Part shown: piece by piece, positions 1-64,000 of the stretch
How the letters are laid out: every line of letters starts with the position of its first letter
How positions within the stretch are numbered: position 1 is the first letter of the stretch
From: Escherichia virus TH47
DNA length: 64,000 nt
Strand: one strand, 5' to 3'
Sequence record: MT446416.1
The notes under the pieces: model-generated
Databases searched by the model: none
Told to the model about the DNA's origin: nothing
Seen by the model: only the letters and a program-made list of their open reading frames with translations
Program-made: the position numbers and the translations under genes

Positions 1-306
1 TTGGCGGTTAGGTTCTTGAATAGGTGTAATTTCATAATCTGCTTTCACATACACCTTAGTTCCGTGCTTCTCAAGAATTGAGAATGCTGTAGGATCAGGA
101 AAATTCTCACGATAGTATTTGAACGTCACAGTACACCAGTACTTACTAACAATCGGACCTTCTACAAGTTCACCTTCGATGATACCATGATATGCATACA
201 AATCATTATCATCAAAATATTTTTCAACAGCCAGAAGTATATCTAGCATACCGCTGTTATCATACAACTGCTGGACTGCATTATCTGTATAATCTAAATC
301 ATCCAT
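1..306 (-). CDS. hypothetical protein, 3' end beyond window start
   Basis: ATG at 306..304; minus-strand frame stays open to position 1 (MDDLDYTDNAVQQLYD...). No recognisable motif. Confidence 0.3.
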   Translation of the reverse strand, partial: MDDLDYTDNAVQQLYDNSGMLDILLAVEKYFDDNDLYAYHGIIEGELVEGPIVSKYWCTVTFKYYRENFPDPTAFSILEKHGTKVYVKADYEITPIQEPNRQ

Positions 307-365
307 GTTTTATATTATCCTTAAAAAACTAGCACATATAATACTATTTACTACTTTTAAAAAAC

Positions 366-392
366 AATAAAAGGGGATTAAATAATCCCCAT
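366..392 (-). terminator. hairpin terminator downstream of the HAD gene
   Basis: Perfect 7-bp stem ggggatt/aatcccc (373..379 and 384..390), 4-nt loop, followed on the minus strand by a U-run. Confidence 0.45.
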
Positions 393-405
393 TGTTTTTA
401 CTATA

Positions 406-1032
406 TTATTGGTAATATTTCGACAGTACTGAATAGATTTTTAAACGTAGTTCATCCCAGTTGTTAACATAGTCATACCCATAACCATTTTTATACATAT
501 GATTGTGGGACGCTCGCATCATAACTGATGGGATACCCAATTCCATTGATGTTTCAATATTATTGATATAATCATCAATCATCAGTTTTACGTCATATCG
601 TTCTTTTAATTCTACTAGTGCTTCATGCTTAGATTCATTCATTTCAACAATGATGATTTCATCAAAACATGTCTCACCAAATACATGCATAAGATTAGTA
701 TTGCGAAGTACCTCGCTATAACCTTTCTTACCACACTTAGTCAGTACTATGAATTTTTCCTTGTAAAAACGATCACGCAGTTCATGCATAATACTTACAG
801 TGTTAGTTTCTACAGGTTTTAGTAATCCAAACATATACGAACGTTGATTGAATTCAGTAATGATCTCTTGAACTTTTTCTCGTGAAACACCAAACCATTC
901 AGATAAATCGTATGCGAGTGGGTATGGTGTTGTTGGGTTGATATCATATTGGAGTTTTGCGTATTCTCCTAATGAACCAATGTGATCTAGTAGTACTTCA
1001 TCACAGTCGAATACAATACAACGGTCTTTCAT
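406..1032 (-). CDS. HAD-superfamily phosphatase, putative 5'-deoxynucleotidase
   Basis: HAD motif I VFDCDEVLLD (DxDxV), later T/K and DD (MIDDY) motifs. 1-nt overlap with upstream gp44 gene. Confidence 0.5.
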   Translation of the reverse strand: MKDRCIVFDCDEVLLDHIGSLGEYAKLQYDINPTTPYPLAYDLSEWFGVSREKVQEIITEFNQRSYMFGLLKPVETNTVSIMHELRDRFYKEKFIVLTKCGKKGYSEVLRNTNLMHVFGETCFDEIIIVEMNESKHEALVELKERYDVKLMIDDYINNIETSMELGIPSVMMRASHNHMYKNGYGYDYVNNWDELRLKIYSVLSKYYQ

Positions 1033-1985
1033 TACATGTTCCCCGAACAGATTAGGTCAATCTCACACAGTAATGCACTGAGATTCATTTCACGGTCAGA
1101 CACAGTAGCTTGTTTAACAACAGCGTCACGAATCTTAACCTTAATTTTCATTAGAGTAATTTCATCAGTACTGAACATTTCTGCATTACGATACAAATAA
1201 GAGAAGAATGCATCCATCTCATCATCAGGAATGTTTTGTACAATCTGCTCACGCATTTGACGAATGTTACCAGCTTTTAGTGCATCAATGATGGCAGTAC
1301 GATACCCAGCAGAGTTTTCAATACTGTCTTCTAGTTTTACAAGTTTACCATCTACTACTGAACTCTGCAATACGTTTAGCGTTTTGCGGAAATCAGGATA
1401 TGAAGCATTGATGTATTTTTGTACTTGTTCAATACTTTCATCAGTACTTAGATCTACTCCTTCTGCCAATAGTACGTTGTAGATGCGTGACATGAATTGT
1501 TCCATATCATGCTTCTCAATGGTGATGACCTGGACACGAGAGATAATAGGTTTCTGAATCTTATGTGGTTCATTACTGGTGAGAATGAAACGAGCATTTT
1601 CATGGTAATCTTCCATGACACGTTTCAAGCTACCCTGTGCTTTGTGGTTCATTTGTTCCATTTCTTCCAGAACAAATACACGATAACGACCAAAACATGA
1701 TAGTTTTGCTGCTGCATCAATTTTGTCACGAACAGCATCGATACCTTCATCTGACATATTCAGTGTTGTTACATCACTAGGGTCAAGGTGTCCGTTAGCT
1801 TCCAGACCATTCAGTAGTACTTTGATTGCTGAAGTTTTGCCTGTCCCTGCTGGTCCAAAAAATCCAATATGTGGGATATCACCAGTACGAATCCATTCTT
1901 CCATCTTCTGACGTAGGGCTTCGTTCTTAGATACATAATCTTCCATAGTTTGTGGGCGGTATTTTTCAGTCCATAATGTAGTCAT
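1032..1985 (-). CDS. gp44: clamp loader large subunit (T4 gp44-like AAA+ ATPase)
   Basis: EKYRP N-terminal box, Walker A GPAGTGKTS, FPDFRKT motif; length 317 aa matches T4 gp44. Confidence 0.85.
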   Translation of the reverse strand: MTTLWTEKYRPQTMEDYVSKNEALRQKMEEWIRTGDIPHIGFFGPAGTGKTSAIKVLLNGLEANGHLDPSDVTTLNMSDEGIDAVRDKIDAAAKLSCFGRYRVFVLEEMEQMNHKAQGSLKRVMEDYHENARFILTSNEPHKIQKPIISRVQVITIEKHDMEQFMSRIYNVLLAEGVDLSTDESIEQVQKYINASYPDFRKTLNVLQSSVVDGKLVKLEDSIENSAGYRTAIIDALKAGNIRQMREQIVQNIPDDEMDAFFSYLYRNAEMFSTDEITLMKIKVKIRDAVVKQATVSDREMNLSALLCEIDLICSGNM

Positions 1986-2011
1986 GTTTTATTTCCTTGT
2001 ATATTAGGTGT

Positions 2012-2281
2012 TTATGAAATCCAATCTGCATAATCATACAACAATGCAGTGAATAAGTCTTCTGTCATTTCAAGTTGATTAAACAAAAAATTAAATGAGT
2101 TTGCTTTGTTCTTCACTCCCATTGCTTCGGCCTGGGCTGATACGATAAGTAAGTACTTAAACATATCATGAGAAACTTCATATACGTACTTCGTGTTAGT
2201 TCTATCTTCAAACATAAATCGTCCATTTTTAGAAACTAACGTAACGTCAGAAAAACTATATTTTCCATCATCAGTTATCAT
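2012..2281 (-). CDS. hypothetical protein
   Basis: 89-aa ORF in operon context; no motif recognised. Confidence 0.35.
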   Translation of the reverse strand: MITDDGKYSFSDVTLVSKNGRFMFEDRTNTKYVYEVSHDMFKYLLIVSAQAEAMGVKNKANSFNFLFNQLEMTEDLFTALLYDYADWIS

Positions 2282-2337
2282 GTATTTTCATCCAAATAAA
2301 AAGCCCAGATAATATATCCGAGCTTTAGATTTATGTT

Positions 2338-2664
2338 TTAACGACCAAATGTTTGAGCAGAGATGCGTGGATCAGTGTCAGACACCAAACTTACTGCTGC
2401 TGGATAATCCACGAGATTCATTTTAATACCATCAATCTCAATAGTTCTCGACCAACGACCGTGGTCAATTAGAATCCATTGTCCTTCTTTGATATCGGTA
2501 ATGTCTTCACCAACAGAATATACTTTAGCCCAACGGCAACGAATACCACGTATCTTACCATCATCACTTGTCAGTACAATACCACCTGCGGTTTTACGCT
2601 CACCATGTTCTAGTTCAGTTACAATAACTTTACCTTTACAAGCTGTCATTACTTTATTGGTCAT
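2338..2664 (-). CDS. GroES-like co-chaperonin (Cpn10 fold), copy 1
   Basis: KVIVTELEHGERKTAGGIVLT aligns with GroES [20 protein letters not shown]; C-terminal EGQWILIDHG...IEIDG like GroES VGDIVIF...EKIDN. Confidence 0.65.
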   Translation of the reverse strand: MTNKVMTACKGKVIVTELEHGERKTAGGIVLTSDDGKIRGIRCRWAKVYSVGEDITDIKEGQWILIDHGRWSRTIEIDGIKMNLVDYPAAVSLVSDTDPRISAQTFGR

Positions 2665-2667
2665 GAA

Positions 2668-3012
2668 TTACTCCTGATCTTTAGTTTTTGCTCGGCGTGG
2701 AGCTTTCTTCTCTTCAGATACTTCAACTTCTGGTTCTTGTGGTTGAACTTCAAAGCTTTCATCATCCCATACTTCTTCAGTACTATATTCAGTACTGTGA
2801 TGTTGGTGTTCAGGAATGAAATCAGGAATTTGCATTTCACGTTCTTTTTCTTGGATTAGTTCTTCACGGGTTTTAATGACCGTACCACCTGAACCAATCT
2901 TATCACCACGAGCATTTAGGTTTGCATTACCTAGTGCTACTTGGTGCTGGTTTTGATACTTTAGCATATCCATATCAATGGTGGTTCCACGATAAGTTGT
3001 GTGTTTTGACAT
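2668..3012 (-). CDS. hypothetical protein (acidic C-terminus)
   Basis: 114-aa ORF; conserved-looking LGNANLNARGDKIGSGG segment, unassigned. Confidence 0.4.
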   Translation of the reverse strand: MSKHTTYRGTTIDMDMLKYQNQHQVALGNANLNARGDKIGSGGTVIKTREELIQEKEREMQIPDFIPEHQHHSTEYSTEEVWDDESFEVQPQEPEVEVSEEKKAPRRAKTKDQE

Positions 3013-3075
3013 ATAAAAATCCTTTTTCTATGTGAGTGATATAATGCCTCAAACAACATTATATCACATGTTTTT

Positions 3076-3594
3076 CTACCATTTCAAAAATTCATTTACA
3101 TCTAGTTTATACTTCAAAGAATCAACCATATGCAAATCAATCAGGAACAAACAATACGAAGCCACTGAACTGCCACGTCCAAGACCCCAAAAAATATTGT
3201 GCTCTTCCATATAATCAACTAACCAGATCATACATCTTAAAAGCTTAGTCATGTTGTAATGTTCAAACAAATCAATCTCATACATTACACGTTCACGGGC
3301 TTCATCCGATGTACATTTCTGTAAAAAGTACTCACGCAAGTTGATATTATCGTACACTGGATCATAACGCCATAGCTCATGGTTTTTATCATGTTCTATT
3401 GTATAATCCAGCATACGCTGTTCTAAACCAAATTTTTTACAATTATCGTTAAATTTCAATCGTTCCGGTTCATCAATCTCCTGTAGCTGTAAGTACTGAA
3501 TATCTGCACCACAGTTGATTGCATACACGACTGCATTAAGGTTACATTTTACATCACCATTGGGACTTATAAATCTGTTTCCTTGTACTTTCAT
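3076..3594 (-). CDS. hypothetical protein
   Basis: 172-aa ORF; purine-rich AAGAAGAAAAATG start context. Confidence 0.4.
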   Translation of the reverse strand: MKVQGNRFISPNGDVKCNLNAVVYAINCGADIQYLQLQEIDEPERLKFNDNCKKFGLEQRMLDYTIEHDKNHELWRYDPVYDNINLREYFLQKCTSDEARERVMYEIDLFEHYNMTKLLRCMIWLVDYMEEHNIFWGLGRGSSVASYCLFLIDLHMVDSLKYKLDVNEFLKW

Positions 3595-3865
3595 TTTTCT
3601 TCTTCTGATCCTCTTCGTTATCAGTTAAGTAAGAGTTCATGTCAAATACACATGGGTCTTGCTCGTCATAGGAGGTTTTTTCTTTTTGTCCCTGACGAAT
3701 CTCTAATTCAGCATAGCACTGATTCAGAACGGTTTGCATGTTACCAACAATCATATCACTCATACCTGCTGCACGAGCAGACGTAATACGCATCGATTGT
3801 TCGTTAATTTTCAATTGTAACTCTTTCTCGGTCATGGTTGATGGATCAAAAAATGGATTGAACAT
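3554..3865 (-). CDS. hypothetical protein
   Basis: 103-aa ORF; 41-nt overlap with downstream gene; start may be an internal Met. Confidence 0.35.
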   Translation of the reverse strand: MFNPFFDPSTMTEKELQLKINEQSMRITSARAAGMSDMIVGNMQTVLNQCYAELEIRQGQKEKTSYDEQDPCVFDMNSYLTDNEEDQKKKNESTRKQIYKSQW

Positions 3866-3866
3866 A

Positions 3867-6263
3867 TCATCCTCCTAAATTGCTGTTTTGTAATGAAATC
3901 AAAAATGTATCATGAACGTAGTTTTCGAATTCATGTGCAAAGAATCCAAATTCAACTCCTGTGATTTCAAACTCAACACCAACCATCTTACCATGTTCAT
4001 TGTTCTGAAGTAAAGTGTTAAAGAATGCTTCACCCTTCCCTGGTGCACAGTATGCAACTGGAATGATTGGCATGAATTTCTTTTCAACACCATTTTCTTC
4101 GTATGGGTGATTCATGAAGCGAGGAACAGTGTCAAGCATCTCAACAGAAATTCCAGGTATAGCATCTACATACAAACCACGGTTTTGTAAATCAGTTGGG
4201 TCTTTCACAAGGTTAGTTGTGTCTTCGCCAATTGCTGCAAAAATATTTTGACGCAAGCCAAATATTTCACCGAGTGTCCCGTTATCAATTTGCGTGTAAC
4301 TTCTTGGATTCTTAGAAACCGACACCAATGAACCTGCGGGTAAAACTTCACGGTATAATATATCATACTGCAAGTTACCTTGGTTGTCAAGTGCTGACAT
4401 TACTTTATAGTTGCCCATTACCATTCTAAATTTTCCATCAGGAATAGTTGCACCAGTTTGGTTTATGATATTTTCCCTAAGTACTTTTTTAATATCACTC
4501 AACGTAGTGTAAGTATAGTTCTGACTCAAAAAGTTTTCTTTTAATAGAATACGTGGTACTTTTTGTAATCCGTATCTATCATCTGATTGTCGATGGAAAG
4601 CTTGTTTTGTAAATGATGGTGTACTAATACACTTAAACCATTCACGTTCAAAATAAACAGAAGGTACAATATGTGCACTTAAGTAGTTTTGACCAAAACC
4701 ACGTACAATTTTCAGTTTAAATAACTTGGACGCAACACCACCTTCAGTGTCATATGCTTTGATGTTGAATTCTAATTTTATATCATCATTTGCACTGAAA
4801 TCTAAACTTTTTGCATATGCAGTTCCAACCAAGAACCCATCTGCTGTGAGGTCCAAACCATATTTGCGAATATCATCAGGTCCACCATCTAATACATAAG
4901 ATACCTGATTAGTACTGGTAGTTTGTATTTGTGGATAAGTACTGTGACCGAAATATTCACCCACATGAATACTACCTAAATCACTATCAGTTGTGAAGTC
5001 TATTGAGTTTTCTTCTTCTGCGTTCACTAGAACACGGAACATCTTCTCTACACCTATAATATTCTCACCTAAGCTTGAATCATAATATCCTAAATCAATC
5101 CAATCTGAACTTTTAAACACTGGCTTTGTTTCACCTAGATCATATTCACCAGCGATTACATATGGATATACAACGTTATCTTTCAACTGATACAAATGAT
5201 TAGGTAAAGGTTTATCGCCATCAGCGTATATACCATCTACATTGTCTGGACATACCCACATTTGATATGCTTTAAAACGTTGGTTTATAGCGAAGCGATC
5301 AGTATCATAACTATATGTACTCAAAATATCAACAATTTCAACTTTAAAATATGCATCACATGCATCAGAGTCATATAGGAATGTTTGCAGAAATTGTCCA
5401 TTTGGGTTGAAAACCAATCCTGAATCAAGTAACTCACCAGAGCTAGTTTGAATATTAACCTTAATTTCTTTATTAATACCAAATACAGGCCATATATTAT
5501 CAATAGGACGTAGGATTGCATAATCATCCGTGATGTGGCGAGTGGGGACTTCTGCTGGGGTCATATCTAGTAGACGATACGCAGGATAAAATACTCTAGG
5601 AGATAGATCAGTTGATGTATCAGTTCCTAAAATAAATGGGCGGCGACGTCCAAATCCCTGTACAAATAAAGTACTATTAGAACCATATTCAATATCACCA
5701 ATACAATATAATTTATCATCATCACCGATTTCGATTCCAGGAGTAACCCATACTTCCTGACTATCATATTCAATTGTTACTTCATCTGAACCAATTTCAC
5801 CACTAGGAGAAATGTTACCATAGTACATAACATTTACTGCTTGAAGATAGAAGTTAATCTGTTCAGAGTTGTTAAATGTACCATCATCTTTACAATACAA
5901 TTTAATAAAATAAACATCTTCGGTATTAGTGCTTGCCGATAGATCAAATTGAGTTTTATCAATTTTACATTTGTGCTTACCATTAATCAACTTGTTACCA
6001 GTAATACCTGATGATATAGGTATTAGATTAGATTCATCATTACCAACATACACTGCGTAGTGATCTTCTGGTTGAAATACTGCACCGGAACTGTCCAAAC
6101 CCTGAATAGTTAGAATCATCTCTAAGTATTCGTTTTCATTAAGTATGTAACTATCATCCGTTGTGGTTTCTTTATTGATACTCAAACGCACAAGAATGTC
6201 TTGTCCTTCTTGTATATATCGAGCATCGGCTTTTATATCCCATCTAGGGGTAAAAGTTGTCAT
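3867..6263 (-). CDS. large hypothetical protein, probable late (virion) gene
   Basis: About 798 aa from ATG 6263 (GGAG 7 nt upstream); TATAAATA late-type motif 39 nt upstream; hairpin terminator before that. Confidence 0.45.
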   Translation of the reverse strand: MTTFTPRWDIKADARYIQEGQDILVRLSINKETTTDDSYILNENEYLEMILTIQGLDSSGAVFQPEDHYAVYVGNDESNLIPISSGITGNKLINGKHKCKIDKTQFDLSASTNTEDVYFIKLYCKDDGTFNNSEQINFYLQAVNVMYYGNISPSGEIGSDEVTIEYDSQEVWVTPGIEIGDDDKLYCIGDIEYGSNSTLFVQGFGRRRPFILGTDTSTDLSPRVFYPAYRLLDMTPAEVPTRHITDDYAILRPIDNIWPVFGINKEIKVNIQTSSGELLDSGLVFNPNGQFLQTFLYDSDACDAYFKVEIVDILSTYSYDTDRFAINQRFKAYQMWVCPDNVDGIYADGDKPLPNHLYQLKDNVVYPYVIAGEYDLGETKPVFKSSDWIDLGYYDSSLGENIIGVEKMFRVLVNAEEENSIDFTTDSDLGSIHVGEYFGHSTYPQIQTTSTNQVSYVLDGGPDDIRKYGLDLTADGFLVGTAYAKSLDFSANDDIKLEFNIKAYDTEGGVASKLFKLKIVRGFGQNYLSAHIVPSVYFEREWFKCISTPSFTKQAFHRQSDDRYGLQKVPRILLKENFLSQNYTYTTLSDIKKVLRENIINQTGATIPDGKFRMVMGNYKVMSALDNQGNLQYDILYREVLPAGSLVSVSKNPRSYTQIDNGTLGEIFGLRQNIFAAIGEDTTNLVKDPTDLQNRGLYVDAIPGISVEMLDTVPRFMNHPYEENGVEKKFMPIIPVAYCAPGKGEAFFNTLLQNNEHGKMVGVEFEITGVEFGFFAHEFENYVHDTFLISLQNSNLGG

Positions 6264-6301
6264 TATAATTCTCCATAGCCAAGCTACCATTATCTATAGA
6301 T

Positions 6302-6313
6302 TATTTATATAAA
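6302..6313 (-). promoter_or_regulatory. T4-late-type promoter motif (TATAAATAAT on minus strand)
   Basis: Minus-strand TATATAAATAATC; same core as the motif upstream of the major capsid gene. Confidence 0.4.
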
Positions 6314-6319
6314 GGACAA

Positions 6320-6341
6320 GGAAGACCCATAAAGGTCTTCC
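6320..6341 (-). terminator. hairpin terminator after topoisomerase medium-subunit gene
   Basis: Perfect 8-bp stem ggaagacc/ggtcttcc with 6-nt loop; U-rich tract follows on minus strand. Confidence 0.45.
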
Positions 6342-6351
6342 CTGTTTATAA

Positions 6352-7764
6352 TCAATCTTCAGTTTTTGGCGTGAAGTCAATCTTACGTAGTTCTTTCAAC
6401 TCATCTTTATAGATGTTCCAAATCAAATCATGATTCGACAGGAGATTGTTATATTCATCCATTAAATCCAAGTTATGTTGAATATCAGCTAGTACTGATT
6501 GATAATTGTCTTGTGTCCAACGATATGATGGGAAGTTTACGATGCTTTGGATATTCTCATCGGTTGCTTCGATTTCAGTGTTTAATGATTTAACAAACTC
6601 AACCATTTCTGAACGGTTAGCAAAACCCTTAACCTTAGCAATCATATCATTATCAAAACATTCTTTGATTAGAATCTTATAACGTACTTCAGCAGCACAA
6701 TCATCAAGTTTCTTCTCATAGCGTTTCACATAGTATTTGAAACGGAATTCAACAAAGTCCTTAATCAAATCCATAGTGTTGTCGTAGACTTTAACCTTAC
6801 CATTCTCACCTAGAACAGTTAGGATTTGTGTCATTTTCTTATGAATACCAAAGTATTCAATTACGTCTTTCTCCACCCATTTAGCAGATGTTCCGCGTGG
6901 TAATTTGATTGTAATATCAATAACATCAGTACTATCATTATCATAATCACGAATATCACCATCATCGGTCATCTTAATGAGTTTCTCGATGAATTTCTCA
7001 ATACTGTAGTTGGGTGGTAGACCTGTTACTTTAACAGTACTTGCATCAATTACTTGTGCTTTACCATAGAACTCATATTTGTTTTCATCAAGCTTAGTTA
7101 CAATATCACTTGCACCACATGAAACATAGTATGGAGTCATTTCTTTTAATGGTTTTTTATCAATAGCACGAATACAGTTATCAATAATATCTTCAATCTT
7201 ATGTGGCAGAATTGTACTCTTATAACCTACTGACATACTATCATTACCAAACAAAGATAGTGGGATGATAGGTAAAAAGAAACTTGGTTCCATTGTAGTA
7301 CCATCATAGTTCTCTTTCATTGGAATAATGTCAGCGTCACGTAGTACTAACATTTCAGTACTTTTATTCTTTTTGACATAAGTATAACGAGCAGAAGCTG
7401 GAGTACTGTTTACTTGTGTACCAAAACCACCACGTTTACCAATGAGTGGGTAGTTGTTTACCACTGGTGATGCTAGGTTCTGGAGAGTACCAGATGCAGA
7501 TGTATCACCGTGTAGATAGATACCATCACTAATCATTTTACCAGCACATGATACAGTTTTGATTTCACCATTAACTTTTGAGAGGGTGAAGATTGCTTTA
7601 CGCTGTGAACTCTTAAGGCCATCAATCCCAGGGATTGCACGGTCTAATGTGTACATTGAATATTCTAGTGATGTGGTATTCACATAATCAGAACTGTTAT
7701 AATCTAGTAGAGTTAGTGTTTGGTTATCGATGCTTTGATTTTCGGTTTTTTTACTTTTAGCCAT
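6352..7764 (-). CDS. gp52: DNA topoisomerase II medium subunit (T4 gp52-like, GyrA-type)
   Basis: RAIPGIDGLKSSQRKAIF GyrA-type N-terminal motif; 470 aa; adjacent to the gp39-like gene. Confidence 0.7.
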   Translation of the reverse strand: MAKSKKTENQSIDNQTLTLLDYNSSDYVNTTSLEYSMYTLDRAIPGIDGLKSSQRKAIFTLSKVNGEIKTVSCAGKMISDGIYLHGDTSASGTLQNLASPVVNNYPLIGKRGGFGTQVNSTPASARYTYVKKNKSTEMLVLRDADIIPMKENYDGTTMEPSFFLPIIPLSLFGNDSMSVGYKSTILPHKIEDIIDNCIRAIDKKPLKEMTPYYVSCGASDIVTKLDENKYEFYGKAQVIDASTVKVTGLPPNYSIEKFIEKLIKMTDDGDIRDYDNDSTDVIDITIKLPRGTSAKWVEKDVIEYFGIHKKMTQILTVLGENGKVKVYDNTMDLIKDFVEFRFKYYVKRYEKKLDDCAAEVRYKILIKECFDNDMIAKVKGFANRSEMVEFVKSLNTEIEATDENIQSIVNFPSYRWTQDNYQSVLADIQHNLDLMDEYNNLLSNHDLIWNIYKDELKELRKIDFTPKTED

Positions 7765-7814
7765 TCCATTGTCTCTTTGTAAAAGGGGAACACCATGTTC
7801 CCCATTAATCTATA

Positions 7815-9779
7815 TTATTCCATCCAGTTCTTACGATCATCAGCACGTTTCTTGTTGAAAATCAAATCAAGAGTTTCACCAAGGCGACCATCATCAGTAA
7901 TCGCTACTGCAACACTGTTAGTGAATGCATCACGGAAGTTTGCTTTTTCTAAAGTACCCAACCCTTTCGCACGGGTTGCTTTCCAACCTTTCCAATCATC
8001 TGGATTGTATTCATGCACGTCATGACCATAATAGTATTTGGATTCTTTACCTTTCTCTAAAATGATGAATGGTGTTTTGAATACATATACAAATGGATTC
8101 TCAGGGTCTTGGAACAGTTCAGGCCAGAATTTGTATAGGAAGTTACACACTAGAGCACCAATGTTCTTTCCATCCTCATCTTCGTCTGCACAGATATAAA
8201 GCTTACCATAGTTAAGGTCTGCTCGTTCCGCTTTTACACCAGGAATCAGGTTGATACTTGCCATTATATCATGCAATGCCATTGAATCCATTAATTCTTT
8301 GGTTTTCTCATTACCACTGACGTTCATAATCTTACCACGCAATGGTAGGATTCCATGAACTTTAGGGTCACGAGCACTTGCCATGTTTGAAATAGCAGAA
8401 TCACCCTCAGCAATTAGTAGGATGCAGGTGGAACGATCTGTACCAGTACTGTCAAGTAGTTTTGCAACTTTACCTTTCAGTAGTTTCTTGGCTAGGCGAC
8501 GATCTTCTTCTGCATCTTTCTTGTTGGTACGAGCAGCACAGCGTTCAAAAATCTCATCAATCCACTCTTTGTTCTTCTTGACTAATTCATCAAACCACTC
8601 GGAATTCATCGCTTGTTGAATTGGACGAATAACGTTTTCGTTGGTTAGTTTTGATTTAATCTGTGAGTTGAATGATGGTGCTTTCATCGTTGTTACGTTA
8701 TAAATCAACAGACCTTCTTCAATATCAGAACGGTTAGGTTTCATCTTACGTTTCTTTGATTCTTTCTCTAGTGCAGTTCCTACTCCTAATGAGAAGAATT
8801 TCTTGAATGTATCAAGATGTGTACCACCATCAAATGCTGGGGCATTGTTAACCAAACCATGCATATGGAAGTTATTGTTCATACCCGATACTGCATTAGG
8901 AACAATGTAGAAAGTACTGTTAAAGTTGAATGATTCATCTTTAACGTTCAATTGCATCAGTTTAGATGCGTTGAATAGTGCTTTTTCGGTAGTTCCTTTA
9001 ATTGCAATACGCTTACCGTTAAGGAAAATCTTATAGGTAGGGTTAGCAGCAGACATTTCTTTCAAAATACTGTATAGCAATTCGGTTGGTAGTTTACGGT
9101 TCGGAAATACCTCTGAACTCAAAGTGAAGCGAATTGTTGTTCCAGTCTTATCTGCTTGAACCTTACGAATAGTTGGTTCATGTACATGAAGTTCAGGAAA
9201 CATAATAGTTCCTTCTTCGAACTTCTGATTGAACTTATAAAAACCGTCATATCCGTCATTGCTACTTTGTGTTTTATACGGGCGACCTTGGCGATGGATT
9301 TCAAGTTCAGCTTTAGAACTTACAATCATTGCAACTGAACCACCCAAACCATTCTGACCGATTGTTTCATCACGCTTCGAATCATCAAAGTTACGACCAG
9401 TTTTAGTTTCAGTCATTACCATTGTACATAGGTTTTTCTGATACTCAGGAACATAGTCAATTGGAATACCACGACCATTATCACTGATCTCAAAGGATAA
9501 CTCTTCTTCATTGAAATCAACTTTTAGTACTGGCTCTTTTGTACCAGCTTTTTTAAATTCATCTAAGCTGTTATCGATAATTTCACGAGTAGCAGTTAGA
9601 ATTGCAGGAACCCACTCAACGTTTTTAACTTCATATCCAGACTCACCAAAGATCAGTACTTGACTTTCGTGAACAGAACGTGAACCCAGATACATCTCAG
9701 TACGCAAGCGAGCATGTTGATAATCGTTTAGACGTTGTACATCATGTTCCTGAAGAACAGCACTTTCTTTCTTAGCCAT
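7815..9779 (-). CDS. gp39: DNA topoisomerase II large subunit (T4 gp39/gp60-like, GyrB-type)
   Basis: GHKL ATPase motifs (ISDNGRGIP, GLGGSV) and TOPRIM IAEGDSA; 654 aa consistent with a fused gp39+gp60. Confidence 0.85.
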   Translation of the reverse strand: MAKKESAVLQEHDVQRLNDYQHARLRTEMYLGSRSVHESQVLIFGESGYEVKNVEWVPAILTATREIIDNSLDEFKKAGTKEPVLKVDFNEEELSFEISDNGRGIPIDYVPEYQKNLCTMVMTETKTGRNFDDSKRDETIGQNGLGGSVAMIVSSKAELEIHRQGRPYKTQSSNDGYDGFYKFNQKFEEGTIMFPELHVHEPTIRKVQADKTGTTIRFTLSSEVFPNRKLPTELLYSILKEMSAANPTYKIFLNGKRIAIKGTTEKALFNASKLMQLNVKDESFNFNSTFYIVPNAVSGMNNNFHMHGLVNNAPAFDGGTHLDTFKKFFSLGVGTALEKESKKRKMKPNRSDIEEGLLIYNVTTMKAPSFNSQIKSKLTNENVIRPIQQAMNSEWFDELVKKNKEWIDEIFERCAARTNKKDAEEDRRLAKKLLKGKVAKLLDSTGTDRSTCILLIAEGDSAISNMASARDPKVHGILPLRGKIMNVSGNEKTKELMDSMALHDIMASINLIPGVKAERADLNYGKLYICADEDEDGKNIGALVCNFLYKFWPELFQDPENPFVYVFKTPFIILEKGKESKYYYGHDVHEYNPDDWKGWKATRAKGLGTLEKANFRDAFTNSVAVAITDDGRLGETLDLIFNKKRADDRKNWME

Positions 9780-9810
9780 TTGAATTCCTTTTTAATGTCT
9801 CTTTGTCATG

Positions 9811-9846
9811 TAACATTGTATCATCAATGCTTTGTTTGTCTCAAAA
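9811..9846 (-). promoter_or_regulatory. putative sigma70-type promoter upstream of gp39
   Basis: Minus-strand TTGAGA, 18-bp spacer, TGATACAAT extended -10; about 35 nt upstream of ATG. Confidence 0.35.
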
Positions 9847-9851
9847 AAATA

Positions 9852-9872
9852 TCGGGACATTAAATGTCCCGA
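9852..9872. terminator. palindromic hairpin, likely bidirectional terminator
   Basis: Perfect 9-bp stem tcgggacat/atgtcccga with 3-nt loop, flanked by an A-run and a T-rich tract. Confidence 0.45.
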
Positions 9873-9878
9873 CAATTA

Positions 9879-10672
9879 TTATTTTACCAGAAGTAATTGT
9901 AATTCAGCACTAGGACTAAATTCATCATCACTCCAGTACTTGTGAACCTTCTCTGGACTAGCCTTAGCCAGTACTTCACCACCACCAACAATGTAGACTT
10001 GGTGTGAACCAATCAAACGGGTCCAGAATTTAATTGCATCATCAGTGTGAAGACTGTCGCTTAGTACTTTAATACCATGAGCAACCATATCCATAAAGAT
10101 ATTATAGATGATACCTTTAGTGCCAGTTTTGGAGGCCGTAGCAGCAATCTCAAACACTTGTGGTACACCTACTACCGCATCATTAGACAAATGTCCACTA
10201 ACGATAGCAAGCTGTTTACCAGCCTTATCATAGGCAATAAACCCAGTACCATTCTTATTCATAAACACATCATAATCTTTGTGTTCTGCGAACTTGACCA
10301 TGTTGTGCTTACCTGTCATCTCGGCAGTTTTGTCAACGAACTCGTCACGGTCTTGGCCTTGGAAACTATCGAAACGTTGTGGCATTTCTTCCAATTTCTC
10401 TTTATGTTCTTCTTCACATGAATCCATTATATCACTAGTTCTGTCTTCTGTATCAGCTAATTCTGCATCTTGTACAATATCAACCAAACCACGCATACTA
10501 GATTCTTTTACCTTATTAGGGAGTTTTGAACCTTTCTTAAGATTTCCCTCTTTTTCGTCAGCGGCATTCCACTCTTTAGCTGCACTTTGTGAAATCCCTG
10601 CTTTTTTGGCGAATTCAGGATTATGGGCAGCCGCAGCGAAGAATTTCGCTTGGCTTTTACTTTTACTTGGCA

Positions 10673-10673
<1 letters not shown>
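9879..10673 (-). CDS. hypothetical protein
   Basis: 264-aa ORF; N-terminal KSQAKFFAAAAH segment; acidic middle region. Confidence 0.4.
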
Positions 10674-12838
<2,165 letters not shown>

Positions 12839-12855
12839 TTTTAGGTTATATACTG

Positions 12856-13918
<1,063 letters not shown>

Positions 13919-13987
13919 GTAATAAAAGCTCCGATATGGTTTTAATGTTCAATTCGATAGTAATTATAGCTAAGAACTAATGTTCTG

Positions 13988-14182
13988 TCAAGCACTATCA
14001 TTATGTTTTTTAATTGCTTCACAGATTGCTTGAACTTGCACTAGATAAGTTTTAGCAAACTCTGCTTGAGTACGCACACGTGGATTTGGTGCGTCTTTGA
14101 TCATAAGTTCTAAGTCATAAACTACTTTATCGAAAACACCCTTGTCTTCAATAATACGATCATAAAAGGTTTTGTCAGTCAT
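13988..14182 (-). CDS. hypothetical protein
   Basis: 64-aa ORF in operon context. Confidence 0.3.
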   Translation of the reverse strand: MTDKTFYDRIIEDKGVFDKVVYDLELMIKDAPNPRVRTQAEFAKTYLVQVQAICEAIKKHNDSA

Positions 14183-14205
14183 GTCAAGAACTCCATGTGG
14201 TTAAA

Positions 14206-14796
14206 TTATAATTTTACGTAAGAAACTACAGCAGCATCAGTTACAGAAGGTACGTTTAAGTACACATTCTCGTACTCAATGAAATCAACAGTGGTAGTAG
14301 ATAGTGCATCTTTAACACGTTGGATTGTTTTCTGTACAGAAATTTCTTCATTCTCAATTGCGTTAGTACCATTACCTTTAAGTGATTCGTTTAACAATTC
14401 TTGAATAACTTCTGCTGCTTTAGCAGTTTTAAGATCAACAGTGGTTAGTGCAGCTTGTTCTTCAACACTTAGAGTGCTTAGGAATGGCTCGTAGCTGATA
14501 TAACCCACATTGATGGTTGCACCAGTTGGAATAGTTGCTGCTGTGCCTGGGGTAGCAAATTCAACAGTACAATACACTGGGACAGAATAAGTTGATAGTA
14601 GACGTGTAACTTGTAGGTAACGTAGTAGTGCTACAGACTTGTCAATTGTTTGTTGGTCGGTTGGTGCAGTTGTTGGGGAAGATGAATCATAATCTTCATA
14701 CATATAATAAGGAATATTATCTAGATTTGTCCCTGCAACTTCAATTTTGAATACTTGTAGTAAATTGTTCATTGTATATTCTTCTCCATAATACAA
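14206..14796 (-). CDS. hypothetical protein
   Basis: 196-aa ORF; T/A-rich segments; unassigned. Confidence 0.4.
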   Translation of the reverse strand: MYYGEEYTMNNLLQVFKIEVAGTNLDNIPYYMYEDYDSSSPTTAPTDQQTIDKSVALLRYLQVTRLLSTYSVPVYCTVEFATPGTAATIPTGATINVGYISYEPFLSTLSVEEQAALTTVDLKTAKAAEVIQELLNESLKGNGTNAIENEEISVQKTIQRVKDALSTTTVDFIEYENVYLNVPSVTDAAVVSYVKL

Positions 14797-14855
14797 AACA
14801 CTTTTGATTATTTATTGTTAAGAATCAAAATTATTTGTGTATATCATATAGTCTA

Positions 14856-16199
14856 TTAGAATCGTGCATTCTGACGCAACATAACATTGTAACGCGGTCG
14901 TGTCATAGCAGTGTATAGGATTCTGCATTTTGTATCGTTAGTTCCGATACGCTCAATAAAATCAGTATCAAACCAGATGTTATCGAATGTACTTCCTTGT
15001 GATTTGTGAACAGTTGTTGCATAAGGATAGTTGATAATATGTAATTTGTTTTTAATCACATAGTAATCTTGCCACATATATGGTTTCTTTGTCAATGGAT
15101 TGATTTCTTTTTTCTCAATATTTTTAACTAGTTCATCGAGTTTAGCTTCCATTGCAATTCTCGTTTCTGGTCCTACACCTAAGATGTAGCTACCATTTGG
15201 TAAACGGAATTGCCAACAATCAATACCCATGAAACTTTCGGTTTTCACATCAGGACATTGGATGATTTGCTGAACCACATATGGACTGTTCTCAGTGATG
15301 CTTTCAAAGACAATCGGTTCACCTTTTGTGAATTCCTCTGGTACTTCAAACAATTGGCTACGAATGTAGATGTTAGCCAAGTTCACACGGTAGTTGGTGT
15401 ATGCCAAGATTTTATTTTCATTAACAAAATCAAATATCTTCTTAGCTGAACCTTTGTTCTCCATAATGAATTCACGGTAAACTTCCAAGAAAAGATCTTC
15501 ATCTTCAATTGGTGTAATAGTACTCAGACCATGTGTCTGGTGCATAATATCAAACGGGTTCTTGGAAGTACCTATACACTCGCGGATTGCAGTTGCAATT
15601 GCAAGTATAGGGTTATCCAACGCTTGACGTAAAACTTCTGTTAATTCATATTGTACTGGAACATCAAAAGCAGGGGAAAGCTTAGTTTCTCCTATTGTGC
15701 CTTCTGATTCAACTGGAGGCAACTGACAGCGATCACCGATGAATAAAACCGCTCGGCGAACACGCCACAATTGATCCTGAATGTGTTGAAACAGTTCTTC
15801 TGAAATCATACTACATTCATCGACAATTAGAATATCAACATTAGTATTACTAACTTTACTTTGTGGGTCATGCTTCAGTACTTGACGATTCTTTTCATAT
15901 ACTAGTTTTAAACCTAGAAATGAGTGAATAGTACTAACCTGTGCATCTTCTTTAGTTAACCCAGCATTGTTGATTAGCATATTGCGAATAACAGAGTTTG
16001 CCTTGTGTGTTGGCGATGTTACTGCAATATTGTAATTTTTACACAGTGCTTTAACAATCTCAGCAGTAGTGAAAGTTTTACCTGTACCCGCTGGTGCTGA
16101 CAGTACAGATATAGTTTTACCTGCATAATTATAAACACGATCTACAAAATTATCAAAAATTTCTTGTTGCTTATCCGTAAGCTTGATTTTACTCATCAT
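14856..16199 (-). CDS. dda: SF1 DNA helicase (T4 Dda-like)
   Basis: Walker A LSAPAGTGKTFT, DEC Walker B (ILIVDECSM), size 447 aa close to T4 Dda. Confidence 0.75.
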   Translation of the reverse strand: MMSKIKLTDKQQEIFDNFVDRVYNYAGKTISVLSAPAGTGKTFTTAEIVKALCKNYNIAVTSPTHKANSVIRNMLINNAGLTKEDAQVSTIHSFLGLKLVYEKNRQVLKHDPQSKVSNTNVDILIVDECSMISEELFQHIQDQLWRVRRAVLFIGDRCQLPPVESEGTIGETKLSPAFDVPVQYELTEVLRQALDNPILAIATAIRECIGTSKNPFDIMHQTHGLSTITPIEDEDLFLEVYREFIMENKGSAKKIFDFVNENKILAYTNYRVNLANIYIRSQLFEVPEEFTKGEPIVFESITENSPYVVQQIIQCPDVKTESFMGIDCWQFRLPNGSYILGVGPETRIAMEAKLDELVKNIEKKEINPLTKKPYMWQDYYVIKNKLHIINYPYATTVHKSQGSTFDNIWFDTDFIERIGTNDTKCRILYTAMTRPRYNVMLRQNARF

Positions 16200-16221
16200 T
16201 CCCTCGACTGATTATTACACT

Positions 16222-17530
<1,309 letters not shown>

Positions 17531-17607
17531 TTATTACTTTAACTCCATATAAACTATCAAAAAAACGTAAATTTGGGTAAATACTTTATAAAAATAACAA
17601 TAAGATT

Positions 17608-19061
<1,454 letters not shown>

Positions 19062-19063
19062 AA

Positions 19064-20468
<1,405 letters not shown>

Positions 20469-20470
20469 TC

Positions 20471-20481
20471 ATTATAGCACA
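20471..20481 (-). promoter_or_regulatory. extended -10 element TGTGCTATAAT (minus strand)
   Basis: Identical 11-mer at 32592..32602 and 48689..48699, each 28 to 60 nt upstream of a minus-strand start codon. Confidence 0.35.
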
Positions 20482-20503
20482 GTTCTGGTGTTTGTCCTAA
20501 ATT

Positions 20504-20698
20504 TTATTCGGCTGGTACAAACATGACAATGTGTGCCTGAACGACTCTAGTACCATCTACCAGTACAAGGCCATTGGGACAAACATCAGATACTGCACCA
20601 GTTACCTTAAATCCACCAGTTAGGTAGAAGTCATAGATAACATTACGCTCAATTGTAAAAATATCACTCATATAAATTCCATAAGAAAAGGGATTCAT
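20504..20698 (-). CDS. hypothetical protein
   Basis: 64-aa ORF between nrdB and the small basic gene. Confidence 0.3.
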   Translation of the reverse strand: MNPFSYGIYMSDIFTIERNVIYDFYLTGGFKVTGAVSDVCPNGLVLVDGTRVVQAHIVMFVPAE

Positions 20699-20719
20699 AG
20701 AATCCCTGTTAGTTTTATT

Positions 20720-21844
20720 TTATAGTTTAAATGGAGAGAATGTATCTCCTTGGATATCATTCACAATACCACCAATGATATAAGAACTGATTTCAGTTTC
20801 TTGTGGTGCTACCTGTACAGAACTACCACTTACCCAGTGTTCAGTCCACGGTAGTGGGTTACTCTTGGATACAGTATATGGACATTTGATACCAAGTGCC
20901 GTCATACGCTTAGAACCAATCCAGCGGACATACTGTTTAAGAATTTCAGAGTTCAATCCAATAATAGAACCATCTTTAAAGAGGAAATCTGCCCATGCTT
21001 CTTCTTGGCGAATAGCAGACATAAACATTTCCAGTACTTCATCATAGCACTCTTCGGCAATTTTTACCATATCTGGATCTTCTTTCTTTAGAAGACGTAA
21101 AATCATTTGTGTTGCTGCTAGATGAAGGTTTTCATCACGACAAATTAGACGGATAATCTTTGCATTACCTTCCATGAGGTTGTTCTCTGCAAATGCCCAT
21201 GAACAAGCAAAACTAGCATAGAAACGAACACCTTCAAGAATGTTAATACTATTCAAACATAACCATAGTTTTTTCTTTAGGTCATACATATTAATTTCAA
21301 TAGTTTTACCATTAACAGTATGAGTGCCTTCACCCAATGCACGATACAATGTTCCGAGTTCATCAAGGTCATCATAGTATTTTGAAACATCAGCAGCACA
21401 ATCAGTGATTTCTGGAATGTCCAACATAGTATCAAAAACTTCAGATGGATTAGGATAAATGTTACGAATAATATGTGTATATGATTTACTATGAATAGCA
21501 CCTTCAAAGAACGCCCATGTTTCAATAAAGTTTTCAAGTTCAGGTAGAGATGCATATGGTAGTAGCATTAGGTTAGGACCACGACCTTGAACTGAATCAA
21601 GAAGGATTTGACGTTTTAAGTTTGATGTAAAGATATGCTTCTCAGAATCATTGAGGTTAGCAAAATCAATTTTATCTTTAGATACGTCAACTTCACCTGG
21701 TGTCCAGAAGAAACTTTTCTGTTGTTCTGTTAGTTTCTCAAGTGTAGAGTATTTGTTACTTTCAAAGCGTTGGATATCAACACTTTCATCAAAAAACATA
21801 TTCTTTTCTAGGTGAGACTTCTCATTAATTTTGAAAACTGACAT
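20720..21844 (-). CDS. nrdB: ribonucleotide reductase small subunit
   Basis: Diiron-site pattern FYASFACSWAFAENNLMEGNAKIIRLICRDENLHL; lies directly downstream of nrdA. Confidence 0.85.
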   Translation of the reverse strand: MSVFKINEKSHLEKNMFFDESVDIQRFESNKYSTLEKLTEQQKSFFWTPGEVDVSKDKIDFANLNDSEKHIFTSNLKRQILLDSVQGRGPNLMLLPYASLPELENFIETWAFFEGAIHSKSYTHIIRNIYPNPSEVFDTMLDIPEITDCAADVSKYYDDLDELGTLYRALGEGTHTVNGKTIEINMYDLKKKLWLCLNSINILEGVRFYASFACSWAFAENNLMEGNAKIIRLICRDENLHLAATQMILRLLKKEDPDMVKIAEECYDEVLEMFMSAIRQEEAWADFLFKDGSIIGLNSEILKQYVRWIGSKRMTALGIKCPYTVSKSNPLPWTEHWVSGSSVQVAPQETEISSYIIGGIVNDIQGDTFSPFKL

Positions 21845-21872
21845 ATATATTCCTTTATATTTGGAAAGATTA

Positions 21873-21890
21873 ATCCCGCCGAAGCGGGAT
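21873..21890 (-). other. intercistronic hairpin between nrdA and nrdB (UUCG loop on transcript)
   Basis: Perfect 7-bp stem atcccgc/gcgggat with cgaa loop; GC-rich in an AT-rich genome. Confidence 0.45.
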
Positions 21891-21896
21891 CTTTAA

Positions 21897-24215
21897 TTAG
21901 ATCTTACAACTATCACAATCACCTTCATCTAAGTCAGGTAGTGTAGGCAACACAAACTGTCCTGATTCTGGTTTTGCAGCTTCTTTTAGTACTTTCTCAA
22001 CATCCACTTCATCAGAACCATCATTAGTATTATGATAATACAGATTTTTCAAACCAACTTTGTATGCATACATTAGTTCAGTTAGTAGTGTTGACATTGG
22101 CAACTTACCATCAGGGAAGTGTGCTGGATTGTAACTGGTATTCACACTAATACTTTGGTCAATGTATTTCTGAAGAACACCACAGATTTGTAGATAACCG
22201 ATGTTATCTTTCTGATCCCATAGTAAATCATATTTGTTTTTCAACTTATTGATTTCAGGAACGACTTGTTTAAGAATACCATCTTTAGATAGTTTCTTAG
22301 TTACAAGTGAACGAGGTTTCTCAATACCATTAGTACTGTTACTGATTTGTGCACTAGTTTCTGCTGGCATCAGTGCCATAGTTGTTGCGTTACGAATACC
22401 ATATTGTTTGATATCCTGACGCAATGTTTCCCAATCTTGTTTTAGTTCAGGAGATACCAACGCATCAATATCTTCTTTATAGGTATCAATTGGTAGAATA
22501 CCTTTAGCATATTTTAGTGTATCAAAACCTTCACACTTACCTTTCTCTTTAGCAAGCTGTACAGAAGATTTAATTAGATAATAAGACCATGCTTCAGCCC
22601 ACTCGTTAACTGTTTCCAATGCAGCTTCATTGTAACGTAAACCACGTTTAGCAAGGAAGTATGCAAAGTTAATGATACCAACACCTAATGGGCGATACAT
22701 TTTCGTTGCACGGTCAGCATGAACTACTGGGTAGTCTTGATAATCCAATAAAGAATCAAGAGCACGTACAGAAAGATCACATGCAGTTTCCATATCTTCT
22801 GGACGATCAAAGTTGCCCCAGTTGATTGCACTCAAAGTACATAGACTAATCAAACCTTCACCAGTATTAATATCATCAAATGGCACAGATGGTAGTGCGA
22901 TTTCTTGACACAAGTTGGATTGTTCAATTGGTGCAATTGATTCAATAAAGGTTGAGTGTGTGTTTGCATGGTCAATGTTTTGAATATAGATACGACCAGT
23001 TTCTGCACGCTCAGTCATTAGAGTACTGAATACTTCAACAGCAGATACCGATTTTTTACGAATGCTTGGATCAGCTTCATACTTCTTGTACAGCTTTTCA
23101 AATTCTTTTTGGTTAGAACAGAATGCTTCATATAGCCCAGGAACTTCATTAGGACTAAAGAATGTAATATTCTTGCCATCAACTAAACGTTGATATAGTG
23201 TTTTGTTCACTTGGAAACAATAGTCAAGTTGTCGAACACGGTTGAACTCAGTACCTTTGTTATTTTTTAGTACTACAAGATTGTCAAATTCCAAATGCCA
23301 CAATGGGAAGTGGACGGTTGCTGCACCACCACGTACACCACCTTGAGAGCAGCTTTTAACGGTCTTAGCAGTTGATGCAATGAAAGGAATCAAACCAGTG
23401 TGTACTGCATCACCCGAACGAATCTCGGAGTCCAGAGCACGAATGCGGCCCATATTGATACCAAGTCCAGCTTTACGGGAAATATAACGTAGGATAGCGT
23501 GGTTAGAAGAACCAATACTATCTAGACTATCTCCAACGTTTAGTACTACACAAGAACTAAACTGACGTGTATTAGTACGTAGACCAGCCATGATAGGAGT
23601 CGGGAGACTGATATCAAAGTTACTAACAGCATCATAAAACTTCTTAACATAAGACATACGTACAGAGCGATCATACTCCATAAAGATGATTGCTGCAATG
23701 GTCATATATGCCATTTGTGGAGTTTCGTAGATTTTCTTAGTTACGCGATTCTTATATAGATACTTTCCTTCCCACTGACGCATAGCAACATAAGTGAATT
23801 TATCATCACGTTTATGTTTAATGTAACGTCCAAGCTCTTCAATTTCTTGAAGTGTGTATTTCTCAAGAATTTCTGGATCATAGATTTTTGTATCTACCAT
23901 TTCTTGTAGATGTGCAGTGTACTTGATAGGGTCATAGTCACCATACACTTGCTTACGGATACTATAATTTAGTAAGCGACCAGCAACGTATTGGTAGTTT
24001 GGTGTATCTTCAGAAATAAGTTCTGCTGCTGATTTAATCAGAATATCATGAATAGTATTTGTTTCAATACCTTCAAAGAATTGAAGTTGTGCACGAATTT
24101 CAATTTCGGAAACAGATACACCACTCAGCCCTTCGGCAGCAAAAAATAAAATTTGATGGATCTTATCCAAAGATAACGGTTCTTTTTTTCCATTACGCTT
24201 GGTTACGTTAATCAT
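21897..24215 (-). CDS. nrdA: ribonucleotide reductase large subunit (class I)
   Basis: 772 aa; active-site region SNLCQEIALP; C-terminal cysteine pair CDSCKI. Confidence 0.9.
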   Translation of the reverse strand: MINVTKRNGKKEPLSLDKIHQILFFAAEGLSGVSVSEIEIRAQLQFFEGIETNTIHDILIKSAAELISEDTPNYQYVAGRLLNYSIRKQVYGDYDPIKYTAHLQEMVDTKIYDPEILEKYTLQEIEELGRYIKHKRDDKFTYVAMRQWEGKYLYKNRVTKKIYETPQMAYMTIAAIIFMEYDRSVRMSYVKKFYDAVSNFDISLPTPIMAGLRTNTRQFSSCVVLNVGDSLDSIGSSNHAILRYISRKAGLGINMGRIRALDSEIRSGDAVHTGLIPFIASTAKTVKSCSQGGVRGGAATVHFPLWHLEFDNLVVLKNNKGTEFNRVRQLDYCFQVNKTLYQRLVDGKNITFFSPNEVPGLYEAFCSNQKEFEKLYKKYEADPSIRKKSVSAVEVFSTLMTERAETGRIYIQNIDHANTHSTFIESIAPIEQSNLCQEIALPSVPFDDINTGEGLISLCTLSAINWGNFDRPEDMETACDLSVRALDSLLDYQDYPVVHADRATKMYRPLGVGIINFAYFLAKRGLRYNEAALETVNEWAEAWSYYLIKSSVQLAKEKGKCEGFDTLKYAKGILPIDTYKEDIDALVSPELKQDWETLRQDIKQYGIRNATTMALMPAETSAQISNSTNGIEKPRSLVTKKLSKDGILKQVVPEINKLKNKYDLLWDQKDNIGYLQICGVLQKYIDQSISVNTSYNPAHFPDGKLPMSTLLTELMYAYKVGLKNLYYHNTNDGSDEVDVEKVLKEAAKPESGQFVLPTLPDLDEGDCDSCKI

Positions 24216-24261
24216 GTGTCATCCTTGTTATTTTGTTTATACAGTTCTTAAATTTTGTGGA

Positions 24262-24284
24262 AGAAAAAGGCGGGACGCCTTTTA
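24262..24284 (-). terminator. hairpin terminator upstream of nrdA
   Basis: Stem aaaggcg/cgccttt with 3-nt loop; U-run follows on the minus strand. Confidence 0.45.
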
Positions 24285-24863
24285 AGGTTTGTCCCACCCA
24301 CGATATACAAATTCTATGTGGTATCCTGAATTTAAATAATCCGCATTAACTATGTCAAATTGCATATTTCCAGTACTTGAATCATAAACTGGATTACTAA
24401 ACAGAATAGATAAAATTGCATCAGTACGATTTGTGTTATTCGACTGTGCAATCATTGTTGAAGAACCAGCAGCAACAATTTGCACTGTACCTGATTCTAA
24501 AATAGTCTCATTGCTATTATACGCGATGTAGTCGATGAATACACGACTTTCACTTTCAATAATAACTTCAACACTCTCTTGGTTTTGTGGAATGTCTACT
24601 TCAAATGGACGGTTGATGATTTTGGATACCGTTCTCCACGGTGAGAATTCGGTAATTATTTCCACGTTCTCTTTACCAGAGTTTGGAACAGTTTCCCATG
24701 TACGCCCAGCAACTAAGCTTGCAGGGTCTGATGAGGAAGGTAGGCCGATGAATACACGACCCACATCAGTACTGAATCCTATCTGGCCTTTTTCCAACGC
24801 GTCTGGTAAGTCACGTTGCTTACCAGTTCTTACTTGCTGTAACGCAATTTGTTGTTGTGCCAT
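24282..24863 (-). CDS. hypothetical protein
   Basis: 193-aa ORF; unassigned. Confidence 0.4.
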   Translation of the reverse strand: MAQQQIALQQVRTGKQRDLPDALEKGQIGFSTDVGRVFIGLPSSSDPASLVAGRTWETVPNSGKENVEIITEFSPWRTVSKIINRPFEVDIPQNQESVEVIIESESRVFIDYIAYNSNETILESGTVQIVAAGSSTMIAQSNNTNRTDAILSILFSNPVYDSSTGNMQFDIVNADYLNSGYHIEFVYRGWDKP

Positions 24864-24891
24864 AAAAACTATCTCCTATAGTATTATAGGA

Positions 24892-25536
24892 TTATTTAGC
24901 GTTTTCTTTAACTTCAGCAATACGCTCATTGATTAGTTGAGATACAACAGAGCTATCAACGGAAGAAAGAATTGATTCAGGAACTAGGGATTTCAAGTGT
25001 TTTACATAGTTTGCAACACTTTTTAGTTCTTTGGTTTTTAGTGCTTCTTTGATAATATCCAAATCTTCTTTTGAAGCTTCAACACGTTCAATAACAACAA
25101 CGTCTTCTTCTTCAACAACAGGTGCTAGTTCTTCAGCGATTACTTGTACTTCTTCAGATACTTTAATTTGTTCTTCAGTATCTACTACATATGATTCGAT
25201 TACTTCTGGTGCAACATTACGAGATACTTCGTCAACACTAATATCTTCAGCAATTTTCTCTTTGATTACTTCTACTGGTTTTGCACCGCGAGATTTATAA
25301 TCTTTAATATTAACTAAAAGTTTATTTGAAAGTTGTAGTTTGTCAATTTCTTCATCACTTAGTTTGATTACTTCATCTAAGGAGTAGCCTTTACTTTCTA
25401 GTGCACGAATTGTATATAGGTCTTGTTTCATTTGTTTATGCTGTTCCATTTGATTCAATTTCTCCACGTAAAATATAGTATTGTTCAACTCTACCAATCC
25501 ACATATCAACCGCATCTTTGAAGTCTTGTCCTTCAA
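24892..25536 (-). CDS. hypothetical acidic protein (start uncertain)
   Basis: Glu/Val-rich C-terminal half; the 100-nt overlap with the upstream gene suggests an internal Met start near 25449. Confidence 0.35.
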   Translation of the reverse strand: MKDKTSKMRLICGLVELNNTIFYVEKLNQMEQHKQMKQDLYTIRALESKGYSLDEVIKLSDEEIDKLQLSNKLLVNIKDYKSRGAKPVEVIKEKIAEDISVDEVSRNVAPEVIESYVVDTEEQIKVSEEVQVIAEELAPVVEEEDVVVIERVEASKEDLDIIKEALKTKELKSVANYVKHLKSLVPESILSSVDSSVVSQLINERIAEVKENAK

Positions 25537-26155
25537 TAACGAATTCTTGATATTGTAAATTGTTAGGATCTTTTCTTACACAGATGAAAATTACACCACG
25601 CTCAATATTTGTTCCAAACATTTGATTATGCGATAGTGCATATGCAGCGATTTGCATACGGTAATTTTCGATATGTTCCCATGTCTTTAATTTACGGGAA
25701 TTCTTATAGTCCATGATAGAAGGAATCCCATCATGAACCCCAACTAAGTCAGTTGTCCCAGCCCATAATCCTTCATAGAATAAGGGAACTTCCTGACCCC
25801 ACACTTCATTGATTCTAGGCCATGCTTCTTCTTGAATTTTGTCAGCCATTCTACGGGCCAGAACTCGTATCGGCATACCACCTTGGTGGTCAGGCTTTCC
25901 ATCCAGACGATATTCTAAGTTCTCGTGCATAAAAGTACCAACAGTACATGCTTCTAATGTAATCTCATTAGCTTTCTCTTCACCAACAAATTCTCTCCAT
26001 TTTTTCAACCCCTCATTGTCAGAGGTGGCACTAAGAATTGTTGTTACTGACGGCAGATTCCCTGTTGGAGTTGAATAAAGGCGACCTTCGGGGCCGCCTT
26101 CAATTCTTTTGTAATCAACGTATGTATATCTGCTAACAATTGGTGGTGTGTACAT
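25436..26155 (-). CDS. PD-(D/E)XK nuclease, RecB/Cas4-like
   Basis: Motifs TDLVGVHDG, IMDYKNS (D/ExK) and YRMQIAAYA (QxxxY) in RecB-family order. Confidence 0.5.
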   Translation of the reverse strand: MYTPPIVSRYTYVDYKRIEGGPEGRLYSTPTGNLPSVTTILSATSDNEGLKKWREFVGEEKANEITLEACTVGTFMHENLEYRLDGKPDHQGGMPIRVLARRMADKIQEEAWPRINEVWGQEVPLFYEGLWAGTTDLVGVHDGIPSIMDYKNSRKLKTWEHIENYRMQIAAYALSHNQMFGTNIERGVIFICVRKDPNNLQYQEFVIEGQDFKDAVDMWIGRVEQYYILRGEIESNGTA

Positions 26156-26201
26156 CCGTGTACTCCTAATTATAGCATCGTATTTTTGTTTGTCTCAGTT
26201 T

Positions 26202-26531
26202 TTATTGCTTATTTGCTGCAACAGCAGCTTTTGTTGCCCAATCTTCAACTTGGTCTTCAGAGTTCTGTTCAACTTCACCAGTACTTTCTGAATCATTACC
26301 AGTAAATGTTACAACATCCGAATTCGCATCTTGCACAAATGGCAAAGAGTTTAGAATATCCATCATAACATTATAAGGAACATCAATGTTGGTTCGCTTT
26401 TTGATTTCAGCGATTAAAGATTGTAGGTTCACTTCTTCGCGACCCGATGATACTAAAGACAACGCAATAGTAGTAATCATATTGCGTATGTCTTTACCAG
26501 GAGCCTCTTCTGTAAGATCTTGAAATCTCAT
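26202..26531 (-). CDS. hypothetical protein
   Basis: 109-aa ORF. Confidence 0.35.
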   Translation of the reverse strand: MRFQDLTEEAPGKDIRNMITTIALSLVSSGREEVNLQSLIAEIKKRTNIDVPYNVMMDILNSLPFVQDANSDVVTFTGNDSESTGEVEQNSEDQVEDWATKAAVAANKQ

Positions 26532-26547
26532 TTAGATTCATCCTTAA

Positions 26548-27204
26548 TTATTTTTTAACGTATCCTAGTACACGTTTAACTTTCTTCTCGTTCTCAGATA
26601 GCCAAGTTTTCATTTCTTCTTTGTTTTTGAAGAATTTAGTACCTACAGTACCGCGAATACTTTCCATCTTAATACCAATTTGAGTTGGTTTTACAGATTC
26701 TTTCATTTCACGCTCAGTTGGGACTGGCTCAGAAATAATATCTTCTTCGAAATCAGCATCAGCACCCATGTCGAAAGTTGGGGTGTCAGCCGCAATGTCG
26801 ATATCAACATCTTCACTACCAATATCAGAAACTGCTGGGCCATCTGTGATATCACCAGTTAGTTTTAGAGTTTCAGTACTGATTTTGTCTTTAACATCCA
26901 TTAGAGTAGTAACTGCATGTTGAAGTAGGTGACGAACGCTATCACTAAAGTTCTGTGCAGCATCAAGACCCTGTTCCGCTTTGATACGGTCAAGTAGTGG
27001 GCCTAGAACGTCAACGCCCATGTTGTTGATTACTTCAGACTGACGTTGTAGTTTGTCAACGATTTCACCTTTAACAGAGAGAACGATTTCAGCTTTCTCA
27101 ATATTAGATTCGTTCAATTTGATGAACTTCATTGCTTCAACACGTGAAGCAGATTCCATTAGTTTTTTGTAGTTAGACATTTGAATTTCCTTATAAAATA
27201 TCAC
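26548..27204 (-). CDS. hypothetical protein
   Basis: 218-aa ORF; acidic central region. Confidence 0.4.
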   Translation of the reverse strand: MIFYKEIQMSNYKKLMESASRVEAMKFIKLNESNIEKAEIVLSVKGEIVDKLQRQSEVINNMGVDVLGPLLDRIKAEQGLDAAQNFSDSVRHLLQHAVTTLMDVKDKISTETLKLTGDITDGPAVSDIGSEDVDIDIAADTPTFDMGADADFEEDIISEPVPTEREMKESVKPTQIGIKMESIRGTVGTKFFKNKEEMKTWLSENEKKVKRVLGYVKK

Positions 27205-27213
27205 TAAATTTAT

Positions 27214-27891
27214 TTACTTTATATAACCTTCACTCTTTAGAAAGTTCAGTACACGCTCTTTGAGTTTGTATGCTTCAGCTTTCTTTTCAGCGATGATGAT
27301 ATCTAAATCTTTTGCTTCATCGTACTTCGACTCATTCAGAACACGTTGACGTTTCTGTGCAGCTTTCAATGCTTCGGTAATTACATTAGTATATTGTAAA
27401 CCGGAACTGATGATACCAAGAACTTTTGCATCTGTCAACATTCTTCCTTCGTTGAGAAGGTTTACTAGTGTTAGTGCAGCTTCATACATCATAATATTAT
27501 TCATGATAACTTGAGAACTATGATTACATTTAACACTGTATACTTTTGTTGATTTAGTACCTTGAATTTTTTCTTCTACTAAACTCCAGTTAGTTTTAGG
27601 TTTAGCAGGTGCACGTTGTACAACAGGTTGTGCTGGTTGGTGACCAAGCATGTGTTCATTGTATGGGGCGTGGAATGGGACAACATGTGGATGTGTCTGT
27701 TCTGGATCAACACCATAATTCATACCAGCTTCATTTAATGATGTCAATATGTCGGTCATTGCACCGATATCACCACCTGACTTGTAAGGAACACCAGACG
27801 CATTATGGGTTGCACCAGCTTCAATGTCATTCAAACCGCTTAACAAATCAGCCATCTGATTAACTGATTGTTGATCGTACTCGTAATTCAT
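27214..27891 (-). CDS. hypothetical protein
   Basis: 225-aa ORF. Confidence 0.4.
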   Translation of the reverse strand: MNYEYDQQSVNQMADLLSGLNDIEAGATHNASGVPYKSGGDIGAMTDILTSLNEAGMNYGVDPEQTHPHVVPFHAPYNEHMLGHQPAQPVVQRAPAKPKTNWSLVEEKIQGTKSTKVYSVKCNHSSQVIMNNIMMYEAALTLVNLLNEGRMLTDAKVLGIISSGLQYTNVITEALKAAQKRQRVLNESKYDEAKDLDIIIAEKKAEAYKLKERVLNFLKSEGYIK

Positions 27892-28106
27892 TTATTACTC
27901 CTAACAGTTGAATACTCTTCAGTACCGTCATCTTTCTCAACAATATTTAGGACTCCACGAGATACCATTTTATCCGCTAGTTCCTGATAGTATTCGTTTA
28001 CTTTTTCAACTGGCACGGAACCTCGTGCCTTAATTTTCTGTAATAGTCTATATTCTTCGTTGGAAACCATAGTGTTGTGACCATGAACATTAGGTACAGT
28101 TCTCAT
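27888..28106 (-). CDS. hypothetical protein
   Basis: 72-aa ORF; 4-nt overlap with upstream gene. Confidence 0.3.
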   Translation of the reverse strand: MRTVPNVHGHNTMVSNEEYRLLQKIKARGSVPVEKVNEYYQELADKMVSRGVLNIVEKDDGTEEYSTVRSNK

Positions 28107-29068
28107 TATCGGCCTCGCATACGGTGACAGAAATCAATGATTTGATCTACCATCTCATCATTCTCTTGTTGTGCAGAGTTTGCCATTACACTTTCATCAC
28201 CATAGATATCATCTTCTTTTTCGATATCAGCGATAGCATGAATCATTTCACCCATACCTGGTGCGTGTTGTGTTAGTGGAGATGGTGAATTTGGATTACC
28301 GTCTGGTTCCATACCAGGCTCACCCATCACTTCACTGTTAATTTCTTGTGGAGATTTCTCTTCACGAATTGTAGTACTTTGATTTTGATTGTCAACTGGA
28401 GTTACATCACTCAAAGGAAAAACATTCAATTCGTTTGGCTTAGTGCCACTTTTAGTTACTACCAAAGATTGCTGTGGGTTTTGACCAGCATCGATACCAA
28501 CAACAGGTTCAATTGAATCAGTCCCACTTTGATTCCCAGGAACGCTAACTTTAATGTTATTAGCATTACGTTGTAGTTCTGCTTGTTTAAGTTTTGCTTG
28601 GGTTTGTGGATTAACTTGCTGTTGTTGCTGGGACACATTCATCTTAGCAATCTGTGTAGATTTCAATTGGTTTTCAGGATTTTCCAAGTTAGAGGATAAA
28701 TCTTCAAACACAATAGTTTTTAATTCTTGAATACTCAACTTAGAAACATCAGAGTATGTGAAGTTACTTTTGTATGCTTCAACTAAGTCTTTCATTGTCA
28801 TAGAATCAACTGTCTTATGCCAATCAGAACTTTCAACAATATGTTTAGTTACATTGTCAGTACTGAAGTATGAGAAACTTTCACTCAGTTGTGCTTTGTA
28901 CTTTTGTAAAATTTGAAAAATTTCACGGTTATCTGAATTATCCATAGCGGCATTTAGTGTGATGAAATCACCTGCATCCATATTATCCAGAACAACAGAA
29001 ACATCAACATTCAAATTATGTGCGTCAGCAAACTTCTGTAGCTCCGCTGCTGTTTGATTTATATCCAT
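28106..29068 (-). CDS. hypothetical Gln-rich protein
   Basis: 320 aa with a poly-Q tract (QQQQQVNPQTQ); late-like motif GATAAATATCAT about 45 nt upstream. Confidence 0.4.
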   Translation of the reverse strand: MDINQTAAELQKFADAHNLNVDVSVVLDNMDAGDFITLNAAMDNSDNREIFQILQKYKAQLSESFSYFSTDNVTKHIVESSDWHKTVDSMTMKDLVEAYKSNFTYSDVSKLSIQELKTIVFEDLSSNLENPENQLKSTQIAKMNVSQQQQQVNPQTQAKLKQAELQRNANNIKVSVPGNQSGTDSIEPVVGIDAGQNPQQSLVVTKSGTKPNELNVFPLSDVTPVDNQNQSTTIREEKSPQEINSEVMGEPGMEPDGNPNSPSPLTQHAPGMGEMIHAIADIEKEDDIYGDESVMANSAQQENDEMVDQIIDFCHRMRGR

Positions 29069-29125
29069 AATTACTCCATATAAAATAAAAAAGACCTCTG
29101 TCTTGCTTTATGATATTTATCACAA

Positions 29126-29518
29126 TTAAGAAAAGGTCTGTTTGCTGATGCTAATATTTGTATCATTACCTGTTGTGATAAATTTTGTAATTCTTTTACC
29201 ATTTAATTCTGTAGGTAAAACTAATGGTATTCCATTCAAACGCAAATCAACATCCATTGGTATTGCGAATTTGAAAGTACTAAGAGTACATTTACCCCAT
29301 GAAACTGGAAGATTATAGAAAGATGCGTTGTTATCTTTATATAGATCTATTTCAGTTTTTACTACACTTACCATCATGGGATAATCATGTACCATAATAG
29401 CCTCCAACAATCTCGACAAATTCATAGCACCGGTGAACTTAGAATCGATGATTGTTGGAGTTGTACCATCACCTATATCTACAACAGTATTAATTGTGTA
29501 GAAAGTATATGGTTTCAT
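29126..29518 (-). CDS. hypothetical protein
   Basis: 130-aa ORF. Confidence 0.35.
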   Translation of the reverse strand: MKPYTFYTINTVVDIGDGTTPTIIDSKFTGAMNLSRLLEAIMVHDYPMMVSVVKTEIDLYKDNNASFYNLPVSWGKCTLSTFKFAIPMDVDLRLNGIPLVLPTELNGKRITKFITTGNDTNISISKQTFS

Positions 29519-29712
29519 TCATTATCCTTATTTTTAGTCTCAACAACTTTATATCCAAAGAAATTTGTAGGAGGCATTCTTCGAAGTAATGGGTAATTTA
29601 ATCCAGTACTAACCGATGCTACTGCACCTGCTGATGTAGCACCAGTAGAAGCATTTTCTTTTAGTTTAGTTTTCTTCTTCATATCAATTCCCTTTATTAC
29701 GTTTTTCGTCAA
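29515..29712 (-). CDS. hypothetical protein
   Basis: 65-aa ORF; 4-nt overlap with neighbour. Confidence 0.3.
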   Translation of the reverse strand: MTKNVIKGIDMKKKTKLKENASTGATSAGAVASVSTGLNYPLLRRMPPTNFFGYKVVETKNKDNE

Positions 29713-29956
29713 GTGCTATGTTCTCCAAGCCCTTCTGAAACTTTTTATAATCTCGATTCTTAATACTAAGAAATAAACGTTTCTTCAAATCTTCAGCATC
29801 AGTTTGGTTAAATTCATCTTCGATACTCTCCAATAAATGAATAACAGAGTTGATTGCATGATCTGCACGATTACCAAAACTCTGTAACGTATCTTTCTCT
29901 GGTGTATAGTCAACTATACTATCAAGTAGATTCTTTTTATTGGATTTACTAGACAT
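29684..29956 (-). CDS. hypothetical protein
   Basis: 90-aa ORF directly downstream of the helicase gene. Confidence 0.3.
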   Translation of the reverse strand: MSSKSNKKNLLDSIVDYTPEKDTLQSFGNRADHAINSVIHLLESIEDEFNQTDAEDLKKRLFLSIKNRDYKKFQKGLENIALDEKRNKGN

Positions 29957-29959
29957 TCA

Positions 29960-31480
29960 TTATTTCCTTTGATTTAACCATTGCTTCATTGCATTTACAC
30001 GATCAGTACCAATGTGAGGCTGTTGAGGCTGGGATTCAGTTTGTGTAGAAGTGATTGGATCACTATCTGTATTTAGTGTTACGCTTTCAACACTTGATGT
30101 AGTGCTTGGTTTAGGAGCACCAGACAGCGTATGACGCAATGTTTGCATCGTACTTGGTGGCATTGCCATATTACCACCACCAACCTTAGAGACACCACTA
30201 TGACGGAATCCTGACCCATCAGTTTCTAGTTGTTGGATTGTTGTTGCATGATCTAAAACACGAAGTGAATCAATATCGTAAGACATACGCAAACGTGAAC
30301 CAACTGCACTACTGTTACGTGTTTTCTGGAAGTCGAACCAAAGTTCACCAGTTTCTTTACGTGCTTCAATGTAGATTACGTTATCCGCAGTATAGATTTT
30401 AGAAATACCACCAGCAATCTGACTTTGACTTTTCTTGTCTTCATCCATACCACTACGGTTAAACTGTGACGCAGTGAATACGGTCAAATCCATTTTGGTT
30501 GCTAGTGCACGCAATTCTTCAGATACAAATTTATCTTTTGTAAATGTATTAGATTTATCATTAGGACCAAGACGATTTGATGTTAATAGGTCAAGGTAGT
30601 CCACACAAACATAATCTAATTTGACTTCCATTTTAATTTGCAATTCACGAAGATAACTTTCAATATCATCAGTGGTTGTTACGGATTCTGGTAAACGTTT
30701 AATACGCAATATACCACTATCCTTGCCTTCCATTTGAACTCGTAGACCAATCTTTTCAGCTTCGTTCTTAACGTTACTTAGCTTAGATTCAGTCATCATA
30801 CCATAGATACGAACGGCTACCAACTCTTCTGCTAGTTCTAGTGAAATGTATGCACCATTCATACCAGCCTTAGCAAAGTTAACTGCTAAGTTCTGTAGTA
30901 CTACTGATTTACCACCACCAGACGCTGCTGCAAAGATTTCAAGTTCACGGCGACCAAAACCACCGAATAGTTTATAGTCAAGGGTTTCCCATCCACTCTT
31001 GAATGAACCTTGCATAGTGCTCAATGAACGAATGGTATCTTCTGGATTTTCAAAGATATCAAGACCCAACTCATTCTGTACAGATACTAACATAGCTTCA
31101 CGAATGAGTTCTTCGATGCCACCATATTTTTTCTGATGTACTAATTCCATACCTTTCTCTACTGCTAGAGCTAGAGCTTTGTGACGGCAAAACTCACTAC
31201 AGGTATCCAGTACTGCCTGTTTATGAAGTTCTTGTACTTCATACTGATCATACTGATAACCACCTTTCACTTCGATATCTTTCAGTGTAGGGGATGAACT
31301 ATATTTTGCTGCATAATCATGAACGTACTGAATACTTTCATGAAATGTTTTATCAAAATATTCTGGCTTTAGAATATTTTTACAACGTACAAATAAATCT
31401 GGATTACTGAAAACTTGGGATAGTAAGTATTGTTGTGCATTAATCCCATACTGTTTGACGTCCACTGTGCTTTGAATCAT
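29960..31480 (-). CDS. gp41: replicative DNA helicase (DnaB family, T4 gp41-like)
   Basis: Walker A FAAASGGGKSVVLQN and DnaB-type C-terminal ATPase domain; adjacent to the primase gene. Confidence 0.8.
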   Translation of the reverse strand: MIQSTVDVKQYGINAQQYLLSQVFSNPDLFVRCKNILKPEYFDKTFHESIQYVHDYAAKYSSSPTLKDIEVKGGYQYDQYEVQELHKQAVLDTCSEFCRHKALALAVEKGMELVHQKKYGGIEELIREAMLVSVQNELGLDIFENPEDTIRSLSTMQGSFKSGWETLDYKLFGGFGRRELEIFAAASGGGKSVVLQNLAVNFAKAGMNGAYISLELAEELVAVRIYGMMTESKLSNVKNEAEKIGLRVQMEGKDSGILRIKRLPESVTTTDDIESYLRELQIKMEVKLDYVCVDYLDLLTSNRLGPNDKSNTFTKDKFVSEELRALATKMDLTVFTASQFNRSGMDEDKKSQSQIAGGISKIYTADNVIYIEARKETGELWFDFQKTRNSSAVGSRLRMSYDIDSLRVLDHATTIQQLETDGSGFRHSGVSKVGGGNMAMPPSTMQTLRHTLSGAPKPSTTSSVESVTLNTDSDPITSTQTESQPQQPHIGTDRVNAMKQWLNQRK

Positions 31481-31506
31481 TTATGTTCCCTCATTTATAT
31501 CCTGTG

Positions 31507-32562
31507 TTACATCCACTTATCCGTTTGTGCTTTAATATAGAAAGGCTCGTCAACTATACTATCATGTATCAGTTGTAAACAAAATAATCTTCCAAATCTA
31601 GCACATGCTTCGTCAAAATCTTTAATGTGACGTATAGTACTTCCAACACGTACTGCCCCAAAATCTGGGAAAGAAACACTAAATCCATATTCGAGTGCTT
31701 GTTCGATTGTTTGTAATCCATCCTTATCACGGTCTGGTACGATAACAATCTTTTTACCTTTTTCTTGTGCAGCTTTAAGTACATCTATTTGTACTGCTGA
31801 CAATTTAAAGTTATTTGCAGAAACACCACCCATTAGTGCTGCATCCATTGGACCTTCACAAACTAATATAGTTTTAATTCGTTCATCTTGTAACAGATCA
31901 TAATTATATAGAATATTAGTACTGACCTGATTAATAAAACGATAGGTACTTCCTGGGTCTTTAAGTTTGTGTCTAGCAGTATATCCGATAATTTTACCGT
32001 TCATAACGTATGGTATGATAAATCGGTCATACATTTTATGTTCTTTAGCTGGACTCCAATACAATTCTAAATCTAATAGATATGGATTTCGCTCATTCAC
32101 ATGATTCAGAACACTAATAAATTCTTGTGGTATTTGCTCTTCTGGTAACGATGCCCATTCCCAGAATGTTTTTGAGTTCGGTGGTAATTCACGAACAGTT
32201 ACACGTTGATATAGTTTAGATGCAGTAGTTTCTTGTTCTGCAAAGTCTCCACTATCAACCATTTCTTTAATGTAAAATTTAGCTAGTTCTATTTCCTTAT
32301 CCTGTGCACCAAAAGAAATGAGCAAAGACTCCATATCTTTGCTCATATATTTTCCAGGTTGCCACCCAGTTTTTAGACTACAGTTAAAACAGTTATAAGA
32401 AACAGAACCATCTGCGTTAAACATATGATTGCCTCGATTTTTAGTATCGGGGCGTGAATGACCACGGAACACACAAGCAGGACAATTGTGATGTGTCCAC
32501 ATACCAATTCCTGGTACTGGGTCATTCATGATTTGTGCCATGATGTTTTGTACAGCGTTCAT
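31507..32562 (-). CDS. gp61: DNA primase (T4 gp61-like)
   Basis: N-terminal zinc-binding cysteines (CPACVF...CFNC) and TOPRIM VCEGPMDAALMGG. Confidence 0.75.
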   Translation of the reverse strand: MNAVQNIMAQIMNDPVPGIGMWTHHNCPACVFRGHSRPDTKNRGNHMFNADGSVSYNCFNCSLKTGWQPGKYMSKDMESLLISFGAQDKEIELAKFYIKEMVDSGDFAEQETTASKLYQRVTVRELPPNSKTFWEWASLPEEQIPQEFISVLNHVNERNPYLLDLELYWSPAKEHKMYDRFIIPYVMNGKIIGYTARHKLKDPGSTYRFINQVSTNILYNYDLLQDERIKTILVCEGPMDAALMGGVSANNFKLSAVQIDVLKAAQEKGKKIVIVPDRDKDGLQTIEQALEYGFSVSFPDFGAVRVGSTIRHIKDFDEACARFGRLFCLQLIHDSIVDEPFYIKAQTDKWM

Positions 32563-32591
32563 AATTTAATCCTTGTTATTTCTCACAAATG

Positions 32592-32602
32592 ATTATAGCA
32601 CA
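32592..32602 (-). promoter_or_regulatory. extended -10 element TGTGCTATAAT upstream of primase
   Basis: Identical 11-mer to 20471 and 48689; 29 nt upstream of ATG, AAGGA at -8. Confidence 0.35.
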
Positions 32603-32617
32603 AACACTTGTTTTGTC

Positions 32618-33595
32618 TCACCTGCGAATCAAAATTTTAGGAACTGACAGTAGTGGGTCATAGACTTTTCTTACTGCCGCATAGTCATAAGGAACTGGAA
32701 CGATCTTAGGATGAATACAAACAACCAATCGCAACCACATGTAATTACCTTTAAAATTAAATGCTTGAATCCCATCTAACGCTTTAGGGAATCCATTTTC
32801 ATCAATATCATTTTCGATATATTCTTTACCATCCAATTTAACAATAAACCATTTATAGTTTTCGTTATCAGTTGGTACGTTATTACACAAACATCCTTGT
32901 AATTGAATTCTACCAATGAATTTATCAAAGTACATTGCAATAGTACTAAGACCATCAACTAACCCATACTGCATTTGTGCAGGAAGAGGTGATGTTGCCA
33001 TTATATCATATTCACCAATAACACCACGAGCGATTGGTTCATGATACAAGCGTTTGATAGTAGTCCATGCTGGGTTTTTATTAACAGATACTTCAATACT
33101 TGGCACAAACACAGGAGCAGCTTGGTCGGAAATGATCAATTCAGCAGATGCTTCATAGTCAAGACCAGTGTATAAGTACTGTGTTGGTTCAATCAAGGAA
33201 CCATCCATTGTTACTTTAGTAATACTCCATCTATATTTTGAACCAGGACTAGTATCCTGAATTACACCAGCAGGAACAATACATCCATAATATACTTTTT
33301 TACTATTACCTAATGTTTGTCTTGCTTGTCCACTTTCTGATAGCCATGATGGTTTTTGTTTATCCAGAACTACATCGAATAATTTAGTATTGTTTCTAGC
33401 ATCAAAAATCATGAATGTTAGATATTCGTTATCTTTTAGTAATGTATATTTTCCATCAGCGTTGTGCACTGTGAATGATAAATTGTTATTTGCACCTCTG
33501 TATATTGTAAGTTTCTCATTGCTGTATGGCATATTAAAATTGCCCAATGATACTTCTTGGTTATAAGGGTACATAAACACGCCGTGATGAGCCAT
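32618..33595 (-). CDS. hypothetical protein (start revised to ATG 33595)
   Basis: GAAGGA 7 nt before MAHHG start; the first 78 codons of the listed ORF are low-complexity and overlap an AT-rich promoter region. Confidence 0.4.
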   Translation of the reverse strand: MAHHGVFMYPYNQEVSLGNFNMPYSNEKLTIYRGANNNLSFTVHNADGKYTLLKDNEYLTFMIFDARNNTKLFDVVLDKQKPSWLSESGQARQTLGNSKKVYYGCIVPAGVIQDTSPGSKYRWSITKVTMDGSLIEPTQYLYTGLDYEASAELIISDQAAPVFVPSIEVSVNKNPAWTTIKRLYHEPIARGVIGEYDIMATSPLPAQMQYGLVDGLSTIAMYFDKFIGRIQLQGCLCNNVPTDNENYKWFIVKLDGKEYIENDIDENGFPKALDGIQAFNFKGNYMWLRLVVCIHPKIVPVPYDYAAVRKVYDPLLSVPKILIRR

Positions 33596-33652
33596 AGTTT
33601 TTCCTTCCATAAATAATAGGTATAAATTTATACTAATATTTATGGAACTCAT

Positions 33653-34006
33653 ATGAATCAATATAATACTATTCCACCATTTATCACGGTAGTTCAGTGT
33701 GATGGTAAAACTTTCATTGGTATTATCAAGATAAAAAGTAAACAGTATACTACTCTTTACTGCTTTGAAGATATGGATGAACCAATGCAAGATGAATTGT
33801 TGGGTATAGCACATGATTGGTGGTGGCAAAGTAACAGGTCAATTCCAGTCTGTCTATTCTTCCAAGAAGAGATGGAGAAATTTGAACCTTACACACAGAG
33901 ATTCGATACCCCTGCGGTGAATTTCGTTTGTGGTCCAGTAGTTTCTTTAAGTGATTTGCCACAAAAACGCATCAAGCGTCGTAATGTGGCTCTTAAGAAG
34001 AAGTAA
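33653..34006 (+). CDS. hypothetical protein, lone plus-strand gene
   Basis: 117-aa ORF diverging from the 32618..33595 gene; basic C-terminus; weak RBS. Confidence 0.3.
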   Translation: MNQYNTIPPFITVVQCDGKTFIGIIKIKSKQYTTLYCFEDMDEPMQDELLGIAHDWWWQSNRSIPVCLFFQEEMEKFEPYTQRFDTPAVNFVCGPVVSLSDLPQKRIKRRNVALKKK

Positions 34007-34631
34007 GATGTTCAACTAAAGCGTTAAGTTGAACTACAATCATTAAGCTGTATGCATAAGCATGTGGCTTTTTGAAATATCGTAACTTATTTCCTGCTTG
34101 GTCTGTGCCAATAGTACTGTAATCCCATATAGTGGATTCAACTTCACTCCATGTATTCATACTTTGGCACTGCCTTTTTCCAGGACGAATCATTGCAATA
34201 AACATTGCAAGTTCATCTATGGATTTAGGTTTCCACACATTTAATAATGTAACGTGTTTTTTAATCTGTGAAAGATGTTCAACTATTTCTGGTTCTAACA
34301 GAAGATCCCAATTAGGTTCCTGATTCATTAGTTCTTTTAAATGTGCTCTATCACGAACATACTGGTAAGCCGATTGTGACAGGATATCTACCTTTTGATA
34401 TCCCAAGCGTTCGGCTTCTTTATATTGTATGCTGGCTAAACCAGTGATAGGGTCAATTGGTATATTATCAAAATGAACACCACTGTTATGGGGGATTAAA
34501 CCATCCTCCGTAATTTTTTCTGTACTTCGTACACAAGGAAGCTGTGCAATCACTGACTTACTATCTTTAAAGTCAATGTCGATATCAGTTCGTGCTTTGC
34601 GGTACGAATTAGAATTTGTCGAATCCTGCAT
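33993..34631 (-). CDS. hypothetical protein
   Basis: 212-aa ORF. Confidence 0.4.
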   Translation of the reverse strand: MQDSTNSNSYRKARTDIDIDFKDSKSVIAQLPCVRSTEKITEDGLIPHNSGVHFDNIPIDPITGLASIQYKEAERLGYQKVDILSQSAYQYVRDRAHLKELMNQEPNWDLLLEPEIVEHLSQIKKHVTLLNVWKPKSIDELAMFIAMIRPGKRQCQSMNTWSEVESTIWDYSTIGTDQAGNKLRYFKKPHAYAYSLMIVVQLNALVEHLTSS

Positions 34632-34938
34632 TTTTTATTTGCTCCTGCAATTTGTTTACAGTGTTAGATAATTTGGTTACCTGATTTTCTAACATTGTAC
34701 ACTTTTGTTTAGTCTTTGACAACTCTTGACTTAGACTAAAAAAACGTTCCTCATGCCTTTCAACCATACTGATAATTTTTTCAACACGAACAGGATCGTG
34801 CACCTGAAATGTTTTACCATCAAGTGTGATTTCCGTTATAGAGCCTTGTCTAAGCAATGATAAAGATTTAGATTTATCTGCTTTAGGCACAGGTACATAC
34901 CCTTCTGGTATTTTATTATATATACTTTTTCCATTCAT
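34609..34938 (-). CDS. hypothetical coiled-coil protein
   Basis: 109 aa with heptad-like C-terminal half. Confidence 0.35.
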   Translation of the reverse strand: MNGKSIYNKIPEGYVPVPKADKSKSLSLLRQGSITEITLDGKTFQVHDPVRVEKIISMVERHEERFFSLSQELSKTKQKCTMLENQVTKLSNTVNKLQEQIKNAGFDKF

Positions 34939-35645
34939 AATCCAGCCTCACGTAGCATACTTTTTATTTCATCACATTCCTTTTTGTACTTTATAGTTTT
35001 AACCTCAAAGTAACTAGGATCAATGTATTTAAGTATATACTTGATTTCAGAGTTAGAGAGATTCTTGAAAAACTTATTAGTACTTTCTTTTGGTGCTAAC
35101 CAGATAATCCAAGGTGAAATCTTACCACTCTCAATCCATGCAATTGCACGGGCAGAACTCACATTGGAAAAAAACTTATTCCACTCCAAGTTCAGATTCT
35201 GGCCCCATTCCACCATTGCAACAACACTACGGGAAACAGCGGCGGTGGGAGATTCAGAACGGATACAATCTAATATCCATTCATCCTTTGCTTTATAAGT
35301 ACTCCATTCCATAATAGGACGGTTTCTTACAATTAGACTTTTTACAAAACCATCAATATCTAAAATATCACGGTTGTTCAAATAATAAATTGCAAAATCA
35401 TAAAAATCACTAAAGTACTTTGATTTTATAAAAGCCATTAATGGTTCAACTCCCTTCTTGAAAGGGAAATGGTTTAACTCCATGAATTGCATATAAATGC
35501 GAAAAGCCTCCCTCATGGGGCGGCTATCACGATCTTCGTAACGGTCACGTTTAACACACTTATGTGTGTTAACTGTGTCTTCGCGTTTAAATTCTTTATC
35601 ACAGAACTTACATGTGTATACGGGACTACTTGATTTCTTTGCCAT
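34935..35645 (-). CDS. hypothetical protein with N-terminal zinc-finger-like motif
   Basis: YTCKFCDKEFKREDTVNTHKC (C-x2-C ... H-x-C) near the N-terminus. Confidence 0.4.
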   Translation of the reverse strand: MAKKSSSPVYTCKFCDKEFKREDTVNTHKCVKRDRYEDRDSRPMREAFRIYMQFMELNHFPFKKGVEPLMAFIKSKYFSDFYDFAIYYLNNRDILDIDGFVKSLIVRNRPIMEWSTYKAKDEWILDCIRSESPTAAVSRSVVAMVEWGQNLNLEWNKFFSNVSSARAIAWIESGKISPWIIWLAPKESTNKFFKNLSNSEIKYILKYIDPSYFEVKTIKYKKECDEIKSMLREAGL

Positions 35646-36471
35646 ATTTCTTACATTCTTCTTTAAATAATTTCATCATTGATTTCATTTCTTTCTCTTG
35701 CAAACCTATGTCTTCAAGGAAAGACTCGAATGTTTTTTTGTTATATTGCAACAAAACAATTTTATATTCATCTTCGTTCATTTGAGTTGCTATTGAATCT
35801 GGCTGTGTACTTTTAATGAGTTCAAATAATTCATTATTAGCACGCTTGAAACTCTTGGAAAAGTTTAACCAGTTTCGTGGCAATTCCTTACCACCCAACA
35901 TATCATGAACCGAACATAGTAGTTGATATACAAGTTCAGGGTGTTCTTTCATATCCCAGAACCCATCATTAACCATATCATTCAACATAATCAACTGATA
36001 ACGTACAACGTCACTGTCAACCAATGAGATGATCTGTCCACCAGCAATACTAAATTCAGTCATTGCTGCAATCAACTTGTTAGCATCATCATTACTTTGT
36101 ACGGCAAACTTGATACGCCAATCATAGTCACTATGACAGTACTTAGTAACTGATGTTACATTAACACCAGTACTATTGAGTTCTTTGACAAGTTCAGTGA
36201 GTGCTTCTTTACCACCAGCTTTCCACTTACCAAATACGTTTTCCACTTTACTACTAGGGAAAGTTACTTGGAGGGAGTCATCAAGTGAACTTACCCAACG
36301 AAGTACAGTATAAGGCGTAAATTCCTTACGCTCATCTTCGGTCATGTCATTATAGTATTTGTAATCTGCACGGTCAATATGTTTTAGAAATTCAGCAATA
36401 GAAAATGTATGCTGGGTTGGTTTATCGTTTTCGTCTACTGACTTAGCTTTAATATTACTGAAATCTAACAC
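35626..36471 (-). CDS. hypothetical protein
   Basis: 281-aa ORF. Confidence 0.4.
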   Translation of the reverse strand: MLDFSNIKAKSVDENDKPTQHTFSIAEFLKHIDRADYKYYNDMTEDERKEFTPYTVLRWVSSLDDSLQVTFPSSKVENVFGKWKAGGKEALTELVKELNSTGVNVTSVTKYCHSDYDWRIKFAVQSNDDANKLIAAMTEFSIAGGQIISLVDSDVVRYQLIMLNDMVNDGFWDMKEHPELVYQLLCSVHDMLGGKELPRNWLNFSKSFKRANNELFELIKSTQPDSIATQMNEDEYKIVLLQYNKKTFESFLEDIGLQEKEMKSMMKLFKEECKKYGKEIK

Positions 36472-36473
36472 TA

Positions 36474-36971
36474 TTACACTCCTAGATACAAATCTTGAAT
36501 TTTCTCGTTCTCATCTGCAAAGTAAACACAAGGTGGATTGTTACCACTGTGCAGAGGAACACATAGTAAGTTCTTCTTAGGCAGCATAGGGATCTGCCAT
36601 TTAGTAGTGAGTGCGAATACACGCAGCACTTTTACAGGTTCGAACTTAGGATACATTGAACGGATTGGATTGTAAACAAAAGCTTTAGGTTCTTTCATAT
36701 TAAGAATGTTTTCAATAGTACACATCTCAACCATACCTGTCTCTTCATCACCCAACATGATTTGCCAACCCAATGGTACTTGGATAATCTTTTCACCAAT
36801 CTGCAAATCAGCACTGATACTATTAAATGACACAGTGTTTAAAATGTGGCGAAAATAAAAGTCAGAGTCACCGTTTGGACTCAAATCTAAAACACAATAC
36901 ATTTCTGATGGAATGTGTTCAGTTACTAAATCCATATCAAATGAATTATTTTCTGGGGTTAATACGTTCAT
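36474..36971 (-). CDS. hypothetical protein
   Basis: 165-aa ORF. Confidence 0.4.
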   Translation of the reverse strand: MNVLTPENNSFDMDLVTEHIPSEMYCVLDLSPNGDSDFYFRHILNTVSFNSISADLQIGEKIIQVPLGWQIMLGDEETGMVEMCTIENILNMKEPKAFVYNPIRSMYPKFEPVKVLRVFALTTKWQIPMLPKKNLLCVPLHSGNNPPCVYFADENEKIQDLYLGV

Positions 36972-36980
36972 CTCATCTCC

Positions 36981-37409
36981 TTAGTACTGGGAATCTTCAT
37001 CTTCATCGTAGTAATCTTCTTCATCTTCATCTGATGTACCATAGAATTCAAGACCATACGTTTCACACATTTCTTGAATCTTATCAACATCAGTATCTAA
37101 GTAAGAATCAAAATTACCACTAAGACTAACTACATCAATAAACGTTGTAGTATCAGTACTTGCATAGATGATATCATATTTTAATGATTCAACTTTCGAG
37201 TCAATTCTGGTTTGCAATTCATAGATATTAATCCATGAATTAGTGTCAATATTACATCTCCAAACATTAGTATCGTCAGTTTCTAGTTCAGGTATATAGT
37301 CAAGTGAAGATACCATGTCATCCATAATACCATCACCATTCAACAATACATCAATTACATCTAACGTTTCTTGGTCACAGATAAAAGCAATACTAGATCT
37401 TAATTCCAT
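36981..37409 (-). CDS. hypothetical acidic protein
   Basis: 142 aa with an Asp/Glu/Tyr-rich C-terminus; AAGGAAG RBS. Confidence 0.4.
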   Translation of the reverse strand: MELRSSIAFICDQETLDVIDVLLNGDGIMDDMVSSLDYIPELETDDTNVWRCNIDTNSWINIYELQTRIDSKVESLKYDIIYASTDTTTFIDVVSLSGNFDSYLDTDVDKIQEMCETYGLEFYGTSDEDEEDYYDEDEDSQY

Positions 37410-37455
37410 TTTTATTTTACTTCCTTGTTGTTGTCATACGACACATTATATCATG

Positions 37456-37478
37456 TACAGCGGGATTATCCCGCTGTA
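37456..37478 (-). other. perfect palindrome overlapping the uvsW stop codon
   Basis: tacagcgggat-t-atcccgctgta (10-bp arms); the stop codon sits in the loop; a TGATATAATG -10-like element follows on the minus strand. Confidence 0.45.
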
Positions 37479-38950
37479 TTTTCCCAATCCTTAACATCTA
37501 TGATACTATGAGGATATTGTGCTTCCTTATAGTATTGTAAACGTTCACGTAAGTGTTTTGCACTATATTTGTTTGTACCACTGATATCAAAGATTTCCAC
37601 GTGGTCTTTGTCTTCTGCACGACGCAACCCACGACCAATGGACTGTATTGTACGAACGAAGCTTTTTCCTGGTTCGATTAGAACGACATTATACAAACGA
37701 GAAATACTGATACCAGTACTTGCTACCCCATAGGTTGCAATGAGTATTTTGTTATCAGCCCAGCGAATTTCACCATATGAAGATTCACGGTCTTTCTTTT
37801 TGGTTTCCCCACGAACAAATTCTGACTTAGGAATACCCAAAAATTCACAAAGCAATTCACCAGCTTCAAGTCTATCAACCAGTACTAAAGTGTTTCCAGA
37901 TTCTGCTAACGCACCTATCAGTGATGCTACATATGCCATTCTATCACGGTCAGTAACTAAGTACTTTAATTCTTCTGCATATGACGCGAACTTTAAATTA
38001 CTTTTAAGTTTAATACAGTTCACATTACATGTGCTTAGTATTTTTTTATCTTGTAATTCTTTAGCTGTGATTTTAAATATCACATCACCAACGTTACATT
38101 TAATCTTCGCAGCGACAACTTGGTCTTTAGGGATTGTACCAGTTAATCCCCAGCGAAGTGGGACGTTATTCATAACTTTAGAGAGTACTTGAACTAATGC
38201 ATCACCACCAGCACCTTGACACTCATCGACAATCACACAAACCACACCATCAATAAAGTCATGAACGTCTTGTTCAGTCAGTTCAATTTCACCTTTCTTT
38301 GTTTTCTTCCACAAAGAGTTGAATGACTGCCAGGTAGTTATTGTGTGTTGGTGACCAAAGTCTTTCTGTGCACCATAGAACACTCCAGTGTCAAGACCAC
38401 ACATAACATAGTCATCATATGTTTGCTGCACCAAATCAGTACTAGGTACGATAATCACAGAACGTCCATACTCTTGTACCTTCTTGGATAATGCCGCTGT
38501 GATGAGCGTTTTACCAGCCCCTGTAGCTGCTAATAATAAACCATGTGGGTTTGCAAGGCAAGCATTAACTGCGTTCACCTGATGCTCTCTGAGCTTGATT
38601 GACTTACCTTCCATGTGGTGTCCAGCACCAAACACAACATCACTAAAAATATCTTCATCAATTGGTTCAAAATTGAATCCATAATTGACACGATGATCTT
38701 CAAGTTCAATATCAATTTTTGCTTCATCTAAGATTGGCAACAACTTATCCAACATGTGGTAGTAAGTACTGCCACCTAAGTTCATAAACTGTACCTTACC
38801 ATCCCAACGACCAATACGACCAGCAGGGGTGAACTTAGCGTATGGAAGTACATATTCTGTTGCACGAATCATCTTCTGACGAATTGAGGGATCTAGTCCC
38901 TCAAATTTACAATTAACCTCGTCCAGTAAGGTTAGCTTACAAGTTTTCAT
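37466..38950 (-). CDS. uvsW: SF2 DNA helicase (T4 UvsW-like)
   Basis: Walker A LLAATGAGKT, DEAH-like VIVDECQ, helicase C-terminal motifs; 494 aa. Confidence 0.75.
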   Translation of the reverse strand: MKTCKLTLLDEVNCKFEGLDPSIRQKMIRATEYVLPYAKFTPAGRIGRWDGKVQFMNLGGSTYYHMLDKLLPILDEAKIDIELEDHRVNYGFNFEPIDEDIFSDVVFGAGHHMEGKSIKLREHQVNAVNACLANPHGLLLAATGAGKTLITAALSKKVQEYGRSVIIVPSTDLVQQTYDDYVMCGLDTGVFYGAQKDFGHQHTITTWQSFNSLWKKTKKGEIELTEQDVHDFIDGVVCVIVDECQGAGGDALVQVLSKVMNNVPLRWGLTGTIPKDQVVAAKIKCNVGDVIFKITAKELQDKKILSTCNVNCIKLKSNLKFASYAEELKYLVTDRDRMAYVASLIGALAESGNTLVLVDRLEAGELLCEFLGIPKSEFVRGETKKKDRESSYGEIRWADNKILIATYGVASTGISISRLYNVVLIEPGKSFVRTIQSIGRGLRRAEDKDHVEIFDISGTNKYSAKHLRERLQYYKEAQYPHSIIDVKDWENTAG

Positions 38951-38965
38951 CCATGAATACCTTTA

Positions 38966-39784
38966 TTAATTAGTTCGAGTATTATATTCGTACTCAAATG
39001 TATATACTAAATCTTTATCACAGTTTGGGTTACTTGCATCAAGGATATCACTATTACTAATCATCCATTCAATATAGTTCAATGGAACAGTTTCCATTGG
39101 TTCACCTTTGTGTTTACCGAATGGCATGAATTTATAACGCATTGGTGTATTACAGAATGTTACTATTTGTTCACCAATGTCACCATTAGGGTCAATATGA
39201 CCACGTTCAATAGCAACTTCAATCAATTTGATTAGAACTTGGTAACACATGAATACGTCATCTTTTGCTGCGTGAGCATTCACTGCACGATGTACGTCAC
39301 GATAGCAACCAAATTTATACCACAAATAACTTAGAGTTAAGTTTTTGAATTCAGTGTCTTCTGCAAACATCTTCTTAGCTAAACGAAGGGTACAAATCCA
39401 TTTATCTTCATCGAGCAAGTACTGCGAAACTGAGTTACGATATTTATATTCGTTATCTACCATCATTCGGCGGTCAAATTGAACGTTGTGTCCAATAAAA
39501 TAATCACGACACCCCATGAGTGCGTCGATGTTTTCTAAGTCATCTTTATAACCAATGCAGTTTGCTACATCTTCAGTACTGATAAAATGCACAGCACTTG
39601 CTTCGGGTGGTATATCTTTTAGTGGTTTATAACGCAAAGTGTAGTTATCAATAGTATCAATATTCTCATGTGCACCGTGAGGATATGAAATACTAAATTC
39701 AATAATATCATCTTCACTTTCGACACCAGTTGTTTCGGTGTCTAGTACTGCTACATTTGATAAAAACGCATCTAATTTTGTCAT
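38966..39784 (-). CDS. DEDD-family 3'-5' exonuclease (DexA-like)
   Basis: Exo I LDTETTG...IEFS, Exo II HNVQFD, Exo III HRAVNAHAAKDD. Confidence 0.6.
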   Translation of the reverse strand: MTKLDAFLSNVAVLDTETTGVESEDDIIEFSISYPHGAHENIDTIDNYTLRYKPLKDIPPEASAVHFISTEDVANCIGYKDDLENIDALMGCRDYFIGHNVQFDRRMMVDNEYKYRNSVSQYLLDEDKWICTLRLAKKMFAEDTEFKNLTLSYLWYKFGCYRDVHRAVNAHAAKDDVFMCYQVLIKLIEVAIERGHIDPNGDIGEQIVTFCNTPMRYKFMPFGKHKGEPMETVPLNYIEWMISNSDILDASNPNCDKDLVYTFEYEYNTRTN

Positions 39785-39821
39785 TTTATTCTCGCATAGA
39801 AAAAGGACGCGAAATGCGTCC

Positions 39822-40541
39822 TTATGATATATTTTCTAGAACAATTTGAATATGATCTTCATCGTATTTTATTCTCAACAATTTAATATTATTTTGATTA
39901 CAATAATCATTCTTTATTTTATCATTTTTCTGAGTTAGTTTTAGTTTTTCTTTACCACCCCAACCACATGATTCAAAATGTTGAAGACCATCATATTCAA
40001 TACACATATTAAACGTTGGAAGATAAAAATCAAATCTCAAAGGAAGTATATTTTTACAATCATCAAACGTTTTTTCCATTACACACGATACATTTTTCAT
40101 ATCCAAAATGTTACGTATGTCTTTAACTGCCTTTGACATTTTATCAGATATTGCACATTTAATACAACCCTTTCCTGATAAATGGTCATTTGCTCTTTGT
40201 AAAAAATCACCATGTATTTTACAAGTTATAGTGAGTTTTTGTTTGTTGTTTTTGCCATATACAACTTTATCATAGTTATATCTATCACTATGTATTTTAT
40301 AAGATTCCTCAATGAAGGTTTCAGTTGTATGTTTGGAACGTCTTGAACATTTAGTACATCCAGCACCTCTGTAATGGACTTTAACAAATTGCTCATAATC
40401 ACCATGTATTTTACAAGTTACAATAACTTTTGAATTTACATTCTCATATACTGTTTTATCATATAAGAATATATCACCATAAATTGATTTTGATTTTTCT
40501 ATAAATTGTTCTGTTGTTTGCTTTTTATTATTTGCACCCAT
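39822..40541 (-). CDS. putative homing endonuclease (tandem zinc-ribbons + restriction-endonuclease-like domain)
   Basis: Two CKIHGD...G-GC-KC modules, then FDFYLP...IEYDGLQHF...K...LLRI; start ATG 40541 with AGGTGA RBS. Confidence 0.5.
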   Translation of the reverse strand: MGANNKKQTTEQFIEKSKSIYGDIFLYDKTVYENVNSKVIVTCKIHGDYEQFVKVHYRGAGCTKCSRRSKHTTETFIEESYKIHSDRYNYDKVVYGKNNKQKLTITCKIHGDFLQRANDHLSGKGCIKCAISDKMSKAVKDIRNILDMKNVSCVMEKTFDDCKNILPLRFDFYLPTFNMCIEYDGLQHFESCGWGGKEKLKLTQKNDKIKNDYCNQNNIKLLRIKYDEDHIQIVLENIS

Positions 40542-40554
40542 AACCGTATCACCT

Positions 40555-40590
40555 AACAAAAAAGACAGTTTTATATAAAACTGTCTTTTA
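40555..40590 (-). terminator. hairpin terminator between uvsY-like gene and homing endonuclease gene
   Basis: Perfect 10-bp stem aaagacagtt/aactgtcttt with 8-nt loop; A-run on plus gives U-run on minus transcript. Confidence 0.5.
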
Positions 40591-40601
40591 TTTAATTTAT
40601 A

Positions 40602-41063
40602 TTAGTCTAGTCGGCTATCTTCAATACCCGCAGCACGTAGTCTCACAATATTGTTTAACTGAAAAGCTTTCATCTCTAAGGATTTAACAATACTGGAATA
40701 TGTGTTACGGATATATGATACTTCATTTATAAGTTCAGATAATTCACAAACTTCTTTATCACCCTCAACATACTTTTTACAGTCAGAGGATGATAGTGCT
40801 CGACGATATGCTTCAAGGAAATATTTAAACTTTTCAGCTTGTAGTTGACGCATTTCAATTTCTAGCATTTCAAGTACAGCTTCAAGTTCTTGAAGCTGGC
40901 TGAGACGTGTCTCATGCCAGCCGGGAATCTCCTGTGCAATCTTCTCAATAATGCCAATCTTCTTAACTTCACGACGAGCTTCTTCAGTTTCTTTTTCGAA
41001 GTACTCAATCATGTCGATAATTTTAGATTTGTCATCTTTGATAATCCAGTGCCAAGGTTTCAT
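40602..41063 (-). CDS. candidate recombination mediator (UvsY-like)
   Basis: 153-aa coiled-coil protein directly downstream of uvsX; weak similarity to T4 UvsY in the C-terminal half. Confidence 0.35.
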   Translation of the reverse strand: MKPWHWIIKDDKSKIIDMIEYFEKETEEARREVKKIGIIEKIAQEIPGWHETRLSQLQELEAVLEMLEIEMRQLQAEKFKYFLEAYRRALSSSDCKKYVEGDKEVCELSELINEVSYIRNTYSSIVKSLEMKAFQLNNIVRLRAAGIEDSRLD

Positions 41064-42181
41064 TATTCCTCACTAGTGTCGATATCAGTACCAAATGATT
41101 CATCACCTTTTTCTTCTTCTTTGACGTCTTCAATCAACGGGTGACGTTTGAATTGATTCATAACTAAATCAAGGCAAGAATCTTCGTTACGCATCCATTC
41201 TTTACGATATTTTAGAATCTGTTCACCAGTGTCTATATCAACGTACATTAGACGGTTACCCGATTTAACGATAAGTTCATATTTCTCAAACATATCTAGT
41301 AGACCACTGCGTGGGTCCATACCTTTATCCCAAGGAATTTTAATCTCAACATCTTCAAATGGCTTGTTGTAACGAGTCTTCATGACTTTACATTTAGAAC
41401 GAATACCACTTACATCTGAAGTCTTGTTGCCTTCTTCATCTTCTTTAAGTTTTAGTTTACCCATTGCGATAACCATAGAAGATGCATAAATCAAACCACT
41501 ACCACCAGATACTTTTGGGTCAGGGTTGAACATATCTTGGGATTCATAACTATGGTTTACACAAACCATACCAATGTTAAGTGAACCAATCGAGTTTACG
41601 CAGTTGGTGATGTAAGCTTTAAGCTGTTTAGGTTTGTGACCCATATCACCTTTCAAGTTACCAGCTTTCATCTGGTCATTAGCAACTTCAGTATTCAACA
41701 TACCAATTGAGTCGATAATGAATAATACTTTTTGACGTTCTTCTTTAGGAGTATTTTCGTATTCTTTACGATACCCTTCGATGAACTCATAGGTAAATTT
41801 AGCAACATCACCAATCATACCCATGTTTACTTTTAGTAGTTTTTCTTCTGAAGTGTCTACGCCTAGTGCTTGTAGCCAATCTGAATCCAATGCGTTCTCG
41901 GAATCAATCATAACAACAAAGATACCTTGTTGTTGTGCTTCACGGGCGATGTTTCCAGAAACGATAAATGATTTACCAGAACCAGATTCACCAGCAAACA
42001 TTGTTACTTTACCTAGTGGAATACCACGGTCAAAATAACCACTAATACGATAGTTCAAAGCAAAGTTACCAGTACTAATCCATGTATCAGGATCATGAAA
42101 GCCTACACTAACACCAGTATTCTTTTTAACACTACCAGTACTATTTTTTAGAATGTTTGCAAAACCACTTGTCATTTTCAT
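41063..42181 (-). CDS. uvsX: RecA-like recombinase (T4 UvsX-like)
   Basis: Walker A GESGSGKS and C-terminal GMDPRSGLLDM (T4 UvsX GIDPYSGLLDM). Confidence 0.85.
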   Translation of the reverse strand: MKMTSGFANILKNSTGSVKKNTGVSVGFHDPDTWISTGNFALNYRISGYFDRGIPLGKVTMFAGESGSGKSFIVSGNIAREAQQQGIFVVMIDSENALDSDWLQALGVDTSEEKLLKVNMGMIGDVAKFTYEFIEGYRKEYENTPKEERQKVLFIIDSIGMLNTEVANDQMKAGNLKGDMGHKPKQLKAYITNCVNSIGSLNIGMVCVNHSYESQDMFNPDPKVSGGSGLIYASSMVIAMGKLKLKEDEEGNKTSDVSGIRSKCKVMKTRYNKPFEDVEIKIPWDKGMDPRSGLLDMFEKYELIVKSGNRLMYVDIDTGEQILKYRKEWMRNEDSCLDLVMNQFKRHPLIEDVKEEEKGDESFGTDIDTSEE

Positions 42182-42250
42182 AATTCGCTCCTTGAATTTT
42201 ATGAAATAAAACGGGGCAAACTCCGTTGCCCCTTAACTTTTCAAATACTA

Positions 42251-43318
42251 TTACTTACCTTGTTGTTTCAAACGAGCAACTAGTGCAGATGCAGAAAGTT
42301 GTTCTTTTGGAGCTTCAGCTACTGGTGCTGGTGCAGTAGCTACTGGTTCAGCAGCAGGAGTAGGAGTAGCTACTGGTGCTTGCGGTGCAGGAGTTTGTGC
42401 AGGAGCAGGTTGTTGTACTGGAGCTTGTGGAGCAGGTTTGTTTTCACTAATAGTACCAGTTGTTGGTTTTTGTACACCTGCTGGACGGTAAGCGAAAGCC
42501 CAACGTGCAGGGTCATAAGGTTTACCATCAACAGATGCTTCGAACATTTCTTCGATAGCTTTTAGTTCTTCTGGAGTTGGTTGTTTTGGCATAAAATCAT
42601 TTAGATTATATAGACCAAACTTTTCAATCGCTGCTAGTTCTTCTTCATTGAGTGGACGCTCGGACATGGAGAATTGAGACATGTCATAGCTATTGTAACC
42701 ACCACCATTCTTAGTTTTAACAATACCAAAGTCACGACCATGAATATAGTGAGTTGGTAGTTCTTTGATGCCTGGATTTAGCAGGATAGATTTAACTTTA
42801 TCAAAGATATCTTTGTTAGCTAGGATACGACGGATTGGGTTTTCTGGAGCAATATCGTCTTTTACTGCTACGCTATCAGGAGCAACGAAACATTGCATTA
42901 GATAGGTTTTCTTTTTCCAGTAACGACCAGCCATTGCTTTCAGTTCTTCGTTTCCAGTTTCATTCGCACTTTGGAACCATTGACGTACTTCTTTAAGAAT
43001 TGGACATGATTTAGGAACCCACATTTCGTTACATGGTACTTGAACGGTAACTTTATCAGTGTGCATACCAACAATACCTTGGAACGTTAGGTTGATCATA
43101 TCACGTTCACGCCAGAAGAATGGGTTAGACTCATCAGCATCTGGTAGAAAACGTAGGTTTAGTGGTTCATTGTAAGGGACATTCCAGAAAGCTAGGAAAG
43201 AATCGGCTTTACGGTCGCCTGTAAATGTACCATTCTTCTGTGCTTCTGCTTTTTCTTGTTCAGCTTTTAGTTTTGCACGAATTTCAGCTAGAGTTTGCAT
43301 ATTGGGCTTCCTTGTCAT
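42251..43318 (-). CDS. gp32: single-stranded DNA-binding protein (T4 gp32-like)
   Basis: LNLRFLPDAD (T4 VIRFLPSKND) and zinc-site cysteines; Pro/Ala-rich C-terminal tail. Confidence 0.8.
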   Translation of the reverse strand: MTRKPNMQTLAEIRAKLKAEQEKAEAQKNGTFTGDRKADSFLAFWNVPYNEPLNLRFLPDADESNPFFWRERDMINLTFQGIVGMHTDKVTVQVPCNEMWVPKSCPILKEVRQWFQSANETGNEELKAMAGRYWKKKTYLMQCFVAPDSVAVKDDIAPENPIRRILANKDIFDKVKSILLNPGIKELPTHYIHGRDFGIVKTKNGGGYNSYDMSQFSMSERPLNEEELAAIEKFGLYNLNDFMPKQPTPEELKAIEEMFEASVDGKPYDPARWAFAYRPAGVQKPTTGTISENKPAPQAPVQQPAPAQTPAPQAPVATPTPAAEPVATAPAPVAEAPKEQLSASALVARLKQQGK

Positions 43319-43397
43319 TAGTTTGTTTGTTAAGTTTTAACGGGCTATTAACGTTGATTTGTCTTCATTGACTCATCAACAATTTACATTATATCAT

Positions 43398-43407
43398 GGG
43401 ATTTTTA
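43398..43407 (-). promoter_or_regulatory. extended -10-like element TGATATAATG (proximal copy) upstream of gp32
   Basis: Minus-strand TGATATAATG about 80 nt upstream of the gp32 ATG; same 10-mer at 43468 and 37444. Confidence 0.3.
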
Positions 43408-43467
43408 ACCGTCCCAAGGTTTTTTACTCTGTTTGTCAAGGCTCATTGCCCTGACAAACATCATTAT

Positions 43468-48707
<5,240 letters not shown>

Positions 48708-48721
48708 TCACTTTCCCAGAT

Positions 48722-48735
48722 TTGATAAATAATAT
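48722..48735 (+). promoter_or_regulatory. late-type promoter motif, distal copy (TTGATAAATAATATCATA)
   Basis: Near-identical to the minus-strand motif upstream of gp23 (CTATAAATAATATCATA). Confidence 0.4.
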
Positions 48736-48785
48736 CATAGAGATCAGGGAATATTGCCTTAAATTTAAATGTGGTTTATATTTTT

Positions 48786-48798
48786 TGATAAATAATAT
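48786..48798 (+). promoter_or_regulatory. late-type promoter motif, proximal copy
   Basis: Second copy of TTTGATAAATAATAT 64 bp downstream of the first; about 45 nt upstream of ATG 48841. Confidence 0.4.
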
Positions 48799-48840
48799 TA
48801 AGCAGGGTGTTCCTGCACAAAATTTGACAAGGAGATTTTT

Positions 48841-49440
48841 ATGAGTCTTAATTCTTTTAACCGTAACTATGGTATGTCTGCTACTGCTCGTGAATACTGG
48901 GGTGGTAACAATGGTTTCGTAACCATCGTTGTTGATCTACCAGCAGATGTTGAAGTTGGTACTACCGCTGTTACTTCTGACGGTTCCGAAATTCAAGATG
49001 AAGCACTACAAACTGCAATCAGTAATGCTCAATACAACCAATTCATGATTACCCAACTACTACAACAACGTGCAGTACTAGTTACTACTTCCGTACTAGC
49101 TCTAGACACCGCTGTTGTTATCCCTGCTGACTTTAAAACCGTTGGTGGTAACGTAATCGCGTTTGGTACTAGTGGTACTGATGTTGCAGGTGGTGCTGGT
49201 TCTGTTGCTCTAACCTTCATCTGTGAACGTCAAGACGTATTTGACAAACAAGAAGTTCGCCCAGGTGCTGCTTACTCTGTTCCAGTTGATCCAACTGTTG
49301 AACTAGCTAAAGCAATTGCACAAGCTAAATTCTTCCGTACCAAATCTTATGTTGCTCTAGGTACTGATGGTGTTGGTGATGCTGCTGCGGCTGACGCTGT
49401 TGCAATTAAAGTTCGTGCTGCTCTACCAGTACAACTATAA
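48841..49440 (+). CDS. Ala/Val/Thr-rich protein, probable abundant virion protein (paralog 1)
   Basis: Strong RBS AAGGAGA; codon usage like gp23 (CTA Leu, CGT Arg); shares QQRAVLVTTS and FICERQDVFDK blocks with the next gene. Confidence 0.5.
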   Translation: MSLNSFNRNYGMSATAREYWGGNNGFVTIVVDLPADVEVGTTAVTSDGSEIQDEALQTAISNAQYNQFMITQLLQQRAVLVTTSVLALDTAVVIPADFKTVGGNVIAFGTSGTDVAGGAGSVALTFICERQDVFDKQEVRPGAAYSVPVDPTVELAKAIAQAKFFRTKSYVALGTDGVGDAAAADAVAIKVRAALPVQL

Positions 49441-49455
49441 TAGGGGGACTACAAT

Positions 49456-50145
49456 ATGTCTAATACTAATACTTCTTTTGAACGTATCAATGGTTATTCC
49501 TTTGATAAAATTCTAGGTTACTTCTGTGGTAAAAACGCCCTAGCATCTATCGCAATTAGTAAAATTGGTAATGTTAACGTGCGTGTTACTGGTGCAGTTG
49601 GTTCTTTCGCTGGTCTACAACGTTTCCTAAACACTGACGTAGCTGATGAAATCGTTGCATATCTAAACGAAAAAGGTATCATCCGTATCGATGGTACTCC
49701 ATTTGAAGCAGCAACTCTAGAAGCTGATTATAACGCTGCTTACGCTGCACAAACTAACGTTAAACGTATCGTTGATGTTGTTCAACAACGTGCAGTTATC
49801 ATCGCTACTTCCGAAATCGCTGGCAACGACGCTGAGCCATTTGCAGTTACTGGTTTTACCAACGCTGCTGACGGTATCCTAAGTGTTGGTGCTGTTGATA
49901 TCGCTAGTGCTTCAGTAGTTACTTTCCTCGTTGAACGTGCTAACGTATTTGATAAAGATATTCAATCTTTCCAAGGCGTTCCGAGTACTGAGATCGAAGA
50001 AGGCCGTCTACTAATTGATGACCTAACCGCAGTTCCACTACTCGCTAAAGATGGTGTTACTGAAGTTGTTCTACGTTCCCAAGCTGCTGATGCTGCTGGT
50101 GACTTCGGTATCAAACTATTCAAATTCATCCCAGCGATGGTTTAA
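49456..50145 (+). CDS. Ala/Val/Thr-rich protein, probable abundant virion protein (paralog 2)
   Basis: RBS GGGGGA; QQRAVIIATS and FLVERANVFDK blocks parallel the upstream gene. Confidence 0.5.
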   Translation: MSNTNTSFERINGYSFDKILGYFCGKNALASIAISKIGNVNVRVTGAVGSFAGLQRFLNTDVADEIVAYLNEKGIIRIDGTPFEAATLEADYNAAYAAQTNVKRIVDVVQQRAVIIATSEIAGNDAEPFAVTGFTNAADGILSVGAVDIASASVVTFLVERANVFDKDIQSFQGVPSTEIEEGRLLIDDLTAVPLLAKDGVTEVVLRSQAADAAGDFGIKLFKFIPAMV

Positions 50146-50160
50146 TAAATTAAAGATAAA

Positions 50161-50192
50161 AGAAAAGGAGAGCTTTTGCTCTCCTTTTTTAT
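50161..50192. terminator. bidirectional Rho-independent terminator
   Basis: Stem ggagagc/gctctcc with tttt loop, T-run downstream and A-run upstream; sits between convergent genes. Confidence 0.6.
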
Positions 50193-50914
50193 TTGTATGA
50201 ACGGAACCCTTCAGGTAAACCAGGTAGATTCTCTAACCCTTCGTTCGCATTCACTAGCTTTACGTCATAATCATCACTGAAATCATCCGTAGCTAGTTTA
50301 CGCCCCATGTCTCTAACGAAGTTGTCAATAATTTCTTCTTCGTCATTACCTGGATGACCTTCCGCTTTTAACTTTTTCCAAAAGTATTCATTATAATCAA
50401 AAACAAATTCAACTTCATTTGTTTCTGGATTAAGTACTACATCCAAATCAATCCAAGGTTCTTTACGTAAAGTAAAGATTTCCTTTGAATACTCTTGTTG
50501 TGTAATCTCTTCATAACGATATGCAAACTCGATAGCTTTAAGACGTTTGTCATCACCATCAGGCATTAGTTCGATTACTTCCATATCATACTCTTTTTGA
50601 GTAATTGCACCAGTACTCAATTTGGCATCAAGTAATTTTACATTATACTCATCACGGGTAATCTTGGAATACTTCAATTGTACATCTGCCTGTGCTATTA
50701 GATAATCAAGAGTTTCTAATACATTGTATTTCTTTTTGATATCCAACTGTGCTACATCAACTTCATATGGTGTTAGATATGTAAGTTCTGCAACTAACAT
50801 ATCAGCTTCATAATCATCGTTATAGTAGTATGCTTTCGCAATCTCTTTCGCTTTTCCAGAAAGTCCCCAGTGAGCGGGGACCATCCAGAAAGGAATAAAC
50901 CTTTTTTTAGCCAT
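50189..50914 (-). CDS. hypothetical protein
   Basis: ATG 50914 lies 2 nt after the stop of the upstream GroES-like gene; about 241 aa. Confidence 0.4.
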   Translation of the reverse strand: MAKKRFIPFWMVPAHWGLSGKAKEIAKAYYYNDDYEADMLVAELTYLTPYEVDVAQLDIKKKYNVLETLDYLIAQADVQLKYSKITRDEYNVKLLDAKLSTGAITQKEYDMEVIELMPDGDDKRLKAIEFAYRYEEITQQEYSKEIFTLRKEPWIDLDVVLNPETNEVEFVFDYNEYFWKKLKAEGHPGNDEEEIIDNFVRDMGRKLATDDFSDDYDVKLVNANEGLENLPGLPEGFRSYK

Positions 50915-51209
50915 TTGATTTCTTACCAAAAATTTCTTCAATTTTCATCACATAATATGTGTCTTCACCACCACCAAGATCTTCAGTGATAGGAGTGTTT
51001 AGTGATGAACGACCGAATACAACCATATCACCAACACAAATATTATGTTCTGCAATTTGTCCATTAGGTAGTACTTTACCTTCACCAACTGAAATCACCA
51101 TACCAACACATGGTGGTTCAACGTTTCCTAGGATAATACCACCAGTACTTTTATTCTGTGCTTCAATTTGACGAACCAGTACATAATCGTTAATCATTTT
51201 AATTTTCAT
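50907..51209 (-). CDS. GroES-like co-chaperonin (Cpn10 fold), copy 2
   Basis: NDYVLVRQIEAQNKSTGGIILG and VGDMVVFGRSS align with GroES; start ATG 51209 with GGAGG RBS. Confidence 0.6.
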   Translation of the reverse strand: MKIKMINDYVLVRQIEAQNKSTGGIILGNVEPPCVGMVISVGEGKVLPNGQIAEHNICVGDMVVFGRSSLNTPITEDLGGGEDTYYVMKIEEIFGKKSNG

Positions 51210-51210
51210 A

Positions 51211-51417
51211 TCAGTAACCTCCAGTGTTTGCAAACCATTTACCACGGAAATAAAGATTAGCACCTTTATCACCTGGGGTAAAAACTTCCAACTTCATAGT
51301 CTTCTCACCATTACATTGTGGACAATCATGAGGTTCTTCACGATTGGCAATTTTTACAATCTTTTCTAAACTGTGTTTACATTCTTCTTTTTCACAACGA
51401 TATGTATATAATGGCAT
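51211..51417 (-). CDS. zinc-ribbon protein (FmdB-like)
   Basis: YTYRCEKEEC...CPQCNG pattern; 68 aa; stop 1 nt before the GroES-like start. Confidence 0.45.
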   Translation of the reverse strand: MPLYTYRCEKEECKHSLEKIVKIANREEPHDCPQCNGEKTMKLEVFTPGDKGANLYFRGKWFANTGGY

Positions 51418-51485
51418 TTTTTTGTCTTCCTTTACTTATTTTTAAATCAAAAATTTGGGGAACTCCATGTTCCCCATTATTTATA

Positions 51486-52217
51486 TTAGCAACCAGTTAC
51501 GTAAATCTTGTATACCGCAATACCAGTGTCTAGAGTTACGTTTAGCATACCAGTTTTGGTAATACCTAGGGTAACAGATTCTGCGTTAGAAACGCGAGAT
51601 AGAGCTTGTAGAACACGGTCAATGTTATAACCAAAACCAAGACCTAGTTCACCTTCAGTTTTAGAGAATGCTAGTGCACCAACGTGGTTACTTTTGTTCT
51701 TCTCACCAACGTGGAAGTAAAGAGTATCACCTTCAGTGTATGGAGTTACTAGAGAACTGAAAGATTTAAACACACCAGAGAAGCTTTTTAGTTCCTGAAC
51801 TTTAGCTGCACTAGGTGTAACCTGTACGTCATATGGTTGTTCGTGGAAACGAGGCTGGGCTGGAATTAGTTTTTCTGGTTGAACCATGAAAGTAGTACTT
51901 GCATCTTCTGCTTTGAATGCTAGGCTCTTAACTGCACCATCTTTCAAATTAGAAGTGATAGTAGTTCCTTCAGTACTATAAGTTTTTAGAGACATTAGAC
52001 CCTGTAGAAGACCTAGGTTACCAAGACCAAAACGACCTTGAACTTCTGGTACGTTTTCTTTAGTGTGAGCACGCATAACTAGGGTGCGGTCATCGGTGTA
52101 TGCTTCCATGTAAACACGCTGTCCATCACCACGGTCTTCACTGCTAACTGCGATACAAGAAAAGTCGATGCCGTTGGTAGTGTTAACTAGGTCACGTAGT
52201 ACGTTGCGTAGATCCAT
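51486..52217 (-). CDS. gp45: sliding clamp (T4 gp45-like)
   Basis: LRDLVNTTNGIDF and FGLGNLGLLQGLMSL resemble T4 gp45 LLKNFATINSGIML and YDLNGFLGILSL; 243 aa. Confidence 0.5.
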   Translation of the reverse strand: MDLRNVLRDLVNTTNGIDFSCIAVSSEDRGDGQRVYMEAYTDDRTLVMRAHTKENVPEVQGRFGLGNLGLLQGLMSLKTYSTEGTTITSNLKDGAVKSLAFKAEDASTTFMVQPEKLIPAQPRFHEQPYDVQVTPSAAKVQELKSFSGVFKSFSSLVTPYTEGDTLYFHVGEKNKSNHVGALAFSKTEGELGLGFGYNIDRVLQALSRVSNAESVTLGITKTGMLNVTLDTGIAVYKIYVTGC

Positions 52218-52321
52218 TATATAATTCTCCGTTTTATTTGTTAATCAAAAATGTTTTTGTATGCTTCAGATTACTACAAGCACCATTATATCTCGTGAAT
52301 GATGCTTGTCTCAATTTTTTA

Positions 52322-52624
52322 TCAGTATTTTGTGTTCCAACGTTTAAGGTACGGCTTATCAGAGTTTGCACCTGCACCAATGTTGAATTTGTAACGTAGA
52401 TGTTCTAAGTCTTTTAACGTGTTAACATCTTCAACAATGACAACTTTGCGTTTCTTTTCAATAGAATAGACGTCAACAATCTCACCGTCAATTTCAACAG
52501 AACCAGTTCTGGTGAAACCAGCAGACATTAGAACAACTTCATCATCATTATTGTATGCAAGTACTGAATTTACGATAGTACTATCTTCCAGTACTGCACC
52601 AACACGCTTATAGATATTTTCCAT
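52322..52624 (-). CDS. hypothetical protein
   Basis: Start ATG 52624 with AAGGAGAG RBS; about 100 aa. Confidence 0.4.
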   Translation of the reverse strand: MENIYKRVGAVLEDSTIVNSVLAYNNDDEVVLMSAGFTRTGSVEIDGEIVDVYSIEKKRKVVIVEDVNTLKDLEHLRYKFNIGAGANSDKPYLKRWNTKY

Positions 52625-52625
52625 A

Positions 52626-52766
52626 TTACTCTCCTTGGGATGCACTCCATAAAACGTACTGTTCCCACGCCTCGTTAACACTGTCCTCAGACAGTGCTAG
52701 TGATTCATCAGAGAATACGTCATTTACTTCGTCATATTTTAGTTTAGTTTCGTCTGCAATAATCAT
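52626..52766 (-). CDS. hypothetical small protein
   Basis: ATG 52766 with AAGGAAAA RBS overlapping the polymerase 3' end; about 46 aa. Confidence 0.3.
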   Translation of the reverse strand: MIIADETKLKYDEVNDVFSDESLALSEDSVNEAWEQYVLWSASQGE

Positions 52767-52776
52767 AATATTTTCC

Positions 52777-55700
52777 TTACCAGGTGAAGAATCCGTTATT
52801 AACGGCTGCTGTACTTTTCTCATGAATACCAATATCCATATCCAGAATACCAAAAATGTTTTCTAATTTTTTAGTTAGAACTATTTCTTCCATTTTCTCT
52901 GTATCAAATGGTAGTTCTAAGAACCATTCAGGTAGATATTCCACACAGTCAATTGGATAACCTACTGCTTTGATACCCATCGGGTTATCTTTTAAGTTAC
53001 ATACAATTACTTTTGTACCATCAGTTACTTCAGGTACAGATTTGTCATCATATACTTCACGTAGACGGTTCCATTGAATACCTGCTAATACGTGACCAAC
53101 TTTACATTTACCAGAAACTTCATATTCTGCTTCTAAGTTGGTATAGTTCTTAACAGTTTTTGGTGAACCCTTTTCGTGTACTGGCATGTCTTTAAATACC
53201 TCTTTAAAGTCACGTACACGCTGTTTAAGTTGAGCCTCAGACTCACCCACCAGCAATGCAATTAGAGTCTCTTCTAGGAAGTTCTGGATGTATTTTGGTG
53301 TGTCTGAACGTTTAATTTCAAGACCCATCGCTTTAATTTCACCAGGCTTACCATCAACATCTTTACGGAAACCATCTTCCCAGTACTTGAGAATTGCATA
53401 ACGCTTTTTCTTCAGGAATAGACCACGGGAACCGACCATCTCTAGGTCTGCACCAACAATCTTACCTTTCTCAATACCAGTATTGAACATTTCGTTCATG
53501 AATGAAGGGAATGATTCACCAACTTCATCACCGATTTTGATATACATGTCAACGATTTCTTCTTTAGAAAGATTATATGGAATACCTTGTTCTTTCAGGT
53601 AATGAGTTACACTGAAATAAACGGAGTCGGTATCACCGTAAATCACAGAGCCACCTTGGTGATTATAAACGCCAGTAGTGATTTCATTGATACGGCTTGC
53701 CATATGTTTAGTCATAGAACGACCAGTTAAGGTAACGGACTGACCTAAACGCTTATCAAAGAAACGTGAACCTTTGTTCAATAGTGCACCATATAGACTG
53801 TTTAGAAGAATCTTACGAATTTGCTGGTTCTGTTTCCAGAATGCACTTTGCTGTTTGAAGTAATTCTTATCTTCCGTTGCACAGAAAATACGACCATCTT
53901 TTAGTACTAAACCATTTTCAACAATGAGTCTTGCAACTTCTTCCCATTGACCTTTGCCAATAGCAATACGTAATAGATATACAGGGTCATTGTCATGTAA
54001 GTTTGTACGGAACATTGTACCACTTGTGTAGTTAGATAGCAAAGGTTCAACCTTCTCAGAACCATTGAATTCCCACCCATCACTATACATGTGTTTGTAG
54101 TCGATTACCATTTTTTGTTGTGCTTTACGCTCAGAATACCATTGAGTAAGAATATCTGGGATTACACCATACTTAGACTTATCAAAAAGTGTTCCGTTAG
54201 CACTTAGTACAATAGTACTGTCTTCAGCAAAGATAATATCATACAATTCTTTACCAGTTGCATTGAACGAACTACCATCTTCTAAATCAACAATCAAAGT
54301 TTTGTCTGATTTTTCATGAACCATTGTAAATTCTACAGCAGCAAATAAACCATGCCATGCGGCGGTCCAATCAGGTTCAAACGCTTTAGATTTGGATTTA
54401 GCTTTTTGTTCTTGTACTTTAGCAGCAAGATATGCATCAGTGTAATCTTGACGAAGTTGACCAAGAATACATTCAGTACTCATGCCAAGTGTACGTAGTA
54501 CAGTTGGATACAATGAGTTAAAGTCTGTACATCCCAAATCGCTAACAAGGCCAAGAACTGGATCTTGAACCCATGCACCAGCAGCTTTTGCACTGATTTT
54601 CTCATCTTCTTCATCACCTTCTTCACCATAGTACTCCATCTCTGGATCTAACTCAATGTCATCTTTCGGTGCTTTGTTAAAAACAACTTCACCGCGACTG
54701 TGAGCAAGGTTGATGATAGCAGTGTCGATTAGTGCAACCGAACCCATTGTAGTACTAATTAGTACACATTCTTTATGTGCAAGACGGTTATGCAGGTTGA
54801 TAAAGTCACATTTAGCATCAATTTTCTTTAGAAGAATACTATCCTGCTTAGAATAACGCAAGAATGTAATGTAATCTTCGCGGTATAATTTATCCAAAGA
54901 ACCTTCATAGGATACTTTGTTTTCTTTAGTTACCTTTTCAGCAATATAATCTAGTTTGTACGACTGTTCAACTTGACCAGCATGTTTCTTATAAAGAGCA
55001 AGATAGTCTAAGTGTACACGACCAATAAGATCATATGTTACTACAGTTTTACCAAAGTTATCAGCTTCACGAGCATTTGGTTTTTTATTCCACAAGCACC
55101 AACGAGCAGTAGTTGCTTCGTTGAAGATTTTCTTGGTACGGTTTACCATATATGGAATATCAAAGAATTCACTGTTCCAACCTGAAATTACATCAGAGTC
55201 ATCGATTAGACTAAAGAACTCCATAAACATTTCTTTCTCATCCGTATAAAGGATGACAGTACTGTTAGGGTCGTTAGTTTCTTCGTTTAACTGACGAACA
55301 ATATCTTGTGCTTCGTACATTTCCATATCAGTTGGTGGCAAAGTCAATACATAATCCTTACCAGTCCATGATTGATAGAGAGAAATTGCAGTTACACGGT
55401 TGAATGGATCTGATGGTGGAGCATAACCAAACTTCTTATGGAAGTCGGTTTCGATATCGAAAAATGCTACGTTCAAATCCGGCGATCCTTTACCCATGTA
55501 TTCTCTAGCCAACGTTTTGAAGGTAATGTTGCAATCACTTTCAAAAATACGTAGACCTTCATTTTTATGTTGCTCAACGCTTTTATTCATCTGTGATTGA
55601 GTTTCAAACTCCAAATGCTTTGCGTTGGTTCCATAAATTGTTTTGTGTTCACCAGTAGGAGATTCAACATAATATTCATATACTGGGTCCAACTGACGTA

Positions 55701-55782
55701 GAATACGTTTACCGTTTTTACGTTCTGCTACGTGCAAAATATCACCAGTACGTTTACGTTCCATATAAGCATCGATATACAT
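52777..55782 (-). CDS. gp43: family B DNA polymerase (T4 gp43-like)
   Basis: Exo I FFDIETD, motif A DFNSLYPT, motif C YGDTDS; 1001 aa. Confidence 0.9.
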   Translation of the reverse strand: MYIDAYMERKRTGDILHVAERKNGKRILRQLDPVYEYYVESPTGEHKTIYGTNAKHLEFETQSQMNKSVEQHKNEGLRIFESDCNITFKTLAREYMGKGSPDLNVAFFDIETDFHKKFGYAPPSDPFNRVTAISLYQSWTGKDYVLTLPPTDMEMYEAQDIVRQLNEETNDPNSTVILYTDEKEMFMEFFSLIDDSDVISGWNSEFFDIPYMVNRTKKIFNEATTARWCLWNKKPNAREADNFGKTVVTYDLIGRVHLDYLALYKKHAGQVEQSYKLDYIAEKVTKENKVSYEGSLDKLYREDYITFLRYSKQDSILLKKIDAKCDFINLHNRLAHKECVLISTTMGSVALIDTAIINLAHSRGEVVFNKAPKDDIELDPEMEYYGEEGDEEDEKISAKAAGAWVQDPVLGLVSDLGCTDFNSLYPTVLRTLGMSTECILGQLRQDYTDAYLAAKVQEQKAKSKSKAFEPDWTAAWHGLFAAVEFTMVHEKSDKTLIVDLEDGSSFNATGKELYDIIFAEDSTIVLSANGTLFDKSKYGVIPDILTQWYSERKAQQKMVIDYKHMYSDGWEFNGSEKVEPLLSNYTSGTMFRTNLHDNDPVYLLRIAIGKGQWEEVARLIVENGLVLKDGRIFCATEDKNYFKQQSAFWKQNQQIRKILLNSLYGALLNKGSRFFDKRLGQSVTLTGRSMTKHMASRINEITTGVYNHQGGSVIYGDTDSVYFSVTHYLKEQGIPYNLSKEEIVDMYIKIGDEVGESFPSFMNEMFNTGIEKGKIVGADLEMVGSRGLFLKKKRYAILKYWEDGFRKDVDGKPGEIKAMGLEIKRSDTPKYIQNFLEETLIALLVGESEAQLKQRVRDFKEVFKDMPVHEKGSPKTVKNYTNLEAEYEVSGKCKVGHVLAGIQWNRLREVYDDKSVPEVTDGTKVIVCNLKDNPMGIKAVGYPIDCVEYLPEWFLELPFDTEKMEEIVLTKKLENIFGILDMDIGIHEKSTAAVNNGFFTW

Positions 55783-55816
55783 CGTTTGTATTCCTTTACG
55801 TTTATTAAGTTAAAAA

Positions 55817-55842
55817 TAAAGCCCCCATTCATTGGAGGCTAT
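55817..55842 (-). terminator. hairpin terminator upstream of polymerase gene
   Basis: Imperfect stem agccccc/ggaggct followed by a U-run on the minus transcript. Confidence 0.35.
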
Positions 55843-55864
55843 AAAGTTTAGTTTTTAGTACTTA

Positions 55865-56170
55865 TTAGTAATCGTCATCTGCTTGTGGCAAATTGTTAGT
55901 AACACTTAGGATAGTTTCGATGTTATCGAGTTTGTTTTGTTTATCAAAGTAATCGCCTTTGTAGATACGTTGAGCGGCTTGTTTGATATCGGATGCATCA
56001 ATACCTAGTTCATCAGAGATGGAACTAATGAAATCTGCATAGGATGCTTTGGTGTCGTCAATAAAAGTAAGTTGTACTACTGCGTTGTTTAGTGCATCAC
56101 CTAGACGTTTACGTTGTTCATCATTTAGGTCACGAATTTCAACTTTAACTTCTTTTTTAGCTTTTGCCAT
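55865..56170 (-). CDS. hypothetical protein
   Basis: ATG 56170 with GGAGAAG RBS; the listed upstream Met lies inside a terminator hairpin. Confidence 0.4.
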   Translation of the reverse strand: MAKAKKEVKVEIRDLNDEQRKRLGDALNNAVVQLTFIDDTKASYADFISSISDELGIDASDIKQAAQRIYKGDYFDKQNKLDNIETILSVTNNLPQADDDY

Positions 56171-56194
56171 TTGTTTGCTTCTCCATGTGTTTTG

Positions 56195-56228
56195 AAAAAA
56201 TGTCATCTCACAACCGCTGTAAGATGAC
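56195..56228 (-). terminator. hairpin terminator
   Basis: 7-bp stem gtcatct/agatgac, 13-nt loop, U-run on minus transcript; a TGATACAATG -10-like element sits just upstream. Confidence 0.4.
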
Positions 56229-56268
56229 TACATTGTATCACTACTTACGATTTTGTTCCAAAAAACTT

Positions 56269-56787
56269 TTAAACAGGTTTAACAGGGAACGAAAACTTCT
56301 TCTTACTAAATTCAGATGTTGTTAGAGATGATAGCTCAAGAACATATGCTTTCAACTTAGGAAACAGTTCTATTTCATAATCAGTTGCTACCTCAAGATC
56401 TATCGCCATCTTAATGTTATTCAACTCATTAATTGCTACAGTTCTTAATTCTTGGTGCTCAGATGATAGACGTTTGATCTTTTCATCAGTAGATTCAACA
56501 TAATCAGAAATTTTACTTCCATCATAGATTTTACCAACTACTTCATCTTCATCTCCATCATGCTCCAACTCAGAAACACTGTATCCATACGGTACTAACA
56601 ATGTTACATCATATGATGCTTGTGCAATATAACCATCGTCAGAGTACTGAACTTTTAAAGTATCTTGTCTGAATTCGTTTTGACAATCATACCAGTCAAT
56701 ACCCTCATCTGACAATAGATAAAGAACATTATCTCCATGTTTTTTTTCTACTGGTATATATTTTTTGAAATTTGTATACGTTTTCAT
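56269..56787 (-). CDS. hypothetical protein (positional candidate tail-fibre assembly factor)
   Basis: 172-aa acidic protein immediately downstream of the tail-fibre-like gene; assignment by position only. Confidence 0.3.
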   Translation of the reverse strand: MKTYTNFKKYIPVEKKHGDNVLYLLSDEGIDWYDCQNEFRQDTLKVQYSDDGYIAQASYDVTLLVPYGYSVSELEHDGDEDEVVGKIYDGSKISDYVESTDEKIKRLSSEHQELRTVAINELNNIKMAIDLEVATDYEIELFPKLKAYVLELSSLTTSEFSKKKFSFPVKPV

Positions 56788-56788
56788 A

Positions 56789-58417
56789 TTAAGACTCCAC
56801 TACTACGTTAGTCCATACACCATTTACAAGTTTTTGTGTATATCTCCAACTCAAACCTTCAACGTGTGTACCTGAACTACCATTTACTGAAATAAACAAC
56901 CCATCAAGTGTAGCACCTTCAGGTACATAGTTCCAAGAAGAATCAGGAACACTTCGCGTAGTTGTTCTTTTACTTAAACGAACATCTTGTACAGCACCTA
57001 GTGTTAAAGTTACGTTACCGTTTACATCAGCGTTGTTACCGTTAATAGATCTTACGATGTTTTTACTGGCAACAGTTGCAGTGTTTCCAGAAATAGACAA
57101 TGATGCACCAGTAACTGATGGGGCATAAAGTACACCAGATGAGTTAATTGTAACTTCCGAACCACCATTACTTCTCAAACGTAATGTATTTGTTGATGAA
57201 CTATGATAAATTGCTGCACGTTCAGTAGTTCCTGCCGCGTTACGGAAGTAAAGTACCAAAGATGTGTCGTCTGAACGAATTGTTGCACTGTTAGCAATAG
57301 TCAATGAACCAGTCATTACATCACCAGTTTTCAGTACATAACGGGTGTTTGCAACTTTTTCACTCAATGCAACGTTAGACTCAGCAATGTTATATAAGTA
57401 TGCCACATTAAAGTGTGGTACGTCAATATTGCTAATTCCGTGGGTATGTGCTTGTCCACTACCAACGGTATTGGTTGAACCACTGAATCTATGCACGTGA
57501 TCAGGTGCTTCGTTAATGTTATTAATTACAGTTGGAATACCATTATCTCTACTCGATGTTATTGCATTTAGACCACTACGGTCATTACCTTTTAGTGCTT
57601 GGCTATGACCATGACGACCAGCAGCACCAGTAGTTCCACTGAAACTAAATGAGTGCGGTGGAAGTTGATCAATTGATATCGCAGTACCACTAATTGATGC
57701 ACTACTTGCAATCACACTATCAGTTTTAGTTACGCCTGATGTGGTAATGCCTTTCAAGTATGCTTCTTGGTTAAGATTTGGAACTTGTTTAGTGATTGTA
57801 CCATTTTCACCAACCCATTGCCACCACATTCCATCAGCAAAACACCAACCATCAGAAGTTTTCCACGGAGAACCTTGTGAACCATTACGACCACTTTGAC
57901 CATTAGTTGCTCCAGACATCTGTTCACGAATACTAGCAACAGTTTGTCCAGAAGTCAATGAGTACTGGGTAATTGCACCAGGCTTCATTGAAGTGTAAAG
58001 ACCTGTTGGTCCAGTACCGCTACTTGATTGAGTAGGGAATACGATATTTAAATTCGTACCACTAATGCTCGCACTTGGGACAGCACTACTACTATATGTT
58101 ACTGTTTCAACTTTTAAATTCAATTTACGGTTCACTTCATCGAGTGAAATACGGATTGGTTCAAGAATTGTATCAGTATCATATACTGCAATCCAACTTG
58201 TACCGTTGTGGTATTTTAACACCAACTCATTTCTATCAAATACCATAGCACCTTGCTCACCTGCTGGCAATGCCTGTACGGGTAAAATGACAGAAGATGA
58301 ATTAAAACGAATAGGTCTTGGATTAGTTGGTGTACCACCAAGCACTATTAGTTCTAAAGATCCATTAGCACCAGTACTAGTCATAGTATCCAGTGGGTTA
58401 TTAAAACTTATGCTCAT
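56789..58417 (-). CDS. tail fibre-like protein
   Basis: 542 aa, Ser/Thr/Gly/Asn-rich, His-x-His motifs (HTHGISN), GAMVFDRNELVLKYHNGTSWIAV collar-like segment. Confidence 0.45.
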   Translation of the reverse strand: MSISFNNPLDTMTSTGANGSLELIVLGGTPTNPRPIRFNSSSVILPVQALPAGEQGAMVFDRNELVLKYHNGTSWIAVYDTDTILEPIRISLDEVNRKLNLKVETVTYSSSAVPSASISGTNLNIVFPTQSSSGTGPTGLYTSMKPGAITQYSLTSGQTVASIREQMSGATNGQSGRNGSQGSPWKTSDGWCFADGMWWQWVGENGTITKQVPNLNQEAYLKGITTSGVTKTDSVIASSASISGTAISIDQLPPHSFSFSGTTGAAGRHGHSQALKGNDRSGLNAITSSRDNGIPTVINNINEAPDHVHRFSGSTNTVGSGQAHTHGISNIDVPHFNVAYLYNIAESNVALSEKVANTRYVLKTGDVMTGSLTIANSATIRSDDTSLVLYFRNAAGTTERAAIYHSSSTNTLRLRSNGGSEVTINSSGVLYAPSVTGASLSISGNTATVASKNIVRSINGNNADVNGNVTLTLGAVQDVRLSKRTTTRSVPDSSWNYVPEGATLDGLFISVNGSSGTHVEGLSWRYTQKLVNGVWTNVVVES

Positions 58418-58458
58418 GTATAAATCCCTTTAATGATTAATATATACTATATTTATTA

Positions 58459-58782
58459 CTATAGCAAGTCGTTTTCCATATCGTCAAGAACAGAATCGAC
58501 GATGTTCGCTGCTATCTTCTTAGGCATCTTGAACCACTCGGTGTTAGGTTGCCTTACTGCGTTCATTTGTTTTAGTCTTTTGTGAATTTCTTTCTCTGCT
58601 AAACGTGCATCTTCAAAGTGTACTTCATGGTATACCACAAAATCTCTAAAAGGTGTAGCAGTTTGATATGTCCTTAAACGTTCTGTCATTTCAGATTTAC
58701 TGGTAAATCCTATCTTAACATAATCAGGCCATGCATCATTTACTATAACATAACATATCTGTGACATAGAAAATATCTCCAT
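58459..58782 (-). CDS. T5orf172 (GIY-YIG-like) domain protein
   Basis: ICYVIVNDAWPDYVKIGFT...RLRTY...PFRDFVVYHEV...EWFKM matches the T5orf172 pattern. Confidence 0.6.
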   Translation of the reverse strand: MEIFSMSQICYVIVNDAWPDYVKIGFTSKSEMTERLRTYQTATPFRDFVVYHEVHFEDARLAEKEIHKRLKQMNAVRQPNTEWFKMPKKIAANIVDSVLDDMENDLL

Positions 58783-58806
58783 CAGTAATATGAAGATATT
58801 TATTAA

Positions 58807-59166
58807 TCAAGTAATTCGGAAATTTACCCCAGCATCAATTAGGCGTTGGAATGGGTTTTGTGGCTCGAATTCAGAAGGAGTTTTTGAAATGTTCAGTACT
58901 GGAGCATCAGCATGTAACTTTGACATACGTTCTTTGTACTTATCTAAGTATTCTTCATACAACATATCTTCAGTGTTACTATTAAGTATGTCTTCGATAA
59001 ATGAATCAATACTATAGTCCAGTCTATCATCATTATAATACAAAGTTTCACTAGCTTCATCATAACCAACTAAAGTTCCGTATGGAACATTAATCTCAAT
59101 TTTTGAGTACTGACTCTTTAAGTACTCTTCTTTCTTAAAAATGTATACAGTTAACATCCGTGTCAA
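58807..59166 (-). CDS. hypothetical protein
   Basis: 119-aa ORF between the two T5orf172-type genes. Confidence 0.35.
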   Translation of the reverse strand: MTRMLTVYIFKKEEYLKSQYSKIEINVPYGTLVGYDEASETLYYNDDRLDYSIDSFIEDILNSNTEDMLYEEYLDKYKERMSKLHADAPVLNISKTPSEFEPQNPFQRLIDAGVNFRIT

Positions 59167-59180
59167 CTCCTTATGGTTGT

Positions 59181-60179
59181 TTACTTAGTTTTCCATTCTT
59201 TTATCATGGTTAGTACTAAATCCAAATCTTCTTCATTGAAAGTTTCAGTGTATCCATCTGGAAAATCTTCTTTTTCAACAACTTTATTAGTTATAGTACC
59301 TTTTATTTTTTGTTCGAGATCTTGTGCTTCTCTTCGTGTTTCAAAGTCCTCAATTAACAAAACATCGTGTTCAGTATGAGCATAATGTTTTTGTTGACTA
59401 ATTCTACGGTTGATATCATTAGTTACACCCAATTTATAAAATACACCTTTTGTTGGGTGAGTTATTTTTTGTACATATAAAGTTGATGGCTCACGCATAG
59501 TACCTTCACTTTCGTTACATACTGGACAATGTTCTCTATCAGTTTTTCTGAAATTCGCTAGGGTTTTATGTATTTTTACATCTTTATGTAGTGTGCATCC
59601 AAAAACACATTCAGTATGGTGATAATCATAAGTTTCGTCATACTGAAAATCATCATAGGTGTACTTGTCACCATGAATTTTCTTCAACTCTTTCGTTATA
59701 TCATTAGCATCTTTTCGTTTGGAAGAAATCGTTCGTTCTTTACCACACTCATAACATCCACTAAACCTACCTAAAAATTCATCAAATGATAAGACGAAAT
59801 GCTTCTTATGTTTTTTACAATTAAATTCAACATCGGATTTTTTCTTACCTATAAATTTAACTACTTGTACGAATTCCCAAGGTTTGTTCTCATTTGCTAT
59901 CCTAGTTAAACATGCGTGTTTGTATTGGCTGGCAGTTTTTGGGACACTAGTTCCATTTTGTTGTTTCATTATACCACAATGTTGACATTTTTTTCTCGAT
60001 GAAAAGTTGTCTATACTACATGACAATATAGAAGACTTACAATCCCAGCATGTGTATGAAAAATTACTTTTGGCATTTTTAAAATTAATTATTTTATGAA
60101 ATACAATGTTTAAGTTATTAGTTTTTATTATGTTAAGTATCTTATCCACATAATGTTGTTCATCTAATTTTGAAGCCAT
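59181..60179 (-). CDS. putative homing endonuclease (zinc-ribbons + T5orf172-like domain)
   Basis: Cys/His modules and KIHGDKYTY motif parallel the 39822 gene; C-terminal GVFYKLGVTNDINRR...GYTETF is T5orf172-like. Confidence 0.5.
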   Translation of the reverse strand: MASKLDEQHYVDKILNIIKTNNLNIVFHKIINFKNAKSNFSYTCWDCKSSILSCSIDNFSSRKKCQHCGIMKQQNGTSVPKTASQYKHACLTRIANENKPWEFVQVVKFIGKKKSDVEFNCKKHKKHFVLSFDEFLGRFSGCYECGKERTISSKRKDANDITKELKKIHGDKYTYDDFQYDETYDYHHTECVFGCTLHKDVKIHKTLANFRKTDREHCPVCNESEGTMREPSTLYVQKITHPTKGVFYKLGVTNDINRRISQQKHYAHTEHDVLLIEDFETRREAQDLEQKIKGTITNKVVEKEDFPDGYTETFNEEDLDLVLTMIKEWKTK

Positions 60180-60244
60180 AATTAAAATCCTCGGTTACAA
60201 TAAAATAATAATATCACAAAATGATGCACACCACAAGTATATTT

Positions 60245-60273
60245 ACAAAAGAAAAGGGACTCCGAAGAGTCCC
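60245..60273 (-). terminator. Rho-independent terminator after the major capsid gene (UUCG loop)
   Basis: Perfect 7-bp stem gggactc/gagtccc with cgaa loop (UUCG on transcript), then a U-run. Confidence 0.6.
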
Positions 60274-60317
60274 TATTGTTTTTAATTTCTTGATTAAATC
60301 TTTTAAATCTATTACAA

Positions 60318-61493
60318 TTACATGAAAGTAACGTTTTTGATAGCGATTTTGCTGTAGTAGTCAGCAGCATTACCAAGAGATGAAGTACTGTCGGTTAGCT
60401 GAACGTAGCCATAGCGTGTTAAAAATGTCGTGACTAGCTCACCAGTGTTAGGGTCCATTACAGTACCGGAAGCCATTAGTGGGATGTATGGGCAATAGAA
60501 CACACCAGCATCAGTTTCAGCATTACCTTTATAACCAATCAAAATGTCCTCGACATCGCTGGCATACGTGTCTACAAAAATACGCATGGTGCTGTTTAGA
60601 GTACCAACAAATTTAACGTTAGTTGGAGCTTCGAAAGTACCTTCAGTAGTACGTGCAAAACTAGAAGTAGTTGCAGACTGTAGAATGGTTAGAGCGGTTG
60701 GAGAAACAACAGCCCAGTTCGCAGCACCACGTTTGGTACGACGAGCAACTTCGTTCGCTTGACGGTTGATTAGGGTAGCTAGAGCAGCGTGCTCGTCACC
60801 AACGAAGGTCGCAACACCAGTAACTTTAGATTGGTCATAAGTTACAGCAGCAGCACCAGGTAGTGCACGTAGACGGCTTAGTAGCTCTTGGTCGATTTCA
60901 ACGGTAACTTCTTGAGCGATTGCAGCCATTAGTTCAGCTTCAACGTCGATACCATGTTGGGATTGTGCATCTTGTGCAGATTCAACAGTCCAACGTGCAG
61001 ATAGACGACGAGATTTCGCTTCAACAGTTTCACGTAGAATACGGATGTTAACGCGACGACCCATAGTACCTTCTAGTTGACTAGTAGGAGCAGCTTGTGG
61101 GTTGCTGTTGTCTGCGTTTAGGTCACCAGTATAAGACTTAGCGATTTTGTATGGAGAAAGCATTTCTTCACCAGCGATAACACCAGGAGCGTTGTCAGCA
61201 TATTGAACACGTAGGGTGTGGATCTGACCAACTGGGCCAGTCATTGGCTGAACACCGATGATTTCGTTAGCGATTACGGTTGGCATAACACGACGCATAA
61301 TTGGTAGAATCACTTTGTTTAGAGTAGCGATGTTACCAGCGGTGGTTGCACCAGAAGTAGCAGATTCGTTTAGCATTAGTTTACGATGGTTATCAAGTAC
61401 GGTTTCCATTACGGACTTACGAGTACCTTGTAGACCTTCAACTAGTTTCTCTTTAACTGCTACCCATTTGGATTCATTTAGTAGTTGTGACAT
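60318..61493 (-). CDS. gp23: major capsid protein (T4 gp23-like)
   Basis: GVQPM motif, VEAKSRRLSARW and GYKGNAETDAGVFYCPYIPL match T4 gp23 blocks. Confidence 0.9.
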   Translation of the reverse strand: MSQLLNESKWVAVKEKLVEGLQGTRKSVMETVLDNHRKLMLNESATSGATTAGNIATLNKVILPIMRRVMPTVIANEIIGVQPMTGPVGQIHTLRVQYADNAPGVIAGEEMLSPYKIAKSYTGDLNADNSNPQAAPTSQLEGTMGRRVNIRILRETVEAKSRRLSARWTVESAQDAQSQHGIDVEAELMAAIAQEVTVEIDQELLSRLRALPGAAAVTYDQSKVTGVATFVGDEHAALATLINRQANEVARRTKRGAANWAVVSPTALTILQSATTSSFARTTEGTFEAPTNVKFVGTLNSTMRIFVDTYASDVEDILIGYKGNAETDAGVFYCPYIPLMASGTVMDPNTGELVTTFLTRYGYVQLTDSTSSLGNAADYYSKIAIKNVTFM

Positions 61494-61537
61494 TATTATC
61501 TCCTTAAAGATGTTATATTCGTTTTTCAGTATGATAT

Positions 61538-61545
61538 TATTTATA
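61538..61545 (-). promoter_or_regulatory. T4-late-type promoter TATAAATA upstream of gp23
   Basis: Minus-strand CTATAAATAATATCATA 45 nt upstream of ATG; T4 late consensus is TATAAATA. Confidence 0.5.
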
Positions 61546-61583
61546 GAACTGAAAAATTTGATTATTAAAATGCTTTAAAATGT

Positions 61584-62699
61584 TTATTTTTTATTGATAC
61601 CAGAAAGAACATCGAGTTCTTTTAGGAATGCCATATCGTCAGCGGTCATTTCTTCGCTTTCAACAATAGCCTGACGGTTGCCAGTGATTACTTTACCTTC
61701 TGCAAGAGTTCTCTTAGCGGAAGACTGAACTGCTTGACGAGTGGTAGCAGATTCATTTACTTTAGTACCGTTAAGTACTGACTTATGGTACTTGCTGAAA
61801 TCGTCTTTAAGCTTTTCTGTAGGAGAAGTAGCTAGAAGGGATTCCATAATTTGTTTCTGTTGTGTAGTTAGTGGCTTAACTAGTTCAGACATAATCGCAT
61901 TACGAGCTTGTGAATCTTCCATAATACGTAGTTTGGTTTTAGCAGCTTTAACTTCACTTACAGTTTCATTTAGTTCTTTCTTAACTTGAGCAATTTCGTC
62001 TTCTTTAGACTTGATTGATTCAGTTAGGGAACGTAGTAGTGAATTCTCATTAAATTGTTTGACATTAAACTCTTGAGCAAATGCTTCAAAGATTTTACGA
62101 CCAAACATATTTTGTTTTGCTTCAACAAGATCTTCTTTCAAAGCGTATAGGTTTTTCTGAGTAGTTTCTGCAATATATTTAGCAGCACTTTCAGATGTAC
62201 GTTTGATGAAGTTGTTACGTGCTTCAGCAATTTGACGGGAGCCTTCAGCTAGTAGTTTAACGCGAGTTTCAACTAGTTGACGTTTCTCGATGTGGAATTC
62301 TTTTAGCTCTTCTGCTAGGATACCGTTAGAGAAATTAACGAATTTACCCATGCATTCTTGAAGATGCTTACGTTCTTTACGCATTTGTTTAACTTCTTCA
62401 GCCAAAACAGAGTTAGAAAACGCAGAGAAATTACTTAGGGTTTTGCGGAGAGTTACACGATCTTCTACAAGACGTTTTTTCTCTTCATATACTGCACCCA
62501 TTTCTTCAGCGATAACTTGAGTAACCATAGTATTTAGACCTTCGGTTAGCTCAGACAAATCTTGTTTGTAGCGGCCTTTCATTTCTTCACGCATTTCTGC
62601 GGCAAGTGTGTTTTTTTCTTCATTCCATGCTTCCTGAATTAGCTGTTTTGCCTCATCAGAAAGAGATGATTCTTTTAGAAGCTTTTCTAATTTAGACAT
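61584..62699 (-). CDS. gp22: prohead scaffold/core protein (T4 gp22-like)
   Basis: 371-aa Glu/Lys-rich coiled-coil protein between the prohead protease and capsid genes. Confidence 0.55.
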   Translation of the reverse strand: MSKLEKLLKESSLSDEAKQLIQEAWNEEKNTLAAEMREEMKGRYKQDLSELTEGLNTMVTQVIAEEMGAVYEEKKRLVEDRVTLRKTLSNFSAFSNSVLAEEVKQMRKERKHLQECMGKFVNFSNGILAEELKEFHIEKRQLVETRVKLLAEGSRQIAEARNNFIKRTSESAAKYIAETTQKNLYALKEDLVEAKQNMFGRKIFEAFAQEFNVKQFNENSLLRSLTESIKSKEDEIAQVKKELNETVSEVKAAKTKLRIMEDSQARNAIMSELVKPLTTQQKQIMESLLATSPTEKLKDDFSKYHKSVLNGTKVNESATTRQAVQSSAKRTLAEGKVITGNRQAIVESEEMTADDMAFLKELDVLSGINKK

Positions 62700-62746
62700 T
62701 CGTTCTCTCCTTTAAGTACTGAAATATCTGTACTTCAACATACAAA

Positions 62747-62754
62747 TATTTATA
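62747..62754 (-). promoter_or_regulatory. T4-late-type promoter TATAAATA upstream of gp22
   Basis: Minus-strand AAAATATAAATATTTG about 50 nt upstream of ATG. Confidence 0.4.
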
Positions 62755-62765
62755 TTTTTAAAATG

Positions 62766-63386
62766 TTAACCTTTTAATTTCTTGAAAAAATCGTAAATTT
62801 CAGAATCTACATTATTTACTGTTTTAGATTCTGTGATTTTTTTAGGACTATTACAAGGTGATCCGTACTTACTCATCAGAGATTCAAAAACCGCAGTAGG
62901 GTATGCCTCTGGAGCACTAGGTTGAGCAACAATATCAATTGTGATAATTTCAAAATCAGAAACTATTCCATTGTAATCCACGTTACCGGAACCACGAGAA
63001 CTTACACCAAGTTTCACACCAGCTTCTAGCATTTTACGAATATTAGTACCATGAGCAGTATCAAGTAGTTTGATTTCTGCCATGCCGTTAGCACCTTCCA
63101 TCCAGACCTTAGTAATCATTGCTGCTACACGGTCAAGGTTAATTGTTAGTGTTTCGGGGTGGTCACATTCAACTAGAATACTTTCACCTTTAGCCAAACG
63201 TTGAGCCATATTATTAACAGCTTTAGTAATTTCGGCTAAAGGGTAAATTCTCTCATTTAAATTTCTTTGGTCGGCTTGAATAGCAATACCACGAAGATAG
63301 CAATCACGCCCACCAAGTCCATTATCACGATGTTCCAAAACAACTTTAGAATCATTGAATGAAGACCATTCACGAATCATACTCAT
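62766..63386 (-). CDS. gp21: prohead protease (T4 gp21-like)
   Basis: NERIYPLAEITKAV, GVSSRGSG and QPSAPEA blocks match T4 gp21. Confidence 0.85.
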   Translation of the reverse strand: MSMIREWSSFNDSKVVLEHRDNGLGGRDCYLRGIAIQADQRNLNERIYPLAEITKAVNNMAQRLAKGESILVECDHPETLTINLDRVAAMITKVWMEGANGMAEIKLLDTAHGTNIRKMLEAGVKLGVSSRGSGNVDYNGIVSDFEIITIDIVAQPSAPEAYPTAVFESLMSKYGSPCNSPKKITESKTVNNVDSEIYDFFKKLKG

Positions 63387-63417
63387 AATGATCTCCTTTC
63401 CTTTTCTTTATTTAGTG

Positions 63418-64000
63418 TTAGATTTTTGGTTGTGATTTTGGTAGTGGAGAGCGAGATTTAGAAGCAGTATTTTTTGGCTTCGCAACATCTTTCATTTCGC
63501 CACGAGCATTTTTACCTAGGTCTTCATCAGTGTGAGACATAGCATCTTCGTTTTCAAAATCATAATCTACTTGTTTTTCGGAAGCTTTAGCGAATTTCAC
63601 TGGAGCAACACCTTGAACTGGAGATTTAGCTTCTGGAGCAACTGGAGACTTGGTATTAACGCCAGCTTTTTCTTTCTTATCAACCGCAGCAACTTGCTTA
63701 AGTTTGAAAGACTCACCAACTTTCTCATCACCGAATTGTACATCAGCAAATTCGTCTTCAGATTCTTCACCATCAGCACCAACTTCAACTTCGTCTTCAG
63801 AACCTAGGTCAACTTCATCACCGCCGATTTCGTCAAACATTTGTTGTAGGCCACGGAAAGCATCTTGAATAGATTCCCATTGGTCTTCGGAAGGAACTTC
63901 TGCACCAACTTCTGCTTCAGCGTCAACTTCTTCGCCATCAGCATCAGCAGAGAATTCAACTTCTTCTTCTGCACTTTCATCTTCTTCACCTAGGGTGTAT
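63418..64000 (-). CDS. acidic protein, possible prohead core component (5' end beyond window)
   Basis: Frame of ORF 63418..63840 stays open upstream to the window edge; Asp/Glu/Val-rich repeats; sits where T4 has gp67/gp68. Confidence 0.35.
   Translation of the reverse strand, partial: YTLGEEDESAEEEVEFSADADGEEVDAEAEVGAEVPSEDQWESIQDAFRGLQQMFDEIGGDEVDLGSEDEVEVGADGEESEDEFADVQFGDEKVGESFKLKQVAAVDKKEKAGVNTKSPVAPEAKSPVQGVAPVKFAKASEKQVDYDFENEDAMSHTDEDLGKNARGEMKDVAKPKNTASKSRSPLPKSQPKI

Follow-up and report, generated by a model that had tools for sequence, protein, structure and literature searches.

Gp31 of bacteriophage T4 is the textbook example of how a virus can rebuild the chaperonin cage of its host, and why GroES cannot fold the T4 capsid protein gp23 (521 aa) is still debated. 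Gp31 and CocO, the corresponding protein of phage RB49, share the Cpn10 fold with GroES. Folding of gp23 needs GroEL together with gp31, for which GroES is no substitute, and gp31 and CocO are able to replace GroES for all essential E. coli functions (PMC3012670), so that the need of a phage for a second, GroES-type lid is not obvious. Deletion of the roof β-hairpin is a hallmark of gp31 and CocO and has been linked to a larger folding cage, and a glycine followed by three hydrophobic residues forms the GroEL-contacting motif of these co-chaperonins (PMC5649160). The plastid protein Cpn20 carries co-chaperonin domains in tandem, and Arabidopsis Cpn10(1) depends on hetero-oligomers with Cpn20 for its function (PMC4242682).

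Two GroES-like ORFs were reported in 2017 for Pectobacterium phage vB_PcaM_CBB and compared with gp31 and CocO (PMC5259590), and the HSP10 of these jumbo-phage groups has been suggested to recruit host HSP60 (PMC7824862). The CBB genes (CBB_131 and CBB_268) and the pairs in, among others, 121Q, RaK2, GAP32 and fEgEco12 are orthologous to the gene pair described here; the published note on CBB did not distinguish two architectures and came without distribution or context analysis or experiments. The RefSeq labels for the pair in 121Q, RaK2, GAP32 and CBB are “head morphogenesis” and “co-chaperonin GroES”, and proteins 100% identical to both ORFs have been deposited in GenBank as “co-chaperone GroES” in fEgEco12 and vB_Ec-M-J. 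The gene pair is already known at annotation level. A split into roofless and roofed forms, a contrast in expression context, an asymmetry in phyletic range and fusion proteins were not found in the literature searched, and the publications on phages fEgEco12, phAPEC6, Sharanji and PA5oct contained nothing on genes of either type. As the result of a genome scan the pair is ordinary, the genes being real, conserved and annotated before, and it offers a tidy natural experiment rather than a surprise; what is added here is the division into two architectures, together with their unlike expression contexts and the fusions carried by relatives.

The DNA analyzed is a stretch of 64,000 nt (referred to as the window), which was 98–99% identical to the jumbo coliphages Turkey3, Ecwhy_1, vB_Ec-M-J, fEgEco12 and CMSTMSU (~350–385 kb) and ~82% identical to PBECO4, 121Q and phAPEC6. 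By these identities the source genome is a Rak2/PBECO4/121Q-type jumbo coliphage and not a T4-type phage. Despite this Rak2-like genome, a T4-type head module is present in the window, with a major capsid protein of the Gp23 family (391 aa; 60318..61493, minus strand; PF07068, E = 9.5e-90; phrog_138, E = 6e-98) whose gene adjoins that of an S77 prohead protease. As in T4, the host is E. coli, the capsid protein belongs to the Gp23 family and a phage GroEL was not detected; unlike T4, the genome is of the Rak2-like jumbo type and carries a second, GroES-type gene besides the gp31-like one.

The initial annotation had proposed that two distinct genes encode GroES-like co-chaperonins with a mobile loop and a β-barrel core, and this was borne out by sequence profiles, predicted fold, conservation and public annotation. 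ORF1 (2338..2664, minus strand; 108 aa) encodes a roofless, long-loop Cpn10-fold co-chaperonin of gp31-like architecture and ORF2 (50907..51209, minus strand; 100 aa counted from the ATG) a roofed GroES-type co-chaperonin. Both peptides on which the proposal relied are present, KTAGGIVLT as residues 24–32 of ORF1 and KSTGGIILG as residues 20–28 of ORF2, and in the profile search, where assignment to a non-chaperonin family had been envisaged as the counter-case, both ORFs scored above the gathering cut-off of Pfam PF00166. Both ATGs are preceded by a strong Shine-Dalgarno sequence (AGGAG at −7, GGAGG at −8). The two genes stand 48 kb apart and encode single-domain proteins, neither of which holds two Cpn10 domains in one polypeptide, and a six-frame HMM scan of the window found no third Cpn10 gene.

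ORF2 is unambiguously a Cpn10-family protein. It matched the Pfam Cpn10 profile with 61.1 bits (E = 1.1e-16) over profile positions 1–92 of 93, phrog_3188 (“co-chaperonin GroES”) with E = 1e-26, GroES entries in the PDB with E values of 1e-10 to 1e-11 and E. coli GroES with 37% identity over 67 aa (E = 1e-14). The AlphaFold model had a pLDDT of 77.5, and its best 36 Foldseek matches were all GroES, Cpn10 or gp31, with 29–37% identity to bacterial GroES and with GroES in complex with GroEL as the top match. Matches to the NCBIfam GroES models reached E = 8.7e-15, with a best score of 54.7 bits against equivalog cut-offs of 96–215 bits, none of which was attained; falling below every one of these cut-offs suggests that ORF2 belongs to an old phage lineage and is not a recently captured host gene. 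The best NCBIfam GroES score of ORF1 was 15.3 bits against the same cut-offs, and judged by their profile scores both ORFs represent diverged phage lineages rather than host groES genes acquired recently.

The mobile loop of ORF2 is two residues shorter than that of GroES. It contains the putative GroEL-binding tripeptide I25-I26-L27 (51129..51137, minus strand), which follows G24 and is itself followed by a conserved E-P-P-C, and the pLDDT of the model drops to 52 in the block of residues 21–30. The roof β-hairpin segment, residues 42–60 (GEGKVLPNGQIAEHNICVG; 51030..51086, minus strand), is of GroES length, spanning 18 residues in all 23 members of the ORF2 family and likewise in E. coli GroES. 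ORF2 thus resembles E. coli GroES and bacterial Cpn10 (PF00166; PDB 1AON) in its full-length Cpn10 match, its equal roof length and its G-G-I-I-L loop, but differs in the shorter loop, in the E-P-P-C and in its setting, a phage genome where it shares an operon with a virion protein gene and has no adjoining groEL.

ORF1 is the more distant of the two from the Pfam profile, matching PF00166 just over threshold with 22.6 bits (gathering cut-off 21.1; E = 1.1e-4) over residues 8–65 only, so that its N-terminal 60% is covered. Predicted structure and fold searches gave a single-domain GroES β-barrel fold. PDB sequence matches were insignificant (E = 0.14 with the single sequence and E = 0.014 with the family profile) and consisted of marginal GroES matches only; T4 gp31 was not retrieved by either of these PDB sequence searches, and the link between ORF1 and gp31 came from the PHROG HMM, hhalign and the fold searches. 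Among the highest-ranking PDB sequence matches, for ORF1 as well as for ORF2, were the Chlamydomonas Cpn11, Cpn20 and Cpn23 subunits (7EKQ chains). The mobile-loop region of ORF1, residues 21–43 (2536..2604, minus strand), is marked by a conserved motif and by low pLDDT, which falls to 62 and 52 in the loop blocks of residues 21–40, and includes the putative GroEL-binding tripeptide I29-V30-L31 (2572..2580, minus strand) after G28. The glycine and three hydrophobic residues (G28-I-V-L in ORF1, G24-I-I-L in ORF2) were kept in 36/36 members of the ORF1 family and 23/23 of the ORF2 family, with I, V or L and rarely A or M at the tripeptide positions. The loop was also considered as a mimic of the host loop, on account of a proline that would follow the tripeptide in members from Pseudomonas phages; this was dropped, the PA5oct protein reading GGIIFTDD. 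Within the ORF1 family the motif DDGK..GIR.RW is invariant or nearly so, and invariant R44-W45 and G69-R70-W71 form a family signature that has no counterpart in GroES or gp31.

The two families were then compared by segment lengths, taken from strand 1 to the hydrophobic tripeptide, from the tripeptide to the “VG” anchor and from “VG” to the next anchor (the roof), over 36 ORF1-family rows and 23 ORF2-family members. E. coli GroES measured 17/19/18, T4 gp31 21/20/11, the ORF1 family 18/23/9 and the ORF2 family 17/17/18. The distance from tripeptide to VG was 23 in all 36 ORF1-family rows. At the position of the GroES roof β-hairpin, ORF1 has a short turn of 9 residues (residues 52–61; 2482..2511, minus strand), and this segment measured 9–11 across 36/36 members of its family, compared with 18 in GroES and 11 in T4 gp31. 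The loop region from strand 1 to VG comprised 40–41 residues in the ORF1 family, 41 in gp31 and 36 in GroES, with the extra residues following the tripeptide in ORF1 and preceding it in gp31. These lengths suggest that ORF1-type proteins are without the roof β-hairpin and have a loop region as long as that of gp31, and that ORF2-type proteins retain a roof of GroES length with a slightly shorter loop. Alignment of the two families with hhalign gave a probability of 67.6%, with gaps of 7 residues at the loop and 9 at the roof, whereas the ORF1 family aligned with gp31 straight through the roof region, without the gap seen against the GroES-type family. The description of the pair in the initial annotation as two diverged copies did not survive this comparison, and the genes did not arise by a recent duplication; the proteins share only 34% identity over 41 residues and differ in architecture and phyletic range.

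The gp31-like architecture of ORF1 is robust. Like T4 gp31 (PDB 1G31, 2CGT) and RB49 CocO, ORF1 has the Cpn10 fold in a protein of ~110 aa, and it shares with T4 gp31 the missing roof hairpin, a 41-residue loop region, the hydrophobic tripeptide and the same PHROG (931). This family, labeled “head morphogenesis”, was matched by T4 gp31 with E = 3.7e-50, by ORF1 with 3.7e-20, by GroES with 0.022 and by ORF2 with 0.024; the ORF1 match (72.8 bits) covers profile positions 1–80 of 109, and the PHROG may itself contain Rak2-like members. Two gp31 profiles were built independently of the PHROG, and the ORF1 family aligned by hhalign with the T4-like one at 94.5% (E = 7.9e-8) and with the broad one, which includes Acinetobacter, Aeromonas, Vibrio and Citrobacter phages, at 93.7%. 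The ORF2 family also reached 90.4% against the broad gp31 profile, so that the likeness between ORF1 and gp31 may have arisen through convergence. Plain HMM-to-sequence and BLASTP scores placed ORF1 marginally nearer GroES than gp31, and in fold searches with ORF1 gp31 and GroES tied. The proposition that ORF1 is a proven member of the gp31 clade, drawn from phrog_931 and the narrow-profile hhalign result, is weakened by the broader profile and by the plain HMM and BLAST scores. Unlike T4 gp31, to which it has no detectable pairwise similarity, ORF1 carries its own RW/GRW signature and an unrelated C-terminal third: alignments of the two end at about residue 70, and the gp31-type C-terminal third (NVPHP...KFVTCHYK) was not found in ORF1, which reads GRWSRTI...LVDYP...SD instead, a region without counterpart in GroES either.

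Distribution in related phages, a check suggested in the initial annotation, showed the ORF1 type and the ORF2 type co-occurring across the enterobacterial, Xanthomonas and Vibrio members of the clade. The ORF1 type was present in 88 phage records, comprising all Rak2-like enterobacterial phages together with the PA5oct group, Atu_ph07, SCTP-2 and Phosso, and an exhaustive search with the ORF1-family profile returned 618 cluster representatives when the threshold was E ≤ 1e-3 and 280 when it was E ≤ 1e-10. The ORF2 type was narrower, being found in Rak2-like phages of Escherichia, Klebsiella, Salmonella, Erwinia, Yersinia, Cronobacter, Pectobacterium, Serratia and Xanthomonas and in one Vibrio phage; it was absent from the Pseudomonas phage group in this search, and the PA5oct, Atu_ph07, SCTP-2 and Phosso relatives have the ORF1 type without the ORF2 type. 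In genomes that share them the two types occur one-to-one (33 Escherichia records for either type, for instance), and they were also found on the same metagenomic contigs. This co-occurrence across the clade and on metagenomic contigs suggests that both genes are maintained by selection. From its wider range the ORF1 type looks like the core lid of the clade, with the ORF2 type as an apparent addition kept by the enteric/Vibrio branch.

A GroEL gene was searched for by tblastn with E. coli GroEL as the query and gave no match in the 33 Rak2-like Escherichia phage records, Escherichia not being among the organism groups listed for this search, the smallest of which comprised seven records. A phage GroEL was found only in the marine relative Vibrio phage 2.275.O. 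With no such match in the Rak2-like coliphages, any chaperonin partner must be host GroEL, in agreement with the suggested recruitment of host HSP60 (PMC7824862).

The two genes also differ in their surroundings. A small unit made up of a promoter match, a 114-aa gene, ORF1 as its second gene and a hairpin sits in a replication-gene region between the gene for a PolIII-alpha fragment and the clamp loader. The conserved 114-aa gene (phrog_14844; 2668..3012, minus strand) is co-oriented and lies upstream, 3 nt from the ORF1 start. The putative sigma-70-like promoter (TTGAAA-18-TATAAT with the TG of an extended −10, 11/12; 3058..3087, minus strand) is a consensus match only. It may belong to the recurrent, divergent “TGAAACG” RpoD-like promoter class described for phage CBB, but this is the one instance in the window, and looser matches lie inside genes. 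A terminator-like hairpin with a 12-bp stem and a T run (2300..2326, minus strand) directly follows the ORF1 stop. The synteny of this unit is kept in Vibrio phage 2.275.O and in metagenomic relatives: phrog_14844 homologues are found at the corresponding place in the Vibrio phage (56% identity) and in the metagenomic loci L010, L018 and L020.

Multi-domain proteins from distant metagenomic relatives were among the best matches of the ORF1-family profile. In P0152 a GroES-type domain is followed by an ORF1-type domain and in P0186 the order is reversed, the GroES-type domain being full-length, and P0140 and P0142 contain two and P0141 three tandem ORF1-like domains. All fusions that could be placed were at the orthologous locus, as in L010, L018, L019 and L020, where a PolIII-alpha fragment, a small gene of unknown function and the co-chaperonin stand together; in L010 the fusion is preceded, just upstream, by a separate single-domain GroES-type gene of 99 aa. 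Two independent metagenomes yielded P0140, and the GroES-type/ORF1-type fusions P0152 and P0186 are one observation each, on short contigs.

ORF2 is the middle gene of an operon with hairpins on both sides, in the order Zn-ribbon protein gene, ORF2, virion structural protein gene. The Zn-ribbon gene (68 aa; 51211..51417, minus strand; PF09723, E = 6e-11) is directly upstream of ORF2 with a 1-nt gap, and the ATG of the structural gene (phrog_13349; 50189..50914, minus strand) overlaps the ORF2 stop by 8 nt (ATGGCTAA), an arrangement by which the two are probably translationally coupled. The phrog_13349 protein is a candidate client of ORF2; a homologue of its gene adjoins the ORF2-type gene in Vibrio phage 2.275.O too (28% identity, E = 3e-25). 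The operon ends in a bidirectional terminator-like hairpin (50163..50188, minus strand). A match to a T4-late-type promoter motif, TATAAATA (51478..51485, minus strand), stands 61 nt upstream of the operon, with a hairpin between the two. The same motif has been proposed as the late promoter of CBB and GAP32, two phages that have a gene for a gp55-like sigma factor as well (PMC5259590).

In its overall count this motif is not over-represented, with 5 occurrences found in the window against 7.5 expected. Four of the five stand 39–61 nt upstream of genes, namely those for the capsid protein, a 371-aa head-module protein (phrog_10922) and a virion protein of ~800 aa, and the ORF2 operon. The shorter string ATAAATA is intergenic in 11 of its 15 occurrences, mostly ahead of structural genes, in a window of which 5.2% is intergenic. 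Only the placement of TATAAATA and this intergenic enrichment of ATAAATA are informative about the late motif. From the promoter motifs and the neighboring genes, ORF2 resembles a late structural gene, and ORF1 an early or middle gene.

Taken with the identity, fold, architecture, conservation and co-occurrence of both genes and the lack of a phage GroEL in the group, we consider it fairly probable that the phage encodes two non-redundant lids for host GroEL, ORF1 serving as a gp31-like capsid-folding lid and ORF2 as a late GroES-type lid. Substrate specialization and use of host GroEL, both raised in the initial annotation, would fit the evidence because these coliphages have no phage GroEL and the promoter types differ. 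GroEL binding by heptamers, distinct clients and distinct expression timing are what we infer for the two proteins, and with them a division of labor. ORF1, made from the small replication-region unit behind its sigma-70-like promoter, would form a heptameric, roofless lid with an extended mobile loop on E. coli GroEL, the same solution as in T4 gp31 and RB49 CocO, and by analogy with T4 would fold the Gp23-family major capsid protein of the phage. This capsid protein is smaller than T4 gp23, which makes the argument from a bigger cage weaker here. ORF2, a conventional roofed GroES homologue with a retained putative GroEL-binding tripeptide, would be transcribed from the T4-late-type promoter and act as a GroES-type lid in the late phase of a long jumbo-phage infection, where it might serve other phage clients, possibly the coupled structural protein, or replace or sustain the host GroES supply. 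A coliphage with both lid types in the tractable host E. coli would provide a built-in comparison of which lid features set client specificity, and the pair may show what a long-cycle jumbo phage requires of the host folding machinery.

It is less likely, and on balance improbable, that both proteins are generic GroEL lids, with the second gene adding supply or covering other hosts or temperatures and no client specialization. The same GroEL-binding motif is kept by both, gp31 and CocO can take over all essential E. coli folding from GroES (PMC3012670) and the PA5oct, Atu_ph07, SCTP-2 and Phosso relatives get by with the ORF1 type alone, as such redundancy would allow; yet the roofed and roofless architectures are each strictly conserved within their own family, the genes co-exist across a deep clade at only ~34% local identity, and their promoter contexts and neighbors differ. 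In T4, moreover, GroES is no replacement for gp31 on gp23 (PMC3012670), and two specialized lids remain the preferred reading.

The fusion proteins hint that roofed and roofless subunits may be able to share one ring. Should ORF1 and ORF2 co-assemble into hetero-heptamers on GroEL, the dome would be partly roofed, with properties set by the subunit ratio, so that cage geometry could be tuned during infection in a phage counterpart of plastid Cpn10/Cpn20, and the natural fusions would be hard-wired versions of the same complex. The occurrence of GroES-type/ORF1-type fusions in both orders and of tandem ORF1-type proteins at the orthologous locus points in this direction, as do the Cpn20/Cpn10(1) precedent (PMC4242682) and the high rank of the Chlamydomonas Cpn11, Cpn20 and Cpn23 subunits in the PDB sequence searches with both ORFs. 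The situation would be like that of plastid Cpn10/Cpn20 and Chlamydomonas Cpn11/20/23 in that several co-chaperonin paralogues occupy one compartment and tandem forms exist among the ORF1-type relatives. Unlike plastid Cpn20, however, ORF1 and ORF2 have one domain each and come from separate, unlinked genes, and hetero-oligomerization is hypothetical here; the genes lie 48 kb apart in apparently different expression classes, each mixed fusion is a single observation on a short contig, and a fusion means that two domains can cooperate, not that separate proteins mix. We therefore regard mixed lids as quite unlikely, and separate ORF1 and ORF2 lids on host GroEL as the better account.

Least probable of all, and in our view very unlikely, is that ORF1 is not a GroEL co-chaperonin but a GroES-fold protein recruited elsewhere, for instance to the replication module, with only ORF2 acting on GroEL, although its Cpn10 HMM match is marginal and partial, its PDB sequence matches are insignificant (E = 0.14 and 0.014), the invariant R44-W45 and G69-R70-W71 and the C-terminal third set it apart from GroES and gp31, its conserved neighbors are the PolIII-alpha fragment and the clamp loader rather than head genes, and the GroES fold is also found in dehydrogenases. 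On the side of ORF2, a short LGGGED insertion near the C-terminus is a feature of the coliphage subgroup of its family.

ORF1, the roofless long-loop co-chaperonin gene at 2338..2664 on the minus strand, is preceded on the same strand by a small conserved gene of unknown function (phrog_14844; 2668..3012), which carries the conserved motif VA(L/V)GNAN(L/M)NARGD, and by a stand-alone gene of ~170 aa encoding a DNA_pol3_alpha fragment (3076..3594). From the coliphages to the Vibrio phage and the metagenomic relatives, these two genes were always found upstream of the ORF1-type co-chaperonin.

Some metagenomic relatives encode single polypeptides with two or three Cpn10 domains (L010:922-1840, L011:1867-2532, L018:6001-6627, L019:3097-3723 and L020:5413-6501). 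These multi-domain co-chaperonins are of two kinds, ORF1-type tandems and fusions of GroES-type with ORF1-type domains, the latter occurring in both orders. The genes of L010, L018, L019 and L020 occupy the orthologous locus, in the order PolIII-alpha fragment, small unknown gene and co-chaperonin. Contig L010 carries one two-domain and one single-domain co-chaperonin gene, a pair reminiscent of plastid Cpn20 and Cpn10. In L018 and L019, an AAA+ clamp-loader-like gene lying 3' of the tandem co-chaperonin appears split (L018:6697-8943; L019:3793-6039), with a TnsA-like endonuclease ORF and faint intein-splicing matches between its halves.

The marine Rak2-like Vibrio phage 2.275.O._10N.286.54.E11 (MG592671.1; loci L007 and L008) encodes a full GroEL, sharing 69% identity with E. 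coli GroEL, together with both co-chaperonin types. The chaperonin and co-chaperonin genes lie in three unlinked places (206909-208471, 42309-42650 and 344737-345021), and among the clade members seen here only this phage has a complete chaperonin set.

A T4-late-like motif, (T)ATAAATA, was found on the minus strand of the window at 6302..6309, 51478..51485, 61538..61545 and 62747..62754, with further ATAAATA sites at 12811, 14809, 29114, 48725, 48788, 58450 and 58797. The motif occurs almost exclusively between genes (11 of 15 sites, as compared with 5.2% of the window being intergenic), 12–110 nt ahead of the start of the next gene, which in most cases is a structural gene. This placement is consistent with the jumbo phage having a putative gp55-type system of late promoters. 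Between the TATAAATA motif at 51478..51485 and the operon of the Zn-ribbon gene and ORF2 (the GroES-type co-chaperonin gene) is a perfect 8-bp GC-rich hairpin, TGGGGAAC...GTTCCCCA (51456..51476), that is terminator-like when read from either strand and could either terminate transcription of the sliding-clamp gene or fold into a stem at the 5' end of the late mRNA.

The major capsid protein gene is followed immediately by a 332-aa ORF (59181..60179, minus strand) with a C-terminal T5orf172/MUG113 domain (E=1.3e-5). In fEgEco12, the closest annotated relative, the same interval holds a different pair of small genes, encoding a hypothetical protein and a GIY-YIG nuclease, and this interval is ~1 kb longer in the window, suggesting that the ORF is a strain-variable, mobile nuclease-like insertion.

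The annotation divides the large terminase among three consecutive, partly overlapping minus-strand CDSs (window ~44800..47100; fEgEco12 g367-g369, L005:16881-19183), named Gp17-like DNA packaging protein, terminase large subunit and large terminase subunit. Such an arrangement points to a terminase gene that is split or frameshifted, as also remarked for Pectobacterium phage vB_PcaM_CBB (PMC5259590). The same paper noted a phage-encoded translation initiation factor IF3 in this jumbo-phage clade; in the public annotation, the IF3 gene (window ~13400..13900, minus strand; fEgEco12 g413, L006:18279-18782) adjoins a "protease adapter protein" gene.

Follow-up and report, generated by a model that had tools for sequence, protein, structure and literature searches.

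The 332-aa gene directly downstream of the gp23-like major capsid gene in the window (the whole stretch of 64,000 nucleotides analyzed here, which comes from an Asteriusvirus-like (121Q/PBECO4) jumbo phage of Escherichia coli) is most probably a free-standing homing endonuclease gene sitting in a recurrently invaded slot, and the 102-aa T5orf172 gene nearby is a fixed core nuclease. We give this reading a probability of about 0.78. The presence or absence of the 332-aa gene among relatives, the turnover of occupants, the constancy of the slot and the synonymous mosaic in the adjoining end of gp23 are together characteristic of such a gene. Homing is thus predicted from polymorphism, site specificity, domain make-up, fold and flank mosaic. 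The gene is a well-illustrated case of an already known kind of element.

All genes of the locus are carried by the minus strand (Table 1). The initial annotation had proposed that two T5orf172 (GIY-YIG clan) genes between the tail-fiber gene and gp23 belonged to a mobile or selfish segment bracketed by hairpins. Both genes are there and score above the Pfam cut-off, and the larger one does combine three Cys/His clusters with a C-terminal T5orf172 domain. The UUCG terminator announced after gp23 was also recovered, as a stem-loop followed by a T-tract (AGGGACTC-TTCG-GAGTCCCT then TTTCTTTT, 60274-60255, minus strand; as RNA, GGGACTC-UUCG-GAGUCCC and a U-tract). It is conserved in all the E. coli-phage relatives compared, and 5 terminator-like sites were observed in the scanned region for 0.7 expected. 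The bracketing by hairpins stands on the gp23 side and fails on the left side, where the repeat at 58428-58464 is AT-rich and merely 76% complementary. As for mobility, it fits the 332-aa gene, given its presence/absence, its replacement, its fixed slot, its nuclease domain and the discontinuity at the gp23 end, but not the small gene, which is syntenic and conserved. A third gene, of 116 aa and absent from the initial annotation, lies between the two T5orf172 genes.

Table 1. Features of the capsid/tail-fiber locus in the window.
Feature	Position	Strand	Basis or remark
Tail-fiber gene	56789-58417	-	PHROG 13229
Stand-alone T5orf172 / GIY-YIG-like nuclease gene, 102 aa	58459..58767	-	Fixed core gene of Rak2/121Q-like jumbo phages
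12-bp RNA hairpin upstream of the small nuclease gene	58771..58801	-	Inverted repeat, 92% complementary
116-aa gene	58807..59157	-	PHROG 15724; fixed neighbor, outside the mobile cassette
Variable cassette, 1,088 bp (promoter, 332-aa gene and 3' tail)	59158..60245	-	Border comparison with empty (fEgEco12, PBECO4), type A and type C carriers
Free-standing T5orf172 gene, 332 aa, 'type B'	59181..60179	-	Pfam and PHROG matches
T5orf172 / GIY-YIG-like domain of the 332-aa protein, residues 235-329	59193..59477	-	Pfam T5orf172
Three Cys/His modules of the 332-aa gene	59970-60062, 59739-59831, 59511-59621	-	
GAGGA ribosome-binding site of the 332-aa gene	60188-60192	-	
Putative extended -10 promoter (TG-A-TATTAT) of the 332-aa gene	60208..60216	-	Read from sequence
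Intrinsic terminator of the capsid gene, upstream cassette border	60246..60274	-	Terminator scan and inverted-repeat search
gp23-like major capsid protein gene	60318..61493	-	Pfam Gp23 E=9.5e-90; PHROG 138
Synonymous-only hypervariable mosaic tract, 3' end of gp23	60340..60600	-	

The strongest argument comes from what relatives carry at this place. The slot is empty, reduced to a spacer of about 40-55 bp, in fEgEco12, CMSTMSU and PBECO4. In 121Q, vB_Ec-M-J, phAPEC6, BF17, Turkey3, Ecwhy_1, EC.P1 and Munch it is filled by another T5orf172 gene of 300-368 aa ('type A'), the product of which shares 26-37% amino-acid identity with the 332-aa protein of the window, and in UE-S1 by an unrelated 552-aa gene with DUF7487 and a restriction-endonuclease-like domain. 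The allele of the window ('type B') was found, among the named phages compared, only in SHEFM2K (86%) and JNE01 (77%). Six further contigs hold an intact type B gene, and the order is always capsid gene, endonuclease gene, 116-aa gene, 102-aa gene. All eight type B loci known elsewhere (SHEFM2K, JNE01 and the six contigs) have it in the same slot, i.e. a single insertion site wherever the gene occurs. It is intergenic and precisely present or absent among close relatives, the flanks being 97-100% identical between the window and phages with other slot states.

The borders of the cassette are sharp, with the gp23 terminator on one side and the ATG of the next gene on the other, and homology to the empty-site phages stops at about 60246. 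Two marks of mobility had been suggested for these borders. Sequence discontinuity was found, as a sharp break in the adjoining gp23 end; target-site duplication was not, a search for direct and inverted repeats at the cassette borders having returned neither such a duplication nor terminal inverted repeats. Since the borders lack these features, the cassette would move by recombination rather than by transposition. GC content fails to set it apart from the fixed small genes (all 0.30-0.36). A recent transfer into the genome of the window was considered and rejected: used as a query, the cassette is 86.9% identical to that of SHEFM2K, which matches the backbone divergence (~87%) and thus gives no sign of recent arrival, and nothing in the phage collection matches the gp23 3' haplotype of the window at more than 90% (best 90%). 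For identities inside the endonuclease gene, pairwise blastn and protein alignments were preferred to the bins of the multi-genome alignment, which are unreliable there because non-homologous occupants are force-aligned.

Each occupant appears to bring its own promoter. Type A occupants display TTGACA-N17-TATAAT at the same position as the putative promoter of the window, the TGnTATTAT motif of which is kept in the SHEFM2K and JNE01 alleles. As the consensus promoter scan did not call this extended -10 upstream of the 332-aa gene, we infer it from the motif.

We then considered what the 332-aa protein could do. It matches Pfam T5orf172 (PF10544) with E=1.3e-5 and 26.1 bits (cut-off 20), as well as PHROG 681 'endonuclease' (E=4e-40). 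Its three Cys/His clusters (C44/C47...C65/C68; C121/H124...C142/C145; C191/C195/H198...C218/C221) have conserved ligands in the protein alignment. These zinc modules fall under the Pfam cut-offs (CapR 19.5 vs 24.2, DUF723 15.5 vs 20.9), and module 3 has no Pfam match. The structure model is poor overall (pLDDT 53.8), with a low-confidence Cys/His part, and the T5orf172 domains are predicted to adopt the GIY-YIG alpha/beta fold. The absence of a nuclease fold, which had been named as an argument against the proposal of a mobile nuclease, does not apply to either protein of the locus. By motif alignment, Y235, Y248-K-L-G251, R258/R259 and E312, kept in all aligned type A and type B proteins, would be the catalytic residues; the catalytic Asn of the GIY-YIG motif is not obvious in the 332-aa protein. 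The T5orf172 domain is the best-conserved part of the protein (90-99% across all alleles seen, with intact ORFs). The protein is distantly homologous to ICP1 tcgB, with which it shares 24.5% identity across 89% of the length (E=2e-11). A profile-profile comparison of the two T5orf172 proteins of the locus was not significant (E=0.38), and the Pfam family appears to be the one link between them.

On this basis, the following scenario can be proposed. Just downstream of the late capsid-gene terminator, a host-type (extended -10) promoter of its own would drive the 332-aa gene. The three Zn-ribbon-like modules would read a DNA site in genomes devoid of the allele of the window, a target most probably located in the final ~300 bp of the capsid gene or in the short spacer, and the C-terminal GIY-YIG-type domain would cut it. 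In a mixed infection, the break would be repaired from the genome carrying the endonuclease, so that the cassette would be copied and a short stretch at the 3' end of the capsid gene converted. The synonymous mosaic would result from many such rounds, driven by at least three families of occupants.

The same cut could serve another purpose. Instead of being purely selfish, the 332-aa protein could be mainly a weapon or a domesticated nuclease, directed against related co-infecting phages or satellites (interference competition, marker exclusion) in the manner of ICP1 Odn and of the intron endonuclease of PhiPA3, and kept for the benefit of the phage. The intact ORFs, the conservation of the nuclease domain and the putative promoter of the gene go in this direction. 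So do the role of Odn, a T5orf172 nuclease for counter-defense (PMC9040626), and that of an intron endonuclease in jumbo-phage competition (PMC11620839). However, several viable relatives have nothing in the slot, and unrelated genes replace one another there, as dispensable selfish genes would. Besides, this role is compatible with homing, since one cut yields both effects. We therefore regard a main role as weapon or domesticated nuclease as unlikely, although it fares better than the other alternatives.

The second line of evidence for homing lies in gp23. The six closest phages with clean sequence here encode exactly the gp23 protein of the window. In the tract at the 3' end of the gene, the window differs from seven phages at 27-44 nucleotides, mostly at third codon positions, against just 1-5 differences from the same seven phages in the other 893 nt (binomial p <=2e-13). 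Nucleotide diversity (pi) reaches ~0.10 at 60200-60600, in the 300-400 bp beside the slot, versus <=0.011 in the remaining gp23 and the two small genes. Over 300 nt and 19 loci, 73 columns are variable and the last 60 aa are invariant. Variant blocks are common to several genomes and occur in differing combinations across genomes and occupant types. The 332-aa gene thus has a flank of elevated diversity, with changes silent at the protein level, and we read the tract as a probable co-conversion or target-site footprint of homing endonuclease activity. An occupant-specific 'immunity' allele was also looked for and rejected: among carriers of type A, type B and the empty site, no nucleotide of the tract is fixed in one occupant type and absent elsewhere, so that no such allele can be assigned.

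This lack of occupant-specific fixed sites could also suit a general recombination junction of the head and tail-fiber modules, unrelated to the endonuclease genes; the neighboring tail-fiber genes are likewise mosaic. Yet the tract adjoins the slot and stops abruptly ~280 bp into gp23, and diversity is near zero on either side of it, including in the 116-aa and 102-aa genes that come before the tail fiber. Moreover, co-conversion is documented to raise the diversity of host genes that adjoin homing elements (PMC2988022), an effect with which 10.1101/092585 also deals. An ordinary module junction is for these reasons improbable.

A third possibility would make the 332-aa protein a CapR-like regulator, nuclease-dead but able to bind DNA, that tunes the expression of the capsid gene. 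In ICP1, the capsid operon is repressed by CapR, itself a domesticated relative of T5orf172 homing endonucleases (PMC8096241), and Zn module 1 taken in isolation gives a weak CapR match (E=0.0011, under the cut-off). But CapR has no nuclease domain, whereas the most conserved part of the 332-aa protein is a T5orf172 domain that still has the motif residues Tyr, Tyr, Arg and Glu; the gene lies downstream of the capsid gene and not at the capsid-gene promoter, and its slot can be empty. We give such a regulator very little credit.

A homing endonuclease at this position would not be without precedent. Capsid genes often have T5orf172 homing endonuclease genes with repeated Zn fingers as neighbors (31% of neighborhoods; PMC10448857). 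The close precedents are, by analogy, ICP1 tcgA/tcgB, which flank the capsid module (PMC10448857, PMC9040626), and T4 segD, located between genes 23 and 24 (PMC2988022). Like the ICP1 proteins (Gp121/Gp130-type; PMC10448857, PMC9040626, PMC8096241), the 332-aa protein has a C-terminal T5orf172 domain after repeated modules, here putative Zn fingers, and its gene is free-standing, isolate-variable and found at the border of the capsid module, tcgB being its best annotated distant match. It differs from them by an identity of only ~25%, by its host genome (350-kb Asteriusvirus-like phage vs 125-kb ICP1), by Zn modules under the CapR/DUF723 Pfam cut-offs and by a slot with two further occupant families and empty alleles. 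As of the 2023 survey, homing of the putative ICP1 T5orf172 endonucleases had not been demonstrated experimentally (PMC10448857).

The parallel with segD concerns a GIY-YIG-superfamily gene placed directly after gp23 (the segD site being 23/24) and, for the Seg family, the intronless model of distant cleavage and co-conversion of flanks, free-standing endonucleases being able to cut hundreds of bp away from their own gene (PMC2988022). On the other hand, Seg proteins have a canonical GIY-YIG domain at the N-terminus and DNA binding at the C-terminus, an order reversed in the 332-aa protein, which belongs to the T5orf172 subfamily. In addition, segD, listed as 'activity not determined' (PMC2988022), is antisense to its neighbors, whereas the 332-aa gene is co-oriented and has its own putative promoter. 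Unrelated endonucleases in one slot are also found in T4-related phages, where SegH/Hef takes the place of mobC/mobE (Sandegren et al. 2005, cited in PMC2988022), and with the HNH turnover of the ICP1 tape-measure introns, where unrelated endonuclease genes use the same slot (PMC10448857). These concern other genes and sites; the slot of the window, at the capsid-gene 3' end, has three occupant classes and empty alleles. In 121Q itself (NC_025447), gp604 ('endonuclease') occupies the same slot as the 332-aa gene, but it is a type A protein of 365 aa with DUF4379/DUF723 modules and merely 29% identity; the 102-aa gene has gp606 ('GIY-YIG nuclease family protein', 90% aa) as its orthologue in that phage.

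The small T5orf172 gene behaves differently. The ORF at 58459-58782 (107 aa) matches Pfam T5orf172 with E=3e-13 and 50.6 bits (cut-off 20) and MUG113 with E=1.1e-12. Its length of 107 aa in the initial annotation should be revised, as the true start is probably the second ATG (58767), which is preceded by GGAG 9 nt upstream and annotated as such in most relatives. The gene is present and syntenic in every relative examined, other genera included: Salmonella phage Munch, Serratia phage BF and Xanthomonas phage XaC1 share the order gp23 side, small gene(s), T5orf172, tail-fiber side, and their homologues are 68-77% identical to the small protein, comparable to the conservation of the prohead protease. 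Because of this constant and syntenic presence, opposite to the sporadic distribution of homing endonuclease genes, and with flanks free of excess diversity, the 102-aa gene is a fixed, non-mobile core gene and should not be filed among them. Its conserved presence was one half of what the initial annotation had set against mobility; of the other half, a structural role, there is no indication, the phAPEC6 homologues gp222-224 being absent from the 62 virion proteins found by mass spectrometry.

These observations weigh heavily against the idea that the whole of 58459-60179, with both T5orf172 genes, was inserted as one selfish module bracketed by hairpins. The adjacency of two T5orf172 members and the AT-richness of the segment relative to gp23 could suggest it, but variation between relatives is confined to 59158-60245, all the Asteriusvirus-like relatives compared, and also Munch, BF and XaC1, have the 102-aa and 116-aa genes in synteny, diversity around these two genes is ~0, and the left inverted repeat is weak. 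A single insertion is scarcely tenable.

As to the 116-aa gene, the ORF listing gave 58807-59166 (119 aa, TTG start). Its start is probably ATG 59157, preferred because of an AAGGAG ribosome-binding site and of the annotated start in relatives with intact annotation. The protein has no match in Pfam or NCBIfam and belongs to PHROG 15724. Homologues with 22-34% identity occupy the same position in Munch, BF and XaC1. The 23 representative clusters of the family, nearly all of 120-170 aa, show no sign of fusion to a T5orf172 or nuclease domain and no Cys/His motif, and on these grounds we rejected the idea that the 116-aa and 102-aa genes are the two halves of an old endonuclease. More generally, the 102-aa gene could be seen as the decaying remnant of such an enzyme, its DNA-binding half lost or perhaps split off as the 116-aa gene, since the order 116-aa gene then T5orf172 mimics an N-terminal-binding, C-terminal-nuclease layout beside an active slot; but the 102-aa protein is 68% identical from E. 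coli phages to Xanthomonas phages and its catalytic residues are invariant, which, together with the features of the 116-aa family, makes decay hardly credible.

The 102-aa protein looks like a catalytically competent, stand-alone GIY-YIG-type nuclease domain. Y6, K18-I19-G20, R30, E77 and N88 are invariant in 20 homologues and would be the catalytic residues according to the motif alignment, and a GIY-YIG-like fold is predicted with confidence. Foldseek against the PDB gave no significant hit (E>0.2), though GIY-YIG proteins ranked first, and the 102-aa profile found nothing among PDB sequences. The protein can be likened to the Slx1 catalytic domain and to UPF0213 proteins (EF2693/BH0048), with no significant sequence similarity to any solved structure. 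T4 endonuclease II (EndoII) is also a stand-alone GIY-YIG nuclease. As the 102-aa protein is devoid of a DNA-recognition module, it most likely targets DNA by its structure or in bulk rather than at a specific sequence, in the way of Slx1, UPF0213 proteins or EndoII.

Its expression may also be particular. The 3' arm of the hairpin upstream of the small gene holds the GGAG ribosome-binding site, and a late-promoter-like motif (AATAAATA) overlaps the 5' arm. The RNA fold has an energy of -13.3 kcal/mol with a weak z of -1.76, and a G.U pair of the window is a G-C pair in the 121Q clade. The 102-aa protein may be translated late, gated by a hairpin hiding its ribosome-binding site. A bolder and tentative view, which we find rather doubtful as a whole, would join the two genes. 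The last ~280 bp of gp23 would be the battlefield of at least three endonuclease families, silent recoding keeping the phages uncut with an invariant protein; the 102-aa protein would be a domesticated descendant in charge of an essential late DNA-processing step (e.g. Slx1-like branch cutting before packaging) under hairpin-gated translation.

For the annotation of these phages, one consequence is that 'T5orf172' by itself cannot tell a selfish gene from a fixed core nuclease. Another is that the capsid-gene 3' end is unsafe as a phylogenetic or PCR marker. Donor/recipient pairs are also to hand (the phage of the window or SHEFM2K versus fEgEco12 or PBECO4) for a first T5orf172 homing test. 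Beyond this, the locus offers a clean natural case of predicted homing endonuclease turnover, in which three unrelated occupants and empty alleles share one slot in otherwise near-identical genomes, and the footprint is limited to synonymous sites of a gene that ranks among the most conserved and most strongly expressed in phages.

A nucleotide search with the 6-kb stretch around the locus returned 72 phage records. Its top matches, at about 97-98% identity, are the Asteriusvirus-like jumbo coliphages vB_Ec-M-J, Ecwhy_1, WPEC3, fEgEco12 and CMSTMSU, and the 121Q/PBECO4 group stands at about 87% identity to the window over the same stretch. All genes of the locus are carried by the minus strand. 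Both T5orf172 genes described in the initial annotation exceed the Pfam cut-off of 20 bits, but a third gene between them had been overlooked. Likewise, the UUCG terminator after gp23 was confirmed, but the "hairpin" thought to bracket the segment on the left is a weak AT-rich repeat.

Features of the capsid locus and of related sites in the window
Feature	Position	Strand	Remark
Prohead protease and scaffold		-	first in transcription order, before gp23
T4-type late promoter motifs, exact (TATAAATA)	61538-61545; 62747-62754	-	45-48 nt 5' of capsid and scaffold start codons
Major capsid protein gp23	60318-61493	-	
UUCG terminator 3' of gp23	60274-60255	-	terminator scan and inverted-repeat search
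Variable cassette	59158-60245		1,088 bp
332-aa gene	59181-60179	-	next after gp23
Zn module 2 of 332-aa protein	59739-59831		residues 117-147
116/119-aa gene	58807-59157/59166	-	between the two T5orf172 genes
RNA hairpin, 12 bp	58771-58801/58805	-	candidate control element
102/107-aa gene	58459-58767/58782	-	between 116-aa gene and tail fibre
Tail fibre	56789-58417	-	then tail-fibre assembly protein, then DNA polymerase
Tail-fibre module	56269-58417		542-aa fibre and 172-aa assembly protein
Endonuclease-like gene, ~240 aa	39822-40559	-	flanked by DnaQ-like exonuclease gene and UvsY-like gene

In 14 related loci, we compared what lies in the slot that runs from the gp23 terminator to the start codon of the 116-aa gene. 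All of them keep the capsid gene and the two small genes, and the tail-fibre gene is present but variable; the segment is thus not the single unit first described, since only the cassette varies. Four states of the slot were encountered. It is empty, with a spacer of roughly 40-55 bp, in fEgEco12, CMSTMSU and PBECO4. Type A occupants are T5orf172 genes of 300-368 aa with DUF4379/DUF723-type Zn modules (121Q gp604, vB_Ec-M-J, phAPEC6, BF17, Turkey3, Ecwhy_1, EC.P1 and Salmonella phage Munch). Type B, just 26-37% identical to type A at the amino-acid level, comprises the allele of the window and those of SHEFM2K (86% aa) and JNE01 (77% aa); six further contigs from other public assemblies carry type B homologues, all in exactly the same slot. 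Type C is an unrelated 552-aa gene of Escherichia phage UE-S1, combining DUF7487 with a restriction-endonuclease-like domain and devoid of T5orf172. This third occupant family, at 3655-5313 of the UE-S1 locus (L010), has MTES_1575 as its restriction-endonuclease-like domain and a GNAT-like-looking tail. Judged by span length, four Salmonella SD phages may have an empty site too, and ph0011, judged by its locus length, may harbor the same type C occupant.

The cassette is bordered upstream by the final base of the terminator U-tract and downstream by the base preceding the ATG of the 116-aa gene. Neither terminal inverted repeats nor the target-site duplications that the initial annotation had proposed to look for were found at these borders. 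Immediately 3' of the terminator, each occupant has its own promoter-like sequence: TTGACA-N17-TATAAT before several type A genes (vB_Ec-M-J, BF17), TTTACA-N17-TATAAT in 121Q and, as read from the border alignment, a TG-n-TATTAT extended -10 conserved in three of three type B alleles. Because the consensus promoter scan did not call the copy of the window, we only infer that it is the promoter of the 332-aa gene. The cassette is 86.9% identical in nucleotides to that of SHEFM2K, which equals the backbone divergence and so does not point to a recent arrival in the window genome. That different endonuclease genes can replace each other in the same slot has been documented for SegH/Hef, and T4 segD is a free-standing GIY-YIG gene between genes 23 and 24 (PMC2988022).

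The Cys/His zinc modules and the C-terminal T5orf172-like domain first noticed in the 332-aa protein were both recovered. Three clusters (C44/C47...C65/C68, C121/H124...C142/C145 and C191/C195/H198...C218/C221), scoring under the Pfam cut-offs for CapR and DUF723, precede a T5orf172 domain at residues 235-329 (E=1.3e-5, 26.1 bits), and the protein matches PHROG 681 "endonuclease" (E=4e-40). The motif positions are held by Tyr235, Tyr248-Lys-Leu-Gly251, Arg258/259 and Glu312, conserved in all aligned type A and type B proteins. Comparison of five type B alleles shows 90-99% identity in the nuclease domain and only 52-55% in Zn module 2, whose metal ligands are retained. This pattern fits a constrained catalytic domain joined to a DNA-reading region that diversifies, as reported for the T5orf172 family (PMC10448857). 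For ICP1 and many further phages, T5orf172 genes with repeated Zn-finger modules have been put forward as homing endonuclease genes, and 31% of their surveyed neighbourhoods include a capsid gene (PMC10448857).

A second free-standing endonuclease-like gene of the window, at 39822-40559, has two Zn modules like those of type A occupants (phmmer E down to 1e-35 against EC.P1) and a different C-terminal domain, with weak DUF2726/DUF5889 matches and a restriction-endonuclease-like motif. Only the window and UE-S1 carry it, and in the 35 other relatives that were listed or counted a stretch of exactly ~770 bp is missing at this place.

A sequence discontinuity at the borders, also among the checks proposed, was found at the 3' end of gp23. 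Seven phages from the clade to which the window belongs each show 1-5 differences from the window over the first 893 nt of the gene, against 27-44 over the last 283 nt (binomial p 2e-13 to 4e-25), mostly at third codon positions and with zero amino-acid changes. The capsid protein is identical to that of the window in the six clade members with clean sequence, and that of Turkey3 differs by a single substitution, located outside the tract. Clade pi stands at about 0.10 over 60200-60600, then falls to 0.002 at 60600, with values of 0.000-0.015 in the 116-aa and 102-aa genes. An alignment of 19 E. coli-phage loci has 73 variable columns in the last 300 nt of gp23, and variant blocks common to several loci recur in differing combinations, the last 60 aa being invariant. 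The top match to the window's version of this tract in the phage collection is 90%, and an Erwinia phage, at 84.5%, is little worse. The pattern matches what recurrent break repair and co-conversion generate next to a homing element, an effect described in PMC2988022 and also treated in 10.1101/092585; free-standing endonucleases cut hundreds of bp from their own gene (PMC2988022). No tract site sets one occupant class apart, being fixed in it and missing from the rest, and therefore no target or immunity allele can be named. The window has a private capsid-gene 3' haplotype, and its Zn module 2 is an outlier, at 52-55% against four mutually similar type B alleles; the reading module and its target could possibly co-vary.

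Mobile content had been proposed for both T5orf172 genes. Slot turnover bears this out for the 332-aa gene but not for the small one, which is syntenic across genera. The latter is probably translated from its second ATG, which has a GGAG 9 nt ahead and is the annotated start in most relatives; it would encode 102 aa rather than the 107 first read. Its product matches T5orf172 with E=3e-13 (50.6 bits). The homologues form 25 clusters (63-100% identity), and Y6, K18-I19-G20, R30, E77 and N88 are invariant in 20/20 aligned sequences. The gene also lies between the capsid and tail-fibre genes in phages of three further genera, namely Salmonella phage Munch, Serratia phage BF and Xanthomonas phage XaC1, and phage BF keeps it without the large endonuclease gene. 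Between the window and XaC1, identity is 68% for the small gene, 64% for the prohead protease, 58% for the scaffold, 86% for the capsid protein and 22% for the 116-aa gene. Because place, sequence and motif residues are kept across genera, the small gene is a fixed core gene; its product looks catalytically competent, without a sequence-reading module. The three homologous products of phAPEC6 (gp222-224) are absent from the 62 virion proteins detected.

The neighbouring 116-aa gene has no match in Pfam or NCBIfam. Its family is lineage-restricted and very small, with 23 representative clusters among 1.84 billion proteins. The gene changes much more rapidly than the T5orf172 gene beside it, and its C-terminal NPFQRLID motif is invariant within the close relatives aligned. 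The adjoining tail-fibre module is also swapped among close relatives (loci L009, L017, L019 and L020); Turkey3 and several metagenome contigs encode a fibre of 569-572 aa, Gp53-like at its C-terminus, and lack an assembly gene.

The hairpin upstream of the small gene contains its GGAG ribosome-binding site in the 3' arm; where the hairpin of the window has its single G.U pair, the 121Q clade has G-C. The 5' arm overlaps with AATAAATA, which agrees with the T4 late promoter at 7 of 8 positions. This resembles the arrangement of I-TevI, segB and mobE of T4, in which the ribosome-binding site is freed in late transcripts only (PMC2988022), but the fold z is only -1.76. Late motifs are no more frequent than by chance (5 T4-type motifs in the window against 7.5 expected). 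Hairpin and AATAAATA could possibly constitute a control element of the small gene.

121Q gp604 and gp606 are already annotated as "endonuclease" and "GIY-YIG nuclease family protein", respectively. The slot and the capsid-gene mosaic are not described in the papers searched, which were the fEgEco12 genome paper, the ICP1 survey and those covered by a full-text search on Asteriusvirus and homing. Judging from sequence comparison, the small gene is a conserved stand-alone predicted nuclease, distinct from the 332-aa gene. The latter most probably represents a new member, an allele, within a known class of selfish elements, and the comparative evidence for this is unusually clear.
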